From an uncultured Verrucomicrobiae bacterium (lineage in GTDB: Bacteria; Verrucomicrobiota; Verrucomicrobiia; Chthoniobacterales; JAFAMB01): a stretch of DNA of 64,000 nt. Below, piece by piece: positions 1-64,000 of this stretch. The notes below the pieces were generated by a model. It was given only the letters and a program-made list of their open reading frames with translations, did not search any database and was not told where the DNA came from. The position numbers were made by a program, and so were the translations under genes. Each line of letters starts with the position of its first letter. The first letter of the stretch is position 1. The DNA is taken from NCBI GenBank assembly GCA_963813025.1, contig CAWEXO010000014.1, forward strand, positions 384,001-448,000. Reading direction: 5' to 3'.

Positions 1-970
1 CTGGGCGTCCACGCACCGTGAGGTGCAGGGCTTTTTTCCCCTGGTTGGTGTAGCCGCCCGGTTCGGTGCGGCTGCCGGCGCTCATCGAGGTCACTCCCAA
101 CGGGGCGACCAGGTCGCGCAGTCCAGCCGCCTCGCGGGTGCTCAGGACGATTCCGACCTGGGGAAAGCTCAGTCGCAAGGCACACAGCAGTTGCACAAAA
201 TCGCGATCCGAAAGAGGTGAGGTTGCCTGGAATTCTCCGGCTGCAGGACGAAGGCGTGGCAAGCTGACTGTAATCTGGGCGCGCCAGCAGACGCGTAGCA
301 AATATTCGATGTGTTCGGCGAGTGCCAGTGCTTCCCGGCGCCAATCGTCCAAACCGAGAAGGGCTCCTACGCCCAATCGTCGAAATCCCGCCTGATACGC
401 TCGTTCAGGGGTGCCGAGTCGCCAGACAAAGTCGCGTTTCGGTCCCGAGGTATGCAACTCCCGGTAGCGATCGGGATTATACGTTTCCTGATAGACCACC
501 AGTCCTTCCGCACCGGCCGCCACCAGCGTGCGATATTCCTCCGTTTTCAGCGGCGCTATTTCCAGGGCGAGAGACGGAATAAAAGGAAGAAGGCGGCCAA
601 TAACGGCTTGGAGGTAGCCGTTCGAGACAAATTTTGGATGCTCTCCCGACACCAGCAGCAAACTGCGAAAGCCCTGATCAAACAGGTAGCGTGCTTCCCG
701 TTCCACCTCTTCGGGAGAAAGTGTGAGGCGCAGGATCCGGTTGTCGCGGGAAAAGCCACAATAACGACAATTATTGATACACTCGTTGGAAAGATAGAGT
801 GGCGCGAACAGGCGCATCGTTCGGCCAAAAAACCGACGAGTGATGCGCGCGGCCTTCGCGCTGTAGCGATCGAAGGTGGCGTTGTCCCACGGCTCGATTC
901 GTTGAGCAAAGTCTCTCAGGAACGGGCTTTTTTGGCGATGTGGATCTTGGAAACGCTCGGCAAAGCACAT
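1..970 (-). CDS. thiH: 2-iminoacetate synthase ThiH (radical SAM), 3' end runs off the window
   Basis: Manual translation from ATG 970: MCFAERFQ...RTMRLFAPLYLSNECINNCRYCGFSRDN with CxxxCxxC motif. Not in the ORF track, apparently because no stop lies inside the window. Confidence 0.85.
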   Translation of the reverse strand, partial: MCFAERFQDPHRQKSPFLRDFAQRIEPWDNATFDRYSAKAARITRRFFGRTMRLFAPLYLSNECINNCRYCGFSRDNRILRLTLSPEEVEREARYLFDQGFRSLLLVSGEHPKFVSNGYLQAVIGRLLPFIPSLALEIAPLKTEEYRTLVAAGAEGLVVYQETYNPDRYRELHTSGPKRDFVWRLGTPERAYQAGFRRLGVGALLGLDDWRREALALAEHIEYLLRVCWRAQITVSLPRLRPAAGEFQATSPLSDRDFVQLLCALRLSFPQVGIVLSTREAAGLRDLVAPLGVTSMSAGSRTEPGGYTNQGKKALHLTVRGRP

Positions 971-1017
971 CTAGCAGGAAACTCTGTTGAGTTTGCCTTT
1001 TCGGCAATGGGAAAGTC

Positions 1018-1184
1018 TTGGAGTACGCGCGACTTGTCGCCGCTTTACGACCCGCGCGGAGCGCGGAAAAAAAAGAGGAACCGGAAACACACGCCCCGGT
1101 TACCGCAGTTGTAAAATCCTGGATATCTCTCTGAGGCGCGCTCCGCGCGGATCTCAAAGCGGCGATAGGTCGCACGCACTCCAA
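1018..1184. repeat. REP-like inverted-repeat doublet, family B (TTGGAGT(A/G)CGCGCGACTTGTCGCCGCTTT)
   Basis: Inverted arms at 1018-1066 and ~1137-1184; related copies at 45396, 57843, 60694 and a partial one near 21290. Confidence 0.8.
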
Positions 1185-1196
1185 AAATCCGCCTCG

Positions 1197-3899
1197 TCAG
1201 CCCGTCGGGGGTTGACGAATCTGGTAGTTCGGAAAACGCTCCTTCAGTTCCGACAACGTCTTTGAGGCTTGCACTGCGTCGCCGCATTGGCGGAAAGCCT
1301 CGTAAGCCTTTTCTAAAGCGCTAGGCGTAACCTCGGGATCCTCGTATAACACAGCGATACTCAGATAAGATCGGGCCGCGTTCTGATAATTTCCTTTGGC
1401 CGACTCCACGTCGCCGACAGCCATCCGGGCAGCCGCATTCAGCCGTCCTTCGGGTTCCAAGCTCAACGCTTCTTGGGCGGAATGGGTCGCTTCTTCAAAC
1501 TGGTGGGCGCCCGCTTGGGCCTCGCTGAGCGGGATCAATGCCTGGGCGCGCATCGTCGGATCCGTCGCTTTCGCAAGATACGCGTTCAGAGCGGCGATCG
1601 CCTCCGGAAATTGCTTGAGCGCAAGCTGCGATTTCCCGAGCAGGAACCAGATATCCCGGTCTAGCTTCTCCTTATCGGAGTTTTGGGTCAGCAAGGAGAG
1701 ATACTTGGCAGCCGACGCATAATTTTTGTCAGCGAAGAAGCTGGTTCCAAGCCAGCGGCAGGTGTCGTCGACCAATTGCGTCTGCTTTGGATCGCTCTGA
1801 ATGAGGGCGTCCACCTCCCGGGCGGCGTCACTCTTTCGGTTGAGGAGCTGATAGGAATAGATGAGCCGCAGACTTACCTTCTCGTTATATTCCGCAGGAT
1901 CCAACCGGCGAGCGTTCGCGAGCGGTTGGAGCGCATCGGCATAGCGCTTGGCCTCGAAATCGGCCCAGCCCACCCAATAATTCGCTTGTGCCGCTCCTGG
2001 ACTGTTGGGGTAATCATGAAGGAATTGCTCAAAAGTGTTTGCCATCTCGGCGTACTGACCTTTTTGACCGAGCGTGAGAGCTTTCTGCAGCAAGGCGGTT
2101 TCGCGTTCCGGTGCGGAGGGATATAACTGGATAACCTTGTCGAAATCGGTAATTGCCGCCGGGTAATTCTTAAGCTGCTGATACAACAGGGCCCGCTTGA
2201 GAAGCGCTTTCACGGCCAGCTTGTAGGATGGGAACTTATCCAGGAGACCGCTAAACGCATTGATCGCCGCCTGCGGCGAATTCAGCTGGCTTAAACTATA
2301 TCCGGCCGCGTAATAACACTCCGCCTTGTAGGCATCCGGCAACGACGAATTAGCGAGTTCCAGGTAAAGCCTGGCCGAAAGATCGTATTTGCCCTGTTGT
2401 ACTAGAGCCTGGGCCTTCAACAGTTTCGCCTTGTCCGCCTTTTCGCCGCTTGGATTTGTTTCCAGGAAAGTATCGATGGCCATGATGAGGCTCGGATCCT
2501 TCGTCGCCTCGAACGACACCAAGCGCTGATAGCGGGCGTCGGCCGCTTCTGGAGTGGCGGGAAATTGGCGGATGAGCTGGTTATAAAACTCGAGCGCTCT
2601 TTGATGTTTCCCCAGTTGCCGGTAGGAATTGGCGACCAGCAGCAAGACACTTGGTTTAGTCTCTTCTCCGAGAGCATCAACATTGCGGCTGTAGGAATCC
2701 AAGACCTGGGAAAACTTGTCGCCATCGTACTGCAGCTTCATCAACTCCAGCTGAGCAATCTGTTTCCATTTCGGGTCGCTCGTGCCGCTGATGGCAGATT
2801 TGAAAAGCTGCTCCGCTCGATCCTTTTGGTTCAGATCGCCGGCCAGAATTCCCGCGCGAACGGTTGCCTCCGCGCGGACCGGCGGTTTGGTAGCCTCGTT
2901 GGCGAGTTCGGAAAATCGGTTAAACGCTTCCTGTTTGTCTCCATTGTCGAGCGCAAAATAAGCCAGCGAGAGATTCGCGGCATCGCGGTACGGGTTTTTG
3001 TTGTTGTTCGCGACTACATCCTCGTAAGCGGCTTTCGCTTCGGCCTTCTTATTCAGCAACTCGTAGGATTTTGCTTCATAATAGCGGGCGGTCACCTTCA
3101 CTTCCGGCGATTTCGCGTTGGCGTAAGCCTTTTCATAGAGCGGTATAGCGTCCCAGAACGCTTTTCGGTCGAACTCGCGAGAAGCGAGCCGGAACGCCGC
3201 GCTTCCGACGAACTCGCCGGAGCCGATCTCGCTGATGAGCATCCGGTAGGTATTCACGGCGGGACCTTCCTGTCCGATGCGGGCGTAGCAGTCCGCCATC
3301 CGGTACATGGCCGCGGCCCGTCCGGTCGCATCGCGAAACTCGCCCAAATATTTTTCGTATTCGGGCGCAGCCAGGTCATAGAGCTTGCGCTCGTAAAGGC
3401 CGTCGGCCACTGCTAATTGCGCTTTGGCGGGATCGAGGTCGGTTGGACCGCCTGAAGAACCGCTGGGGGCGAGCCGAATTTCATCATTGGTGCCAACCTG
3501 GTCTCTGGTCTTGATGTCGGGCTCGGCTGCACTGCCGGCTGAATCAGGAGCTTTGGGATGGGGTTGGACGATAGCCGCAGGCGTTTGCGGCGTACCCGGC
3601 CTCTCTTGGCGGATCCCCTCGTTCAGGATCGATTGCGGCTCCAGTTCCGAGGCGGGCGAACCTGGATTGACGGGCAACGCGCGCGGAGCAGGGGCGGGGG
3701 TGGGCGTCGGGTTAACGGGTAGTGCCCGTCGAACCTCCTGGCCTGCCACAGGCCGGAATGGCACAGAACCAAACAGCAAAAAAACCAGCAGCAGAGGATG
3801 TCCCCGGATGTGCCCGAACCACCAGCGCTTACGCGAGAACCCTCCAGCCAGATGCTTGGCCGTGTCCGATTCCTGAGCCTGTCTCCGAGGTTGTCGCAT
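1197..3899 (-). CDS. Large exported tetratricopeptide-repeat protein (YbgF/BamD-like repeats)
   Basis: 900 aa, hydrophobic N-terminal segment, Pro-rich linker, many TPR-like helical repeats; downstream of exbB/exbD. Confidence 0.8.
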   Translation of the reverse strand: MRQPRRQAQESDTAKHLAGGFSRKRWWFGHIRGHPLLLVFLLFGSVPFRPVAGQEVRRALPVNPTPTPAPAPRALPVNPGSPASELEPQSILNEGIRQERPGTPQTPAAIVQPHPKAPDSAGSAAEPDIKTRDQVGTNDEIRLAPSGSSGGPTDLDPAKAQLAVADGLYERKLYDLAAPEYEKYLGEFRDATGRAAAMYRMADCYARIGQEGPAVNTYRMLISEIGSGEFVGSAAFRLASREFDRKAFWDAIPLYEKAYANAKSPEVKVTARYYEAKSYELLNKKAEAKAAYEDVVANNNKNPYRDAANLSLAYFALDNGDKQEAFNRFSELANEATKPPVRAEATVRAGILAGDLNQKDRAEQLFKSAISGTSDPKWKQIAQLELMKLQYDGDKFSQVLDSYSRNVDALGEETKPSVLLLVANSYRQLGKHQRALEFYNQLIRQFPATPEAADARYQRLVSFEATKDPSLIMAIDTFLETNPSGEKADKAKLLKAQALVQQGKYDLSARLYLELANSSLPDAYKAECYYAAGYSLSQLNSPQAAINAFSGLLDKFPSYKLAVKALLKRALLYQQLKNYPAAITDFDKVIQLYPSAPERETALLQKALTLGQKGQYAEMANTFEQFLHDYPNSPGAAQANYWVGWADFEAKRYADALQPLANARRLDPAEYNEKVSLRLIYSYQLLNRKSDAAREVDALIQSDPKQTQLVDDTCRWLGTSFFADKNYASAAKYLSLLTQNSDKEKLDRDIWFLLGKSQLALKQFPEAIAALNAYLAKATDPTMRAQALIPLSEAQAGAHQFEEATHSAQEALSLEPEGRLNAAARMAVGDVESAKGNYQNAARSYLSIAVLYEDPEVTPSALEKAYEAFRQCGDAVQASKTLSELKERFPNYQIRQPPTG

Positions 3900-3977
3900 T
3901 CGATCAACGGTTAGCCGTTGCCAGCGTTAAGGGCAGCCACTCTCGCTCCTCGCCCGCTGTCGCGGAACAGCAAAATA

Positions 3978-4394
3978 TCATTGCCCCGGTTTCCCGGTCG
4001 CAAACGCAACATTCCAAATATCCGCTTGCCGGCAAATATCCAGCACTTGGACAATATGGTTGTATTCGACCGCCTCGTCCCCGCGCACGATTACCGCCTG
4101 ATCGGGATAGAGCTGGGCCAGTCTCTTTAACTGGTCGAGCAATTCCGCACCTGTCTTGGTCTGGCGATTGACGACGATTGTGCCGTCCGCTTTCACGTTA
4201 ATGACGACCTGGCCAACGTAAGGCTGCGGCTCATTGGCTTTGGCAGCACTCGGCACCCTGACATCCAGCTCGTTTTCGGTGAGGGCGAAATTCCAGGTAA
4301 CAATAAAGAAGACCAGGACGACAAGCAGTATGTCGACCATGGGGGCAATCATAAACCCGAAAACCCGGGGTTCGGCGTACTTACGAAAATTCAT
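3978..4394 (-). CDS. exbD: Biopolymer transporter ExbD/TolR
   Basis: IAPMVDILLVVLVFF transmembrane segment with conserved Asp; VIVRGD motif. Confidence 0.9.
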   Translation of the reverse strand: MNFRKYAEPRVFGFMIAPMVDILLVVLVFFIVTWNFALTENELDVRVPSAAKANEPQPYVGQVVINVKADGTIVVNRQTKTGAELLDQLKRLAQLYPDQAVIVRGDEAVEYNHIVQVLDICRQADIWNVAFATGKPGQ

Positions 4395-5140
4395 CAGACT
4401 TCCTTCTCCAGCACACGACTACGTTCCTGGCGTCGCGAATGCTGCGTAACGACGATACTCACCAGATGCGAAGTCGCCGCCTCCAAATCGGAGATCATCC
4501 GGGAAACCTTGCCGCGAAACAAGGAGTAGAAGGCCATCGCAATGATGCCGACCACCAATCCGGCGGCCGTTGTTACCAGGGCTTGAGCGACGCCGCCGGC
4601 AAGTAGGATCTGGCGTGGCTGAGTGGTATTGCCTGCCAGCACTCCAAAGGAGTTGATAATACCGACAACCGTTCCAAGCAGGCCGAGCATCGGAGCGAGG
4701 GTCGCGATGTCTGCCAAATAAACGATGCGTTGATTCAGACTACTGCTTACCCGGCTTCCCTCTGTTTCGGCGACCTCACGAATAGAATCAACCGGAGCCG
4801 ACGGGTTCTTTGTCGTGAAGTCCAGCACCCGGGCCGTGATGCGAGCAATCGCTTCGGAGTGCCGATTGGAAACCGCAATCAGTCCGAGATAGTCTCGCTT
4901 GCGCAACAAGGCTTCAGCAGTCTCCATGAAGCGGCGACTGACAACCGTTCCCCTCCGCAGACTGACCAGACAAGCGAAGACCAGGGCCAGAGTCAAAACC
5001 GACGCGAGCACCAGTGGGATCATGACCCAGCCGCCCGCCTGCAAAAGTTTGAGGACAGTCGCCTGCGCAGATCCGGGAGTGGGAGTGGCCTCCGCGGCTT
5101 GAGCGAGTAGCGGGACGAACGCCGGTACGAACAGATTCAT
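4394..5140 (-). CDS. exbB: MotA/TolQ/ExbB proton channel protein
   Basis: IATLAPMLGLLGTVVGII and ALVTTAAGLVVGI motifs; stop overlaps the exbD start. Confidence 0.9.
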   Translation of the reverse strand: MNLFVPAFVPLLAQAAEATPTPGSAQATVLKLLQAGGWVMIPLVLASVLTLALVFACLVSLRRGTVVSRRFMETAEALLRKRDYLGLIAVSNRHSEAIARITARVLDFTTKNPSAPVDSIREVAETEGSRVSSSLNQRIVYLADIATLAPMLGLLGTVVGIINSFGVLAGNTTQPRQILLAGGVAQALVTTAAGLVVGIIAMAFYSLFRGKVSRMISDLEAATSHLVSIVVTQHSRRQERSRVLEKEV

Positions 5141-5365
5141 GAAATAGGGGTGTATTTAAACGCACCCCCGCCAGAAGTGCAAACCCAATGAACAGTGGCC
5201 TGAGCCGCCTGAGCGGTGCGCCCTGCGCCTATTAGGTCCTATCGGTCCTGTGCGTCCCATAGGACTTGTGTGTCCCCGAAACAACCAAGCCCGCACGATG
5301 GAGCAACCCGCTCCCGCCTGCGCCGCTCGCTTCGCTCCGAGCTGTGGCGGGCAGGCAAGCCGCCG

Positions 5366-5425
5366 GCACCAGCACTAGCACTAGCACTGGCACTGCCACT
5401 GCCACTGACACTGGCACTGGCACTG
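5366..5425. repeat. Hexamer tandem repeat (GCACTR-like x10) upstream of uvrC
   Basis: gcacca gcacta gcacta gcactg gcactg ccactg ccactg acactg gcactg gcactg. Confidence 0.85.
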
Positions 5426-5451
5426 CCTTCCCACCCGAGGTAGTTTGAATT

Positions 5452-7026
5452 GTGGAAGTGCTCGGCGAGAAACCTGATCTGAACGTCAAGCTGCGCGACG
5501 CGCCGCACAAGCCTGGTGTTTATCTGATGCGTGATCGATTGAAGCGGGTCATCTACGTCGGAAAGGCCAGGGACCTGAGGAAACGGCTCGCTCAGCATTT
5601 TATGCCGTCGCGCCGCGTCACGGCCGATCTGAAAAGCCGCGCCTTGCTGGATAGCGTCTGGGATTTCGAATTTCACGTGGTCAAGAACGAACCGGAAGCT
5701 TTGTTGCTTGAAGGAAAGCTGATCAAAGAATTTCGGCCAAAGTACAATATCAGCTTTCGGGACGATAAGAGGTTTCTCCTGGTCAAGGTGAATCTCGGTG
5801 ATGCGATCCCCCGATTTCAGCTTGCTCGCTTGCGCAAGGATGACGGATGCCGCTATTTCGGTCCTTTTGCGCATGCGGGAGCGCTCCGTTCGACCCTGAG
5901 CTGGATGCGGAAGCGCTTTGGCATTCGGTCCTGCCGCGCCCCGGAACCGGGCGAAGTCGACTACCGCCGCTGTCTTGATCACATAATCAAGAATTGTTCG
6001 GCACCCTGTATTCGCAAAGTTAGTTTGGAGGAGTATCGGCAGCGCGTATTGGCCGCCTGCGAATTCCTGGAAGGCCAAAGCCAGGAGATGCTGGCCCAAC
6101 TCGAGGAAGAGATGCAACGCGCAGCCGCCAAACTGGATTTTGAGCGTGCGGCAGAGCTGCGCAACATGATTGACGACCTCCGGCGCACTACTCGCCCGAC
6201 GAGGAGGTTCACCCGGGGTTCTTTGCCATCCGCGCTCGACCCGGAGGCCGATGTGCATTCCCTTGCTGACGCGTTGCATCTGTCGGAGCCACCGGTCGTC
6301 ATGGAATGCTTTGACATCTCGAATATTTCGACCACGCACATCGTCGCGTCGATGGTCAGTTTTCGATCGGGCGTTCCCGATAAATCCAATTATCGTCGGT
6401 ACCGCATTCGGACAGTGGCCGGGCAAGACGATTTTGCGAGCATGGCGGAAGTAGTCCGTCGCCGTTACTCCCGCGTTTTACTGGAAGGCAAACAACTCGA
6501 CCCGGAAGCGACGGAGTACACGCAAGAGGTTCCCAGTGCCGCGCTGCGGAGGGTAAACAGATCCCAGGGCGAAAGACTCGTCCGGCTGCCTGACCTCATT
6601 ATCGTGGACGGCGGCAGAGGTCAGCTCAATGCCGCCTGCCGCGAACTGCAGCGGCTCGGACTGAGCGACTTGCCGATTATCGGTCTCGCCAAAGAATATG
6701 AGGAAATCTATCGGCCCGGCGAAGCGATACCGCTCCGTCTACCGGAAGAGTCTGGCGCTCTGCAACTTCTGCAGCGGATCCGGGACGAAGCACATCGTTT
6801 TGCTAACGGGTACCATCAATTGCTCATGAAGAAGCGCGTCGCTGAGAGCATCCTCGATGACTGTCCGGGGGTGAGCGAGAACCGGAAACAAGCGCTTCTG
6901 CGCGCCTTCGGTTCCGTCGACCGCATCCGGAAAGCTGCCCGTGAAGAATTAGCAAAGGTTGGTGGAATCAGCGATAAGCTGGCCGAAACCATCTGGCGCT
7001 TTCTCAGAAGAGCAGGAGGCAGCTGA
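5452..7026 (+). CDS. uvrC: Excinuclease ABC subunit C
   Basis: GIY-YIG domain (PGVYLM..VIYVGKA), UVR domain, ECFDIS, DGGRGQ, RDEAHRFA and C-terminal HhH. Confidence 0.95.
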   Translation: MEVLGEKPDLNVKLRDAPHKPGVYLMRDRLKRVIYVGKARDLRKRLAQHFMPSRRVTADLKSRALLDSVWDFEFHVVKNEPEALLLEGKLIKEFRPKYNISFRDDKRFLLVKVNLGDAIPRFQLARLRKDDGCRYFGPFAHAGALRSTLSWMRKRFGIRSCRAPEPGEVDYRRCLDHIIKNCSAPCIRKVSLEEYRQRVLAACEFLEGQSQEMLAQLEEEMQRAAAKLDFERAAELRNMIDDLRRTTRPTRRFTRGSLPSALDPEADVHSLADALHLSEPPVVMECFDISNISTTHIVASMVSFRSGVPDKSNYRRYRIRTVAGQDDFASMAEVVRRRYSRVLLEGKQLDPEATEYTQEVPSAALRRVNRSQGERLVRLPDLIIVDGGRGQLNAACRELQRLGLSDLPIIGLAKEYEEIYRPGEAIPLRLPEESGALQLLQRIRDEAHRFANGYHQLLMKKRVAESILDDCPGVSENRKQALLRAFGSVDRIRKAAREELAKVGGISDKLAETIWRFLRRAGGS

Positions 7027-7210
7027 CAGCTGGACCGTAGATCAGTCGATCGAGCGGCGGGAGCGGCGGGAGCGGTTTCAGCGGCGGAAGTTAGTGCGAG
7101 AGCAGCGGGAGGTACGAGCTACGGGGAAGTCAGCGCTGTTCGGATTTTTGTTTTCCTAACTGGCACCTACCTCCCACCGCTCCCGCCGCTCCCGCCGCTC
7201 GATTGACTGC
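7019..7210. repeat. Family C repeat (GCAGCTGA...AGCGGCGGGAGCGG) with an inverted arm
   Basis: Forward arm 7019-7100, inverted arm ~7175-7210; relatives at 25130, 45251, 50407, 59387, 62255. Confidence 0.75.
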
Positions 7211-7277
7211 CTCCTGGACTTCTGCCTTCTAAAAAGTGGTTGCGCCGGTCGGGGTCCGGTGGTGATTTACCTGCCCA

Positions 7278-9147
7278 ATGGGATGTAAGCTGCTTCTGTG
7301 GACTTTATGCGTCGCCCCAGTGCTATTTTCTACGGCGCAGGCCCAGGAGCCAACGGCAACCGAACCGCCGCATCTGCAACCTAGCTGGGAAACGCAGAAG
7401 CGCTCCGCGGCCTACACCATGGCGATTCCGGCGCCTCGCGGCCAGATCACCGATCGCAACGGAGTGCCGCTGGCCCAGACCCGCATTGCCTATAACCTGA
7501 GCATCGTTTTCCCGACACCGCTCAACTTCACCGACGCGCAGATAATCGATTTTGCTAATCGCGATGCCGCCGTGGCCAAGGCGTTGCTGAACCGGCCGGT
7601 GAATGTATCACCCGACTTGGTCGTTCAGCATTATCGAAACCGTGGATTGATCCCGTTCGATATCGTCACCGATCTCCCGGAAGATCAGGCCAACGCCCTG
7701 CGCAAGCAGTTGCCGTCAGAGATGGTGCTCCGGGCCGTTTACCTGCGTTTTTATCCGCAGGGATCCGTGGCGGGACATATTGTTGGTTACATCGGACGAA
7801 CCAGCCGGGCTAGTACCAAGGTGCTGCAAAATAACGATCCGCTCTTGGCCCGAAAGCGAAGGCCGCGAAGGCTTGGAGCAGAGTTTCGATGAGCAGCTCC
7901 GCGGTAGAGATGGCCAGCTGGAGTTCACCTTTGATAAAGACGGCAACAAGGCCGGTGAACGGATCACGGCCCCACCCGAACCAGGTTACAACGTAGTCAC
8001 GACCATCGATATCGATTTGCAGCGGCTTGCGGAAAAGATCCTGGCAAAGCGCTGCCGCCGGGGTGCTCTTGTCGTCATCGATCCGAACAACGGCGAAGTG
8101 CTGGCAATCGCCTCCTGGCCCACGTTTGATCCCAACGATTTTGTTCCCTCGATTTCGCCCGAGAAATTTCAACGCCTGGTGAATGATCCGAACATTCCGC
8201 TTCTGCCCCGGGCTTTCCGTTCGGCCTACCCGGCAGGCTCAACTTTCAAAGTATTTGTGGGGGTTGCGGGTTTCCAGACACATCGGATCAATCCGGATAC
8301 ATCGTTCGACTGTGTTTCAGCAATGGACATTGGAAATCTGGTGTTCCACAACTGGCGACACCACGATGCGGGCGATCTGGATTTTCGGCAGGCCCTCACC
8401 CAATCCTGCGACACCTGGTTTTACCGTCTTGGCCTGCGGCTCGGGGCAGCTCCCATGGTGGAATGGGCGACTCGATTCGGTCTGGGGAGAAAGACGGGAG
8501 TTTTACTGAATGGGGAGGCCGATGGCCGCATTCCAAACAATGATTACATGCAGGTGACTTACCATCGCCGTTTCGCGCCGGGCGACCTCGCCAATTTTGC
8601 GATCGGCCAAGGCGATATTCTGATCTCGCCGCTTCAGATGGCCCAAGCCATGGGAACTATCGCCAATGGCGGAACGCTTTACCAGACGCGCATCGTTCGC
8701 CAAGTCCAAACATTGAACAACGAGGTGGTCTACAGCTACCCTCCGCGCGCGATCGATCTTTTGAAATTGGAAACGGTCACGCGAGACCAACTTCGCCAAG
8801 CGATGATTGGGGTAGTCTCCGGCTCGGACGGGACGGCTGGTGCGGCCCAGGTCGATGGGGTGAAAGTGGCCGGCAAAACGGGAACGGCTCAGTGGGGACC
8901 GAAAGCTAAGGAGCGAACCGCCGCCTGGTTTGCCGGGTTTGCGCCGGCGGAGAAAAGCCGATATGCCTTTTCCGCGCTTTACGAGGGAAACGTGAGGGAA
9001 AAAGTACACGGAGGTACCCAGGCCGCCCCGATCATTGGACAATTCCTCCGAACAGTTTTCAAAGATGAATCGGCTCCCAAAAAAGGGCAGGGGAGCCAGG
9101 ATGAGATGGATGATGAGGCGCCTTCGGGTTCCGATCAAAGTGACTGA
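7278..9147 (+). CDS. mrdA: Penicillin-binding protein 2, split by a +1 frameshift near 7845 (error or pseudogene)
   Basis: ORF 7278-7892 has the dimerisation domain (IPAPRGQITDRNG); ORF 7780-9147 has STFK, SCD and KTGT. Removing one T of CTCTTGG joins them as NNDPLWPESEG. Confidence 0.85.
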
Positions 9148-9193
9148 CCCAAAAACCGTTTGCAGGTTTTCACCTTTGCGTGGAGGGTCGCCC

Positions 9194-10037
9194 GATGTTG
9201 ATTAAGAGGTTTGTTTTGGCGGGGCTCCTCGTGGCCGCCCCGGCTTTTTCACAAAATACAGCGCCGAGCCCCGCGACGAGTAATAGTTCCCCCGCGGCAG
9301 CCAATCCGTCCTCGCCCTTCAAGGACAAGAAAGACAAAGTTAGCTACAGTTTGGGAGTTGATATCGGGCGTACGCTTACCCGGCTGCAGTTGGATCTCAA
9401 TCAGGACGCGCTCACGCAGGGCATGGGTGATGTGCTCGCCAAGAAGCCGCTCGCGATGAGCGATCAAGAGCTGCAACAGACTTTGCAAAGTTTTCAGCAG
9501 CAGATGATGCAGAAGCAGCAAGCGGCCATGGCCAAGAAGCAGGAAGAGATGAAGGCGAGCGCCGGTCGGAACAAGGCTGAAGGGAAAAAGTTTCTGGACG
9601 AGAACAGCAAGAAGCCCGGAGTCAAGACCCTGCCCAGCGGGTTGCAGTATAAGGTTGTCAAAGAGGGTACCGGTGAGCGGCCGAAAGATACCGACGTCGT
9701 TACGGCAAATTATCGGGGAACATTAATTGACGGGAAAGAGTTTGATAGTTCGGAGAAGAATGGCGGACCGGTTAGTCTCCCGGTGAGCGGGGTAATCAAA
9801 GGCTGGTCGGAGGCTCTCAAACTGATGCCGGTTGGTTCGAAGTGGGAAATTTATGTTCCCTCTGAGCTGGGTTATGGTGACGAAGGCGCCGGTGAGGACA
9901 TCGCGCCCGGTTCCACTCTGATTTTTGACGTCGAATTGCTTGGCGTCAAGAAAGGCGCGAACACTGCTCCGCAAGCCGGACCATCGCCTCAAGGCTCTCC
10001 GACGACGGAATCCGCTCCTCCCGGCAAGAATCCTTAA
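9194..10037 (+). CDS. FKBP-type peptidyl-prolyl isomerase (FkpA/Mip-like)
   Basis: Signal peptide, SYSLG, LPSGLQY, VIKGWSEAL, IAPGSTLIFDVEL. Confidence 0.92.
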
Positions 10038-10053
10038 TCTTTGACACGGCGCC

Positions 10054-10242
10054 GTTAGGGCGAGAATTCATCCGAGCCGGACGCTGGGGATCGCCAACCG
10101 GGCGCCTCAAACAAGGTTCGAAGGCTCGCACCCGGCGGTCGGAGGTTCCGAGACACCCCCGGGAGTTGCCGTCACCAACAATCAGCTTCCGAGACGGCTC
10201 AAACGAGTCCTCGCTGAGGCTCGGATGAACTTTCGCCCTACC
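10054..10242. repeat. GTAG-type REP doublet, family A
   Basis: TAGGGCGAGAATTCATCCGAGCC and inverted GCTCGGATGAACTTTCGCCCTACC between convergent genes. Confidence 0.8.
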
Positions 10243-10317
10243 GGACCCGGAAAAGCAGGTGGTTGCGTAACCCTCCACGATGATCACCTGCTCGGGAGCG
10301 AATTCTCGCCCGACCGA

Positions 10318-12093
10318 TCAACGGCCGTCGCCGTTTTTTCTTAGCTGAAGGTGGACCTCTCGGAGCTGCTTATCCGGCACGCTGGTCGGTGAGCCCATCA
10401 TCAGATCGTATCCTCGAGAATTCTTCGGGAACGCAATCACGTCGCGGATGTTCGCGGCCTGAGTGATCAGCATGACCAGCCGATCTACTCCGATCGCGAT
10501 GCCCCCGTGCGGGGGCGCTCCGAAGGTAAATGCTTGCAACAGATGGCCAAACAAGCGTTGCTGCTGCTCGGCTGAAATGCCTAGTGCGCCAAAGACCTTC
10601 TGTTGAAGGTCCGGTTCGTGGATTCGGAGGCTGCCGCCCGCGATTTCGACTCCATTCAGAACACAATCGTAAGCCTCCGCCCGGATCGCTCCGTATTGGC
10701 CTTGTTCCAGGAGTGGAATGTCTTCTGCCTTTGGACGCGTGAATGGATGATGCCGCGCGTTCCACTTGTTCTCGGTCGCCGAGAATTCCATCAATGGAAA
10801 ATCGATTACCCAGAGAAACTTGAGCTCGTCGGGATCCTTGGCCAGAGCGAGAAGCTCGGTAACCCGGAGCCGGATTCGCCCCAAAACCGTACAGACGGTT
10901 TCCCACTGGTCGGCGCCAAAAAGCACCAGGTCGCCTTCCTCAATCCCGAGGCGCTGTTGCAAGACAGCTTTTTCGTTTTCGGATAAAAACTTGGCAATTG
11001 GCGATTTCCATTCTCCGCCTTCTATCTTGATGAACGCGAGTCCCTTTGCGCCGGCTAGTCGGGCGAGTTCGGTGAGTTCTTCGATTTGGCCAGTGGTGAT
11101 GCGCGCGAACCCTTTGGCATTCATGGCTTTCACGACACCGCCCCGATCGAGGGCGCCGCGAAACACCTTGAACTCCGTTTGCCGGAATGCGTCACCTAAA
11201 TCAACCAGCTCCAGGCCAAAGCGCAGATCCGGCTTGTCCGTGCCAAAGCGATCCATCGCTTGCTGATACGAAAGGCGGGGAAAAGGCAGCGAGGGAGTAA
11301 GACCCCGGGTTGCTTGAAAAATCGCGGTCAACAGGCCTTCGACCAGGTTAATGATATCAGCAACCTCGATGAACGAAGCCTCCACGTCGATCTGCGTGAG
11401 TTCAGTAATCCGATCGGCCCGGGGATCCTCGTCGCGAAAACATTTGGCGATCTGGTAATAGCGTTCCAGGCCACCCACCATGAGCAACTGTTTATATTGC
11501 TGTGGGGACTGCGATAACGCGTAGAAATGTCCGGGAATCAGCCGGCTGGGAACCAGGAACTCCCGAGCGCCTTCCGGAGTGCTCTTGGAAAGCACGGGTG
11601 TGTCGACTTCGATGAATCCAGCGCGATCCAAATATTCGCGGGCAGCCTTGTTAAAGGCGTGGCGCACCCGCAAATGTCGCCGCATCGCCGGGCGGCGCAG
11701 GTCGAGGTAGCGATACGCGAGACGAAGATCTTCGTTGGCGACCGAACCGTCGATCTGAAAAGGCAATGGGGAACAGCGATTCACAATCCGCATTTGTTCC
11801 GCAACCAATTCAACTTCCCCCGTTGCCAGCCGCGGGTTTTCTGTGCCCGGCAAACGGGCGGCGACTTTGCCGCTCACCTGAATCACATCTTCGTCACGCA
11901 GCGTTTCCGCCTCGTTCGCGCTTTCGGGGAACTGCTCAGGCCGAAAGACCACCTGGGTAATTCCTTCACGATCGCGTAAATCGATGAAGATGACGCCCCC
12001 GTGATTGCGCCGCGAAGCGACCCAGCCGGCCAGGGTCACCTGGAGGCCAACGTCGGACGTCCGCAGCTCGTTGCAATGATGGGTTCGGTACAT
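10318..12093 (-). CDS. aspS: Aspartate--tRNA ligase
   Basis: MYRTHHC, FIDLRD, QSPQQYKQLL, CFRDED, GAPPHGG, IAFPK. Confidence 0.97.
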   Translation of the reverse strand: MYRTHHCNELRTSDVGLQVTLAGWVASRRNHGGVIFIDLRDREGITQVVFRPEQFPESANEAETLRDEDVIQVSGKVAARLPGTENPRLATGEVELVAEQMRIVNRCSPLPFQIDGSVANEDLRLAYRYLDLRRPAMRRHLRVRHAFNKAAREYLDRAGFIEVDTPVLSKSTPEGAREFLVPSRLIPGHFYALSQSPQQYKQLLMVGGLERYYQIAKCFRDEDPRADRITELTQIDVEASFIEVADIINLVEGLLTAIFQATRGLTPSLPFPRLSYQQAMDRFGTDKPDLRFGLELVDLGDAFRQTEFKVFRGALDRGGVVKAMNAKGFARITTGQIEELTELARLAGAKGLAFIKIEGGEWKSPIAKFLSENEKAVLQQRLGIEEGDLVLFGADQWETVCTVLGRIRLRVTELLALAKDPDELKFLWVIDFPLMEFSATENKWNARHHPFTRPKAEDIPLLEQGQYGAIRAEAYDCVLNGVEIAGGSLRIHEPDLQQKVFGALGISAEQQQRLFGHLLQAFTFGAPPHGGIAIGVDRLVMLITQAANIRDVIAFPKNSRGYDLMMGSPTSVPDKQLREVHLQLRKNGDGR

Positions 12094-12110
12094 GGGTAGT
12101 GGAGGAGTCA

Positions 12111-12206
12111 GTGGTAGTGTCAGTGGTAGTGTCAGTGCTAGTGCTAGTGCTAGTGCTAGTGCTAGTGCTAGTGCTAGTGCTAGTGCTAGTGCTAGTGCTA
12201 GTGCTG
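12111..12206. repeat. Hexamer tandem repeat, (GTGCTA)11 plus degenerate units, between hisS and aspS
   Basis: Perfect GTGCTA units at 12135-12200. Confidence 0.9.
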
Positions 12207-12235
12207 TTAATTGGCTATCTGCGATTGGTCATCGG

Positions 12236-13495
12236 TTATCGGCTGGCGGCCTCCGCGAGCAGCACCGTTAATTCCTCGCTACGAACCATCTTCTCGCTCC
12301 GGTCGGACTGCATGCGCACGCGGACCAGCGGCCATTCGCGTCCGACGACGACAACGACCTTTGCGCCAAGCACTTCGGCCAGCTCAAATTGTTTGCCGAC
12401 CTTCATCGCTTGCAGCGGGAAGTCCAGAAAAACGCCCTGTTGACGGAGAGATCTGGCGATTTCGAGCGCTTCCGGTCGTCGATTTTCCTCGGCAATCACG
12501 ACGTAAGCAGACAAGGCATCGCGCCGGATCGTGCTCTCCGCGCGCTCCCGGGCATGCGGTAGTTCTTGTAGAAGGTTGGTTAAAACCAAGTCGCCAATGG
12601 CGAAACCGGCGGCCGGTAAGTCCACCGCCCCATCGCTGACGGTGCTTACGAGGTTGTCATAGCGACCGCCGCCCGCAATCGAGCGATTCTCCCGCTGGCG
12701 ATCGAATAACTCGAAGACTAGACCGGTGTAATAATCCAGACCACGCACAATCCGGAGATCGAGATCGATAAAGCTCTCGATGCCGCGCCAGTGCAGTTCC
12801 TGCCAAAGTCGTTTAAAGCCCGGGATTGCTTCCGGCGAGGTCTGGAGAACTGCTTCCACGTCGCCCAACGCGATTCCCAAGGCCGCAAGGTTTTTTTCGA
12901 TCGTGACCGGCGATTCCCTTTCCCACTTGTCAACAATTGCGAGAAATTCCGGCAAGCGCTCCGGCGGGCCCTGGTGGCGAGCAAAAAACTCCGCCCACAG
13001 TCTGCGGTCATTCAAGCGAACGGAAAAATCGTCCTGCGTTAAGCCGAAAGCCCGCAACATCTCGACGGCCAAGGCAACAATCTCCGCGTCGGCGCCCGGA
13101 GAATTATCGCCGAAGATATCGCAATTGACCTGATAAAACTCTCGGGCCCGACCCTTTTGCGGGCGTTCGAACCGGCAGAAGCCGCCGATGCTGAACCATT
13201 TGAGCGGCTTGCGAAACTCGCGCCAGCGAGTGGTTACCAGGCGTGCCACCGTCGGTGTCATTTCGGGACGCAAACAAACGTCGCGACCGCCTTGATCCAC
13301 AAACCGGAACAGCTGGGTCTTCAGCTCCTCTCCGCTCTTCTTTTTGTAGAGTTCAGTCGGCTCGAGGATCGGGCCGTCATATTCCTGAAATCCAAAACGG
13401 CGCGCGACTTCCCGCCACGTTTCAAAAACGTAGTTTCGAAATGAGCAGTCTTCTGGATAGAAGTCCCGGAAACCGGGCAGCCGTTGAATTTCCAT
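12236..13495 (-). CDS. hisS: Histidine--tRNA ligase
   Basis: Start at MEIQRLPGFRDFYP; LRPEMT, RFERPQKGRAREFYQ, RGLDYYTG, GGGRYD. Confidence 0.96.
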   Translation of the reverse strand: MEIQRLPGFRDFYPEDCSFRNYVFETWREVARRFGFQEYDGPILEPTELYKKKSGEELKTQLFRFVDQGGRDVCLRPEMTPTVARLVTTRWREFRKPLKWFSIGGFCRFERPQKGRAREFYQVNCDIFGDNSPGADAEIVALAVEMLRAFGLTQDDFSVRLNDRRLWAEFFARHQGPPERLPEFLAIVDKWERESPVTIEKNLAALGIALGDVEAVLQTSPEAIPGFKRLWQELHWRGIESFIDLDLRIVRGLDYYTGLVFELFDRQRENRSIAGGGRYDNLVSTVSDGAVDLPAAGFAIGDLVLTNLLQELPHARERAESTIRRDALSAYVVIAEENRRPEALEIARSLRQQGVFLDFPLQAMKVGKQFELAEVLGAKVVVVVGREWPLVRVRMQSDRSEKMVRSEELTVLLAEAASR

Positions 13496-13609
13496 GCTGA
13501 GAACCGACAAGAACGCATTGAAAGTAACCTTTTGCAACGCTTCCGGCGGCAAGTCCGACCGAGAAGAATCACTGGCGCGCCCGAAACTCTCTGCCATGTT
13601 GTCGACCCC

Positions 13610-14002
13610 ATGAATGCGAGAACACTGAAGGTCGGTTTGCTGCCTGGGAGTCTGGCGGTGTGTCGGCTGAAGCCGGAATCGAGCGTGCCGGACTGGGCCC
13701 TGCAAGGAACGTTTTCCTCTGTGACGCGTACGCTGGAAGCGTTGTCCGTGATCTGCGCGGCTGAGAATGTTCCGCCCGATGTTTATGCCAGCCGTGACTG
13801 GCGCGCTCTGAAGATCGAGGGGCCGTTGAATCTGGAGCTTGTAGGAATTCTGGTTTCCGTCGCGGTGCCTTTGGCCCAAGCTGGTGTCGCCATTTTGCCG
13901 ATAGGCACGTTCGACACCGACTACATCCTGGTGCAGGAAGATCGTCTGGGAACCGCTCTAGAGGCGCTTCGCGCAACCGGTTTGGAAGTTGACGGCACGT
14001 AG
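13610..14002 (+). CDS. ACT-domain (CASTOR-like) protein
   Basis: FSSVTRT..LSVIC, WRALKIEGPL, GTFDTDYILV. Confidence 0.85.
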   Translation: MNARTLKVGLLPGSLAVCRLKPESSVPDWALQGTFSSVTRTLEALSVICAAENVPPDVYASRDWRALKIEGPLNLELVGILVSVAVPLAQAGVAILPIGTFDTDYILVQEDRLGTALEALRATGLEVDGT

Positions 14003-14048
14003 GGAAGAGAGGTTCGAGGGATGTCCCAGGGTGTCTTAGGTCCTGTGC

Positions 14049-14202
14049 CGGTAGGGCGGAAAATTTATTCGAGCCTTCGCGAGAACTTGTTTGAGCCGGA
14101 CACTTGGTGAGCCACCCGCTCCAGATGACTCCGCCTTCGCCAAGGCTATGGCGGACACGTCCAATAAGTTCTCGCCTGGCGCTCGAATGAATGTCGCCCT
14201 AC
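14049..14202. repeat. GTAG-type REP doublet, family A
   Basis: GTAGGGCGGAAAATTTATTCGAGCC...GCGAGAACTTGTTTGAGCC with an inverted arm. Confidence 0.8.
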
Positions 14203-14252
14203 TCCTATCAGCCAGGGCGAGACTGAAATAAAGGCTGCGTTTAACCGGTTTC

Positions 14253-15458
14253 TCAGAGCGTCGACACCACCTCGGCGGTCTGCCGGGCGATCATCAGCTC
14301 TTCATTCGTGGGGACTACCAAACATGTCAGGCCGGGCTCGCGCGTGATCCGGCCATTTTGACGCTCGCCATTTTCCTCGTTCCATTCCGGAACCAGATCT
14401 GGCTGGAGAAGCGCGAGGTGTTGGAGAGTGCGCGCCCGGATGAATGCGCTGTTTTCTCCAATGCCGCCCGTGAAAATCAGCGCATCAACACGTTCCAGAC
14501 CAGCCGCTAAACCAAGTAACCCGCGGGCCAGACGATAACAGAAGAGTTCAACGGCCAAACGAGCGTTGCCGTCGCCCTGGTTGACTGACTGCAGAATGGT
14601 CCGCATATCCTGGCTCAAGCCGGAGACGCCTAACAGGCCACTTTTCCGCGTCAGCAAGTCGGTGACTTGCTCGACACTCAACTGCTCCTTCTCGTTCAGA
14701 AAAAGATGGAGGTTGGGGTCGACGTCACCGCTGCGAGTGCCCATGACAAGCCCTTCGAGCGGCGTCAGCCCCATCGTTGTGTCGACGCTCTGCCCGTTCC
14801 GGATCGCGGCCGCGCTGCAGCCGTTTCCCAAGTGGGCGGTCAAGAGATGAAGACTCTCCAGAGGCCTGGCCAGCCGCTTGGCCGCCTGCTGCGCGACGTA
14901 CTGATGGCTCGTCCCGTGAAAGCCATAGCGCCGAATCCGGTATTTGCGATAAAGATCGAGAGGGAGAGCGTAATGAAAGGCGAAGCTCGGCAGGGTGTGA
15001 TGGAAAGCAGTATCGAAAACGGCCACCTGCGGCACGTTCGGAAAGAGTTCAGCGGTGAGTCGGATGCCCTGGGCCGCGGGTGGATTGTGCAACGGAGCGA
15101 GCTCGCTCAACGACTCGATGCGGCTGAGCACCGACGAGGTAACCAACGTGGCTTCGCGGAAATCCTCGCCACCGTGCACTACGCGGTGTCCGATCGCCTG
15201 GACCTCAACCGGCCCTTGAGCGGATAGATGATCGATTACCCGGTGGAGAGCTGCTCGGTGATCGGCTTGGTCCTCCGGCAAGGGATTCGTCTGTTTTGCC
15301 CCGTCGGATAAAACAAACTTGAGCGACGCTTCCTTGGTGTTCAGTCGTTCTGCTATCCCGGAGGCAAGAACTGCTTCCGTCGAAAGATCGAATAGCGTGA
15401 ATTTCAGCGAGGAACTGCCGCTGTTGATAACAAAGACGTACCGTATCGCGGTGGGCAC
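14253..15458 (-). CDS. ackA: Acetate kinase
   Basis: INSGSSSLK, GHRVVHGG, LAPLHNP, FDTAFH, YGFHGTSH, TGGIGENS, TNEE. Confidence 0.97.
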   Translation of the reverse strand: MPTAIRYVFVINSGSSSLKFTLFDLSTEAVLASGIAERLNTKEASLKFVLSDGAKQTNPLPEDQADHRAALHRVIDHLSAQGPVEVQAIGHRVVHGGEDFREATLVTSSVLSRIESLSELAPLHNPPAAQGIRLTAELFPNVPQVAVFDTAFHHTLPSFAFHYALPLDLYRKYRIRRYGFHGTSHQYVAQQAAKRLARPLESLHLLTAHLGNGCSAAAIRNGQSVDTTMGLTPLEGLVMGTRSGDVDPNLHLFLNEKEQLSVEQVTDLLTRKSGLLGVSGLSQDMRTILQSVNQGDGNARLAVELFCYRLARGLLGLAAGLERVDALIFTGGIGENSAFIRARTLQHLALLQPDLVPEWNEENGERQNGRITREPGLTCLVVPTNEELMIARQTAEVVSTL

Positions 15459-15704
15459 ATCGGCTATCGTACCCGAAGCACCAGAAGGGGCAACGAATGG
15501 ACGTCAAAGAAAACAGATCGTTTCCGTGGAAATGGATCGCGGTTGGCGTCTTGATCCTCGCGTTGCCCGGCGAGAGCTAAACCAAGGTATCCTAAGCAAA
15601 AGCAATACGGAGCGATAGGCGTCAGCTGCCCGGTTGCAATTTGCGCAAAATAAGATCTTCTAATCCCCCGTAACTCGGGACCGGGGACTCGGGACCCGCG
15701 CGCT

Positions 15705-16193
15705 ATGAATATTTTTGATCTGCCTCCGATCAACGCCACGCTCAATGGTGTCAGCACCTGCCTGCTGACGGCCGGCTGGGCCGCCATCGTGCGTGATCGA
15801 AAACGGCTTCATATCGCCTGCATGATCACTGCGCTGGTCTGCTCCACGGCTTTTCTGGTATGTTACCTGACCTATCACTTCGGCTTGATGCACGCTTTCG
15901 GCGAGGGATCGATCCGTTTCACTGCTGAAGGCGTGATCAGACCGATCTACTATCTCATCCTTTTCACGCATTTGGCGCTGGCGGTGATCATTTTGCCGCT
16001 TGTGATTCTCACCGTCGTTCCCGCTCTGCGGGCTCGATTTGACCGGCACCGCCGGATGGGAAACTTTACTCTCCCGATTTGGTTGTACGTCTCAGTGACC
16101 GGCGTTCTTGTTTACTTCATGTTGTACCATTGGTTTCCCTCGACCCACTTTGACGAGCTTAAGCGCAAGTACGAGCTCAGGACAGCGCGATGA
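15705..16193 (+). CDS. DUF420 family membrane protein
   Basis: LPPINATLN, FLVCYLTYH, PIWLYVSVTGVLVY. Confidence 0.88.
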   Translation: MNIFDLPPINATLNGVSTCLLTAGWAAIVRDRKRLHIACMITALVCSTAFLVCYLTYHFGLMHAFGEGSIRFTAEGVIRPIYYLILFTHLALAVIILPLVILTVVPALRARFDRHRRMGNFTLPIWLYVSVTGVLVYFMLYHWFPSTHFDELKRKYELRTAR

Positions 16194-16834
16194 TCAGGAT
16201 TTTCGGGTGCGAGAGGCTGACGCTCCGCGCGAGCCTTCTTTTTTCGATTTGCCTCTGCGCGAGTTGCGATCAGCAGCGGATCGAGGTTTATCAGATTCCG
16301 AAACAGAACGTCAGTATGGAAGATTCCAGTCGGCTGGCTCCGCCGCCTCCGGCCCAGCCGGCCCGATGGGAGAAGCCGGCTGATTGGCAGGAGCAGCCGC
16401 TTACGGAGATGCGCCAGGGAAGCTTCAAGGTCGCATCGTCCGACGGGACTTCTGCCGATATTTCGGTGACGTCTTTTCCTGGAGCAGCGGGAGGAATTGA
16501 TTCAAACGTGAACCGCTGGCGCGGCCAGTTGGAGCTATCCCCTTTGGCGGGCGACGAATTGGACAAGGTCATCGTGCATCGCGACGTTGATGGTGTTCCT
16601 GCGATGCTCGTGGATTTCCAAACCGCGCCGGGGGCGGCCAAACCATCGCGTATTCTCGGCGCAGTATTCGAGCGGCCAGACCGAACTTGGTTCGTTAAAA
16701 TGACCGGCGAACCGGCTCTACTCGAGAAACAGAAAACCCACTTCGACCAATTCGTTCAGTCCTTCCGATTCTCGGGCCAAGGGCAGGAGAGTCCGGGTGC
16801 TTCAACGGGAGCGAAATCGACCAATGATAAATAA
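16190..16834 (+). CDS. Uncharacterised probable lipoprotein in the cytochrome c biogenesis operon
   Basis: Lipobox-like LCASC; NVNRWRGQL and TWFVKMTG segments; overlaps both neighbours. Confidence 0.7.
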   Translation: MIRIFGCERLTLRASLLFSICLCASCDQQRIEVYQIPKQNVSMEDSSRLAPPPPAQPARWEKPADWQEQPLTEMRQGSFKVASSDGTSADISVTSFPGAAGGIDSNVNRWRGQLELSPLAGDELDKVIVHRDVDGVPAMLVDFQTAPGAAKPSRILGAVFERPDRTWFVKMTGEPALLEKQKTHFDQFVQSFRFSGQGQESPGASTGAKSTNDK

Positions 16835-17975
16835 GCTCCTCAAGTTTTTTCGTCCGCTGGCCTCGCTGAAACTGACCATTGGCTGTCTCGCTTGCGCGCT
16901 TGTCCTGATCTTTGTCGGAACACTCGCCCAGGTGAATATCGGGATTTACGAAGCGCAGAACCGCTATTTCAAAAGTTTGTTCCTCTATTTTCAACCTCCG
17001 GGAACCGGCCTCCGCATTCCTTGGTTTCCGGGCGGCTATCTGCTTGGCACGGTCCTGCTGGTGAATCTGATCGCGGCTCACGCGGCGCGTTTCAAATTTT
17101 CGATAAAAAAACTGGGAATCATCGTCCTGCACAGTGGGTTGATTCTTTTGCTGATTGGCCAGCTCCTCACCAGCCTTTTCCAGATCGAAAGCCAAATGCG
17201 GCTCGATCAGAAAGAGTCCAAGAATTATTCGGAAAGTTTTTACCACGACGAGGTGGCGCTGGTTGACACCTCCGATCCGCACCACGACACGGTGGTCTCC
17301 GTGCCCGCTGATCGGCTGCGATCACAAGAACACATTCGTCTCCCGATCAATTCCTTGGAGCTGGTGGTCGACGAATTCTATCCGAACGCCGCCCTGATCA
17401 ATCCGAGTCAGTTACCGTCGCGGGAATATCCCCATTTGAAACTGGGTCCGATGGCGGTGGCGGTTCCCGTCGCGAAAACTTACAAGCAGGACGAGCGCAA
17501 CCAGCCGAGCGCGGCGCTGCAAATTCTGCAGAATGGTCAGGCGGTCACCACAGTGGATCTGGCGGCCGGCTTTCCTCGTTCGGCAACGTTCCAAGCAGGG
17601 GGAAAAACGTACGAAATCAGTCTCCGGCCGAAGCGTTACTACAAACCGTTCTTTGTGCGCTTGGACGAGTTTCGGCATGATCGTTATCCTGGGACGGAAA
17701 TCGCGAAAAACTTCTCGAGCAAAGTCAATCTGCTTGATCCGGCCAATCACGAAAATCGTGAATCCCTGATCTACATGAACCACCCGTTGCGCTATCGCGG
17801 GTTGACCTTCTACCAGGCCGGTTTCGATAATAACGACCAGACAACCATTCTCCAGGTGGTGAAAAATCCGAGCTGGCTCATCCCTTATATCTCTTGCGCC
17901 TTGCTGGCGTCGGGTATGGTGATCCAGTTTGGGATGCATTTGGTAAGCTTCCTGCGCCGTCGGGTCATCACATGA
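16824..17975 (+). CDS. resB: Cytochrome c biogenesis protein ResB/CcsB-like
   Basis: N-terminal TM helices with LHSGLIL; YMNHPLRYRGLTFYQ; C-terminal TM. Confidence 0.85.
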   Translation: MINKLLKFFRPLASLKLTIGCLACALVLIFVGTLAQVNIGIYEAQNRYFKSLFLYFQPPGTGLRIPWFPGGYLLGTVLLVNLIAAHAARFKFSIKKLGIIVLHSGLILLLIGQLLTSLFQIESQMRLDQKESKNYSESFYHDEVALVDTSDPHHDTVVSVPADRLRSQEHIRLPINSLELVVDEFYPNAALINPSQLPSREYPHLKLGPMAVAVPVAKTYKQDERNQPSAALQILQNGQAVTTVDLAAGFPRSATFQAGGKTYEISLRPKRYYKPFFVRLDEFRHDRYPGTEIAKNFSSKVNLLDPANHENRESLIYMNHPLRYRGLTFYQAGFDNNDQTTILQVVKNPSWLIPYISCALLASGMVIQFGMHLVSFLRRRVIT

Positions 17976-19864
17976 AAAGGTTTCTCCCCTGGGCAATCAG
18001 CCTAGTTTTCGTGCTTGGAGTGCTTGGCCGGATGCTGCCCGGAAGGCCAGTGCCCGGTGTTGACCTCCAAACCGTGGGCCGTCTGCCAGTACTGGTCGAC
18101 GGACGAGTGATGCCGTTGGATACCCTCGGCCGTCTGTCCCTGTCTTCGATGAACCATCACGGGCTTTACGAAGCGCCCGATGGAAGCAAAACGATCGGCA
18201 CGCCCGTCCAATGGGTGCTCGATGCTTGGATGCAACCGGAACACGCTGACGCGACAAAGTTGTTCGAGATTAGCGAAGCGCGGAATCCTGATCTCTTCGA
18301 ATTTCTTGGCGCAAAGGACGTTTCCGCCACCCACTTCTCATTTAACGATCTCAAACCGCTTTTTCCCAAGATCGAAGAGCAGGCTGGTTTGGCTGCGCAA
18401 AGTGACCCAGAGACCCGCAGTGCTTTTCAGCGCGATATTTTGAAGCTGAAGACCGCGTTGCTCTTTTATCTTCGATTAAAAAACACGGTGCAGGTGGAAG
18501 ACTCCCCGGATTTCGGACAAGAGGTTGCAGTCTTTGGCAGCTTGATCCGGCCGGGGTTGCAAGCGATCCGCGATCGGGATGCCGGCCGGCCCTACAGCGC
18601 TGCCGATTTCGAACACATGCTGCTTTTCACGAAGCGGTACCAGAACGTACTTCAGGCCAAGTATGTGTTGGCTTTCCCCAATTCGACCGGGAGTAATCCT
18701 GATGAGCATTGGGAGTCCTTGGGAGAGGCTCTTCTGAGCGCGGTTGGCACCGGACAAATTCCCTATCCGGTGACGGCATATGCCAACATGATCTCAGCGT
18801 ATCGCAGCAACAACGTCAGCGGTTTCAACCAGACGCTGCACAATTATTACCAATATTTGCAGAAAACTATTCCGGCGGAATTGGTTCGACCAAAGGTGGA
18901 AGTCGCTTTTAATCAGGCCGCTCCTTTTCTCCAGGCGATGGTGCTCTACCTGGCGGTCTTACTTCTGGTCGTCGGCGCTTGGCTTATTTGGCCAAAGACC
19001 TTGGCAAAAACGGCAATCATCCTGCTTTGCTTTGCCTTCCTGATCCATACCGCTGGACTGATTACCCGGATGTATTTGCAGGGGAGGCCGCCGGTGACCA
19101 ATCTTTACAGCTCGGCGATCTTTCTTGGCTGGGCGGCAGTCCTGCTTTGTCTACTGCTGGAACGTCTATATCGGAATGGGATTGGCAGCTTTTGCGCGTC
19201 AATCATCGGATTTCTCACGCTGCTCATCGCGTACAACCTCCAACTGGATGGCGACACGCTCGAGATGTTACGCGCCGTGCTCGACACAAATGTCTGGCTG
19301 GCGACGCACGTCGTTACTGTCGTGCTGGGATATTCCGGCACCTTTCTCGCCGGGCTGTTGGGCGTCATCTATATTTTCCGCGGACTTTTTACGACGAGCT
19401 TCGACGAGAAAACAGCCAAGTCGCTCAGCCGCATGATTTACGGCATCGTCTGCTTTGCCGCGCTTTTCAGTCTCGTTGGCACGATCCTCGGCGGCATCTG
19501 GGCTGATCAATCCTGGGGACGTTTCTGGGGTTGGGATCCCAAGGAAAACGGGGCTCTTGGGATTGTGATTTGGAATGCCATTATTCTGCATGCGCGCTGG
19601 GGTGGGTATGCGCGGGAGAGGGGAATCGCTGTGCTGGCGGTTTTTGGCAACATTGTTACCAGCCTTTCCTGGTTCGGCGTGAACATGCTTGGTGTGGGAC
19701 TGCATTCCTACGGATTCATGGATCACGCGTTTGGTGTCCTGATCGGCTTTATCATCGGCCAATTGCTGATCATTGCGCTCGGCCTGGTACCACTTCGTCA
19801 CTGGCGTGGCATTCAGGCACGGAAGAGGTCCGTGCAGCCGGCGGCTCAACCCGCGGCGGTGTGA
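17972..19864 (+). CDS. ccsA: Cytochrome c biogenesis protein CcsA/ResC
   Basis: WWD-like motif GGIWADQSWGRFWGWDPKE; LATHV; GLHSYG. Confidence 0.93.
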   Translation: MKRFLPWAISLVFVLGVLGRMLPGRPVPGVDLQTVGRLPVLVDGRVMPLDTLGRLSLSSMNHHGLYEAPDGSKTIGTPVQWVLDAWMQPEHADATKLFEISEARNPDLFEFLGAKDVSATHFSFNDLKPLFPKIEEQAGLAAQSDPETRSAFQRDILKLKTALLFYLRLKNTVQVEDSPDFGQEVAVFGSLIRPGLQAIRDRDAGRPYSAADFEHMLLFTKRYQNVLQAKYVLAFPNSTGSNPDEHWESLGEALLSAVGTGQIPYPVTAYANMISAYRSNNVSGFNQTLHNYYQYLQKTIPAELVRPKVEVAFNQAAPFLQAMVLYLAVLLLVVGAWLIWPKTLAKTAIILLCFAFLIHTAGLITRMYLQGRPPVTNLYSSAIFLGWAAVLLCLLLERLYRNGIGSFCASIIGFLTLLIAYNLQLDGDTLEMLRAVLDTNVWLATHVVTVVLGYSGTFLAGLLGVIYIFRGLFTTSFDEKTAKSLSRMIYGIVCFAALFSLVGTILGGIWADQSWGRFWGWDPKENGALGIVIWNAIILHARWGGYARERGIAVLAVFGNIVTSLSWFGVNMLGVGLHSYGFMDHAFGVLIGFIIGQLLIIALGLVPLRHWRGIQARKRSVQPAAQPAAV

Positions 19865-20086
19865 GTGCTGTAGCGCGGACGGCCTCGTCCGGACCTCAGT
19901 AGTGCAATTGCATTGCGCGATTTCCCCGGGCGCCGGCAGGCGAAAATTCATCGGTAGGGACCGGCTCCTGTCGGTCCTTCCCTCTTCGGCTTAGCTGGCG
20001 ATTTCCTCGCTAGCTTTAGCTAGTGTGCTGGCGCGTTGCAGGATTGCGCTTTTCGTGGTTCCGCGTTTGAATTGCCTTTTTCCAGA

Positions 20087-20992
20087 ATGAGCAAGCGTCC
20101 CGAAATAGTCGTAGTTGGCAGTTCTAACACCGATCTGGTCATCTTTTGCGAGCGCTTGCCTAAACCTGGCGAAACTGTTTTGGGGGGCGACTTCCAAACT
20201 TTCGGGGGAGGTAAAGGCGCCAACCAGGCAGTGGCGGCTGCGCGCGCGGGTGGGTCAGTAAGCTTCATCGGCGCTTTTGGTTCCGACGACTTTGGGGAAG
20301 CCGCCCGGGAACGCCTGGCCAGGGAACGGATCAACACGGAATATTTTCGATGCACGACAGCGGCCCCGAGCGGAGTAGCTCTTATTCTGGTTGACGGCGC
20401 CACTCGGGATAATCTCATCGCGGTCGCCAAATCAGCGAACGACTTGGTCGATTCGACGATGGTCTCAGCGGCTCGACCTGCACTGGAACGCAGCGACGTC
20501 GTTATTGCCCAGCTGGAGATTCGGGACAGCGCGATCGAAGCAACCGCCCGGCTCTGTCAGGAGTTGAACAAAATTTTTCTGCTTAATCCCGCGCCATCAA
20601 GAAAATTGCCCAGGCCGATCCTCGAACGGGTTTCTGTGATCGTGGTCAACGAGCACGAAGCGCGTGATCTCACCGGGGAAGAGGAAGTTGATCGAGCTAT
20701 CGCCCGCCTGCATGAAGCCGGTTGCCGTAAGGTTGTGGTGACGCTTGGGCCTGAGGGCGCTCGACTTTCTGTGGGCGCGGCGATCATCTCAGTGCCCGCG
20801 CCCAAAGTCGAAGCAGTTGATACGACTGGGGCCGGTGACTGCTTTGTTGGTTGGCTTGGCGTCGGCTTGGGCGAAGGACTCACTTTCGAACAGGCTGCGC
20901 GCCGCGCCTGTATCGCGGCTTCATTGGCCGCCACCCGGCCCGGAGCGCAACGGGGCATGCCTTTCCGCGATGAAGTGATTGCGGGTTGCTGA
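20087..20992 (+). CDS. rbsK: Ribokinase (PfkB family)
   Basis: GGKGANQAVAAAR, NEHE, DTTGAGDCF. Confidence 0.9.
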   Translation: MSKRPEIVVVGSSNTDLVIFCERLPKPGETVLGGDFQTFGGGKGANQAVAAARAGGSVSFIGAFGSDDFGEAARERLARERINTEYFRCTTAAPSGVALILVDGATRDNLIAVAKSANDLVDSTMVSAARPALERSDVVIAQLEIRDSAIEATARLCQELNKIFLLNPAPSRKLPRPILERVSVIVVNEHEARDLTGEEEVDRAIARLHEAGCRKVVVTLGPEGARLSVGAAIISVPAPKVEAVDTTGAGDCFVGWLGVGLGEGLTFEQAARRACIAASLAATRPGAQRGMPFRDEVIAGC

Positions 20993-21025
20993 CCCACCCG
21001 CGTTGGGCGACGCACGAGGCGCGAG

Positions 21026-21190
21026 GGTAGGGCGAAAATTTATTCGAGCGCTAGCGAGAACTTGTTTGAGCCGTCTCGGGTGTGGCGCGAAGGACAAAGC
21101 GGCGGTGGGAAGGACCGACAGGAGCCGGTCCCTACCGCTGCGGGGCGATCAGCGCCCGGTAGGGAAGGACCGACTGGAGCTACGTGCCGT
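21026..21190. repeat. Family A REP arm with an intact IS110 target, followed by related GTAGGG palindromes
   Basis: TAGGGCGAAAAT at 21028-21039. Confidence 0.75.
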
Positions 21191-21318
21191 TGTCGCGCTC
21201 TTTCAGAGCTGGGCGCTCTCTTATCCGTGTTCCTAGGCCTGCGGCCTAGGCTTTCTTGCATCGCGCCTTCGGCGCTCTTTCGCGCTGAAAGCGCCAAGTC
21301 GCACGCACTCCATAACCT

Positions 21319-21927
21319 TCATCCAATTAACTGTTCCAGGTGCCGTACACAGATCCGGGACCACGTCTCGAATGTCGTTTCCTCGGCTCGCAACTCGGCC
21401 GGAGTCAGAAATTCAATTCCGGTGATCATGCTCTCTCGCTTCTCCACCTTTGCCGATGGCAGTTCTACGAGATGAACAATTCCTAAATGCACTTGGCCGA
21501 CCTCGTTTGAGTCGTCATTCAGCAGTCCAACGATCTCGTTCCGGAGCGGAGGAGGGATCTCGATCTCCTCGTTTATTTCCCGCTCGACTCCACCGAGATA
21601 GGCGTCGCGGTTGAGCGCGAAAAGACCTTCGTCCCGGTCGTTCATGTGGCCCCCGATGCCGATCGAGCCCTTCGCCACCAAACGCTGTTCCCCGGCTTTC
21701 TTACCGCGACGATACCGGAGGACGCGGTCCTGATACTTCAAAATGGCGTAAGGAATAATCTGCTTCAGACTTGGATCGGTCTCCGCGGCTGAGCGAGGCG
21801 CGAAGAAGTTATTCTCGCGCGCGAGGAGCGCGGGCAAGTACTGGTCAACCTGTAAGCACAAACCCTGAAACATCCCCAACTCTTCCAGGAGCTTTCGGCG
21901 GACAACCAGAACCATTTCCTCCTTCAT
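21319..21927 (-). CDS. NUDIX-fold phosphoesterase-like protein
   Basis: ETDPSLKQIIPY, SIGIGGH, REINEE, VGQVHLG. Confidence 0.8.
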   Translation of the reverse strand: MKEEMVLVVRRKLLEELGMFQGLCLQVDQYLPALLARENNFFAPRSAAETDPSLKQIIPYAILKYQDRVLRYRRGKKAGEQRLVAKGSIGIGGHMNDRDEGLFALNRDAYLGGVEREINEEIEIPPPLRNEIVGLLNDDSNEVGQVHLGIVHLVELPSAKVEKRESMITGIEFLTPAELRAEETTFETWSRICVRHLEQLIG

Positions 21928-22388
21928 TGTTCCGCCGCGACTTTCAGTCGCCCAGTCTCCTCCAGTTTTGGTTCTCGCCCTTCATCGACTTCGATGTAAT
22001 CAAACATTGTGAGAATGTCCGTGCGATCTTCGAGCCCGCTCTGCGCGAGGCGGAATTTCAGACGCTCGGTGCTGGGATCGTGCCAGCCATGTTTACGGTT
22101 CCATTGATTCCACATCTCGATCTCCTCGTCATTCGGCGTGCGTCCACGGTGAAAACACCATTCCATTAACTCGTCATCGGTCCCCCCGTCCAGAACACGT
22201 TCGACTAAATCGGCGTAACTCACTCTCAAAAATCGGCAAAGCTTTCCATCAAACCCATCTCCTAACGTGGCGCGGTATTCTTCGGGGAGCTGGCCTTTCG
22301 CCTGCAACCGGATCTTATCGACGGTTCGCGCAAAAAAATAGATGCCGGCGGTTTTGACGTAGGGACTCCGGAGATTTGGTACCTTCAT
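21924..22388 (-). CDS. DUF5069-like protein
   Basis: LRSPY..G..FFARTVDKIRL...LPEEY; FDYIEVDEGR. Confidence 0.75.
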   Translation of the reverse strand: MKVPNLRSPYVKTAGIYFFARTVDKIRLQAKGQLPEEYRATLGDGFDGKLCRFLRVSYADLVERVLDGGTDDELMEWCFHRGRTPNDEEIEMWNQWNRKHGWHDPSTERLKFRLAQSGLEDRTDILTMFDYIEVDEGREPKLEETGRLKVAAEQ

Positions 22389-22503
22389 CTGACGACGATA
22401 AGGAACCTCGGACGGTTCCTCAACTTCTGGATTTTATCACACCAGCGCGCCGCCTTCGTGCGACATAGTGTGATAAAATCCTTCTTTGCGATTGATCAAC
22501 GCT

Positions 22504-23541
22504 ATGGAAAGAAGACGTCAGTTTGCCAGTGACAATAATTCCGGGATCTGTCCCGCGGCTCTGGCCGCATTGAGCGAGGCCAATCGCGGACACGTGACCG
22601 GCTACGGGGATGATCCTATTACCACGCGCGCGCGTGAGTTATTCAATGAACTCTTCGAAACGCGCTGTGCGACGTTCTTTGTCTCCAATGGCACAGCGGC
22701 AAATTGCCTGGCCCTGGCTGCGTTGGTGCAGCCGTTTGAAGCGGTGATCGCGCACACCGACTCGCATCTGGAGACCGACGAATGCAATGCTTTGGGCCGG
22801 TTTGTTCCCGGCGCGAAAATTCTCCACGCATCCGGCCCGTTCGCCCGCATTGATCCAGCTTGTCTGGACCGGTTGATCGAAGGTCAGCGCCCGATTCACT
22901 CTTCCCGGCCTGCGGCGATTAGTTTGACCAATGCAACTGAGCTGGGAACGGTTTATCGCCCCAGGGACATTTCCGCGATTGCCGCGATGGGCCATCGTCG
23001 CGGGATGTTCATTCATCTCGACGGTGCGCGCCTGGCGAATGCCGCCGCCAGCCTTTCCTGTTCCTTAGCTGATTTGACCTGGAAAGCGGGCATCGATGTC
23101 GTCAGCTTTGGGGGAACGAAAAACGGTCTCGGTTTTGGCGAGGCCATCCTTTTGTTTCGCGAGGAACAGGCCAGCCACTTTGCCTATCGGATGAAACAGG
23201 CCGGACAACTCGCCTCGAAGATGCGTTTTCTAGCCGCTCCCTGGATTGGTTTACTCCAGGATGATGTTTGGCTCGAAAACGCCGAACATGCGAATGCGAT
23301 GGCGAAGCTGCTGGAGGAATGTCTGAGCGAAGCCGGTCTGCAGTCGGTGTACCCGCGCGAGGCGAACGCGGTTTTTGTGCACCTTCCTTTGCCTCTTGTG
23401 CAAGCGCTCTACGGGCTGAACTGGCATTTCTACACCGATGTCGGGCCGGATAACGCCGCCCGACTGATGTGCTCGTGGGACACCACCGAGCACGATGTGG
23501 CGGGGTTCGTCGCTGACCTGAAGCAAAATTTGAAAACTTAG
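22504..23541 (+). CDS. Low-specificity L-threonine aldolase
   Basis: FASDN, NGTAAN, TELGTVY, HLDGARLANA, FGGTKNG. Confidence 0.9.
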   Translation: MERRRQFASDNNSGICPAALAALSEANRGHVTGYGDDPITTRARELFNELFETRCATFFVSNGTAANCLALAALVQPFEAVIAHTDSHLETDECNALGRFVPGAKILHASGPFARIDPACLDRLIEGQRPIHSSRPAAISLTNATELGTVYRPRDISAIAAMGHRRGMFIHLDGARLANAAASLSCSLADLTWKAGIDVVSFGGTKNGLGFGEAILLFREEQASHFAYRMKQAGQLASKMRFLAAPWIGLLQDDVWLENAEHANAMAKLLEECLSEAGLQSVYPREANAVFVHLPLPLVQALYGLNWHFYTDVGPDNAARLMCSWDTTEHDVAGFVADLKQNLKT

Positions 23542-23622
23542 CGAGGCCGCTTGAGTGCAACCAGTGCCGCTCTCGGCATTGCCTGACTACGCGCTTGTCT
23601 GAGTCGCGGCCTCGGTCGGCCT

Positions 23623-24213
23623 TTACCGCGTCAGGCGGAAACTCTGCAGAAACGAACGCAGGTCCGCGTCTTTCAGCGGGTCGTCAATCTCTGAGAGCGC
23701 GGCAACCTGGTACACTAGACCGTTCGCCTGAAACATATCGACGACCAGGTTGTAATTGTTGTTAAAATAGCGATGCGTACCAGTGATTCGATAGCCGGCC
23801 AAACCGTGATTGGTAATTGGTTTTACGTCGTGTTGAAATCCGAGCGCTTTCCCAAAGAAAGGGCCGGTCAGTTGTCCCACCGTCTTCTCGTTGAGCTGAA
23901 AGTGCGGTCGGTCATTTAAGTGCACGATCCCCAGATAAACGATGGCGCTCTTGTCGACCCGACGCGCCCCGGTAATTCCGGTTGTCTCTGCGGTAGCATC
24001 GGCCGGCATCATGGTCACCCAGGGATTCACTTGCGGTGTTCCATCCGGCAGATTGACTTCGCAATGATAAGCTGAGGAATTCCAAAGTATCGCTAGACCG
24101 GAGTCACGCGGCAGCAGCCAGAAAAGTGCGATCAAGAAGAAAGCCAGGCCCGGGTGCGGTCTGCGCTTTGCCGGGCACGGGGAGAGGAGAAAATAGCTAT
24201 TCATAGCTTCCAA
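23623..24213 (-). CDS. Hypothetical exported protein
   Basis: 196-aa ORF with a signal-like segment, 3 bp downstream of the UDG gene. Confidence 0.6.
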   Translation of the reverse strand: MEAMNSYFLLSPCPAKRRPHPGLAFFLIALFWLLPRDSGLAILWNSSAYHCEVNLPDGTPQVNPWVTMMPADATAETTGITGARRVDKSAIVYLGIVHLNDRPHFQLNEKTVGQLTGPFFGKALGFQHDVKPITNHGLAGYRITGTHRYFNNNYNLVVDMFQANGLVYQVAALSEIDDPLKDADLRSFLQSFRLTR

Positions 24214-24216
24214 TTT

Positions 24217-25029
24217 TCAAGGACTCTGTCGGATATTCTCGATTTGGTTCAAGTCGTGAGTGCCGTGGGATAGAAAGAAGTTTCGTTGGCGTTCGGTGAT
24301 CTGCCGTCCGAGTTTTTCCAGGACCAGCAGCATGTCCTCCCAGAGTTTGCGCTTTTCGCTCAGGACCTGATTCCTCAACAAGTACGAGGGGTGAAACGTC
24401 GCCATCAGAGGAATCGAACCAAATTGATGCCACCGGCCTCGCAGGTTCTTCATCGGCGCGGCAACTCCGAGGAGCCCGCGCATGGCGGTGCCGCCGAGCG
24501 CGACCATCACCTTGGGTTGAATAATTTCGATCTGGTTCCGGAGATAGGGGAGGCAGGTATTCATTTCTTCGGGTGTCGGAACTCGATTACCTGAGGTCCC
24601 TGGCGGCATATCGGGTCGGCACTTGAGAACATTGGCGATGTACACGGTCTCGCGGGAGAACCCCATAGTCTGGATGATGCGAGTGAGCAATTGTCCGGCT
24701 CGCCCGACGAAAGGTTCGCCTTGCAAATCTTCGTCCGCCCCGGGGGCTTCGCCGACAAACATGAGTTCGGCCTCCGGACTGCCAGTCCCAAACACGACCT
24801 TGTGGCGAGAGGCGACCAGGTGCGGACATTTGCGACAAGCTAGCACCGGGCCGCTCAGTTCCGCGAGCGCACGCGCTTTCGCTGTGGCGTCAGATGGCTC
24901 AGCTACACTCCTATTGGCCAGTCCCTTTATTCGAATCAAGATCTCAGGATTGACGCCTGAGCCGAATCGAGGAGCGCTGCCGCGCAGATGAGTGATCACA
25001 AGCTCCAGGCCATTCTCAAAAGGGGTCAT
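24217..25029 (-). CDS. Uracil-DNA glycosylase family 4
   Basis: CxxC, VGEAPG, PFVGRAG, NVLKCRP, TFHPSYLLR. Confidence 0.93.
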   Translation of the reverse strand: MTPFENGLELVITHLRGSAPRFGSGVNPEILIRIKGLANRSVAEPSDATAKARALAELSGPVLACRKCPHLVASRHKVVFGTGSPEAELMFVGEAPGADEDLQGEPFVGRAGQLLTRIIQTMGFSRETVYIANVLKCRPDMPPGTSGNRVPTPEEMNTCLPYLRNQIEIIQPKVMVALGGTAMRGLLGVAAPMKNLRGRWHQFGSIPLMATFHPSYLLRNQVLSEKRKLWEDMLLVLEKLGRQITERQRNFFLSHGTHDLNQIENIRQSP

Positions 25030-25122
25030 CAGGTGGATTTTCTGGCGCGATTCTCTCCTGCGACCTCTGATCCTAGGCCATCGATCCGCAATTACGCAAC
25101 GCGAAACGTGAAACGTGCTCGG

Positions 25123-26076
25123 CTACGGCGCGGCAGACCCTCCGCTGAACCCGCTCCCGCCGCTCCCGCCGCTTTCCACAATGACTCCGGCTTCGAGAAA
25201 ATCCGCCGGAATCGGCGCTTCGAAACGCATTCTCCCCCCGTGCCGCGGGTGGAGGAAACCTAAACGCCAGGCATGGAGCATTTGGCGGGAGAATCGTGGA
25301 TCGGTTCGTCCATATACCTTGTCGCCTTGCACGGGATGCCCAAGATGATGCAGATGAACTCGAATCTGGTGTGTGCGACCAGTAAAAAGGCGGCAGAGCA
25401 CCAGGGTGCTGCCGCCGATTTCCTGTCGGACTTCGTAAGCCGTCCGCGCGGCTCGACCCCGGGTGACCACAGCCATTTTTTGTCGTTGAATCGGATGGCG
25501 CCCGATCGCGCCACTGATTTCGCCGCAGCGCTTGGCGAAACGGCCTCGGCACAGCGCCAGATACCACTTCTCGACTTCTCTTTGGGCGAATTCGCGGCTC
25601 AAGCCAAGGTGAGCTTCGTCGTTCTTCGCGACAACCAGACAACCGGTCGTGTCTTTGTCGAGCCGATGAACGATTCCCGGCCGCACCTCTCCCCCAATGC
25701 CGCTCAAAGCCGGGCAGTGAAATAACAGAGCGTTCACCAGTGTGCCAGCCTGCCGTCCCGCTCCCGGATGCACACTCAGACCGGCGGGTTTGTCGATCAC
25801 GATCAGATCATCGTCTTCGTAGAGGACAGATAGCGCGATTCGTTCGGCAGCCAGTTCGCTGGACTCCGGAGGTGGAACCCGTACTTCGATTTGGTCGCCG
25901 GCCTGCACCTGATCGCGCGGCCGGGCTGTCCGGGCATTGCGCATCACGTGACCGGTATCGATCAAACGCTTCAATCGTGATCGCGAAAGTTCCGGTACGT
26001 TTCGGGCCAGAAAAACGTCAAGACGCTGTCCCGCCTCTTCGACCAGGACCGTCAGCTCTTCTACTCTGTCGGCCAA
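25123..26076 (-). CDS. rluD: RluA/RluD-family pseudouridine synthase
   Basis: S4 domain, IVHRLDKDTTG, TGRTHQIRVH; the C-terminal tail derives from a family C repeat. Confidence 0.9.
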   Translation of the reverse strand: MADRVEELTVLVEEAGQRLDVFLARNVPELSRSRLKRLIDTGHVMRNARTARPRDQVQAGDQIEVRVPPPESSELAAERIALSVLYEDDDLIVIDKPAGLSVHPGAGRQAGTLVNALLFHCPALSGIGGEVRPGIVHRLDKDTTGCLVVAKNDEAHLGLSREFAQREVEKWYLALCRGRFAKRCGEISGAIGRHPIQRQKMAVVTRGRAARTAYEVRQEIGGSTLVLCRLFTGRTHQIRVHLHHLGHPVQGDKVYGRTDPRFSRQMLHAWRLGFLHPRHGGRMRFEAPIPADFLEAGVIVESGGSGGSGFSGGSAAP

Positions 26077-26091
26077 GCGTGACCCTGCCAG

Positions 26092-26892
26092 CTAAGCGGC
26101 TTCATTGGTTCTATATGGAGCAGCCGCCGCGGCAAAGGCCTGGAGCAAGCCTTTCGGGTCGTCCGCTCGCATCAATGCCTCGCCGATTAGCGCCGCATCT
26201 ACCCCGGCCTCCGCTACTCGTTGAATGTCTTCCGGCGTGCGAATGCCACTTTCACTGACCACCACGCCGTCATCCGGGATCAGCGGGGCGAGATCTTCCG
26301 TCGTCCCGAGATCGGTCTGAAAGGTGGTGAGGTCGCGATTATTAATTCCGATGAACGTCGCCTCGGCTTCCAATGCCAGCTCCAGTTCCGATTCGGAATG
26401 GACTTCAACCAGGCAATCGATCCCGAGCTCGCGGGCCACCTTCATCAGATGACTAAGGTCCGGCTTGGTCAGCGCCGCCACAATTAAAAGAACCGCATCC
26501 GCCCCGGCAAGAGCGGCTTGGTAAATCTGGACTTCGTGCAGCGTAAAGTCTTTGCGCAGCAAGGGAAGGGGAACCTTGGTCCGCACGAGCGCCAGGTAAT
26601 CCAGGTGTCCTTGGAAAAACTTCTCGTCCGTTAAGACGGAGATACAGTTGACCCCGGCCTCATTATAAAGTTGGGCAGTGCGAACCGGATCAAAATCCGC
26701 CGCGATCAGGCCGGCTGAAGGGGAGGCGCGTTTGATCTCGCCGATAAACCCAAACGAACCGGTGCGGAGCTTCGTGGTGAAACCGCGGAACTGAGGGTTT
26801 TTCAGGGCGCGTTCCCTCCATTCATTGGTGTGCTTCACCCACGGTCTGATTTCTTCACGTTTATAAGCAACAATACCGGCCAGATGACTCAT
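26092..26892 (-). CDS. trpC: Indole-3-glycerol phosphate synthase
   Basis: EIKRASPS, SVLTD, LRKDF, GINNRDL, SESGI. Confidence 0.95.
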   Translation of the reverse strand: MSHLAGIVAYKREEIRPWVKHTNEWRERALKNPQFRGFTTKLRTGSFGFIGEIKRASPSAGLIAADFDPVRTAQLYNEAGVNCISVLTDEKFFQGHLDYLALVRTKVPLPLLRKDFTLHEVQIYQAALAGADAVLLIVAALTKPDLSHLMKVARELGIDCLVEVHSESELELALEAEATFIGINNRDLTTFQTDLGTTEDLAPLIPDDGVVVSESGIRTPEDIQRVAEAGVDAALIGEALMRADDPKGLLQAFAAAAAPYRTNEAA

Positions 26893-27180
26893 AACTGATT
26901 GGGGTGGATCGAGGTTCGGCTAAACTTTATCGGAGGCGCAACGGAGAAATCTCGCATGCCGCAGCGATCTTCGAGCCTAACATGAACCAGCATCGAGAGC
27001 GTGTAAAACCGGAGTTCCCGGCCGATGACCGATGACCGATGAGCGATGACTCATGGCTCCCGACTCCTGACTCCCAACTCCGCTAGCGCTCCACTTCGGC
27101 CCGACGCTTTCGCCCCTCGCCGCACGTTGTAGGTATCAGAGCGCGGCGTAGCCGCAACCAAAGCGGCCGCGCAGTCCACT

Positions 27181-27299
27181 GACAGGCTGGAAGCCTGTGC
27201 CACTTTTCCATGTGACACCGGCATCTTGCCGGTCAACCTTCAAACTGTTCAGCTCCTCGCAAATCCTCGCGGGAAAACAACATTTTCACGGACAGTAGC
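27181..27299. repeat. Family E palindromes plus a ~75-bp segment duplicated near 61231-61309
   Basis: GACAGGCTGGAAGCCTGTGCCAC, ACCGGCATCTTGCCGGT and AAAACAACATTTTCACGGACAGTAG. Confidence 0.75.
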
Positions 27300-27311
27300 A
27301 CAGGGTGCCAA

Positions 27312-27384
27312 AGCGGGTGACGCGACTCGAACGCGCGACATCTTCCTTGGCAAGGAAGTGCTCTACCAACTGAGCTACACCCGC
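27312..27384 (-). tRNA. tRNA-Gly(GCC), CCA not encoded
   Basis: GCGGGTGTAGCTCAGTTGGTAGAGCACTTCCTTGCCAAGGAAGATGTCGCGCGTTCGAGTCGCGTCACCCGCT; all stems pair, anticodon GCC. Confidence 0.97.
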
Positions 27385-27520
27385 AGGCTTTTCTTACGAA
27401 GGCTCAAATCATGCCCCTGAACGCAGCGCAATCAAGCAGTTTTTCTGTTGACCTGCGTAGTCCTCCCAGGGTGAAAGCGCCGCGTTTAAGGAGCCGCTGA
27501 CCGACGGTCTTGAACCGGGT

Positions 27521-27943
27521 TCAGACCACGACGCTGATCATCCAGCCAAGGCCGAAACGATCGGTCAACATACCGAAACATGGTGACCAGAAGGTCTTGG
27601 CCAGTGGCATCCGCACCTCGCCGCCATCCGCGAGCGCGGTGAAAGCACGATTGGCCGCGGCCTCATCGGGGACGGCGAGTGACAGTGAAAAGCCCTTGAA
27701 GCCCTTTTCGCTCTCGCAACCACCATCGGAAGCCATAATTGTGCTTTCGCCGATCTTGAAAGAGGCGTGCATGATTTTTTCCTCCCATCCCGGAGGAACC
27801 ATGCCGGGCGGAGGCGGTTCGGGACTTTCTTTGAAGCGCACGATCATGGAGACCTCGGCGCCGAGCGCAGTGCGGTAGAATTCGACGGCTTCTTCGCAGC
27901 GGCCGTCAAACGAGAGATAAGGTTGAACGATGGTGTTTGACAT
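27521..27943 (-). CDS. VOC/PhnB-family protein
   Basis: VQPYLSFDGRCEEAVEFY, IMHASF, FWSPCFGMLTDRFGLGWMI. Confidence 0.9.
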   Translation of the reverse strand: MSNTIVQPYLSFDGRCEEAVEFYRTALGAEVSMIVRFKESPEPPPPGMVPPGWEEKIMHASFKIGESTIMASDGGCESEKGFKGFSLSLAVPDEAAANRAFTALADGGEVRMPLAKTFWSPCFGMLTDRFGLGWMISVVV

Positions 27944-28020
27944 AACGGGTTGTGGTTCGGTGTTGAGGTTGGGTTCGGGTTTGGGTTTGTTGGCGTGGAG
28001 TGAGGTGGCGGATTGCGGAG

Positions 28021-28404
28021 TCAGTTCAACAGGTTCGCAAAGGCTTTTCGGCCGACCCACACCAGATAGAGAGCCAGGGCAACGACAGCAATCAGGACAG
28101 GATCGAGAAGCGTTGTGCCTTTCATGATGAAGACGTGAAAGGCGAGGATGTTCACGAGAATGGGTCCGAGCACGAGCAACCCCAAAATCCGAGTGCGCGG
28201 GATAGCGACGAGGATGCCGCCGAGCAGCTCGCAGACCTTGACGAAAGCGAAGTAGCCCGTCGGACCGAACGCCCCCATGAACATTGCCGCAGGTGTGCCT
28301 GCCGGTAGCGCAGGCATGGGGACAAGATTGAACAGGACGACCACAGAAGACATGATGAAGAGCAGTCCGAGCACAACCGCGGCGATGGTGGGCAAATATT
28401 TCAT
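28021..28404 (-). CDS. DoxX-like membrane protein
   Basis: Four hydrophobic segments; VKVCELLGG and PILVNILAFH. Confidence 0.75.
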   Translation of the reverse strand: MKYLPTIAAVVLGLLFIMSSVVVLFNLVPMPALPAGTPAAMFMGAFGPTGYFAFVKVCELLGGILVAIPRTRILGLLVLGPILVNILAFHVFIMKGTTLLDPVLIAVVALALYLVWVGRKAFANLLN

Positions 28405-28815
28405 AGCTTGGTATTTTAATGTCGCTGCACGACGTTCGTTCCATGTTCCTGAATGGCCGATTTCAAAGGGACGACGAAGAACCGGATCCGTCCAGGACAT
28501 CCTTGTCAATTTTGTCGAGAATATTTCGGAAACGGAGGGACAAAGCCGCCCAGCCGGCGTGCAAACTGCCGCGATGGACGTTCCCGTCACCAGCGGAACG
28601 GGATTGTGCCCGCTCGTCAGCCTCTGGCGGCAACCGTCGTGCGGGCGCTGGTGGATCTACGGGGCGAGCCTTATTTTTGCCACCGCTGTCCGGCAAGGAA
28701 ATATCTGCTTTACTACCATTGGCTGTTGCCACTGCGGTAAGTTCCTGCCTCAGCCTGAAAATGCTGCTGAGAATAGGGTTCTTCGCTTTGAGACAAAGGA
28801 AAACGTAGAACCGAT

Positions 28816-30324
28816 TTAGTACCCGCCGGCCTGCATTGTCCAATTGGACAGTTGCGCTCGCTCACCGGTATTCGGATCAAGAATCAATCGGTGTGCGTGA
28901 TGCTCGGAGAAAAAGTCGAACATATTAAGCAGGGAACCCGCCAGCGCATCAAATGAGTAGTCACCGATCCGGCCTAACTTCCAGTTGTCTTCGATAAATC
29001 GCAAAATGGACGATTGATCACTGATAGTGTGATCAACAAAGTTTTGCTTTGCGAACGGCGAAATCACGAGAAACGGCAAGCGGGGACCATAGCCGAAGCG
29101 TCCTTGATAACCACCCAGCGGCGGATTGGTTCCAGATTGGCCGTTTCGGGTAAAGACATCATAGCGAGTTTGCGACTGATTGACAGTGGGAGGCATTGCG
29201 TGATCATACCAGCCGTCTGAATCGTCATAGGAAATGATGATCGCGACGTGGGCCCAATAGGGCGATTTCATTAGCCGATTTATCGTCTCAACCAGAAATG
29301 TCTGTTCCAATAGCGGGCTGGAATACCCGGCATGACCGTCCTGATAGGCAGGCGCCTTGAGGTAAGAGACGGCCGGCAGATTATGCGCATCCAATGCCTG
29401 CCAGAAATCAGTGATATCATATTGATGATTCGCCTGGTCCGTGTGCCCGATGGCAGCGACTGATGTGGGCGGTTTATGATCCGGGTTTGCGGTGGAAGCG
29501 TAATATTGGAAAGGCTCATGGTGAGGGATATAATCCTTCGTCGGAGAACCGTTCGCGCCGATGTGGCCGTTGCGCGGATCTTTAAATCCTCCTTCGAACC
29601 AACCCCAGGTGATCCCTTTAGCGTTAAGCAGGTCACCAACGTTTTTGCCAGTCATCGCGAAAGTCGGAGCTCTTGAAGCGATATCGCCGGTCGGGTCGAC
29701 ATCAGAAATATCCGTACCCTGGAAAACTGCGCCGGGGATTTCCGGGAACGCGCCGTGCGTCTGCCCGGAAATTAGATTTAATGCGCCGGGAGTCGACGGG
29801 CCAGTCACTGTGCCATAGAAATTGTCGCTCATCGAAAAATTTTGAGCGTAATTCCAAAGAGCCGTAACCGTGTTTCCATCAAAGTAATCCATGACGGTGG
29901 TCGGAAATCCGTGTTCGGGTGTTCCAGTAGACTGGACAAACTTGTCCATCAGCCCATGGTCAAACGCTTTTTGTTCCGCTTGGTACTCATGATCTTGGTC
30001 TGCGGTTGCCGCATGGCCTCGATCCAGACGCTTCGGTTGTAACGAGTTCGGATTACTGGTCAGCAGTGTCTCATTGAGTCCGTTCACCTTTGGAGTGTCT
30101 GGTTTAGCTTCAAAGCGAGCTTCGCCAGCCGCATTCAGGGCTTTCGGATATGTAGCGAAGTAATGATCGAAGGAGACGTTCTCCTGAAAAATAACTACGA
30201 CATGGCTAATCGGGTAAGTTGTCTTACTACCAGCCGTATCATTGTGTGGATTGGCAAAACCGGTACCTGCGAAGGGCACTGTTCCCGTTAGCGCAATCAG
30301 ACACCAGGTACAAAATATTCTCAT
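28816..30324 (-). CDS. Secreted phosphoesterase (phospholipase C / acid phosphatase family)
   Basis: Signal peptide, HVVVIFQENVSFDHYF, DGHAGYS, YDDSDGWYDH, GPRLP. Confidence 0.92.
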   Translation of the reverse strand: MRIFCTWCLIALTGTVPFAGTGFANPHNDTAGSKTTYPISHVVVIFQENVSFDHYFATYPKALNAAGEARFEAKPDTPKVNGLNETLLTSNPNSLQPKRLDRGHAATADQDHEYQAEQKAFDHGLMDKFVQSTGTPEHGFPTTVMDYFDGNTVTALWNYAQNFSMSDNFYGTVTGPSTPGALNLISGQTHGAFPEIPGAVFQGTDISDVDPTGDIASRAPTFAMTGKNVGDLLNAKGITWGWFEGGFKDPRNGHIGANGSPTKDYIPHHEPFQYYASTANPDHKPPTSVAAIGHTDQANHQYDITDFWQALDAHNLPAVSYLKAPAYQDGHAGYSSPLLEQTFLVETINRLMKSPYWAHVAIIISYDDSDGWYDHAMPPTVNQSQTRYDVFTRNGQSGTNPPLGGYQGRFGYGPRLPFLVISPFAKQNFVDHTISDQSSILRFIEDNWKLGRIGDYSFDALAGSLLNMFDFFSEHHAHRLILDPNTGERAQLSNWTMQAGGY

Positions 30325-30519
30325 TTAAACATCTCGAGTCTATCCGTGCCTTACTCAGCTGCCCATTTTACTCCGTTCCTGCGTGCTTTTTCAAATGGTT
30401 CGGGAGCGAGCCGGGGACCAATACCGACGACAGAGCGTGCGATGACACAACTCTTCGTCCAGATCGACGATTCGCCCGCCTTGGGCGCCGGGGCTTCGGC
30501 GGACGGCTGCGACGCTCCT

Positions 30520-30655
30520 GCATCAGGCCGCTCTCGTACACAACTTTGCCGCGGCGGTCCGCCTCCCGATAAATGAGGCCGAGCCTTTCGCGAAGCGCTT
30601 CAAATCGGCTATAAGGCACAACCAAGATGTCCATTGGCATGTTGATGTCACGAAC
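30520..30655 (-). pseudogene. C-terminal fragment of a minimal nucleotidyltransferase (MNT)
   Basis: PMDILVVPYSRFEALRERLGLIYREADRRGKVVYE resembles MNT C-termini; no GS/DxD N-terminus present. Confidence 0.5.
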
Positions 30656-30997
30656 GGAATTCCGTAGTCGGATGCTTGTCTTCGTGCATCCGAATCTGCT
30701 GTGGCTCGTTGTTCATCGCTAGATCCACACTGCTTCAGCTGCCCGGGTGTAAGCGGCTAAGGCCGCCACGCGCCCGTGCTCCCATCCAACGCTATGCTGG
30801 TCGCAAAGGCGGGCGTAGTCTTGTTCGAGTCTGGATGCGAGCTCATCCGGCTTCAGGTTAGCGGACGCAACGGCCAGCCTCCGTCGGGAAGGAGGTTTGG
30901 CCACTTGAGCCGCCGCCAACGGCGATCCGGCGCAGCGGGTCAGCAGTTCTTCTGATACTGGCATAGCGCGCCGATGATCTTTCCTAATTCACTAACT

Positions 30998-31807
30998 TTA
31001 CACCCGGGCCGGGCTGGTCACCCCGATGAACTCGCGCGGGGTTCCGGCGCGGCCGCCCAGAGCTGCGGCCAAGGCGCCGAGGATTAAGGCCAGGGTAGCG
31101 GCCAAAGCGACTTTGGCGGCACTTTTACGCGTAGCGTCGGCGACTTTCTGAGCTTGGGCTTTGGCTTGCTCACCCAATTGCTGAGCCTTGGCTTGCGCCT
31201 GTTGGAAGGTTCGCTGATAGCCGGCTACGATCTGTTCGGCTTCCGGGCGACTCTTGCCTGTGCGATTCATGATCACGTTGACCAAGGCATCGCGGTCGAC
31301 TGCGTTAGCCACGTCGCCGTTCTGGGCGAAGGCGCGGTTGACAATGCCTTTGACATCCTGGTTGGGATCTTGGGCTGCGTTCTCGGCCTGAGTGACCGCA
31401 CCTGCCGAACGGTTCTGTAGGTTTTCAGGCTGCAACTGAGGCGTGCCGGTCTGGCGCAGAAGTTGGTCTACTTGTCCCTGAATGTTGGATAAGTCCACGC
31501 CACCTTCCTGCAGTTTCTGTTTAGCAGCATCAACCAGTCCGGGTTCAGCATGTGCCGCACCTTGGCCCGCGGCGCTTACCACCGAGGAGACCAGGCCGAG
31601 CAAGCTGAAAGCCAGCTGAATGACCAGCGCCATCACCACCCCGGCCAGGATTGCGCCCCAGGAAATGCGCTTAACAAAAGTTTCAGGTGCGGCAATGGCG
31701 TCCGTTGTGCCCAAGGGTCGGCCGCCGTCGCTTCGATAGGGTCGGGGTACAGTGGCCGTTTCCAGCGGTCCGTCGGCAGTGCGGCGAAGATTGTCGTTTG
31801 TGTCCAT
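30998..31807 (-). CDS. Hypothetical membrane protein (RISWGAILAG type), possibly internally deleted
   Basis: N- and C-terminal TM segments with a Gln/Ala-rich soluble middle. Confidence 0.7.
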   Translation of the reverse strand: MDTNDNLRRTADGPLETATVPRPYRSDGGRPLGTTDAIAAPETFVKRISWGAILAGVVMALVIQLAFSLLGLVSSVVSAAGQGAAHAEPGLVDAAKQKLQEGGVDLSNIQGQVDQLLRQTGTPQLQPENLQNRSAGAVTQAENAAQDPNQDVKGIVNRAFAQNGDVANAVDRDALVNVIMNRTGKSRPEAEQIVAGYQRTFQQAQAKAQQLGEQAKAQAQKVADATRKSAAKVALAATLALILGALAAALGGRAGTPREFIGVTSPARV

Positions 31808-32107
31808 AAGTCTTAAGTGGATTCTCTAATTGGTCAGTCCTGACAGGCACCTGTTGGATTGGTGCAGGCCTTCCGTGCCACGAATGCCGCATGGGCATCT
31901 TTCGCTCCGATTTGGGCAAAGGCCCATACTGTTATGGTCGAGTTATGATCGCTTTCCGGTATGCTGAGCAGCCTGAGCACTTCTTCTTTGAAGTGACGAA
32001 GCTTACCGGGACAGGTCAGAAAAGACTTGATCATGCTTATCAATCGGTGCCGGTGTATTTGCACCACATTCAACGGCAGATAATATTAAGTAGGTTGCCC
32101 CGCTCGC

Positions 32108-33016
32108 ATGAAACTTCGTCACCTGGAATACTTTGTGGCCGCGGCTGAGGATCGGAATTTCACCCACGCAGCCTCCCGGCTGAACGTTTCCCAACCGCCC
32201 TTCAGCAAACAGATCCACGACTTGGAAGCCGAACTGGGGATTGAACTCTTTCAGCGTAAACAGAAGGGCGTGGCGCTCACCTTGGCCGGTCAGTCCTTCC
32301 TGATCGATGCCAAGGCCATCCTGCAAGATTGCGAGACAGCGGTGCACAAAGCCCAGCGGATCAGCCGGGGTGAAATCGGCGAATTAGCCATCGGTTGCCT
32401 GCCGCCCTTAACCCACGGTTTTTTGGGGCGCGCTCTTGAGCTCTGGAGGCGCACGGCCAAGGACATCGCCGTGGACTGCGTTGAGATGGACGGCAAGGCA
32501 CAGGAAGTGGCGCTGTTGGAAGGTCGCATCGATCTGGGTTTGCTGATGCGGGGCCACCGGCCCCTGCTGGAGTTGTTACGCGTACAGCACCTGCTGGATT
32601 ATCCTGCCATGGTGGCGCTGCCTCGAGGGCACCCTCTGGCTGAGCGTTTGGCAGTTCCTCTGGCTCTGCTGCACTCAGAGCCGCTGATCGGGCTCAACCG
32701 GTTGTGCCCGAGTTATAACGAATGGTTGCGAATGGCGTGTCGTCGAGAGGGTTTTGTCCCAAAGCTCGTCAAAGAAGCTCATGCCGCCTCCAGCGCCCTG
32801 GCCTTTGTGACTGCGGGCTTTGGATTAGCGGTGGTGAGTAAACCTTTCGAGCGGGAGGGCACCGATGGGGTTGTCTTTCGCGAGTTGAGCGCGAAAAAGC
32901 CCCTGCAGATGCCGGTCGGAGCCGTTTGGAAAGCGGACAGCGTGTCGGCTAGCGTCGTAGCGCGCTTTGTTGATACGTTGGTACAGGTTTGCGCGAGCGA
33001 TCAGGCGGCCGCGTAA
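32108..33016 (+). CDS. LysR-family transcriptional regulator
   Basis: MKLRHLEYFVAAAE..NFTHAA..LNVSQPPFSKQI. Confidence 0.93.
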   Translation: MKLRHLEYFVAAAEDRNFTHAASRLNVSQPPFSKQIHDLEAELGIELFQRKQKGVALTLAGQSFLIDAKAILQDCETAVHKAQRISRGEIGELAIGCLPPLTHGFLGRALELWRRTAKDIAVDCVEMDGKAQEVALLEGRIDLGLLMRGHRPLLELLRVQHLLDYPAMVALPRGHPLAERLAVPLALLHSEPLIGLNRLCPSYNEWLRMACRREGFVPKLVKEAHAASSALAFVTAGFGLAVVSKPFEREGTDGVVFRELSAKKPLQMPVGAVWKADSVSASVVARFVDTLVQVCASDQAAA

Positions 33017-33301
33017 GCTAGCAACCTTACCTTAGGCCGGCGCGACGGAAAATGGTCGAGCGGGGCGTTCTTGCCCGGCTATAGCTAAAAGATAGGGACA
33101 ACTCATCTAAAGCAGTATGGTGGGTTTTGCTCCTTTGGGTTGACTGTGAGGAATCCGCGAGAAAGCGACATCTTTCCGGCAACGGCTTAGAGCGTCATCC
33201 CGCGCGAGGCGAGCTTTTAAGAGCACGCAGTCTCACCGGTTGACGGCGGCGCCGAGTGAGAACCCTTCAACGATGGACGCCCTGAGACTTTAAGGACTCT
33301 A

Positions 33302-33589
33302 ATGAATACCCCGCGCGTGGAATTGTTGAGACTGGGACTGCGGCTGCGAAATGCGCGAACCGCACTCGGATTCAACCAACGGAGCTTTGCCGCCGTCTGC
33401 GGCCTCCATCACACCTATGTTGGAGGAGTCGAACGCGGCGAACGCAGCGTGACCTTCTCGGGGCTGTGCACCTTGTGCGTCGCCCTTGATTGCGACGTGG
33501 CTGCACTCACCGTGGGCATCCCGGATCTTTCTCCTCCCGCTTCAAACGAACACGGCCATACCGGAAAAGCAATCGTACCTCGACCTTAA
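33302..33589 (+). CDS. XRE-family HTH regulator
   Basis: LGLRLRNAR...GLHHTYVGGVERGERSVT. Confidence 0.8.
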   Translation: MNTPRVELLRLGLRLRNARTALGFNQRSFAAVCGLHHTYVGGVERGERSVTFSGLCTLCVALDCDVAALTVGIPDLSPPASNEHGHTGKAIVPRP

Positions 33590-33681
33590 GGATATGAGGG
33601 ACGAAGCCGGACGTCGACGATGCTTTGTCGTGAGATTACTGACAATCCTGTCGCGCTGAGACCCGCCGCTTCGACATCTAA

Positions 33682-33879
33682 TCATTCTATGTTTTCACGC
33701 ATTCCTTTTAAGCGAAGGTGAGTGCCGCGGATCGCGGTCGGTTCGAGGCGATCGAAACTTTCAACGGCCGTTCTTGTTGCCTCGCTCACAAATCTGGTCC
33801 CGTTTACTACATGGGAAACCGTTGAGATTGTAACTTCGGCTCCCCGTGCAACGTCCCCCATCGTAGCTGCGCCCTTCAT
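33682..33879 (-). pseudogene. LacI HTH fragment
   Basis: ATMGDVARGAEVTISTVSHVVNGTRFVSEATR, then similarity ends. Confidence 0.75.
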
Positions 33880-33972
33880 GACCGCCAATTTTCCCTGCTG
33901 AAACGGGAGAAACGGTTAGGCCCACCGCACGAGACGAGGTCCCCGGAAATCAGCAATCGTCGTTATCCGCTA

Positions 33973-34875
33973 TCACTTACTGGCAGCCGCTTCTTTCGCG
34001 CATTGCCAGAACTTTCCCGCAGCCAGACTGAGCCGGCCTTTTGGGGCAGCGATGCCAAAAGGCTACCGGCTTCGGCTCGGGAGTAAGTCGTAAGAGTTTT
34101 AGTCGGCGACCGACTGTATAGCCGAAGAAATCGGAAGCCAAGCCTACTCCGTTCCCGGTGCTTCGATGGCTGAAATTACACCTGAGATGTCATCAAGCTC
34201 TTCCACGATGCGCGGCTTCATCTTAGTTGGCGCAAAAATAGCAGTGAAGTAGTTATAATAGTCGCGAAAAGTCTCTCGGGCTAAGCGAATGAATGGCTCG
34301 CGGGCCGCCTCAGCTAACGAAACGTTTGGCTGGCGAGCCAGCCGATGGGTAGGCGCTACCGCCAGGCGAATTTGTTCCAACCTTAGAGTTTCAAAGCGCA
34401 GTCCGCGTAACTCGCCTGAGTTAGGTGGCCGCATAACAAAAGCTAACTGGAGGCGGCGATCGCGCAGACCGGCGAGGCTTTGTTGGTTAGGCCAGTCGTG
34501 TAACTTAACGTGTACCTTTGGCATCGCCTTCTGATAGGCACGCAAAATCGCCGGCATCATGCGCGCGGTGGCGATCGGCCAGTAGCCAATGTGAAGCTCG
34601 GTATCGCCTTTGTTGGCGATGGCTCGTACTTTGCGCACCGCTTCGTTCGCGTGCTCGAGGACGGCACGTGCTTCAAGGAGAAAGGCACGGCCTGCTTCGG
34701 TCAAGCTAACCGACTTGGCCGTGCGCTCGAGTAACCGCACGCCTAGCTCGTCCTCAAGGTCGCGAATCTGCCGGCTAAGCGAAGGCTGGGAAACGTGCAG
34801 CTTATGCGTAGCGGCACGCGAGATATTCTCCGTCTCGGCCACGGCGAGGAAGTAACGCAAGTGCCGCAGTTCCAT
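33973..34875 (-). pseudogene. LysR-family regulator with two frameshifts near the 3' end
   Basis: MELRHLRYF start and stop at 34144; other frames continue GNGVGLASDFFG...PEPKP and GIAAPKGRLSLAAGKFWQCAKEAAASK*. Confidence 0.8.
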
Positions 34876-35135
34876 AGTGAGTAAGTATGCCTGCCGGGCA
34901 TGCTGAGGCAAGAAACATGGTCTTTTACAAGATCGACATCTCGAACCAATCATTACCGCGTGAATGAACCCATCATGTGGAGCATGGAGGTCCCGAATCA
35001 GCGGGGCCCATGGAATAAACCTGCGGTCGCGCATTGGGACGCGCTCGGAGTTGCCGAGCTCGATTGCGCCTCTGCAGCAAACGTTTCAGTCCGCGAAAAC
35101 CTCGTTCCAAATCATCAAGAGGAGACTAAGTCAAA

Positions 35136-35670
35136 ATGATAACCGAGCATGACTCAGCCGTGACCCGAAAAGAGATTCGTGTCGGAATCATCGGGGCAAA
35201 CGCCAAAGCAAACTGGGCGAAGCTGTCTCACGTTCCGGCAATCAACGGTCTCCCCGGCTTGAAGCTCGCGGCTGTGGCAACGCGCAACGAGGAGAGTGCG
35301 CGGGAAGCGGCTGAAGCCTTCGGTGCCGATCGCTGGTTTTCCGATCCCTTCGCGATGATCCGCGATGACCTGATTGATGTCATAACGATCTCCATCAAGG
35401 TGCCCGCACACCGCGAACTCGTTCTGGCGGCGGTGGATGCTGGCAAAGCGGTCTACTGCGAGGCGCCTCTCGGACGCAGCGTCGCGGAGACTGAAGAGAT
35501 GGCGAGTGCGGTAGGTGCACTTTATACCGCGATCGGATTGCAGGGTCGTTTGAATCCAGCCGTGCGCCGCGCGGCCCAGTTGCTTTCTTCCGGAAAAATT
35601 GGACGACCACTAAACGCGAGAATTGTCAGCACCACCATCGGCTACGGACCGGAATTGCCGAGCATCATGA
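35136..35670 (+). pseudogene. Gfo/Idh/MocA oxidoreductase, C-terminally truncated
   Basis: IRVGIIGA, AGKAVYCEAPLG; family-like sequence stops after about residue 178. Confidence 0.75.
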
Positions 35671-35938
35671 GGCCCAAAATGCTTTTGCCATTGACCTCTG
35701 TGCCGTCAACACCCAGGCTCTCATTGTGGCCTTGGGCCGCGAAGCCCTTTCAGAGAACGCCGAGTGGCTCATCACTCACCGCGCGCGGCCACTCGAGCCG
35801 ATCAGAGTTTGAGAAAACAGAGTACCAGAAATTCTTTGCAAAAAAAGCACCAGAATTCTTCGGCTTAGCCGGGGAATTCTGCTGCCATGGCCTGCGTTAA
35901 TAACGAATCGTTGGCGATTTGTGATTAATGCAGGCTGG

Positions 35939-36085
35939 CTAAGGCGAGGCTAAGTGCAGCCAGTTCGTATCTGCCTTTTCAATGTTGCTGTGAATATTGC
36001 TCTTAAACGCTTTCAGCGAACCCTCATTGCCGCAGAGGTAAAGCCTGTCCTTATAGACAGTAAACGCGTCCGGCGCACAGCCGGT
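35939..36085 (-). pseudogene. YHS-domain protein C-terminal fragment
   Basis: PDAFTVYKDRLYL...NIEKADTNW. Confidence 0.6.
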
Positions 36086-36321
36086 TTCAGCGCTGAGTGT
36101 CTTGGTTCTGTGGTTCGGTGAGAAGCGCCCGGTCAACCGCGGCAAGCGCCAGTCAGAATTCGCACAGTGTTGCGCCTCATGCTTTGCGGGCAAAATGTAA
36201 CGAAGTGAGTTGGGCAGGTCGCGCTCACTTTTATGGTTAGGGCGTAAAATATATGCATCTAGCGGATTACCTAACCGCAGCAGTTCTCCTATAGAGACCA
36301 ACGATTGAGCACGCCTGTTGC

Positions 36322-36385
36322 GTGCCAGTCATCGTTGTGGACAGCCGCGAGCAGACACGCTTGTGTTTAACCGCTTGCCGGTTCG
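36322..36385 (+). pseudogene. Possible ERCC4-domain nuclease N-terminal fragment
   Basis: PVIVVDSREQ motif only. Confidence 0.4.
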
Positions 36386-36409
36386 TTAGTGTTCACCCCG
36401 ACTTCACAG

Positions 36410-36618
36410 CCGGTGCCGCTCAACGACCTTTCGGCCTGGTGGCGTTGGGTTCCTGGCGCCTGCTGGCGTCACCCTGGAAGGCCCCGGTAGCAACACCATC
36501 GATCGGGAGACTCGTCCCGTGGTCAGGTTTCCTGGGATGACGCGGTGGCGTACGCCAAATGGGCTGGGAAACGGCTCCCGACTGAGGCGGAGTGGGAGTG
36601 CGCTGCACGCGGCGGCCA
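36410..36618 (+). pseudogene. Formylglycine-generating enzyme (SUMF1) fragment
   Basis: WWRWVPGACWRHP and [30 protein letters not shown] across frameshifts. Confidence 0.8.
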
Positions 36619-36627
36619 TAGAAGGTG

Positions 36628-36860
36628 CCACCCGAACGCCATTCTGCAGGAGTCAAGCCGGCATAGGCAGCCAACTGCCGGGCTGATTGGAATTCTTTCC
36701 CAGCTAACTCGGCCAACAACTTGGCGGCGGTGAGCTCGGCAATGCGGGAATAGAGCAAAGCAGCTTGCTCTGGCGGCTTAAAGACTGATCAGAGTCGATG
36801 AGGCCGAAGATGGCAGTCTCCAATTGGCTGACTTCGCTTTTGAGCTGTGCTAGGCGCCTT
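36628..36860 (-). mobile_element. IS110-family transposase fragment (degenerate)
   Basis: KLLCSIP, then [34 protein letters not shown] after a frameshift. Confidence 0.8.
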
Positions 36861-37219
36861 TGGCGTTGCTTGGGCGCGTACCTTTCGGACACAGCCTTGT
36901 CAACTCGGGCTCTAGTGTTCCAACCCTGTTTGGAACGGCCTATGATACGGTTCGGTCTCTTGAAAGGTGCGGCACGAGGAAGGGGGGCTAATCTACCGAA
37001 CAGGTTCTACCGACCTTTGGGCGAAGCAGTTTCCCCACCTTCCTCGGCCAAGTTCTTCACCTCTAGGGTTCCGCCCTTTCGGGCGGCTTTAAAAGGATAA
37101 AGTGTTGGTGGAGGCAAGGTACAAGGGCGAGCCGCATTTTGACGTCTTTCAGCCACAGCAAGGCGTAATTTAACTGGCTGCAAATTTCTTAACAACCAAG
37201 CTGTTAACCCCAAAGAGTA

Positions 37220-37465
37220 ATGAAAATACGATCAAGGACAATGGAAGTCCTCAAAGCCGTGCGTTGGTGGTGGGCGGCCGCCTTTGCACTAATGCTAGCC
37301 GCCACACCGAATGCCCTCTATTCGCAACAGAAAGCAGAGCAATCGAAGAAACCTAACATCGTCGTCATCTGGGGTGACGACATTGGCTATTGGAACCTCG
37401 GCATCTACACACACGGCATGATGGGGTCGCACACCCAACATAGACAGCATTGGCCGTGAAGGGAT
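37220..37465 (+). pseudogene. Arylsulfatase N-terminal fragment
   Basis: Signal peptide, [13 protein letters not shown], then [11 protein letters not shown] in a shifted frame. Confidence 0.8.
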
Positions 37466-37675
37466 CCTCCCAAAGGACTAGTGGAGTTATACCAAAGAAA
37501 TATTAAATACTCATTGACTTCCAGTAAGGGATGGGCGTGTAAATGTGTTTGTCGGTTCCAGCGACCTTTGATTAAGGGCGTTGTTCCTTCTGTCCCCAGC
37601 GACACGGATGTTACTGGCGACGTGAGAAATCCCGCAGCAGGTCGTTAGGCGACGAGTCTTAAACCGGAGGAAACA

Positions 37676-38141
37676 ATGAAAGTTCGCTTATTTCTTACCC
37701 TGGCAGGGGTAGCAATCAGCTTTGCTGTGCCTGCCTTAATGGCGCAGGATGCCATGAAAACCGTAATGGCTGGTGAGGTGGTTTGGAAAGATGACTCGCT
37801 GTTCAAGGGGCTGCAAATCGCCAACTTGCTCGGTGATCCAGCGAAAGCCGAGACAGTCGTTATGCGCGTGAAGTTCCCTCCCAATTTTAAAATTCCGCTG
37901 CACACGCATCCTGTCTCGGAAGTCATCACTGTACTTAGCGGGACTTTTTGGGACGCGATGGGTGACGATACGGATAAAAGGTGTGATGCTAAAGCCGGGA
38001 TCACTTTTGGTGCTTCCTCCAAATCACATTCATCGTGTCTGGACAACCGACGAGGAGACGATCATCCAGCTTAGCTTCACTGGGCCGTTTGATATTACCT
38101 TCATTAATCCGGCTGACGATCCGCGAAAGAAAACCGAATAA
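37676..38141 (+). pseudogene. Secreted cupin-domain protein, frameshifted
   Basis: IPLHTHPVSEVITVLSG; C-terminus VWTTDEETIIQLSFTGPFDITFINPADDPRKK lies in another frame. Confidence 0.75.
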
Positions 38142-38308
38142 CATCGAGCAAATCGACCAAGGCAGGGCACCCTCTCCTCGCCTGTCCGCCATTCCGCATC
38201 CTGCCATCATACTTAATAGCTGGTGTCCGCGAATCCAAGTCCCCGTTGCCAGAATTGATCCGTGTGGCAATATTTACGAACATTCCCTATACATAGGAGG
38301 TACGCGAG

Positions 38309-38599
38309 GTGGCAATCGTTCGTCATTCATCCTTCTCATGGACTTCGTCTGGTCCCGGACACGAGATGGCACCAGGGGAGATTCATTATTATTCATTTGA
38401 GAACTTGACGGACCAAGAGGCCGTTAGCATCGGTGTACATCCCCAGGTGACGGGATTCCCACGATGCGTTCTTGTTGTGGAAAACGTGCAGGGTGTGACC
38501 GGGTTCGGGGAGTTTAGGAATACCGAATTTCGGGTGAGGAACGCTGGGTATAACTCTGTCTGGAGTTATTCCGTCGGCATTGGCATAATCTCAGCGTAA
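38309..38599 (+). CDS. Hypothetical protein
   Basis: 96-aa ORF with AGGAGG upstream of the GTG start. Confidence 0.6.
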   Translation: MAIVRHSSFSWTSSGPGHEMAPGEIHYYSFENLTDQEAVSIGVHPQVTGFPRCVLVVENVQGVTGFGEFRNTEFRVRNAGYNSVWSYSVGIGIISA

Positions 38600-38609
38600 A
38601 GGAGCTTTT

Positions 38610-38846
38610 ATGGTTGTCTATGCGCATCACGATTTTCACGGGAATATCCACTCACTCGTGGTCGTGAACGCGCCTGAAGGAGCAGGCGTGAGGCCCGCGC
38701 CACAACCCGGCCAATTCGTGGCGGAGGTGGAGGGTCTCGAACTAACACCCGACAAAGTCAACTTCGACACGTTGCGTGAAATCGCTGCGAGTCACGTGGT
38801 CAAGACGCCGCTCCCGCGCTGCAAGCTGGTTAAGAAGCAACAGTAG
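38610..38846 (+). CDS. Hypothetical protein
   Basis: 78-aa ORF with AAGGAG upstream, 10 bp after the previous stop. Confidence 0.6.
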   Translation: MVVYAHHDFHGNIHSLVVVNAPEGAGVRPAPQPGQFVAEVEGLELTPDKVNFDTLREIAASHVVKTPLPRCKLVKKQQ

Positions 38847-38879
38847 CGTCGCGCGGGGTCGATTTGCCGCCATCTCCCT

Positions 38880-39250
38880 GCAGCACCGTTCAGCAGTAAC
38901 CTTTAAATCCAGTCCGGGGATTGAAAGCGATAAAGTCTGTCCTTTGCTGGTTCGTGAGAGGACAAGAGACGGACAATCGCCTTCGGTTGGGTGACGCACG
39001 GTTCCTTTCGGAAGCATGAAGACCAAGGCATCAAATGGGAACGGAATCGCTTCGAAGACCATCGGGTAGCTCCGTCCGGAGCGCGGCAGCCAGGAGTTCC
39101 GGGGAAACATAGTAGGTCGGCACGTGGTAGCGCAGGAGCAGCGCCGCTTGGCCATGAACTGCCGCAAGCGCCGGATTCGGCCTGGTCTGGTGTTCGCGAA
39201 TGCTGACGTAGTTCTGCATCGCGGCGTTCACTGACGAGACCGCTAGCACT
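38880..39250 (-). pseudogene. Frameshifted fragment of an unknown protein
   Basis: PTYYVSPELLAAALRTELP continues as MVFEAIPFPFDALVFMLPKG in another frame. Confidence 0.4.
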
Positions 39251-39512
39251 TTCTGAGGCCAGTCGTCGGCCGGCGCATTGATGTGCCGCGGTGTTAGCGC
39301 ACGCAGCCATCTGGATGCTCCTTCTCCAGGTAAGCGCGGACCTTGTTATAGTTTTGTAAGCGAGTGCCCACTGCGGTAGTGTATCCCCAAAACGGCTCGC
39401 GAAAACAGCCTCTCGCGAATGGGTTCGACCCCGCCGGTTTAGGTTCGCCTCGTTGTCCGTTGAACGAAAGGCAGGGGCCGTTGCCAGAAGTTCGCTGATA
39501 GAAATATGGCCT

Positions 39513-39750
39513 ATGAAACCGTTTGTGCCTCCCTTCAGAAAAAGCGTTGTTCGAATGTTCGGCTTTACCCTTTTAGCTTCCCTGCTTACCCTGCCGCTTT
39601 TGGCGCGGGCATCACCGTTCGACTTACCGGCGAACCGGATGGTGAAGGGGCACGTTACCGCAGGGCGCTTGCCGAAGAATGGGCCCAGAAAACCGGAAAC
39701 AAGGTTGAATATTATTCGCGTCCTGGCGACGCGTCCGCGGCGCTGCAGTG
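39513..39750 (+). pseudogene. ABC transporter substrate-binding protein N-terminal fragment
   Basis: Signal-peptide-like frame, then LAEEWAQKTGNKVEYYSRP in a shifted frame. Confidence 0.55.
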
Positions 39751-40070
39751 GTGGCGGGAAGACAGCCCGGGAACGCGCTCAGTTCGCCAGAAATTCCGAG
39801 TATAGGGTGGATAAGAGTGGGCTTGCCCCGATTTTCGCTGACAGAGTTTTTGGGTGATCCTTGGGTTTAGTTTTTCGCTAGAAGTCAGTTTGGCCATGGG
39901 AAGAGATGAACGCAGCGCTTCGCCCATTCTTCACTGCGCTCGGCCTATGGCACTTATGGTGTAGTCCGCTGAGATTTGATGAGAAATCGAGAGACCTGTT
40001 ATCAGTCTGGTATCATTTTCTCGGTTTTAGCCGACCAAACCACATCTAAATCATTCAAAATCAGCACAAC

Positions 40071-40421
40071 TGGAGGCGAGGGGAGTCGAACCCCTGTCCT
40101 CAAGACCGTCAAACCAAACCTCTACATGCTTAGCTGACCTTTAAAGGAGCGGATCGAATGGGTCAGCGCATCATGACCCGCTCTTGCATCCACGGGATTT
40201 TTCTCGTCCTCCGGCGCGGTTGCCCCGCCTTCAGACCAGCCTGCTGTCGTCGTCTCCGGCTTTAGCAGGCGTCCAGCCGGAAACGTCACGGTTCAATTAA
40301 GCCGCGAGAGCCAATTCTTCGTTGGCGATTATTTTTTTGACTCGGTTTTTAACGAGGCCAACGAGTCATCCTCGACATGCCGTCTGATTATCAAACCTCA
40401 AGTCGAAACCAGTACGCCCCC
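40071..40421 (-). ncRNA. ssrA: tmRNA, tag peptide (A)ANEELALAA
   Basis: 5' GGGGGCGTACTGGTTTCGAC pairs with 3' GGTTCGACTCCCCTCGCCTCCA (G-U in the acceptor stem); internal GCC AAC GAA GAA TTG GCT CTC GCG GCT TAA; 351 nt. Confidence 0.96.
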
Positions 40422-40656
40422 TTTTCCGGGAAACTAGTGCGGCGCCGCTGAAAAAGCAACGAATTGACCGAGCCGCAGGGGTGCCTTTGGGCGGCTGTCC
40501 GCCGGCGCCTTGAGACAGCGCGGAGAACGGCTCGAGCGGTCTTGGGGTAAAGCGCACGGCCTGGTGCGCCTCCGAGAGTACCGACGAGGCCCGGCGCTAC
40601 TGCTCGAGCCGCTCCCCTTGCGTTGTTCTTTGGCGTCATTCGTAGTTAATTGTTCC

Positions 40657-41103
40657 ATGCGGATTTCTCGAAAAGCCGAATATGCCTTGCGCGCACTGCT
40701 GCTTATGGCAAAAGACTCCCCCAGCAAAGTTCACCAGATCCAGGAGGTTTCCGAACGGGGCAATATCCCGGTAAAATTCCTCGAACAGATACTCTTGGTG
40801 TTGCGCAACGACGGACTGCTCAGCAGCAAGCGAGGTGTTGGCGGAGGGTACACCCTCCGAAAAAGCCCCTCAGAGCTGACGGTCTTGCAGATCATTGAGC
40901 TGCTTGACGGGCCGATTGCGCCGTTACCTTGCGCGCAAAGTACGCGAACGGAGGCATGCGGTTGCCCGGACCCGGTATTCTGTCCCCTGCGACCGCTCAT
41001 GCGCTCGGCCAGGGATCAGATCAGAGAGCTCTTCGGCTCAAAGACCATTCAGGATCTCTTGGAAGAAGCCCGGGGACGGCACGTATTGGCCTTTGAAATC
41101 TAG
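40657..41103 (+). CDS. Rrf2-family transcriptional regulator
   Basis: KAEYALRAL, FLEQIL, SKRGVGGGY and a Cys cluster. Confidence 0.92.
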   Translation: MRISRKAEYALRALLLMAKDSPSKVHQIQEVSERGNIPVKFLEQILLVLRNDGLLSSKRGVGGGYTLRKSPSELTVLQIIELLDGPIAPLPCAQSTRTEACGCPDPVFCPLRPLMRSARDQIRELFGSKTIQDLLEEARGRHVLAFEI

Positions 41104-41966
41104 GCAGGCTGCATTGCTTCTAGCTGTAAAAAAAGCGCACTGTGATCCAGATCACCCTTTCCCGCGAGCGCCATGTCCGAGTACATCGTCCGCACTTGCT
41201 CCGTTAACGGAAGTCGCAGGTTCAATCTGCGGGCGACGTCAATCACTGCCTCAAGATCTTTCAGCTGGTTTTTGACCGCGCCACCGGGAACGAAATCACG
41301 GTCGATCATCCGCCGGCCGTGCTCCTGCAAGATCCGGCTTTCACAGAAGCCCGTAGCGATGGCTTCGCGTACTTTTGCCGGATCAGCGCCTCCCCGTTCC
41401 GCCAGGACCAAACCCTCGGCTACCGCGCCGATAGTGACCGCCACGATCGCCTGGTTCACGAGCTTGCAGAGCTGTCCGCTGCCCGGCGGCCCGACGTGCG
41501 TCAAGGTGCCAAGCGGTGCGAGCACTGGTGCGGCCCGAGCGATATCTTCCGCGTCCCCGCCGGCCATGATGGCCAGTTTCCCTTCTGTCGCACCGCGTGT
41601 GCCGCCGGAAACGGGAGCGTCGATCGGGCTGAGCCCACGGGAGCGCAGCAATCGCGCATGATCCACGGCGATCGCCGGATGAATCGAACTCATATCGATC
41701 ACCAGGGTGCCTGACGAACAAGCATCCGCGACCCCGCGCACAAATAAAATTTCGGAGACAGCCGCACCGTTCTCGACCATCAAGATAACCGCTTCCTTCC
41801 CGGAGACAGCTTCAGCCACATCGGGGGCGAGGCGAGCGCCCGCTTCACTCAGGCTGTTCGTCTTGATGACTGTTCGGTTCCAAACCGTCAGCTCAAATCC
41901 AGCCCGAAGGAGGTTGGCTGCCATCGGATTGCCCATGAGTCCGGTACCGAGGAATGCGACTCTCAT
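41100..41966 (-). CDS. Beta-hydroxyacid dehydrogenase (2-hydroxy-3-oxopropionate reductase-like)
   Basis: FLGTGLMG, DMSS, DAPVSGG, KLVNQ, KDL. Confidence 0.9.
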   Translation of the reverse strand: MRVAFLGTGLMGNPMAANLLRAGFELTVWNRTVIKTNSLSEAGARLAPDVAEAVSGKEAVILMVENGAAVSEILFVRGVADACSSGTLVIDMSSIHPAIAVDHARLLRSRGLSPIDAPVSGGTRGATEGKLAIMAGGDAEDIARAAPVLAPLGTLTHVGPPGSGQLCKLVNQAIVAVTIGAVAEGLVLAERGGADPAKVREAIATGFCESRILQEHGRRMIDRDFVPGGAVKNQLKDLEAVIDVARRLNLRLPLTEQVRTMYSDMALAGKGDLDHSALFLQLEAMQPA

Positions 41967-42034
41967 TGCAGCAGCTAATCTCACAGCCGTTGCGGATCGG
42001 GTGCAACTGGGGAAATAAGTCGCACCGGGTCCTT

Positions 42035-43204
42035 ATGAGTTTGCGCATTTTAACTCTTTGTTACGAATGGCCGCCGGTGGGCGGCGGAGGTGGTCAAGCC
42101 GCCAAAGACGTCGCCGAGGTTCTGGTTAAACGGGGTTACCGCGTCCGCGTACAAACGATTCGGCTGGGAGCTATGCCCCGGCGCCAGTTGGAAAACAGTG
42201 TCGAAGTTTTTCGCACCTGGGGTTTCCGGCGTCGCGCGGACCGTTGCACGCCCTGGGAAATGGCCGGGTACATCGTCACGAGCGTTGGACCGACGTTAGG
42301 GCATTTACGGGAATTCAGGCCAGATCTCGTTCACGCCCATTTTGCCGTACCTTCCGGGGCGCTGGCCTTTGCCGTCGCTCGTCTGTTCCATGTGCCCTAT
42401 GTGATCACTGCGCACCTCGGCGATGTGCCCGGGGGTGTCCCCGAGCAAACGGCCGGTTTGTTCACGGTGCTCAACCCTTTGATCCGACCCATTTGGCGAC
42501 GGGCAGCCGAAATCACCGCGGTTAGCGCGCACGTGGCGCAAATGGCCGAAGCGGCTTATGGCCGGAGACCCATCGTCATTCCGAACGGCATCAGCTTACG
42601 AGATCGTCCACCGATACCCGAAAAGCTGAATGAGCCTCCGAAACTGATTTTTGTTGGTCGATTCAATCCGCAAAAAAATCTACCCTTCCTGATCCGGGTA
42701 TTGCGAGATCTGGCGGAGCTGCCGTGGACTCTGGAACTGATCGGTGATGGCGCGGAACGGGTCGCCGTGCAGACAATGGTGCGTGCGGCTGATCTCGCGG
42801 GTCGCGTGCAATTTTCCGGGTGGCTCCCCCGTGAACAAGTAGAGAACCGGCTGGCCCAAGCAGATATCTTTGTGCTGCCCTCTACCGTGGAAGGGCAATC
42901 GGTGGCGGCGTTGGAGGCTGCCCGTGCCGGGCTCGCCCTTGTCGGATCCGACATTGCCGCCTTGCGCACGACGGTTGCATCCGGCCGCAACGGGCTGCTG
43001 ATCAAAACAAATGATCCGGATGCTTGGACCGGCAGCCTGCGCGGGCTGCTGAACGATGGACAGACATTGTTGCAGCTGCGGCGGGCCAACTGGCAACGCG
43101 CCGCTGAATTCGATCTGGAGAAAGCGACCGATCAATATGAGGCGGTGTTCGCCCGAGCCTGCCTCGCTCAAAGGCCAGGTCTGTCGGACTTTGGAAATCT
43201 GTAG
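42035..43204 (+). CDS. Glycosyltransferase family 4
   Basis: EWPPVGGGG, HAHF, VGRFNPQKN, PSTVEGQSVAALEA. Confidence 0.9.
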   Translation: MSLRILTLCYEWPPVGGGGGQAAKDVAEVLVKRGYRVRVQTIRLGAMPRRQLENSVEVFRTWGFRRRADRCTPWEMAGYIVTSVGPTLGHLREFRPDLVHAHFAVPSGALAFAVARLFHVPYVITAHLGDVPGGVPEQTAGLFTVLNPLIRPIWRRAAEITAVSAHVAQMAEAAYGRRPIVIPNGISLRDRPPIPEKLNEPPKLIFVGRFNPQKNLPFLIRVLRDLAELPWTLELIGDGAERVAVQTMVRAADLAGRVQFSGWLPREQVENRLAQADIFVLPSTVEGQSVAALEAARAGLALVGSDIAALRTTVASGRNGLLIKTNDPDAWTGSLRGLLNDGQTLLQLRRANWQRAAEFDLEKATDQYEAVFARACLAQRPGLSDFGNL

Positions 43205-43362
43205 CCCGCCATCAAGCGATTGGTCGCGCGAGCGCTAGAGATCGTCTCAGAAGGCCGCACTGCCCTGTGGCGGTAGTGCGAAAATTATTCGAGCCTCAGC
43301 GAGAACTTGTTTGAGCCGGACACTTGGGTGAGCCACCCGCTCCAGATGGCTCCGCCTTCGCC
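43177..43362. repeat. Composite repeat (family D, GAGATCGTCTCA module, family A REP); resembles the empty IS110 site
   Basis: 43207-43280 matches 50581-50653 and continues into GAAAATTATTCGAGCC. Confidence 0.8.
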
Positions 43363-43399
43363 TATTCTCTTTCTGCTCCACTGGAGCGATCCACGATCC

Positions 43400-45244
43400 T
43401 TACCGCGCCAACCATTGATCCAGCAGCCAGGCGTTCCAGAGGTAAAGGCGATGATTTGATTTTCGCGCTTGATGCTCTGCGAGCCGCTGCCGGAAATACT
43501 TGGTGCGATAACGCGCATAGATGTGCCGATGTTCGCTCAGCTGCAGCATCGAGTCGTTGAGAAACCATTTCCCAATTGGGATGCCAAAACCTTTCTTTGG
43601 TCGGGTCAGGACTGCGCGCGGCAGAATCGGTTCAAGCGCCTTTCGCAGGATCCATTTGGTCTGGCCCCAGTGAAATTTCAGCCGGGACGGGATCCGACGG
43701 GCGAGTTCGACTACCTCGTAGTCGAGAAAAGGGCAGCGTGCTTCCAAGCCATTCATCATGCTCGCCCGATCGACCTTGGTCAGTATATCGTTCTGCAAAT
43801 ACAGCTTAATAAAAAATTGTTGGGTGCGGCTGAGGAGATCGAGCTGATTGGAATTGTCCCATGCGTCGATGGCCTCGGAATAGATCTCTTCAGGGTCGAG
43901 TTTCTGGTGGAAAAGGTCGGCCAACTCCTTCGGCCCGAGCGGCCCCATCCAGATCGGAAGCCAGTAGCGGCTCGGGAAGGAGAGCCCTTTCAAAGTCTGC
44001 TTGAGCTTGAAATCAAAGCTCAGGTTGCGGTGACCGATGGGCAATCGTGCGGCGAGCAGCCGAACACAAAAATGGACCGGTTTGGGTACCAGTTTCGCGT
44101 AGATCTGGGCGCGGTGCAGGGCCTTGAATGGATCGTATCCGCAAAAGAGTTCGTCTCCGCCATCGCCGGCCAGAGCGACAGTCACGTGCTCTCGGGCGAA
44201 TTTGCAGAGAAGATAAGTGGGGAGCAGTGACGGATCGCCGAGAGGTTCATCCAGGCGGTCGATGATCCCGGGCAAAAGTTCCTTCGATTTTTCCAGGGAC
44301 AGCGTTTGGCTGAAATGCGCGGTGCGCAAGCGTTTCGCAACTTTGCGGGCTTGCCGGCTCTCGTCGTAAGAGGGTTCTTCAAAACCCACAGTAAAGGTCT
44401 TCAGGTCCGGCACCGCCTGTTTGGCGAGCGCCGCCACGGCGGACGAATCGATCCCGCCACTGAGAAACACCCCCAACGGGACATCCGAGAGGAGCCGCCG
44501 GTGAACGGACCTTCGCAATGCTTCGGAAAGCGCTTCGGCCGCGATCTCCGGTCGACGCAAGCGCGTGTCGGGTTCCGATCGATAGTCCCAAAACTGTTTG
44601 ATCTCGAGCTCTCCAGAATCGACCTGAAAGGACATCCAGAAGCCCGCCGGCAGTTTCCAGATGCCTTCAATTGCCGTTCGCGGCGCCGGGATATAGCCGT
44701 ACGCGAAATATTTCTGGAGCGACAATTCCGAGAGCGATTTCGGGCCTTCGGGGTGAAACATCAATGCGGAAAGCTCCGACGCGAACGCCAGCTGGGTGCC
44801 CCGGTGCCAGAAGTAAAAAGGCTTTTTGCCGAAACGGTCGCGAGCGGCAAAAAGGTTCTTTTTCTGGCGATCATAGATCGCGAACGCCCACATGCCACTG
44901 AGTTTATCGAGCACTGCCGGTCCGTGCTCGACGAACCCGAGGAGCAAGGTTTCGGTGTCCGAATGATCCGTCGAGAAACGCCGACCCTTAGTCTCCAGTT
45001 CCGTCCGCAGATCCGCATGATTGTAGATCTCGCCGTTGTAAACAATGGCGTAACGCCCATCGGGAGTGGTCATCGGCTGATGGCCGCCTTTCAGGTCAAG
45101 GATCGCGAGTCGGCGATGACCGAGGAAAACCGGTGGATCAAGCCGATAGTCTTCGCCATCCGGACCGCGATGAGCCAGCGCGCGAGTCATCCGCTGCAAG
45201 ACTTCAAGATTCCCCGACCCACAAAAACCCGCGATACCGCACAT
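43400..45244 (-). CDS. asnB: Asparagine synthase (glutamine-hydrolysing) family amidotransferase
   Basis: (M)CGIAG, HRGPD, NGEIYN, LSGGIDSS, GDGGDELF, KKGF. Confidence 0.93.
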   Translation of the reverse strand: MCGIAGFCGSGNLEVLQRMTRALAHRGPDGEDYRLDPPVFLGHRRLAILDLKGGHQPMTTPDGRYAIVYNGEIYNHADLRTELETKGRRFSTDHSDTETLLLGFVEHGPAVLDKLSGMWAFAIYDRQKKNLFAARDRFGKKPFYFWHRGTQLAFASELSALMFHPEGPKSLSELSLQKYFAYGYIPAPRTAIEGIWKLPAGFWMSFQVDSGELEIKQFWDYRSEPDTRLRRPEIAAEALSEALRRSVHRRLLSDVPLGVFLSGGIDSSAVAALAKQAVPDLKTFTVGFEEPSYDESRQARKVAKRLRTAHFSQTLSLEKSKELLPGIIDRLDEPLGDPSLLPTYLLCKFAREHVTVALAGDGGDELFCGYDPFKALHRAQIYAKLVPKPVHFCVRLLAARLPIGHRNLSFDFKLKQTLKGLSFPSRYWLPIWMGPLGPKELADLFHQKLDPEEIYSEAIDAWDNSNQLDLLSRTQQFFIKLYLQNDILTKVDRASMMNGLEARCPFLDYEVVELARRIPSRLKFHWGQTKWILRKALEPILPRAVLTRPKKGFGIPIGKWFLNDSMLQLSEHRHIYARYRTKYFRQRLAEHQARKSNHRLYLWNAWLLDQWLAR

Positions 45245-45250
45245 TCCTGT

Positions 45251-45555
45251 GCAGCTAATCAGGTGGACAGCTCGCAGTCAATCGAGCGGAAGGACGCGAG
45301 TGGAAGCGGAGGAAGCGGAGGGAGCGGCTTCAGCGGAGGAAGCTAGCGTGAAGGCTGGGCCAGATTAGCAGTAGGCAAACTTTGTGCGAATCACCTTGGA
45401 GTGCGCGCGACTTGTCGCCGCTTTAGGATTCGCGCGGAGCGCGGCGCGATCAAGGACCCGAACCACCAAGTGCGGGAAGTTCCCTGGCGAAACCGCCTCG
45501 TCGGCAGCCGCGCTCCGCGCAGTCTCAAAGCGGCGACAAGTCGCGCGCACTCCAA
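45251..45555. repeat. Family C repeat (45251-45350) and family B doublet (45396-45555)
   Basis: Direct similarity to the copies at 7019 and 1018. Confidence 0.8.
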
Positions 45556-45676
45556 GACCGCCGGCCGTCCTTGCCGCATGCTCTTCATTTTTGGCATTCT
45601 TCGGTTTGTGGCATTTGTGGCATTTTCCCTCGCCGCGCTCTTTCATTCGCTCATCCCTCGAAGCTCTGTCCCCGGG

Positions 45677-47485
45677 ATGCTGTTGCTTTTCGGCGGATGG
45701 GTGTTTTTCGGCGGCGCCATCACTGGGCTAGGCGCCGGTCTCACGCGATTGTATCACGTCGCTGACTGTGAGTCGCAAAGCCTCACCAGCTGCTTTTGGT
45801 CGGGTCTTGCCGCGCTCGTCGCATTGCTGCAGATCATCAACCTCTTCGCTGCGATCGACTGGAAAATTGTGGTGCTCATCGTCGCGATCGGTTGGGCTTT
45901 CTTATTCCTTTCGGCTTCGCGCGTGGAGCTCCCCTGGGTAAGTCGACCCTCGGCACTTGGGACGCGGGACTCGGGACGCGCGACTCGGGACTCGGGACTC
46001 GGCACTCGGGAAGGGGGACTCGGCACTCGGGACGGAGGACTCCGTACCCGGGACTCGGGACTCGGTACCCGGGACTCGGTACCCGGGACTCGGGACTCGG
46101 GACTGGGGACAATTCACTGGATCGTTCTGGTCCTGCTTGGCCTTTGGATTTCAAACCACGCACTGGCTGCTCCCTCGGGCGATGACGGACTTTACCATCT
46201 GGCTAGCGTTCGCTGGGCTAACGAATATCGGCTGCCTCCGGGCATTGGGAACCTCCATGAGCGACTCGCCTTCAATCAGTCTTTTTTTCTGCTGGTCGCT
46301 TTCTTGAACAGTCTGCCGGTCCCGGGCTTCGGACATTCGTTGGCGAACAGTCTCCTGATCATGGCGCTGCTTTGGACGATCACTGAACGTCAAATTCGCG
46401 AACCGAGAATCGAGCTGAGCCTCCTGATCCCGGTCACCTTGTACTACCTGCTGAGTGCCCTGGGTGACTCCACTTTTTTTGCAAATGCCACGCCCGACGT
46501 TGCCGTGTTTGCACTCGAAACCGTTCTTTTTATCTACGCACTTGAGCTTTCCGATGGTCCACCGCAAAACGTCAACCTTCTGCTGGCCATGGCCGCACTG
46601 GCTGTTACCTTTAAGCTCTACACTCTCGCTTTTTCTGTTGGAACGCTCCTCCTGACCGGCTGGTGGATATGCCGCAAGAACATCGTTGCGCGGCATCGAC
46701 TTCGAATTGGCAGTGCCCTGTGCGCAATCCTGCTGATCGGCTGGATTATCCGAAGCGTCGTAGCCAGCGGCTGCCTGGTTTTTCCGGTGGCCGCCACTAC
46801 GCTGCCCGTGCCGTGGCGGGTGCCAGTCCATCTCACCGTGAACTCGGCCAACTGGATTCGGAGCTGGGCGCGCGAACCGTTTATGCACTGGTCGATTGTT
46901 CTCGGATCAAATGATTGGATTCAAACCTGGATCCCGAGAACGATAAGACACCCGGCCGTACAGGCGCCGCTGTTTCTGGCGGTGCTCGCCTTGGTCGCGC
47001 GAATGATTGTTCGTCCAACACAGGAACCCGGCAGAGCCTTTCTCCTTCGCGGGTTTGTCCTTGTCGCGATCGGCTCACTCGGTTTCTGGTTTTTCACCGC
47101 ACCGGATCCGAGATTTCTTGGCGCAATCATCTGGATCCTGGCCATCTCGCTGACAGCTCTAGCATTCCCTCCGCGAGCGGCGCGTGCGCGGATCGGAGTG
47201 CTGATCCTTTTCTGGTTGATGCCGATTTATGGCTTAATTCTGGTCGGTTACGATATGGTTCGGGTCCCGCCCGGACATCTTATGCAGCCCGTGCCAAACG
47301 TCCCGATGCGGACCAGGCAGACAACGAGCGGATTGATCGTTCTCGTGCCTGTGACAGGCAATCAATGTTGGGATGCGCCTTTGCCTTGCACCCCATATTT
47401 TCGGCCGCAGCTTCGCCTGCTGGGGCCCGGTCAGGGCGACGGGTTCTGGCTGGACGAATCAGCCGGCCGAGAATCGGACTTTTAG
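45677..47485 (+). CDS. Polytopic membrane protein (LIC_10190-like) containing a heptamer array
   Basis: DDGLYHL, PGIGNLHERLAFN, FTAPDPRF, CWDAPLPCTP; the start codon is uncertain. Confidence 0.75.
   Translation: MLLLFGGWVFFGGAITGLGAGLTRLYHVADCESQSLTSCFWSGLAALVALLQIINLFAAIDWKIVVLIVAIGWAFLFLSASRVELPWVSRPSALGTRDSGRATRDSGLGTREGGLGTRDGGLRTRDSGLGTRDSVPGTRDSGLGTIHWIVLVLLGLWISNHALAAPSGDDGLYHLASVRWANEYRLPPGIGNLHERLAFNQSFFLLVAFLNSLPVPGFGHSLANSLLIMALLWTITERQIREPRIELSLLIPVTLYYLLSALGDSTFFANATPDVAVFALETVLFIYALELSDGPPQNVNLLLAMAALAVTFKLYTLAFSVGTLLLTGWWICRKNIVARHRLRIGSALCAILLIGWIIRSVVASGCLVFPVAATTLPVPWRVPVHLTVNSANWIRSWAREPFMHWSIVLGSNDWIQTWIPRTIRHPAVQAPLFLAVLALVARMIVRPTQEPGRAFLLRGFVLVAIGSLGFWFFTAPDPRFLGAIIWILAISLTALAFPPRAARARIGVLILFWLMPIYGLILVGYDMVRVPPGHLMQPVPNVPMRTRQTTSGLIVLVPVTGNQCWDAPLPCTPYFRPQLRLLGPGQGDGFWLDESAGRESDF
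45952..46112. repeat. About 23 tandem GGGACTC-like heptamers inside the CDS
   Basis: Translates as repeated GTRDSGL. Confidence 0.9.
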
Positions 47486-47562
47486 CAGATCGCCGAGTCC
47501 GCAGAGTCTGGCTCACGGCTAATACACCGAGTAGAGCGAATACGGACCAGCAGCAATTGCTG

Positions 47563-49269
47563 CTAATCGGGTGTCTGGGCGGGCTTTGCTTCTGCGAACT
47601 GATGCTCTCCAATCTGCTTGCGGCGATAGGACCCTTCCGAGACTGGTATCAGCAGGTAACTGATTATCATCGCCAGCCCGAGCAGAAAACCAGGAGCATA
47701 ACCGATTCGGTATCGGACGACGTCTAGCGAAATTACGATAGCAATGGTGAGTGCACTTCCATAAGCCGCAGCAACAACCGATAAGATTGCCAATCCGGCG
47801 AGACGGAACGGTCGGCCTTCTGGCCGTAACCAGACAATAGTAATGGCTGCAAAAAACGCCAATTGCAGCCAAAGGGTGCCAAGAGCAAGCAAGTGTGCCA
47901 ACCTAGCTAAAACCGGAAACCCGGGCGGATGAGGCCGATCTCCTTCAACCCTCTCCAAACTCTCTTTGTACGATTGGTAGATCTTCTGCACCTCTAGTGA
48001 AAACGGACTACTGGGCAAGCACGAACGTGAAGTAGCGAATTTGTCCAACTCAATCGACCTCGCGGTCGAGTAAAAATCCCCGCCTCGTGGAAATAGAAAC
48101 AATGTTATCTGCTTTGCTATCTTCTGGAGCATTTTGAAGGGAACCTGGAACCATGCTCGAAAATAGGCAGAGTAGCAGGCAGCCGCCAGTTCACGATCGT
48201 TCCATCCTTCTTTCTGTTGGATGTTAGGAAAAAAACCAGAGAGATATAGGATGTAGTCGGGTTGGAAGCCGAGAGTAGGATAGCCGCTCGGCTGCTTCCG
48301 GGCGGTCCGATAAGCCTTCTTTAATTCTTCGTGAAATATCTCGTCCGGCACGCCAGGGTTATGCACACCGGGTGAGACTGTCTCAGGAGTCGTTTCCAAT
48401 ATTTGCTTGGAGTGAATACAAACGAGCAAAGAAGGGAGAAAGAGCTGCGTGTCCTTTTGGAAACCCAATATTTTCGGAAGAAAGAATAGGAACGCGAACG
48501 CGACAGCGCCAGCCAGCAATGGTCCGAAACGCATGATGCGTGTCGCTTTGCCAAACGCGCCGGCAACGAGAGGCAGCAAAGTAAAGCCGAGCGAAAAACC
48601 CCAGCTCGGTTTCAATAGCAGAACGGCATACGACAACCCGAGCGTTGCAGCCCCAAAAGCGATGGTCGACCCTGTCCGCCGCGCTTTCCAGCGCGCAAGA
48701 AAAAAAGAGATGAGGCAATAAAGATAAAGCAACTCGAAGAACGCCAACATGCCCTCCGGCCTAATCGAGTTCTCCAGCAGCGCTTGGTCTGAGTTCAGCG
48801 CGTAGAGCGCAAGCAGTAGTAGCGTCACAACGAGGCACGCCCAACGCCAAGCTGGCTTTTGCAGCGGTAGCAACCGTAACCACGAACGCCAAGCCAACCA
48901 AAAAAACAGGATACTAGCGAGCCCAAGAACTCGCTGTACGTATGTGATCGCAGAGAAAGCGCCACTGACCTTGAGGATTCCAGCGAGCAGCGCCGGATAC
49001 AGCCAATCTCTTCCGTTGGTTTGTTCAAAGCCGATGCCGCTTAGCCAGTGAAGCGCGGGGCGTAAATATCCCCAAGTATCCCCATCGGCAACCGGAACGA
49101 CTGGCAATCGGGCCCGGACAAGAAGACCCCCTATTGCGATGCCGATGACAACACAGACCGCGAGAAGGTCGAACAGAAAGCCAAACTGGCTGAAGCGTGC
49201 GACGCGCTGCATGGAAGCAAGCAACATCCAGCTAACGGCCGCTAATGGCTCGAGTGTTTTCGGCAGCAA
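47563..49269 (-). CDS. Polytopic membrane protein, possibly GT-C fold
   Basis: Many TM segments; DGDTWGYL first-loop motif; follows a GT2 gene. Confidence 0.7.
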   Translation of the reverse strand: MLPKTLEPLAAVSWMLLASMQRVARFSQFGFLFDLLAVCVVIGIAIGGLLVRARLPVVPVADGDTWGYLRPALHWLSGIGFEQTNGRDWLYPALLAGILKVSGAFSAITYVQRVLGLASILFFWLAWRSWLRLLPLQKPAWRWACLVVTLLLLALYALNSDQALLENSIRPEGMLAFFELLYLYCLISFFLARWKARRTGSTIAFGAATLGLSYAVLLLKPSWGFSLGFTLLPLVAGAFGKATRIMRFGPLLAGAVAFAFLFFLPKILGFQKDTQLFLPSLLVCIHSKQILETTPETVSPGVHNPGVPDEIFHEELKKAYRTARKQPSGYPTLGFQPDYILYLSGFFPNIQQKEGWNDRELAAACYSAYFRAWFQVPFKMLQKIAKQITLFLFPRGGDFYSTARSIELDKFATSRSCLPSSPFSLEVQKIYQSYKESLERVEGDRPHPPGFPVLARLAHLLALGTLWLQLAFFAAITIVWLRPEGRPFRLAGLAILSVVAAAYGSALTIAIVISLDVVRYRIGYAPGFLLGLAMIISYLLIPVSEGSYRRKQIGEHQFAEAKPAQTPD

Positions 49270-50275
49270 TGGAAGCCCGTCCCTGGTTCGGAAAATTTCG
49301 TGTTTCGCGAATGTTATAGATTGTCTTGCCTTGTGACTCGAAGAAGGTCCGCGTTATCATCTCCGCCAAAAGTCCCAGCAGGAGACACATCATTCCAATC
49401 ATCAGTGTCATCACCGCGATCAAGGGCAAAGGAGTCATGATAAACGAGACATTCTCGCGAAACTTGAGCTCGATCATCCAGAGAAACGTGATCAGGCCGA
49501 CGACAAAGCTGAAGAAAGCGCACCCGCCGAAAAGGTACATCGGTTTGTGAGCCGCTTTATCGAGGAACTTCACTACCAGGAGATCGAGGAGAACCTTGGC
49601 GACCCGCTCGAGACCGTATTTGGATCGACCAGCTCGCCGCGGGTGATGGTTGACGACAACCTCCGTGATTTTCGCGCCGTGCCAGGACGCGTAAATGGGC
49701 AAAAATCGGTGCATCTCGCCGTAAAGCCGGATACCGTCCACCACATGCCGTTTGTAGGCCTTCAACGAGCATCCAAAATCATGCAGCTGCACTCCCGACA
49801 CTGCTGAGATGAGCTTGTTCGCCAGGATACTCGGCACATTCCGCCGCAAATAATTATCTTGCCGATCCTTGCGCCAGCCGGACACCACATCATAACCATC
49901 GTCCAGGCGCTCCAGCATTTTGGAAATGTCGGCTGGATCATTCTGCCCATCGCCGTCGACTGGAATAATGACGTCACCCCGTGCGTGATCGAACCCCGCC
50001 ATCATAGCGGCAGTCTGTCCGCTATTTCGTTGGAAGTGAATGACGCGAACGCGTCGATCTTCGATCGCTAACCCGTCAAGGATTTCCTCTGAGCTATCTG
50101 CGCTGCCATCATTGATGAAGATAATCTCCCAATCCCGACCAAGGGCGGTCAACTCGCGGCGCAACCCTTGAAAGAGATCGATCAAGGTGTCCTGCTCGTT
50201 CAATACAGGTACGATTACGGAAATCGCTCCTGACGGACGGTGCTTCTCAGTTGGTTCGCCGAAAAATTTCTCCAT
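49232..50275 (-). CDS. Glycosyltransferase family 2 (ArnC/polyprenol-P glycosyltransferase-like)
   Basis: INDGSAD, DGDGQND, LHDFGCSLKAY, YGEMHRF, two C-terminal TMs. Confidence 0.92.
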   Translation of the reverse strand: MEKFFGEPTEKHRPSGAISVIVPVLNEQDTLIDLFQGLRRELTALGRDWEIIFINDGSADSSEEILDGLAIEDRRVRVIHFQRNSGQTAAMMAGFDHARGDVIIPVDGDGQNDPADISKMLERLDDGYDVVSGWRKDRQDNYLRRNVPSILANKLISAVSGVQLHDFGCSLKAYKRHVVDGIRLYGEMHRFLPIYASWHGAKITEVVVNHHPRRAGRSKYGLERVAKVLLDLLVVKFLDKAAHKPMYLFGGCAFFSFVVGLITFLWMIELKFRENVSFIMTPLPLIAVMTLMIGMMCLLLGLLAEMITRTFFESQGKTIYNIRETRNFPNQGRASIAAENTRAISGR

Positions 50276-50684
50276 ACATCCGGTTACGGATCGACCGGGC
50301 TGCTTGTGAGCGGTCCGAGATCCTTGAGCCAGTCACCTGGACAAACGCTCGGATTATCAGGTTTGCTCTCGCAAAATGCAAACGGTCGTTTTTGCTCAGC
50401 GGCAGTGCAGCTGATCAGCTGGGCAACAGATCAGTCAACTGGGCGGAGGGGGCGGCGGGAGCGACTTCAGCGGAGGGATGTAGCGCGAGAGCGCGCCGAA
50501 GCTTACAATTGTCTCATCCACGATCATTCGTTGACCCCGATGAGTCCGGGCCTCTTCCGACTTTGGGTAATTTGTAAGTACGCCATCAAGCGATTGGTCG
50601 CGCGAGGGCTAGAGATCGTCTCAGAATGCCCCACTGTCCTGCGCCGGTAGGGCAGTATCTGAGCAGGTCTGGCAAGGGAAAAAG

Positions 50685-51959
50685 TTAAAGTTTTTCACCG
50701 ATTGGTGAGTGGCGTTTTTTGAGGACTTGGAGGTAGCGCTCTTCGTCATAAGGGGTGCGGTCCTGCCAGAGCCGGAAGATGACGCGGATCCATTTAAAGG
50801 CCAAGGCGCGCACGGCAGTGTGGTGGGACTTACCGCGGGCCATTTGCTCTTGATAATAGAGCTTGGCCCATTGGGAATAAGGAATGGAATGAGCCGCGAA
50901 TTCGTGGAAGCTCTGGCACAGGAATTTGGAGCGAAAGCGCCGCCGCTGGACGCTTTTGGTTTGGCCGCTGCGCACTTGGACCGGAGCGATTCCGCTTTTT
51001 TTCTGTACCTCCAGGGCTTGGGCAAAAGCCTGCCGATTGGAGCCAAAAGCCACCAACAAGCGCGGGGCTAATTGCGGGCCGGCTCCGGGCAGACTTTCAA
51101 AAATGTGCCGATCGGGATGTTTGGCAAACAGAGTGTGGATGGCTTTGTCAAAAGCCTTGATGGAATCTCGCAGCGGCAACAATTGACTGACCAAACACTT
51201 GCAACTCAGCACGGAGGGCTCCAGCAGAGAACGATCCTCGGTGACGGTTTGGGCCCGAGCAATCTTTTCCAAGCGCTCCTCGATCAAGCTCTGGCTGCGG
51301 CTGTGGTGCTGATAAAAAAAAGAGCGCAGGGTCTGGGGCTTGGCTTTTTTTAAACTCTGCAGGGTCGGCCAGCGTTTCAAAAAATGCAGCGCCAGAGTGG
51401 TGCCCAAATCATCGAGGAGCTCGAGGGCCAGCGGATAGTAGACTTTGAGTAAGCTGGTGAGTTGGTTTTCGCACACCACGGAGGCCTCGACGGCTTTGCG
51501 TCGGTGCTGACCGAGCAAATCCAGTTCCCGCACTACCGGCTCCGGGGGTTGATAAAGCCGGAGCCGATCCCGATGGTGATCAACGAGCTCTTCGATCAAT
51601 TGGCTGTCGCGAGGGTCATCCTTGGCGCCACTAGTAAAGAAGACCTTGCGGTATTCGCTTAAACTCAAAGGATTGAGCGGATAGAGGTCGATCCAGTCTC
51701 CCTGGGTGCGGAGCATTTCAAAGAGTGCTCCCCGATTTTGTTCAAAACCAATGGCCACCCGCCCCTGCGGACCAGCCAAGCTTTTGAGCTCTTCGAGCCA
51801 GGTCCGAACCGAAACGGGATCGGCGCCCAGCTGGAATGTCCGGCATCCTCCCTCCGGACCAGAGCGTTGACAGACAGCGTGTTCTTTATCAGCCCAATCG
51901 ATTCCCACGCTGACCATATAATGGGGATCTGGGACCGGAAACGGATTTGATCGGTTCAT
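50685..51959 (-). CDS. IS110-family recombinase/transposase
   Basis: DEDD residues in VGIDWAD, GFEQ and KDDPRD; SGIAPVQVRSG; AAGGAG RBS. Confidence 0.95.
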   Translation of the reverse strand: MNRSNPFPVPDPHYMVSVGIDWADKEHAVCQRSGPEGGCRTFQLGADPVSVRTWLEELKSLAGPQGRVAIGFEQNRGALFEMLRTQGDWIDLYPLNPLSLSEYRKVFFTSGAKDDPRDSQLIEELVDHHRDRLRLYQPPEPVVRELDLLGQHRRKAVEASVVCENQLTSLLKVYYPLALELLDDLGTTLALHFLKRWPTLQSLKKAKPQTLRSFFYQHHSRSQSLIEERLEKIARAQTVTEDRSLLEPSVLSCKCLVSQLLPLRDSIKAFDKAIHTLFAKHPDRHIFESLPGAGPQLAPRLLVAFGSNRQAFAQALEVQKKSGIAPVQVRSGQTKSVQRRRFRSKFLCQSFHEFAAHSIPYSQWAKLYYQEQMARGKSHHTAVRALAFKWIRVIFRLWQDRTPYDEERYLQVLKKRHSPIGEKL

Positions 51960-51974
51960 GCTTGCTCCTTTTTT

Positions 51975-52325
51975 CTGGTTTTACCCAGCGCGAAAAAAGC
52001 CGCTTGGCTTTGGCCGTCCGAAATCCGTATAGTTAAGTCGTCGAAGTGTGAAGTGCTCGACCTCAACTAGAGTATTCGTTGTGACGAATCAAAGCGCGAC
52101 CGGCTGGCTCGAAACTCTGCCCTAAAGATCTCGCGGACCCGAAAATCCTATTCGTAGCCAGCCGGCGCGTCCTTCTTCGCGTGGGCAGCGCGGGATTTTG
52201 CCCGACTGCCCTTGGCAAAGAAAACCCTTTCTTTTTTCCAAAGCTTTCTTTTCTCCGGGCGGAGTTATTCACAAGCTGGAGCTCCGACCGGTAGGGCCTC
52301 CGACCACAGCTTGCTGAATAACTCC
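51975..52325 (-). ncRNA. Predicted bridge RNA (ends approximate)
   Basis: Target loop closed by stem 52100-52109/52156-52165 carries ATTTTCG and TAGGGC; donor loop carries ATACT and CTATAC. Confidence 0.8.
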
Positions 52326-52331
52326 GGACTT

Positions 52332-52337
52332 GCTATA
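52332..52337 (-). promoter_or_regulatory. -10 element of the predicted circle-junction promoter (-35 TTGCCA at 50675-50670)
   Basis: Joined ends read TTGCCA-17 nt-TATAGC. Confidence 0.7.
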
Positions 52338-52726
52338 CGAAAATTTATTCGAGCCCCAGGCGAGAACTTGTTTGAGCCATCTGGAGCGGGTGGCTCACCC
52401 AAGCGCCTGGCTCAAACAAGTTCTCGCTAAGGCTCGAATAAATTTTCGCCCTACCCGGCGCAGGACCAAAGACGCCTTGGGACATCCCTCGAACCTCTCT
52501 TCCGAACCATACCTCGATTGCGCGCGCTACAGATTACCCAAAGTCCGACACGCCCGCCCCGCCAAAGAATTCGAGTTGGGACGTCGTCATTTGTGGCATT
52601 TTTCGGTTTGTGGCATTTCTGCCTCGGCGCTCCTTGCGCTGGGGCGGAAATCTGTTTCGTTGCAAGCTGTTTCATGAACGAGACAGGATAGTTCGAAGGG
52701 GCACAGATGAGCTTCGATGTCCCCAT

Positions 52727-53050
52727 TTTGTTCCTGATGTTTAATCGTCCGAGCTTTTTCTCGTTTTGCGCTGAGATGTTGCAGCGATTTCGCGACGACG
52801 AAAGCATGGGATCGATCTCCGGCAACAACTTTTTGCCGGCCGCGTTGGGTGCCCCGGCTCCCTACCTGTTCTCCAAGTATGTGCAGATCTGGGGCTGGGC
52901 TACCTGGCGCCGCTTCTGGGCGAATTACAGCTTCGAGCTCACAGGAGATGAGGCGGTTTGGCAGAAAATTATTGAGCAGAAGAATCCTCAGCCGAATCAG
53001 GCGCGCTACTGGATGGAAATTTTCGGGGCGATGCGTTCCACGAGAAATCG
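52727..53050 (+). pseudogene. Nucleotide-diphospho-sugar transferase remnant with an internal deletion
   Basis: PILFLMFNRP is fused directly to SFFSFCAEML..SISGNNF; IWGWATWRR; C-terminus missing. Confidence 0.7.
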
Positions 53051-53128
53051 GCCAGGTGCTCTTCTCGATCCAGCAAAAGCAGAAACGAATGCCCTTGAAT
53101 CGCCGGCATCGCGTTGCAACCCATCAAG

Positions 53129-54103
53129 ATGCGTGACCAGGCCGCCATCCGTTTAATTACGATTGTCATACCTTTATACAACGAGGAGGAAAGCTTTCCT
53201 CAATTGCAACTGCGTCTGGACAACCTTCTTACCAAGCTCGAGATGCGATATCGGGTGGAGATCCTCCTGATCGATGATGGGAGCAAAGATAAGACATGGT
53301 CCCTCATCGAACGCTATGCATCTCAGAATCCGCGGATCCGTGGTATTTCGCTGTCCAGAAATTTCGGTCACCAGAGCGCCTTATTTTGCGGTTACGAATT
53401 GGCTGCGGGTGACGCGATCATCTCGATGGATGGGGACCTGCAGGACCCGCCTGAACTGGTTTCGCAGCTGTTGGAGAAATGGGAGCAGGGGTTCGAAATA
53501 GTGTTCGCGGTTCGACGATCCCGGCATGGCGAAACACCCATGAAACGCTGGACGGCACATTGGTACTACCGGCTGCTCAATCGCTTGGCGGAGGTCGATA
53601 CGCCGCTCGACTGCGGTGATTTTCGCCTGGTCGGGCGAGAGGCGCTCAAATCTCTCCTGCGAATGGGCGATAAACAGAAATATCTCCGAGGCATGGTTGG
53701 TTGGATCGGCTTTTCTTCGACCCAGGTTGAGTACGATCGACCCGGCCGCACGGCCGGACGCACGAAATTCAACCTGGCGAGAATGCTGCAGTTCGCTTTC
53801 GAAGGAATCACCTCTTTCAGCAACCTGCCGCTGCGAGTCGCGTTTCTTCTCAGCATCCTGGCTCCGTTGCCGTTCCTCTTTTACCTCGCGTACAGCCTGT
53901 TTTTGCATCTGTTCACTCATGCACCGCTGGTGCCAGGATGGACGAGCCTCTTGCTCTGCATCGTTTTGTTTGGTTCTCTCAATCTTGTTGCAATTGGCAT
54001 TGTCGGGGAGTACCTAGCAAAAATTTTTGAGACGATCAAACAACGGCCTGATTACATTATCGCCAAGCAAACGGACCCTTCTTCCGATGTCCGAGTTCGA
54101 TAG
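53129..54103 (+). CDS. Glycosyltransferase family 2 (GtrB-like)
   Basis: DDGSKD, SRNFGHQ, DGDLQDPP, GDFRL, two TMs. Confidence 0.92.
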   Translation: MRDQAAIRLITIVIPLYNEEESFPQLQLRLDNLLTKLEMRYRVEILLIDDGSKDKTWSLIERYASQNPRIRGISLSRNFGHQSALFCGYELAAGDAIISMDGDLQDPPELVSQLLEKWEQGFEIVFAVRRSRHGETPMKRWTAHWYYRLLNRLAEVDTPLDCGDFRLVGREALKSLLRMGDKQKYLRGMVGWIGFSSTQVEYDRPGRTAGRTKFNLARMLQFAFEGITSFSNLPLRVAFLLSILAPLPFLFYLAYSLFLHLFTHAPLVPGWTSLLLCIVLFGSLNLVAIGIVGEYLAKIFETIKQRPDYIIAKQTDPSSDVRVR

Positions 54104-54776
54104 CCTTGCGGAAAATTATCGGGCAGGCTTCGACGACCCGGTGAAAGGCTGGCTGGGCCGGAATCCGCAGGAATTCTTGCGGCCGAAAATTGAACGTTTG
54201 TTGAAGCTTGGGGATGCGGGCTCCGGGCGCGCCGTCCGATTGCTGGATTTCGGTTGCGGGGCCGGTGACTTCCTTGCCGCGTTGAGCCCGGAAGCACCGG
54301 ATTGGCAGTTGGAAGGCTGCGATATCTCAGACGGAATGCTGACGGAAGCCAATCGCCGCCACCCGGCTCCGACCTTCAAGCTTTGGAATTCTGCAGCGGT
54401 GTCCTGGCCGGCCGCGCAATACGATATCCTCACAGCTGTTTGCGTGCTTCACCATGTCCCTCCAAGCGAGTGGGGACCGACGCTGCGCAAACTCTTTGCG
54501 GCCCTTCGTCCCGGCGGTTTACTCCTGGTTTTCGAACACAACCCTTGGAACCCAATCACCAGCTGGATGATTCGCCGGACCGAGGTTGATCGTTACGCAG
54601 TGCTCCTCTCACCGGCCACCATGGAGCATTTGGTGATCGAAGCTGGATCGCAGGTGGTTGCCAAGGAATTCTTCCTCTTTTTCCCACCGCGATTTCGCTG
54701 GCTTTCCGCTGCGGAGACTTGCCTTCGAATTATCCCGTTGGGCGGACAGTACCTTGTAGCCGCGAGAAAACCGTAG
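54087..54776 (+). CDS. Class I SAM-dependent methyltransferase
   Basis: LLDFGCGAG, CVLHH, FEHNPWNP. Confidence 0.9.
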   Translation: MSEFDSLAENYRAGFDDPVKGWLGRNPQEFLRPKIERLLKLGDAGSGRAVRLLDFGCGAGDFLAALSPEAPDWQLEGCDISDGMLTEANRRHPAPTFKLWNSAAVSWPAAQYDILTAVCVLHHVPPSEWGPTLRKLFAALRPGGLLLVFEHNPWNPITSWMIRRTEVDRYAVLLSPATMEHLVIEAGSQVVAKEFFLFFPPRFRWLSAAETCLRIIPLGGQYLVAARKP

Positions 54777-54781
54777 AAGTT

Positions 54782-55275
54782 TTGGGAGTGCGCGCGAACA
54801 AGTGGTACAGGCTTCCAGGGCGTGTCGGACTTTGGGTGATCTGTGGCGCGCGCAATCGAGCTATGGTTCGAAGCGAGGTTAGAGACATGTCTCAACCCGT
54901 TTTTGTTCCTGCGCCGGTAGGGCGAAAATTTATTCGAGCGTTAGCGAGAACTTGTTTGAGCCTTCTGGAGCGGGTGGCTCACCCAAGCGTCCGGCTCGAA
55001 TAAAGAGATCGTCTCGCAGCACCCAAGGTCGGTAGGGTCAAGCTCCCGCTTGACCTCCTTGGTGTTGGATCAATCTGGATCCGGACGAGCTGGAGCTCAT
55101 CCCTACCGCCAATCGACTTGATGGAGCGCTACAGATCCCAAAATCCGACACGCCCTTCCAGCCTGTCCGATTTTAGGACCGGCAGGATGCCGGTATCACT
55201 TTCACGCGCTTGAGAAAGGCTCTAGCCGTCCAGGTAGTACGCCGATGTAGCGCGGACGGCCTCGTCCGTATTCCT
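54782..55275. repeat. Mosaic cluster of repeat families A, B, D and E
   Basis: Includes an empty IS110 target at 54918-54929. Confidence 0.8.
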
Positions 55276-55509
55276 GAGGGTGCACCGGTGCACCGCGGGT
55301 CTCGACGCCGTCATACTCAGAGCGGCCCTCCCTCCCTCGCTAGAGCTATGGCGGACACAGCCAGGACGCGAGCCGCGGGGTGACAGGATTACCGGCGCTA
55401 AAGCAGCAGCCTATGCTCTTTCTGCTCCTCCGGAGCGAAGTGGGCAACGCACTGGCGGAGCCAACAGGTTACGTCCCAGGCCGTCTGCGCTACTTCGTTG
55501 CTCAGCTAT

Positions 55510-57075
55510 CTAATTGCCGGGATCAGGCTGCGGACCCCAATCGGGTCCCGGATTGAGCGCAATACCCTGCGGGTTGACGTTTGTTCCGTTCAGGAACCAG
55601 GCGCCCACCGAATAATTCTGTGTGTTAACCCAAAAAATATCAGAAACGGAGCTGCCATCCAGGTTTAAGCCCCCAAAGGCCTGCCAGCCTGGCGGCGCGG
55701 CCATGTTGAGCATCGGCGTAGAGAAGCTCAAGCCGCCGGTAAATGTCCAGAGGCCGACTTGACCGGTCTCCGTGTTTTCCCAAAGCAAATCGTCACTCGC
55801 CTTTCCACTGAAATGCCCGATTCCGCGCAGTCGCCAGTTTAAGGGGGGCGAAGCAAGCGAAACCTCGTTGACGACCTGAAAGTTGGAAACAAACCATGCA
55901 CCCACCAAGCCGCTGGTCCTGTTTCTCCAGATAATTTCCGGTATTCCGTCCCCGTTAATGTCCGCCACTCCGACCAAAACCCAATCTGTTGGAATTGTGA
56001 CAGCTGACTTCTCAACGAAAGTTAAGTTGCCGAGGTTTTGGGAGATTACGGCTGTGCCGGAGCTCGGGTCGTATTGCACCACGTCCGGATTTCCGTCTCG
56101 ATCGAAATCCGCAAAAGCTAAAACAGGATAATTGACCGGAAGATTAAAATTTTGGATCGAAGTGACGGTCGGTCCGTTCATAAACCAAACTCCGAAACTG
56201 CCGCCGGAGCCCGTGTCATGAAACACAATATCCGTCTTACCGTCGTGATTTAGGTCCGCTAACCCCACGATCTGCCAATTGCTCGACGTTGACCCAATGA
56301 CCGCGATCTGGTTCACGGTGGTCCCGTTCATCAACCAAACCCCGATTTGGTTGGTCTGATAATTGCGCCACAACAGATCGCTTTTCCCGTCGCCATTAAA
56401 ATCCGCTGCCGGAAAGACTTGGCTGACGGCTGCAACTCGCGGTCCATAGAGATATTGTCCTCCGGCAATGTCGTCGGCTGTAAGATCGTCCGTGTTGCTG
56501 ATACGCGAGTTCATGATGGCGTTCACCGTCTGGCCTGCTTGGTCGGGATGATCGAGACCAATGAAGTGGCCGAGTTCATGGAGTGCCACCCGACGGATGT
56601 CGATCGGCGATTGCACCAAATCGCCCCGGTACGAATTCCAGGCATCGCTGCTACTAAAAATGATGTCGGCTTCGGCGAACGTTTGGGGATTGCCCGTATA
56701 ATAGTAAATTTCGGTAATCGCCAGCGTTTCGCCTCCCAGGCTATCTCCTCCGGCCGAGGAGCCAAAACCGATCTCATTGACACCATCGTTCAATTCGAAG
56801 CCATTCGGGTTGGAACCCTCAATCGTCCCGATCTGGAGTCGCTCCAGGTATTGATTCCAGTCGGCGACGGCCGCATCGAAAACCTGGTCAAAGCTGTTCG
56901 AACGGTCGTAGAGCGGGAATGCGGGCAATAGTCCCCCGAGCTTGGACTGCGAAGCGTTCAGGTTAGTATAAATCGTGGGGTTGGGAATTCCCCAAACGAT
57001 TCCCTCTAACACGTAGGCCGATGCCTGGGAACAGAGCGCGACCAGCGCGAGAAAGGCTGAATGATAAACTTTCAT
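55510..57075 (-). CDS. Secreted matrixin (M10-like) metallopeptidase with FG-GAP repeats
   Basis: HELGHFIGLDH, Met-turn AIMN, DFNGDGKSDLLWRN-type repeats. Confidence 0.88.
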   Translation of the reverse strand: MKVYHSAFLALVALCSQASAYVLEGIVWGIPNPTIYTNLNASQSKLGGLLPAFPLYDRSNSFDQVFDAAVADWNQYLERLQIGTIEGSNPNGFELNDGVNEIGFGSSAGGDSLGGETLAITEIYYYTGNPQTFAEADIIFSSSDAWNSYRGDLVQSPIDIRRVALHELGHFIGLDHPDQAGQTVNAIMNSRISNTDDLTADDIAGGQYLYGPRVAAVSQVFPAADFNGDGKSDLLWRNYQTNQIGVWLMNGTTVNQIAVIGSTSSNWQIVGLADLNHDGKTDIVFHDTGSGGSFGVWFMNGPTVTSIQNFNLPVNYPVLAFADFDRDGNPDVVQYDPSSGTAVISQNLGNLTFVEKSAVTIPTDWVLVGVADINGDGIPEIIWRNRTSGLVGAWFVSNFQVVNEVSLASPPLNWRLRGIGHFSGKASDDLLWENTETGQVGLWTFTGGLSFSTPMLNMAAPPGWQAFGGLNLDGSSVSDIFWVNTQNYSVGAWFLNGTNVNPQGIALNPGPDWGPQPDPGN

Positions 57076-57096
57076 GAGTTCCGATTCTTGGGGACC

Positions 57097-57705
57097 CTAT
57101 TGGTTCAGCGCTTGGCGAAGTCGACCGGCAAATTGATCCACTGTATCGGCTGACCGCAGATAGCTTCGCGTCGTTGTGTCCGCCGTTGCCGGGAGATGAG
57201 ACTTGAAATCCACCTGGGCGGAGACTGGTTGCCCCCAGTACCGATAAACCCGGTCAACCTGGCTTTCATTGTCGTGAATGACACGCAATGCGCCCTGTTG
57301 CATTCCTAAAACTGGGCTGACCATCGATTTTTCCGGTGAATAAGAGAAGAGAATGTAGCGCTCCCCTACCGCGAACTGGGGAACCCCGGGAACTTTCAAG
57401 CCCCGATCGCCGACTTCGCCGCCGAGGAATTCCAGGGATAAGGTCTGCGCCGCTGGACCTTTGATCGTCGCATTCACTGTGAAATTCACCCTGGTACGAA
57501 TCGATTTTACTCCGACCGGCGCGACCCAGTAGGAGTTCACACTCTGGACCGTAGCGTCGACAATCACATCGGCTTGCTGGGCAATTTGCGGTAGATCCAG
57601 GGTTCTGACCGTCGCGCCGTGCACGGACCAGCAGGTGGCCGTCCAGAGGGTTGTGCAGATGAGCAATGACCGTAGATCGAAGTAACACCGTTTGTTCTGG
57701 CTCAT
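57097..57705 (-). CDS. Secreted hypothetical protein upstream of the peptidase
   Basis: Signal peptide; FLGGEVG..LKVPGVPQFAVGERYILF. Confidence 0.75.
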   Translation of the reverse strand: MSQNKRCYFDLRSLLICTTLWTATCWSVHGATVRTLDLPQIAQQADVIVDATVQSVNSYWVAPVGVKSIRTRVNFTVNATIKGPAAQTLSLEFLGGEVGDRGLKVPGVPQFAVGERYILFSYSPEKSMVSPVLGMQQGALRVIHDNESQVDRVYRYWGQPVSAQVDFKSHLPATADTTTRSYLRSADTVDQFAGRLRQALNQ

Positions 57706-57842
57706 AACGAAAAGCTTAGACGCCGGTTTTGGAAAAAAGTGACGATATTATTGAAAAGAATCCGAGAGCAAGCCTGCATCGTTCGCAAATTCCTCGTGAT
57801 TTGCCGGGCGATGCAGGCTTGCCGCTTTTTTTGTGAAGAATT

Positions 57843-58123
57843 TTGGAGTGCGGGCGACTTGTCGCCGCTTTAGGATCCGCGCGGAGCGCGGATGACAGAA
57901 GGACGGAACACGAAGCCGGAGTTCCGTGAAGAAGAAACCTGCCGGGTAGCCGCGCTCCGCGCCGGTCTAAAGGCGGCGAGCATCCACTCGCCAACAATTA
58001 CGGACGGGGCCGTCCGCGCTACGGCTCCAGCCGCTCAGATCCCCGGTAGGGCGAGAATTTATTCGAGCCGTCTTGGGATGTGGCAACCTCTCCGTGCGGC
58101 TCGAATAAATTCTCGCCCTACCG
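57843..58123. repeat. Family B doublet plus family A doublet
   Basis: 57843-57994 and 58044-58123. Confidence 0.8.
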
Positions 58124-59176
58124 GCGCTGCGCCCTCTGAACCCAGGACTCGTGGATTTCTTCAAAGGTCTTTCGAAGGCCCTTCGTGATCGTCCAGCCGG
58201 GGTAATGCGCTTTCATTTTGCGCAAATCAGAAATGTAGCAGATATGGTCGCCGATCCGGTTTTGCTCGACGTATTCGTAGCGCATCGGCAGACCGGAAAT
58301 TTCCTCGATCAGTCGGAAGGCTTCCAGGATTGAAATCGAATTTTCGCGGCCGCCTCCAAGGTTGTACACCTCGCCGACTTTCGGATTCATAAGAAACTGA
58401 TCGATAAAGCTGGCGACATCGGCCGAGTGAATGTTATCGCGGACCTGTTTCCCTTTGTAACCGAAGACTTTGTACACTGTGCCCTCGAGATTGCACTTGA
58501 CTAAGTAGCTCAAAAAACCGTGGAGCTGGACACCGGAATGGCTCGGTCCGGTCAGACAGCCTCCCCTTAAACAGCAACTCGGCAGGCCGAAATAGCGGCC
58601 ATACTCCTGAACCATCACGTCGGCAGCCAGTTTTGACGCCCCGAAAACAGAATGGAGCGTCTGGTCGACCGGGAATTTTTCGGAGATTCCAAAAAAATCC
58701 TCGGCATCGGCATAGTCCCAGCGAGTCTCGCGCTCAATCAATGGCAACTGATTCGGGCCATCGCCGTAGACCTTATTGGTTGATAGATGCACGAATGGCG
58801 CTTCGGGAGCGTGACGTCGCACCGCTTCCAAAAGGTTCAACGTGCCTCCGGCATTCACATCGAAATCGTCGAAAGGCCGGGTGGCAGCTAGATCGTGGCT
58901 TGGTTGAGCGGCTGTGTGCACGATTGCCTCGGGCCGTATTTCTGCCACCAACTCGCTCACACCTGACCGATCCCTGATATCCAGCGAAAAATGGCGAAAC
59001 GTCTTGAACTTCTTTTTCAGGTGTTCGGTATTCCAGGACGTATCACCGGCTGGTCCGAAGAAGTCCGCCCGCATGTTGTTATCAATGCCATGAACCTCCC
59101 AGCCTTCTTCGGCAAAGTAGGTTGCGACCGTGCCGCCGATCAAGCCGCCTGAACCGGTCACCAGAACCTTTCGCAT
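58118..59176 (-). CDS. NAD-dependent epimerase/dehydratase (CDP-paratose 2-epimerase-like)
   Basis: [31 protein letters not shown]. Confidence 0.9.
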
Positions 59177-59386
59177 TGGACCTGATACAGGCAGATGCGG
59201 CTGGAAGTCAAGGAGTTGCACTAGTTGCAGGAGTCAGGAGTCGAGAGTCAGGAGTTCAAGGAGTTCAAGGAGTTCAAGGAGTTCACCCGCTCAACCGCTG
59301 GCCATGGCACCGGCATCCTGCCGGTCCTGAAAACCTGACAAGCTGGAAGCTCATCCACCGGCATTTGCGATTTGTGATATGCGATC

Positions 59387-59549
59387 TGCGCGAAGCGCGA
59401 CAGGAGGTCCGGACTCACCGGGATCACCGAATGATCATGGACGAGTCAATTGTAAGCTTCGGCGCTCTCGCGCTACATCCCTCCGCTGAAGCCGCTCCCG
59501 CCGCTCCCTCCGCTCAGTTGACTGATCCGTTCCCTGGCTGATCAGCTGC
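59387..59549 (-). repeat. 163-bp family C repeat, inverted partner of 62255-62417
   Basis: About 8 mismatches by manual alignment. Confidence 0.9.
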
Positions 59550-59595
59550 TAACTTTCCCCTTGTGCCTGGCCCACACTTCCACCACCAATCTAGC

Positions 59596-60666
59596 ATGCG
59601 AGTTCTGGTAACCGGCGCCTGCGGGTTTGTCGGATCGAACCTGGTTTCTGCGATTCGGGAACATTCTGCGAGTAACCAGGTAATCGGGATCGACAATTTT
59701 ATTCGCCTCGGCACTCACCTCAATCGGAAACGCCTGGAGGCGCTTGGGTGCCGGATTCTATACGGCGATATCCGCTGCCGGAGTGATCTGGAAAACGTCC
59801 CAGCGGTCGACTGGGTGATTGACGCAGCGGCCAATCCCAGCGTGTTGGCCGGGGTCGACGGCCGCTCGACGTCGCGTCAGGTAATTGAGCACAATCTTTC
59901 TGGTACAACCAACATTCTAGAATACTGCCGCGAACATCGAGCTGGACTAATTTTGTTGAGCACGAGCCGAGTTTACTCCGTGCCGGCATTGGCGGGATTG
60001 TCTCTTCTAGAAAAGGAATTTCGCTTCGAGCTGGACTCTGACTTGGCCCAGCCTGTCGGGACGAGCACAGCGGGTCTGAGTGAGGAATTCAGTACCACAG
60101 CCCCAATCTCGCTGTATGGCGCAACGAAGCTGGCCTCGGAAACATTGGCACTCGAATTCGGCCATGCGTTCCAGTTCCCGGTTTGGATCGATCGCTGCGG
60201 AGTGCTCGCTGGGGCCGGACAATTCGGAACGGCCGAGCAAGGCATCTTTGCTTATTGGCTGCACGCCTGGAAAGCGAATCGCGCGCTCCGCTTTATCGGG
60301 TTTGGCGGATCCGGGAAACAGGTCCGAGACGCCTTTCATCCGACCGATCTTGCCCGCTTGGTTCTCTCTCAGCTGCAGGATACCGACTACTCCGCGGCCG
60401 AACGGATTTGGAACGTCGGAGGCGGTGCGGCGAACTCGATGTCGCTTGCCGAACTCTCTCAATGGGCTTCTCAACGGTTTGGATCGCGCGAAGTCGCTCG
60501 CGATTCGCGGATGAGGCCCTTCGATATCCCCTGGGTGGTGATGGATTTCGCGCGAGCGGCTCACCGGTGGAAATGGGAACCCGCGATTGTGCTTCCTGCC
60601 TTGCTCGAAGAAATTGCTGAGCACGCGGAACGGTTCCCTGACTGGCTGCAAGTCTGCGCAGCCTGA
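59596..60666 (+). CDS. NAD-dependent epimerase/dehydratase (CDP-paratose 2-epimerase-like)
   Basis: TGACGFVG, DAAANPSV, YGATK, GKQVRD. Confidence 0.9.
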   Translation: MRVLVTGACGFVGSNLVSAIREHSASNQVIGIDNFIRLGTHLNRKRLEALGCRILYGDIRCRSDLENVPAVDWVIDAAANPSVLAGVDGRSTSRQVIEHNLSGTTNILEYCREHRAGLILLSTSRVYSVPALAGLSLLEKEFRFELDSDLAQPVGTSTAGLSEEFSTTAPISLYGATKLASETLALEFGHAFQFPVWIDRCGVLAGAGQFGTAEQGIFAYWLHAWKANRALRFIGFGGSGKQVRDAFHPTDLARLVLSQLQDTDYSAAERIWNVGGGAANSMSLAELSQWASQRFGSREVARDSRMRPFDIPWVVMDFARAAHRWKWEPAIVLPALLEEIAEHAERFPDWLQVCAA

Positions 60667-61009
60667 CGATCGGAACATGATAGCCAGCGGCTTTTGGAGT
60701 ACGCGCGACTTGTCGCCGCTTTCGGACCGCGCGGAGCGCGGACAGGCAAAACGGAGTGGCAGGGAGAACAGTCAAAGTCAGATCAACCGATTTTCACAGA
60801 AGAACACGGCGCGGCGTAGCCGACAACCAAAGCGGCTGTGCCGAGTCCAGTGACAGGCTGGAAGCCTGTGCCACTTTCCACCGTGACACCGGCATCTTTG
60901 GGCGTGTCGAACTTTGGAAATCTGTGGTACGCCACGACGTGATCGGCGGTAGGGATGAGCTCCTGCTCGTCCCGATTTAGACCTGATCAGCATTAAGGAG
61001 GTCAAGCAG

Positions 61010-61086
61010 GAGCTTGACCTGAGCTTGACCTGAGCTTGACCTGAGCTTGACCTGAGCTTGACCTGAGCTTGACCTGAGCTTGACCC
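61010..61086. repeat. (GAGCTTGACCT)x7 tandem repeat
   Basis: Six perfect units and one with a terminal mismatch. Confidence 0.92.
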
Positions 61087-61432
61087 TACCGACCTTGGGT
61101 GTCGTGAGACAGCCTCTTTAATTCGCGCCCTACCGGCGCCGGACCAAAGACCCATTGGGACAAGTCTCTAAGCTCCCTTTTGAACCATAGCTCGGCTGCG
61201 CGCGCCAGAGATTTCCAAAGTCCGACAGACCCATCTTGCCGGTGAACCTGCAAATTGTCCGGCTTCTCTGAAATCTTCGCAAAAAAACAACATTTTCACG
61301 GACAGTAGTACGAATATCGCTAAGAAGAGAAATCAACTTTGTGCAAGCGAAGCGAAACTTTGTGACCTGTGCGGCCTTCTGTGGTAAGTCCGACAGACCG
61401 GCAGGATGCCGGTGTCACTTGACTTTTGAAAA

Positions 61433-62290
61433 ATGAACAGTTCACCAACGGCTCTGACCCCGGTTGCGGCATCCGATAATGCTCCTCTGAAGCTGCTTTC
61501 AGTCATCATCCCCGCTCTGGATGAAGAAGGCTGCATCGCCTCGACCGTGGAGCATCTTGACGTCGCGCTGCGGCTTCACGGGATTCCGCACGAAATTGTT
61601 GTTGTGGACGATGGGAGTACGGATAGGACCTGGGCCATCCTCGGTGAGCTGCAGGATCGATTGCCGTCGCTAAAACCGGTTCGGAACAACGGTGAACACG
61701 GCTTTGGACGAGCGGTCCTCTGCGGGTTCCAGCAGATGGCCGGCGACGCTGCCGTGATTATGATGGCCGACGAATCCGACGATTGTCGTGATGTGGTTCG
61801 TTACTGGCAAAAACTGAATGCGGGTTTCGATTGCGTATTCGGCAGCCGCTTTATCAAAGGTGGCGGGGTTATCGATTATCCCTGGTTAAAGTTGCAGGTA
61901 AACCGCCTGGCGAATTTGTTCTTGCGGCTGCTCTTTGGTATCTCGCTCAACGATACGACCAACGCTTTCAAAGCTTACCGGCGGACCGTGATCGAGGGCT
62001 GCCAGCCTCTCATCGCGCCGCACTTCAATCTTACGGTCGAAATTCCTTTGAAAGCGATTGTTCGAGGATATAGCTGGACCGTCATCCCGATCACCTGGCG
62101 CAATCGCCGGAGCGGCGAAGCCAAGCTGAAAATCAAAGAAATGGGCAGCCGCTATCTCTTTATCTGTTTGTATGTCTGGTTGGAAAAGTATTTCAGCCGC
62201 GGTGACTATCGGAAACGCGCCACTCTTGCCGACACAAACAACGCGGGCCGGGAGGCAGCTGATCAGCTGGGCAACAGATCAGTCAATTGA
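61433..62290 (+). CDS. Glycosyltransferase family 2 (DPM1-like)
   Basis: VDDGSTD, MADESD, FGSRF, DTTNAFKAY. Confidence 0.92.
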   Translation: MNSSPTALTPVAASDNAPLKLLSVIIPALDEEGCIASTVEHLDVALRLHGIPHEIVVVDDGSTDRTWAILGELQDRLPSLKPVRNNGEHGFGRAVLCGFQQMAGDAAVIMMADESDDCRDVVRYWQKLNAGFDCVFGSRFIKGGGVIDYPWLKLQVNRLANLFLRLLFGISLNDTTNAFKAYRRTVIEGCQPLIAPHFNLTVEIPLKAIVRGYSWTVIPITWRNRRSGEAKLKIKEMGSRYLFICLYVWLEKYFSRGDYRKRATLADTNNAGREAADQLGNRSVN

Positions 62291-62417
62291 GCGGAGGGAG
62301 CGGCGGGAGCGGCTTCAGCGGAGGGATGTAGCGCGAGAGCGCCGAAGCTTACAATTGACTCGTCCATGATCAGTCGGTGATCTCGGTGAGTCCGGGCCTC
62401 CTGTCGCGCTTCGCGCA
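62255..62417 (+). repeat. 163-bp family C repeat overlapping the GT2 stop codon
   Basis: Reverse complement of 59387-59549. Confidence 0.9.
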
Positions 62418-62528
62418 AAGCGCGGATGCCGGAGGAACTCCTTGAACTTCCTTGAACTCCATGAACTCCTTGAACTCCTTGACTCCTGATTGCATACCGC
62501 AAATCGCCATGCAATATCCGCCTTAGGA

Positions 62529-63194
62529 ATGAACCAAGAGACAGGCAGCGAACTGGCAGTTGAGTACCGGCTCAGGTTTGCTCAACACGCGGATTATCGG
62601 CGCAAAGTTTGGCAGGAGCTATATCGCGTTTACTTTCACCAATTCATCCGAAAGGAAGACACTGTTCTGGACCTTGGATGTGGGTGGGGAGAATTTATTA
62701 ACGTTGCTCAGGCCAACAAAAAATACGGGATGGACTTGAACCCGGAATCGGCCAAAATCCTCAATCCTGACATCACTTTCCTTCATCAGGACTGCTCGAC
62801 ACCTTGGCCAATACCGGCGAATTCACTCGACGTGGTGTTCACGAGCAATTTCTTCGAGCACCTGCCTTCGAAACAACATCTCAACGCCACAGTGAAGGAA
62901 GCTTGGCGAAGTCTGAAGCCGGGCGGCGTATTGATCTGTATCGGCCCAAATATCCGTTACCTTTACAATGACTACTGGGACTTTTTTGATCATTATCTGC
63001 CTCTCTCGGACCGGGCGATGCAAGAGCTTATGCGGATGACGGGCTTTTCCCGAGTAAAGGTCATTCGAAAATTCCTGCCGTATACGATGAGTCGGGGCTG
63101 GCAACCGCCCTTATTCGTTGTCCGTGCGTACGCCAGTTTGCCTTGGCTATGGCCGATTTTCGGCAAGCAGTTTTTGGTCGTAGCTACCAAATAG
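62529..63194 (+). CDS. Class I SAM-dependent methyltransferase
   Basis: VLDLGCGWGEF, SNFFEHL, YWDFFDH. Confidence 0.9.
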   Translation: MNQETGSELAVEYRLRFAQHADYRRKVWQELYRVYFHQFIRKEDTVLDLGCGWGEFINVAQANKKYGMDLNPESAKILNPDITFLHQDCSTPWPIPANSLDVVFTSNFFEHLPSKQHLNATVKEAWRSLKPGGVLICIGPNIRYLYNDYWDFFDHYLPLSDRAMQELMRMTGFSRVKVIRKFLPYTMSRGWQPPLFVVRAYASLPWLWPIFGKQFLVVATK

Positions 63195-63237
63195 AGACTA
63201 ACAAAGGCTTTCCGGGTCCGTTACACTTGCCGCTGTT

Positions 63238-63416
63238 GGTAGGGCGAGAATTTAGAGGCTGTCTCACAACGTGGCCTCGGCCCTGCTCCGGTAGGGGCGA
63301 AAAGTTATCCGAGCTTTAGCGAGGACTCGTTTGAGCCGGTCACAGGGGGTGTGCCAAATCTCCAAGACGGCTCAAACAAGTTCTCGCTGACGCTCGAATG
63401 AATTTTCGCCCTACCG
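63238..63416. repeat. Family A REP cluster with a GAGGCTGTCTCA module
   Basis: Empty IS110 target ATTTTCGCCCTA at 63402-63413. Confidence 0.8.
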
Positions 63417-63563
63417 ATCTTGTCCGACTCGCAAACAAATATCAAATCGCACCGGCGTGCTCCAAAGTCCGATACGCCCTTTTCGCCTGTGACAAGCGGA
63501 CCCGACAAGGCAGGGCTGCGCATCTCAGTGGACCGCGCCTCCTCTTCTCAAAAGAACGACAAA

Positions 63564-64000
63564 TCATGCCGCACCGAGATTCGCGATACGGCAAATGACA
63601 GACTCGCATTCTAAAACCATGATTTTGGAGCGTTCTCTGAACTCCTGCATGGCCGTTGGCGTCGAGCGCTCACTTGCGGCTGATTCGAGGATATCGGCAA
63701 GTTTTCTTACCTCGTCTTTCCAGCTGAATCTCTTCAACTCCTTGTCTCCTTTTTCCACTAGTTCCTCTCGAAGCCCGGCGTCGACGGTCAGGCGCTCCAT
63801 CGCATGAGCTAACTCGCCGGGGTCTTCTACATTGACATAGAAGGCGGCGCTCCCGGCTATCTCGGTCTGACTGCCGCCTCGTCCGCAGATGACGGGCAGG
63901 CGGAAGTACATCGCTTCAAGCAGCGGGATGCCGAACCCCTCGTACCGGGATGGGAAAACCAGAGCGGAGGCGTCGCTGTAGGTTTGCGCGAGCTCCTGGT
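63564..64000 (-). CDS. Glycosyltransferase family 4, 5' part outside the window
   Basis: LVFPSRYEGFGIPLLEAMYFRLPVI. Confidence 0.88.
   Translation of the reverse strand, partial: QELAQTYSDASALVFPSRYEGFGIPLLEAMYFRLPVICGRGGSQTEIAGSAAFYVNVEDPGELAHAMERLTVDAGLREELVEKGDKELKRFSWKDEVRKLADILESAASERSTPTAMQEFRERSKIMVLECESVICRIANLGAA

Follow-up and report, generated by a model that had tools for sequence, protein, structure and literature searches.

The insertion sequence described here adds a well-supported new case to a kind of RNA-guided recombination that is already known, and it introduces no new principle. We consider it very probable that this is a recently active IS110-group element, which combines a DEDD/serine bridge recombinase with a bridge RNA in its 380-nt left end. 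It is of a known kind: its protein passes the NCBI model for IS110 RNA-guided transposases, and bridge RNAs have already been predicted in most IS110 elements. Ten occupied and 136 empty sites are found in one genome, so that ends, target and guides can be read directly. The window, that is, the whole 64,000-nt stretch of DNA analysed, had been given a preliminary description from its letters alone, and the coordinates proposed there were all confirmed base for base on the minus strand (Table 1).

Table 1. Features of the insertion sequence and its target site in the window.
Feature	Position	Strand	Basis or detail
Whole insertion sequence	50653..52338	minus	10 genome copies with exactly the same ends; empty paralogous site
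Left target half ATTTTCG, last G common with the element	52338..52344	minus	same at 11/11 genome left junctions
Right target half CCCTA, then CC	50648..50652	minus	same at 10/10 right junctions
Host palindromic repeat split by the element	52339..52466, resuming 50652-50636	minus	read from sequence
First left-end hexamer TATAGC = right donor half, candidate -10 box	52332..52337	minus	left-end conservation
Right end with TTGCCA (50675-50670, candidate -35) and CTCAGATACTG	50653..50675	minus	conserved in relatives
Long 5' hairpin GGAGTTATTCAGC...GTGAATAACTCC, start of presumed RNA	52261..52325	minus	MFE fold
Target-binding loop	52100..52169	minus	covarying outer stem
Left target guide AUUUUCG	52140..52146	minus	matches left flank, same sense
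Right target guide and handshake bases UAGGGCAG	52117..52124	minus	reverse complement CTGCCCTA
Donor-binding loop	52008..52094	minus	duplex folding and covariance model
Left donor guide region, two candidate registers	52064..52075	minus	AUACU 52075-52071; CUCUAGUUG 52072-52064
Right donor guide and handshake CUAUACGG	52025..52032	minus	reverse complement CCGTATAG
Weak terminator-like hairpin AAAGCC-aagc-GGCUUU, then U's	51993..52011	minus	read from sequence
Recombinase gene, 424 aa	50685..51959	minus	AAGGAG at 51970-51965, ATG at 51959

Ends, copies, target and recombinase

The element is 1,686 bp long when the G shared by both junctions is counted, and 1,685 bp are unique. Read on the minus strand, its left junction is aaATTTTCG|TATAGC (G at 52338) and its right junction cagATACTG|CCCTACC (G at 50653); the left end comprises 379 nt, and the right end extends 31 nt past the stop codon. 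Ten full copies, 98-100% identical, are present in the genome, each inserted at ATTTTCG|CCCTACC and each with an open recombinase reading frame. Their left junctions read ...TTTTCG|TATAG throughout, their right junctions ...ATACTG|CCCTACC in nine cases and ...ATACTA| in one. The insertion point is defined by an empty paralogous repeat on contig C13, which reads ...ATTTTCG|CCCTACC... with nothing between and is identical to the flanks of the element over 68 bases on the left and 55 on the right. The target ATTTTC-G-CCCTA, previously a reconstruction, is therefore real. One contig from sequencing run X1 jumps 1,685 bases between 50652 and 52338, exactly the element, which does not imply excision at this locus because the identical empty C13 paralogue could be its source. 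Element copies in relatives' genomes, sought to define the ends independently, were mostly single per assembly. Insertion is site-specific and without terminal inverted repeats: the inverted repeat around the joined ends spans only 4 bp (ATAC/GTAT), and target and joined ends share one base, the G. Ten near-identical copies at ten different sites make recent activity plausible, and the earlier judgement that the element is likely active stands in this form. The 167-nt RNA region is identical in all ten copies, and 22 substitutions common to the three diverged copies concentrate in the reading frame. We dropped this identity as a statistic for constraint on the RNA, as the 28 variable positions mostly form one shared patch in the reading frame.

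The left half of the target has the same sense as the left target guide, and the right half is reverse-complementary to its own guide. The genome contains 136 unoccupied copies of the target 12-mer against about 0.5 expected for a random 12-mer (simple arithmetic for both strands of 4.4 Mb), most of them at the ends of a palindromic repeat of roughly 110-150 bp. Neighbouring sites are inverted relative to each other in 34 of 40 pairs and mostly lie 107-117 bp apart. The repeat that the element splits carries a second, unoccupied target in its other arm (plus-strand ATTTTCGCCCTA at 52442-52453). The proposal that the element is aimed at a host REP is borne out by these empty sites and inverted pairs.

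The recombinase matches PF01548 over the full profile (Pfam; residues 18-176, E 1.3e-20) and PF02371, the C-terminal Tnp domain (Pfam; E 1.1e-8), and it reaches 148.4 bits with NF033542 (NCBIfam, 'IS110 family RNA-guided transposase'), above the cut-off of 140. Residues D21, E73, D115, D118 and S331 are invariant among 15 homologues, as is the pair S331-G332. The four acidic residues were mapped to D11/E60/D102/D105 of IS621 by motif position, not by direct alignment; S331-G332 line up with Ser-Gly in the IS621 chain, where these residues belong to the ESG motif. A phmmer comparison with the solved IS621 chain aligns the C-terminal domain alone (E 8.7e-6), and the best solved-structure match of this domain is PDB 9t56 (ISCro4 / IS622-type, E 2e-6). 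The recombinase had been called intact, which agrees with the three profile matches, the invariant catalytic residues and the ten open reading frames.

The predicted bridge RNA and its guides

For the 379-nt upstream arm the folding energy is -152.5 kcal/mol, compared with -122.7 +/- 5.3 in 100 shuffles (z = -5.6). The arm forms two internal loops, and the stems of both show covariation in relatives. The 5' hairpin occurs in 13/13 subfamily members examined and in several 40-46% relatives. A target mimic in its loop (GCCCTACCGG) was rejected as a feature; it is probably due to chance because it is found in only one of the 13 subfamily members. In the target loop, the outer stem pairs 52165-52156 (ccggctggct) with 52109-52100 (agccagccgg), followed by the closing pairs CGA 52154-52152 / UCG 52112-52110 and a conserved ACGAAU at 52155-52150, and a small hairpin (GGTC 52139-52136 / GATC 52130-52127) lies between the guides. 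RNAalifold on a structure-blind MAFFT alignment recovered 15 pairs in this loop, 12 of them with compensatory changes. The outer stem of the donor loop joins CUUUG (52094-52090) and CGUC (52086-52083) to GACG (52018-52015) and CAAAG (52012-52008); inside it are ACGAAU at 52079-52074, the closing UCG at 52021-52019 and an inner hairpin (52061-52057/52044-52040). For the donor loop by itself, RNAalifold found 0 pairs, as its variable-length stems had been misaligned by MAFFT, and the loop was then assessed by per-sequence duplex folding and a covariance model. In 13/19 family members, duplex folding gave a donor stem that no more than 5 of 200 shuffles equalled.

The covariance model pairs 77.6% of cells against 53.0 +/- 1.1 in shuffles, with a covariation score of 0.567 against 0.164 (slid controls <=0.172). 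For 45 metagenome matches outside model building, 82.5% are paired against 61.9 +/- 0.9, and covariation is 0.429 against 0.135 (slid controls <=0.108). Both sets of values are to be read knowing that alignments fitted to such a model lean toward its own structure. The target-loop helix is paired at 91.0% in the covariance-model set and 90.5% in the metagenome set, and the closing helix of the donor loop at 98.9% and 96.0%, respectively. The model, R1, had no match in more distant relatives at about 35% identity or less (for example L029-L031, L033, L046 and L049-L055), which presumably carry RNAs of another shape. An Rfam search gave no bridge-RNA family, only three chance matches below threshold, and a regular-expression search for the loops was abandoned after false matches inside coding regions.

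The target guides covary with the DNA into which each element is inserted. TAGGGC lies within the target loop at 52124-52119 (minus), and the 64-kb window has a single occurrence of the arrangement ATTTTCG-N(5-30)-TAGGGC, for which shuffling gives an expectation of 0.03 (a match in 3 of 100 shuffles); the pattern is not accounted for by chance. CTGCCCTA is identical to an unbroken eight-base stretch across the right junction, made up of donor C-T, the shared G and target CCCTA. Among 18 elements, left target guides match cognate flanks at 6.78 of 9 positions and non-cognate flanks at 4.16; for right target guides (17 elements) the values are 6.35 and 3.65 of 7. Larger sets gave 7.08/9 against 4.26 +/- 0.18 permuted on the left (48 distinct elements) and 5.49/7 against 3.80 +/- 0.14 on the right (45 distinct elements), values reached by 0 of 2,000 permutations in either case, with some noise from wrong motifs picked by automatic right-end detection (e.g. 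L019, L020, L089). Close relatives have the left target guides GGUUUUCG or GGAGCCUC, each matching its own flank. Among the 58-72% relatives, six loci combine guide AGGUUUUCG with flank AGGTTTTCG, three combine CAGGUUUUCG with CAGGTTTTCG, and one combines GGAGCCUC with GGAGCCTC, two further loci of this last type matching at 7/9. These pairs illustrate natural retargeting by a change of guide, and from sequence we infer that the element is reprogrammable.

These results bear directly on the preliminary description, which had read a two-loop RNA with the guide order and polarity of IS621 and proposed a covariance model of the left end and a guide/target covariation check. The stem named there is present and covaries in relatives, the two-loop structure covaries in relatives and in the 45 independent metagenome matches, and both target halves beat all 2,000 permutations. 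Homologues at sites unrelated to their loops would have spoken against the reading; instead, the flanks of relatives track their own guides.

On the donor side, the CTATAC noted previously at 52032-52027 is indeed the reverse complement of the right donor. CGTATAG is found as an unbroken seven-base stretch across the left junction, comprising target C, the G in common and donor TATAG, and an analogous upstream match of 7-9 nt is found in 18/19 relatives, the 19th being without upstream sequence. The right donor guide matches at 7/7 positions in 18/18 elements, but this comparison is circular because the relatives' left ends were located with the guide itself.

Proposed mechanism and alternative readings

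Following the example of IS621, we propose that the element is excised as a circle with the joined ends GATACT-G-TATAG. At these joined ends, TTGCCA stands 17 nt upstream of TATAGC, which could form a new promoter. Left ends begin with TATAG or TATTG in 18/18 relatives with upstream sequence, and relatives' right ends carry TTGnnn 16-18 nt before the element end and then CTCAG (17/17). A promoter/terminator consensus scan of the integrated copy called neither on the minus strand; for the promoter this is expected because the candidate forms only at joined ends and is invisible in linear DNA. The circle junction GATACTGTATAG had 0 matches in the genome assembly, and none of the sequencing runs listed as containing the sequence is an RNA run. 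The junction promoter would drive an RNA of about 330 nt, in which the 5' hairpin is followed by the target and donor loops and then by the weak terminator, whose hairpin shares bases with the 3' strand of the donor-loop stem; part of the transcripts might continue into the recombinase gene. The target loop would bind the bottom strand of ATTTTCG through AUUUUCG and the top strand of CCCTA through UAGGG. On the circle junction, CUAUA of the donor loop would bind TATAG, and the left donor guide, for which two registers are considered below, would bind the right end. Strand exchange would take place at the single shared G.

At positions 8-9 the target has CG and the donor TG, with only the G in common. 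Position 8 is C at the left and T at the right junctions in all ten copies here, C in 14/14 left and T in 11/11 right junctions of close relatives, and likewise C-left/T-right in L013-L015. The bases beside the right guides appear to complement position 8 of the other DNA (UAGGG-CA-G with donor C-T-G, CUAUA-CG with target C-G), and they could therefore pair only after top-strand exchange, like the handshake guides of IS621. The base before the shared G thus seems to behave as a handshake position. An exchange over the usual two bases (8-9) would account for the same junctions if position 8 were a natural mismatch made uniform by biased heteroduplex repair or segregation. Most relatives, among them many of the same RNA family, have an identical CT at both junctions, as in IS621, for which the sections of Hiraizumi et al. 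2024 on cleavage (PMC11208158) place the top-strand cuts 3' of the 2-nt core and the bottom-strand cuts on its other side. However, random resolution of heteroduplexes would leave a mix at position 8, which is uniform in copies and relatives, and copy L005, with G at the left and A at the right junction and three empty ATTTTCACCCTA sites in the genome, fits exchange at position 9 or a later mutation; we therefore regard a two-base core as unlikely. We give far less credence to the idea that the loop matches are incidental and that the protein or the hairpin shape of the repeat alone picks the site. The target does lie at the end of a long palindrome, and a preprint on ISPpu10 indicates, in the part concerned with its target, that a stem-loop there adds specificity (10.64898/2026.03.19.712850). 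Yet the covariation of guides with flanks across 45-48 distinct elements was matched by none of 2,000 permutations, and among close relatives the left half-site varies in step with the guide even though the protein is almost identical and the right half-site constant. Any contribution of repeat structure would add to guide choice rather than replace it.

The mechanism is otherwise the same whichever register the left donor guide takes. The left donor half is CTCAGATACTG at 50663-50653, in the right end. The preliminary description had proposed ATACT, itself noting the weakness of so short a match, which is present in the loop and gives a perfect 5-nt match to the right end here, ending at position 8, where left guides end in several relatives. 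It overlaps ACGAAU, however, a motif kept in both loops of all relatives; the right end reads T/C-TACTG in 11/11 close relatives listed, so that the match to AUACU shrinks to TACT; and L016 and L020 carry AATACTC while their right ends are without ATACT. We lean, at slightly better than even odds, towards CUCUAGUUG as the guide, pairing with right-end CTCAGATA (50663-50656). After the second ACGAAU, relatives read CTCAG plus three bases, the start of the 11-nt right-end motif, and loop and right-end CTCAGnnn covary: GGTG (L016, L108), GGGC (L020), GCC (L045), AGG (L042), ATC (L106) and ATG (many). Two relatives lengthen the match to CTCAGATGTC, reaching position 8. If one U is bulged, CUC(U)AGUUG of L091 and L092 pairs with CTCAGTTA through 7 Watson-Crick pairs and 1 wobble, and L085-type loci form 6 Watson-Crick pairs and 2 wobbles in the bulged register. 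In the window's own element this register matches at 4/8 positions ungapped, or with 6 Watson-Crick pairs, 1 wobble and 1 mismatch if a bulge is allowed, and the final three right-end bases stay unpaired, whereas the left donor guide of IS621 reaches the core (PMC11208160). In the permutation test, which had the same noise from right-end detection, the left donor was barely above permuted values, at 6.62 against 6.37 over 11 nt (LD; 156 of 2,000 permutations as high) and 5.90 against 5.53 over the first 8 nt (9 of 2,000). In the cognate comparison the lowest scores, 5/11, were those of the window's element and its two closest relatives.

Relation to known bridge recombinases

The bridge RNA mechanism was described for IS621 of Escherichia coli (Durrant et al. 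2024, PMC11208160; Hiraizumi et al. 2024, PMC11208158), and the likeness extends to most features covered in the pertinent sections of these reports. Both elements have a DEDD plus serine recombinase and a guide RNA in a long left end with the target loop before the donor loop; in both, left guides have the same sense as left halves and right guides are complementary to right halves, bases beside the right guides complement the other partner in a handshake logic, insertion is into a repetitive palindromic element, and a promoter is rebuilt over the joined ends, here as a candidate. In contrast, the protein here has 424 aa compared with 328 in the solved IS621 chain, the shared base is a G alone compared with the CT core dinucleotide of IS621, both loops are framed by ACGAAU...UUCG, and it is not evident that the left donor guide extends to the crossover. 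The RNA arm, predicted at about 330 nt, includes an additional 5' hairpin of 65 nt. The IS621 bridge RNA is 177 nt long.

Engineered bridge recombinases of the ISCro4 / IS622 type are the same kind of system (10.1101/2025.05.14.653916), distant in sequence. ISPpu9 and ISPpu10 of Pseudomonas putida are multi-copy IS110-family elements at one position of repeated palindromic intergenic sequences (PMC12288879; 10.64898/2026.03.19.712850), in another host phylum and with other sequences. The IS1111 group, to which the seekRNA work belongs (Siddiquee et al. 2024, PMC11187229), shares the transposase superfamily and RNA-guided site choice. According to PMC11208160, its elements have the RNA in a long right end and subterminal inverted repeats. 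Compared with IS1111, whose repeats measure 7-17 bp, the present element has a 31-nt right end, its RNA upstream of the gene and a repeat of 4 bp only; it thus has neither the long right-end guide RNA nor the subterminal inverted repeats of that group, nor an IS621-like CT core.

The close relatives, with a common right half-site and three different left half-sites with matching guides, present a natural retargeting case. The one-base overlap and handshake-like position 8 are small departures from IS621 that may matter for bridge editors with a non-CT core. It is possible, if rather doubtful, that the element belongs to a widespread uncharacterised clade of bridge recombinases of about 420 aa that jointly show four traits: one-base exchange, a position-8 handshake, an RNA framing with an obligatory 5' hairpin and both loops within ACGAAU/UUCG, and a left donor guide that reads a subterminal block, not the crossover. 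If so, its design rules would differ from those of IS621, and it could offer orthogonal, naturally retargeting editors.

Ends, copies and insertion site of the element

The minus-strand sequences and coordinates of the preliminary description were checked base by base and are all present in the window.

Features of the IS110-family element, in window coordinates (slash, junction)
Feature	Position	Strand	Basis
10-bp stem	52165-52156 with 52109-52100	minus	direct sequence check
ATTTTCG	52146-52140	minus	direct sequence check
TAGGGC (a 4-bp hairpin separates it from ATTTTCG)	52124-52119	minus	direct sequence check
ATACT	52075-52071	minus	direct sequence check
CTATAC	52032-52027	minus	direct sequence check
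Left junction aaATTTTCG/TATAGC	G at 52338	minus	direct sequence check
Right junction cagATACTG/CCCTACC	G at 50653	minus	direct sequence check

In the organism's own genome, all 11 left junctions read ...TTTTCG/TATAGCAAG and 9 of 10 right junctions read ...GATACTG/CCCTACC. The element is accordingly 1,685 bp long plus one base common to target and donor. At the tenth right junction, that of copy L005 (C4:2755-4466), A replaces G (GATACT-A-CCCTACC), while the left junction carries G. The genome holds three unoccupied ATTTTCACCCTA sites, and the A could reflect either a later mutation or insertion at a variant site, which would help to locate where the strands cross. An empty copy of the repeat on contig C13 matches the flanks of the insertion point exactly over 68 bases on the left and 55 on the right, is unrelated beyond them, and gives a precise empty-site reference for the element. 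Since this identical empty paralogue exists, a contig from sequencing run X1 that skips exactly 1,685 bases is not usable as excision at the window locus, and that reading was dropped.

Twelve matches were obtained when the genome (4.42 Mb in 16 contigs, 80% complete by marker genes) was searched: ten full-length copies with 98-100% identity, a 217-nt left-end fragment and a 23-nt match to flank. The ORF is open in all ten copies, with 0-5 amino-acid differences, and five copies differ from the window copy by 0-2 bases. That near-identical copies occupy ten different sites argues for recent activity of the element. Copies L008, L009 and L010 have 22 ORF substitutions in common, 19 of them clustered at element positions 916-1078, which resembles a patch acquired by recombination from a diverged relative. 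In copy L006 (C16:83661-85362) the right-end motif is one base shorter by deletion (CTCGATACTG compared with the usual CTCAGATACTG), and the junction is otherwise normal. At three different repeat sites, in L007 (C13:92669-94363), L010 (C11:76271-77965) and L011 (C1:207767-207986), the left end has its first bases, TATAGCAAGTCCG, twice in tandem (a 13-bp duplication); a variant lengthened in this way has apparently itself transposed. L011 (C1, ~207770-208000) is a solo left-end remnant of ~217 nt plus the duplication; it ends within the target-binding loop, near the bases encoding the right target guide, where unrelated sequence takes over.

Unoccupied copies of the 12-mer ATTTTCGCCCTA number 136 in this genome, compared with ~0.5 expected for a random 12-mer by our own arithmetic. 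Among 40 neighbouring pairs of sites less than 400 bp apart, 34 are inverted, mostly at 107-117 bp, an arrangement indicating that the sites are the two ends of one palindromic repeat of ~110-150 bp. The target had been called a host REP, a fair label if the term is taken broadly; the unit exceeds classical REPs in length. Within the interrupted repeat, an intact, unoccupied target remains in the second arm at window 52442-52453, ~100 bp from the inserted copy.

The predicted left-end RNA and its target guides

The pair ATTTTCG...TAGGGC occurs once in the 64-kb window, where 0.03 would be expected by chance, and the 379-nt upstream arm folds far better than its shuffles (z = -5.6). The upstream regions of relatives with 35-72% protein identity have one common architecture: a ~65-nt hairpin, GGAGTTATTCA...TGAATAACTCC, at the very start of the left end, and two loops. 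Each loop has an outer stem and a closing CGA/UCG within conserved ACGAAU...UUCG, and encloses two guide segments, 5' and 3', on either side of a small hairpin. RNAalifold found compensatory changes in 12 of 15 pairs of the target-loop stem in a structure-blind MAFFT alignment of 19 sequences. The donor-loop stem, which MAFFT misaligned, was not recovered from that alignment; it is present in each sequence individually, and for 13 of the 19 no more than 5 of 200 shuffles gave an equally good fold.

A covariance model (R1) was built from 19 sequences, with its structure set by hand. Among genome loci (47 sources searched; 31 genuine matches and one spurious), 77.6% of cells were paired, compared with 53.0 +/- 1.1 after shuffling, and the covariation score was 0.567 compared with 0.164 (slid controls at most 0.172). 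Metagenome loci outside model building (78 sources searched, 45 matches) gave 82.5% compared with 61.9 +/- 0.9, and 0.429 compared with 0.135 (slid controls at most 0.108). Both alignments were fitted to the model and lean towards its structure; in neither set did any of 500 shuffles reach the pairing and covariation values. The inner donor hairpin is poorly aligned in both (~48-50% paired). The two-loop RNA proposed for the left end in the preliminary description is supported by the covarying stems. In the loop of the 5' hairpin (window 52287-52296, minus strand), GCCCTACCGG is identical to the shared G plus right target flank and is complementary to the right target guide; considered as a target mimic, it is probably a chance occurrence, being present in only one of 13 subfamily members.

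For 18 of the 19 relatives, the reverse complement of the 3' donor-loop segment has a 7-9-nt match at the start of the left end, 72-169 nt upstream of the loops; the remaining relative lacks upstream sequence. With left ends placed by this match, the preceding nine bases were scored against the 5' segment of the target loop. Agreement averaged 6.78 of 9 for cognate and 4.16 for non-cognate combinations in 18 elements, and 7.08 of 9 in 48 distinct elements, compared with 4.26 +/- 0.18 when permuted. Right flanks, placed after the conserved 11-nt CTCAGnnnnnn motif, agreed with the right guide at 6.35 of 7 (non-cognate 3.65) in 17 elements and at 5.49 of 7 (permuted 3.80 +/- 0.14) in 45 distinct elements. 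Both target guides therefore track their own flanks, the expected guide/target covariation, and none of 2,000 permutations scored as high on either side.

In close relatives (58-72% identity) the right half-site is constant, CCCTACC, and the left half-site varies jointly with its guide: AGGUUUUCG with AGGTTTTCG at six loci; CAGGUUUUCG with CAGGTTTTCG at three, probably one insertion in several samples; one locus with one mismatch; and GGAGCCUC with GGAGCCTC at one locus, with two more at 7 of 9. As judged from sequence comparison, these changes represent natural retargeting, from which we infer that the system would be reprogrammable. One metagenome contig (L094) does not match: its left flank AGAGCCTCG agrees with the GGAGCCUC guide group and its target loop has CAGGUUUUCG, which may reflect a chimeric assembly or an off-target insertion. 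In relative L026, 10 nt lying ~1,950 nt after the RNA start and ~300 nt past the right end match the reverse complement of its own right target guide exactly, and may be a second target-like site nearby.

Strand exchange and the left donor guide

At positions 8-9 the target has CG and the donor TG. Position 8 is C at every left and T at every right junction of the ten own-genome copies, as it is at 14 of 14 left and 11 of 11 right junctions of close relatives and likewise in relatives L013-L015. Because a two-base staggered exchange with random heteroduplex resolution would give mixtures, strand exchange seems to be confined to the shared G, in agreement with the single-G crossover originally proposed. 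The guide bases agree with this. CG is present in the left target guide; in reverse complement, the right target guide reads CTG-CCCTA (donor C7-T8, then G) and the right donor guide CCG-TATAG (target C8, then G); these pairings with the other partner's bases would form only once the top strands had been exchanged. For IS621, PMC11208158 describes cleavage 3' of the core, after which the right guides form pairs with the incoming core and with the other DNA at positions 6-7; the analogous handshake positions of the window element are one base closer to the crossover. Relative L045 has the same left CG/right TG split and L048 a left CG, and most other relatives have CT on both sides.

The left donor guide, the weak point of the scheme, was initially read as ATACT, which does match the right end. 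However, ATACT shares its first two bases with ACGAAU, which is invariant in both loops, and only TACT matches in the close relatives listed, whose right ends read T/C-TACTG in 11 of 11. Relatives L016 and L020 carry the same AATACTC in the loop and have right ends without any ATACT. Across the family, the segment after ACGAAU is CTCAG plus 3, identical to the start of the right-end motif, and loop segment and motif change jointly (GGTG, GGGC, GCC, AGG, ATC). The statistical signal for the first 8 nt of the left donor is weak, since donor ends are conserved (5.90 compared with 5.53 when permuted; 9 of 2,000 permutations as high). In the window element itself the corresponding segment, CUCUAGUUG, pairs imperfectly, fitting CTCAGATA only if a bulge, a wobble and a mismatch, one of each, are allowed. 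On balance, we lean slightly towards this family register, rather than ATACT, as the left donor guide.

The recombinase, its predicted expression and relation to known systems

The 424-aa protein matches PF01548 and PF02371 and passes NCBIfam NF033542, "IS110 family RNA-guided transposase" (148.4 bits, cut-off 140). Solved structures match its C-terminal domain alone (ISCro4, 2e-6; IS621, 8.7e-6), and the recombinase is a distant relative of the studied enzymes. D21, E73, D115, D118 and S331 are invariant in 15 homologues, S331 being aligned to the Ser of the ESG motif in the IS621 chain. Among 8,000 candidates scored, 7,736 proteins reached E <= 1e-20 and the top non-self match had 72% identity, pointing to a large clade. 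Its distribution is patchy, with matches at E <= 1e-40 in 19 of 401 genomes sampled from the class, own genome included. In a 69% relative on one contig of a Verrucomicrobiota MAG (L015/L071/L077), the recombinase gene is split (residues 1-303 and 291-424, one TGA inside) and the RNA region is intact.

All 17 right ends examined have TTGnnn 16-18 nt before the element end. Joining of the ends would place TTGCCA (50675-50670) 17 nt ahead of TATAGC (52337-52332), creating a candidate junction promoter of the kind that PMC11208160 describes for IS110 elements. The integrated copy has no comparable -35 box, and a promoter and terminator scan called nothing on the minus strand. Only weak expression of the RNA from chromosomal IS621 loci is described in the abstract of PMC13626964. 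A weak terminator-like hairpin (52011-51993, minus strand) overlaps the 3' arm of the donor-loop stem and is followed by AAGGAG and the ATG at 51959. Since the hairpin (window 51993-52012) has AAAG in common with that arm (CAAAG), the two structures would compete, which could tie read-through into the recombinase gene to how the RNA folds.

The window element would work like IS621 and agrees with the IS110 family tests, except that it has no CT core and that its left donor guide is not clearly placed. Bridge RNAs were predicted by Durrant et al. for 85.7% of IS110-group elements, and REP targeting is also noted there (PMC11208160). The element is a correctly identified and well-documented further IS110 bridge RNA element of an already known RNA-guided type.
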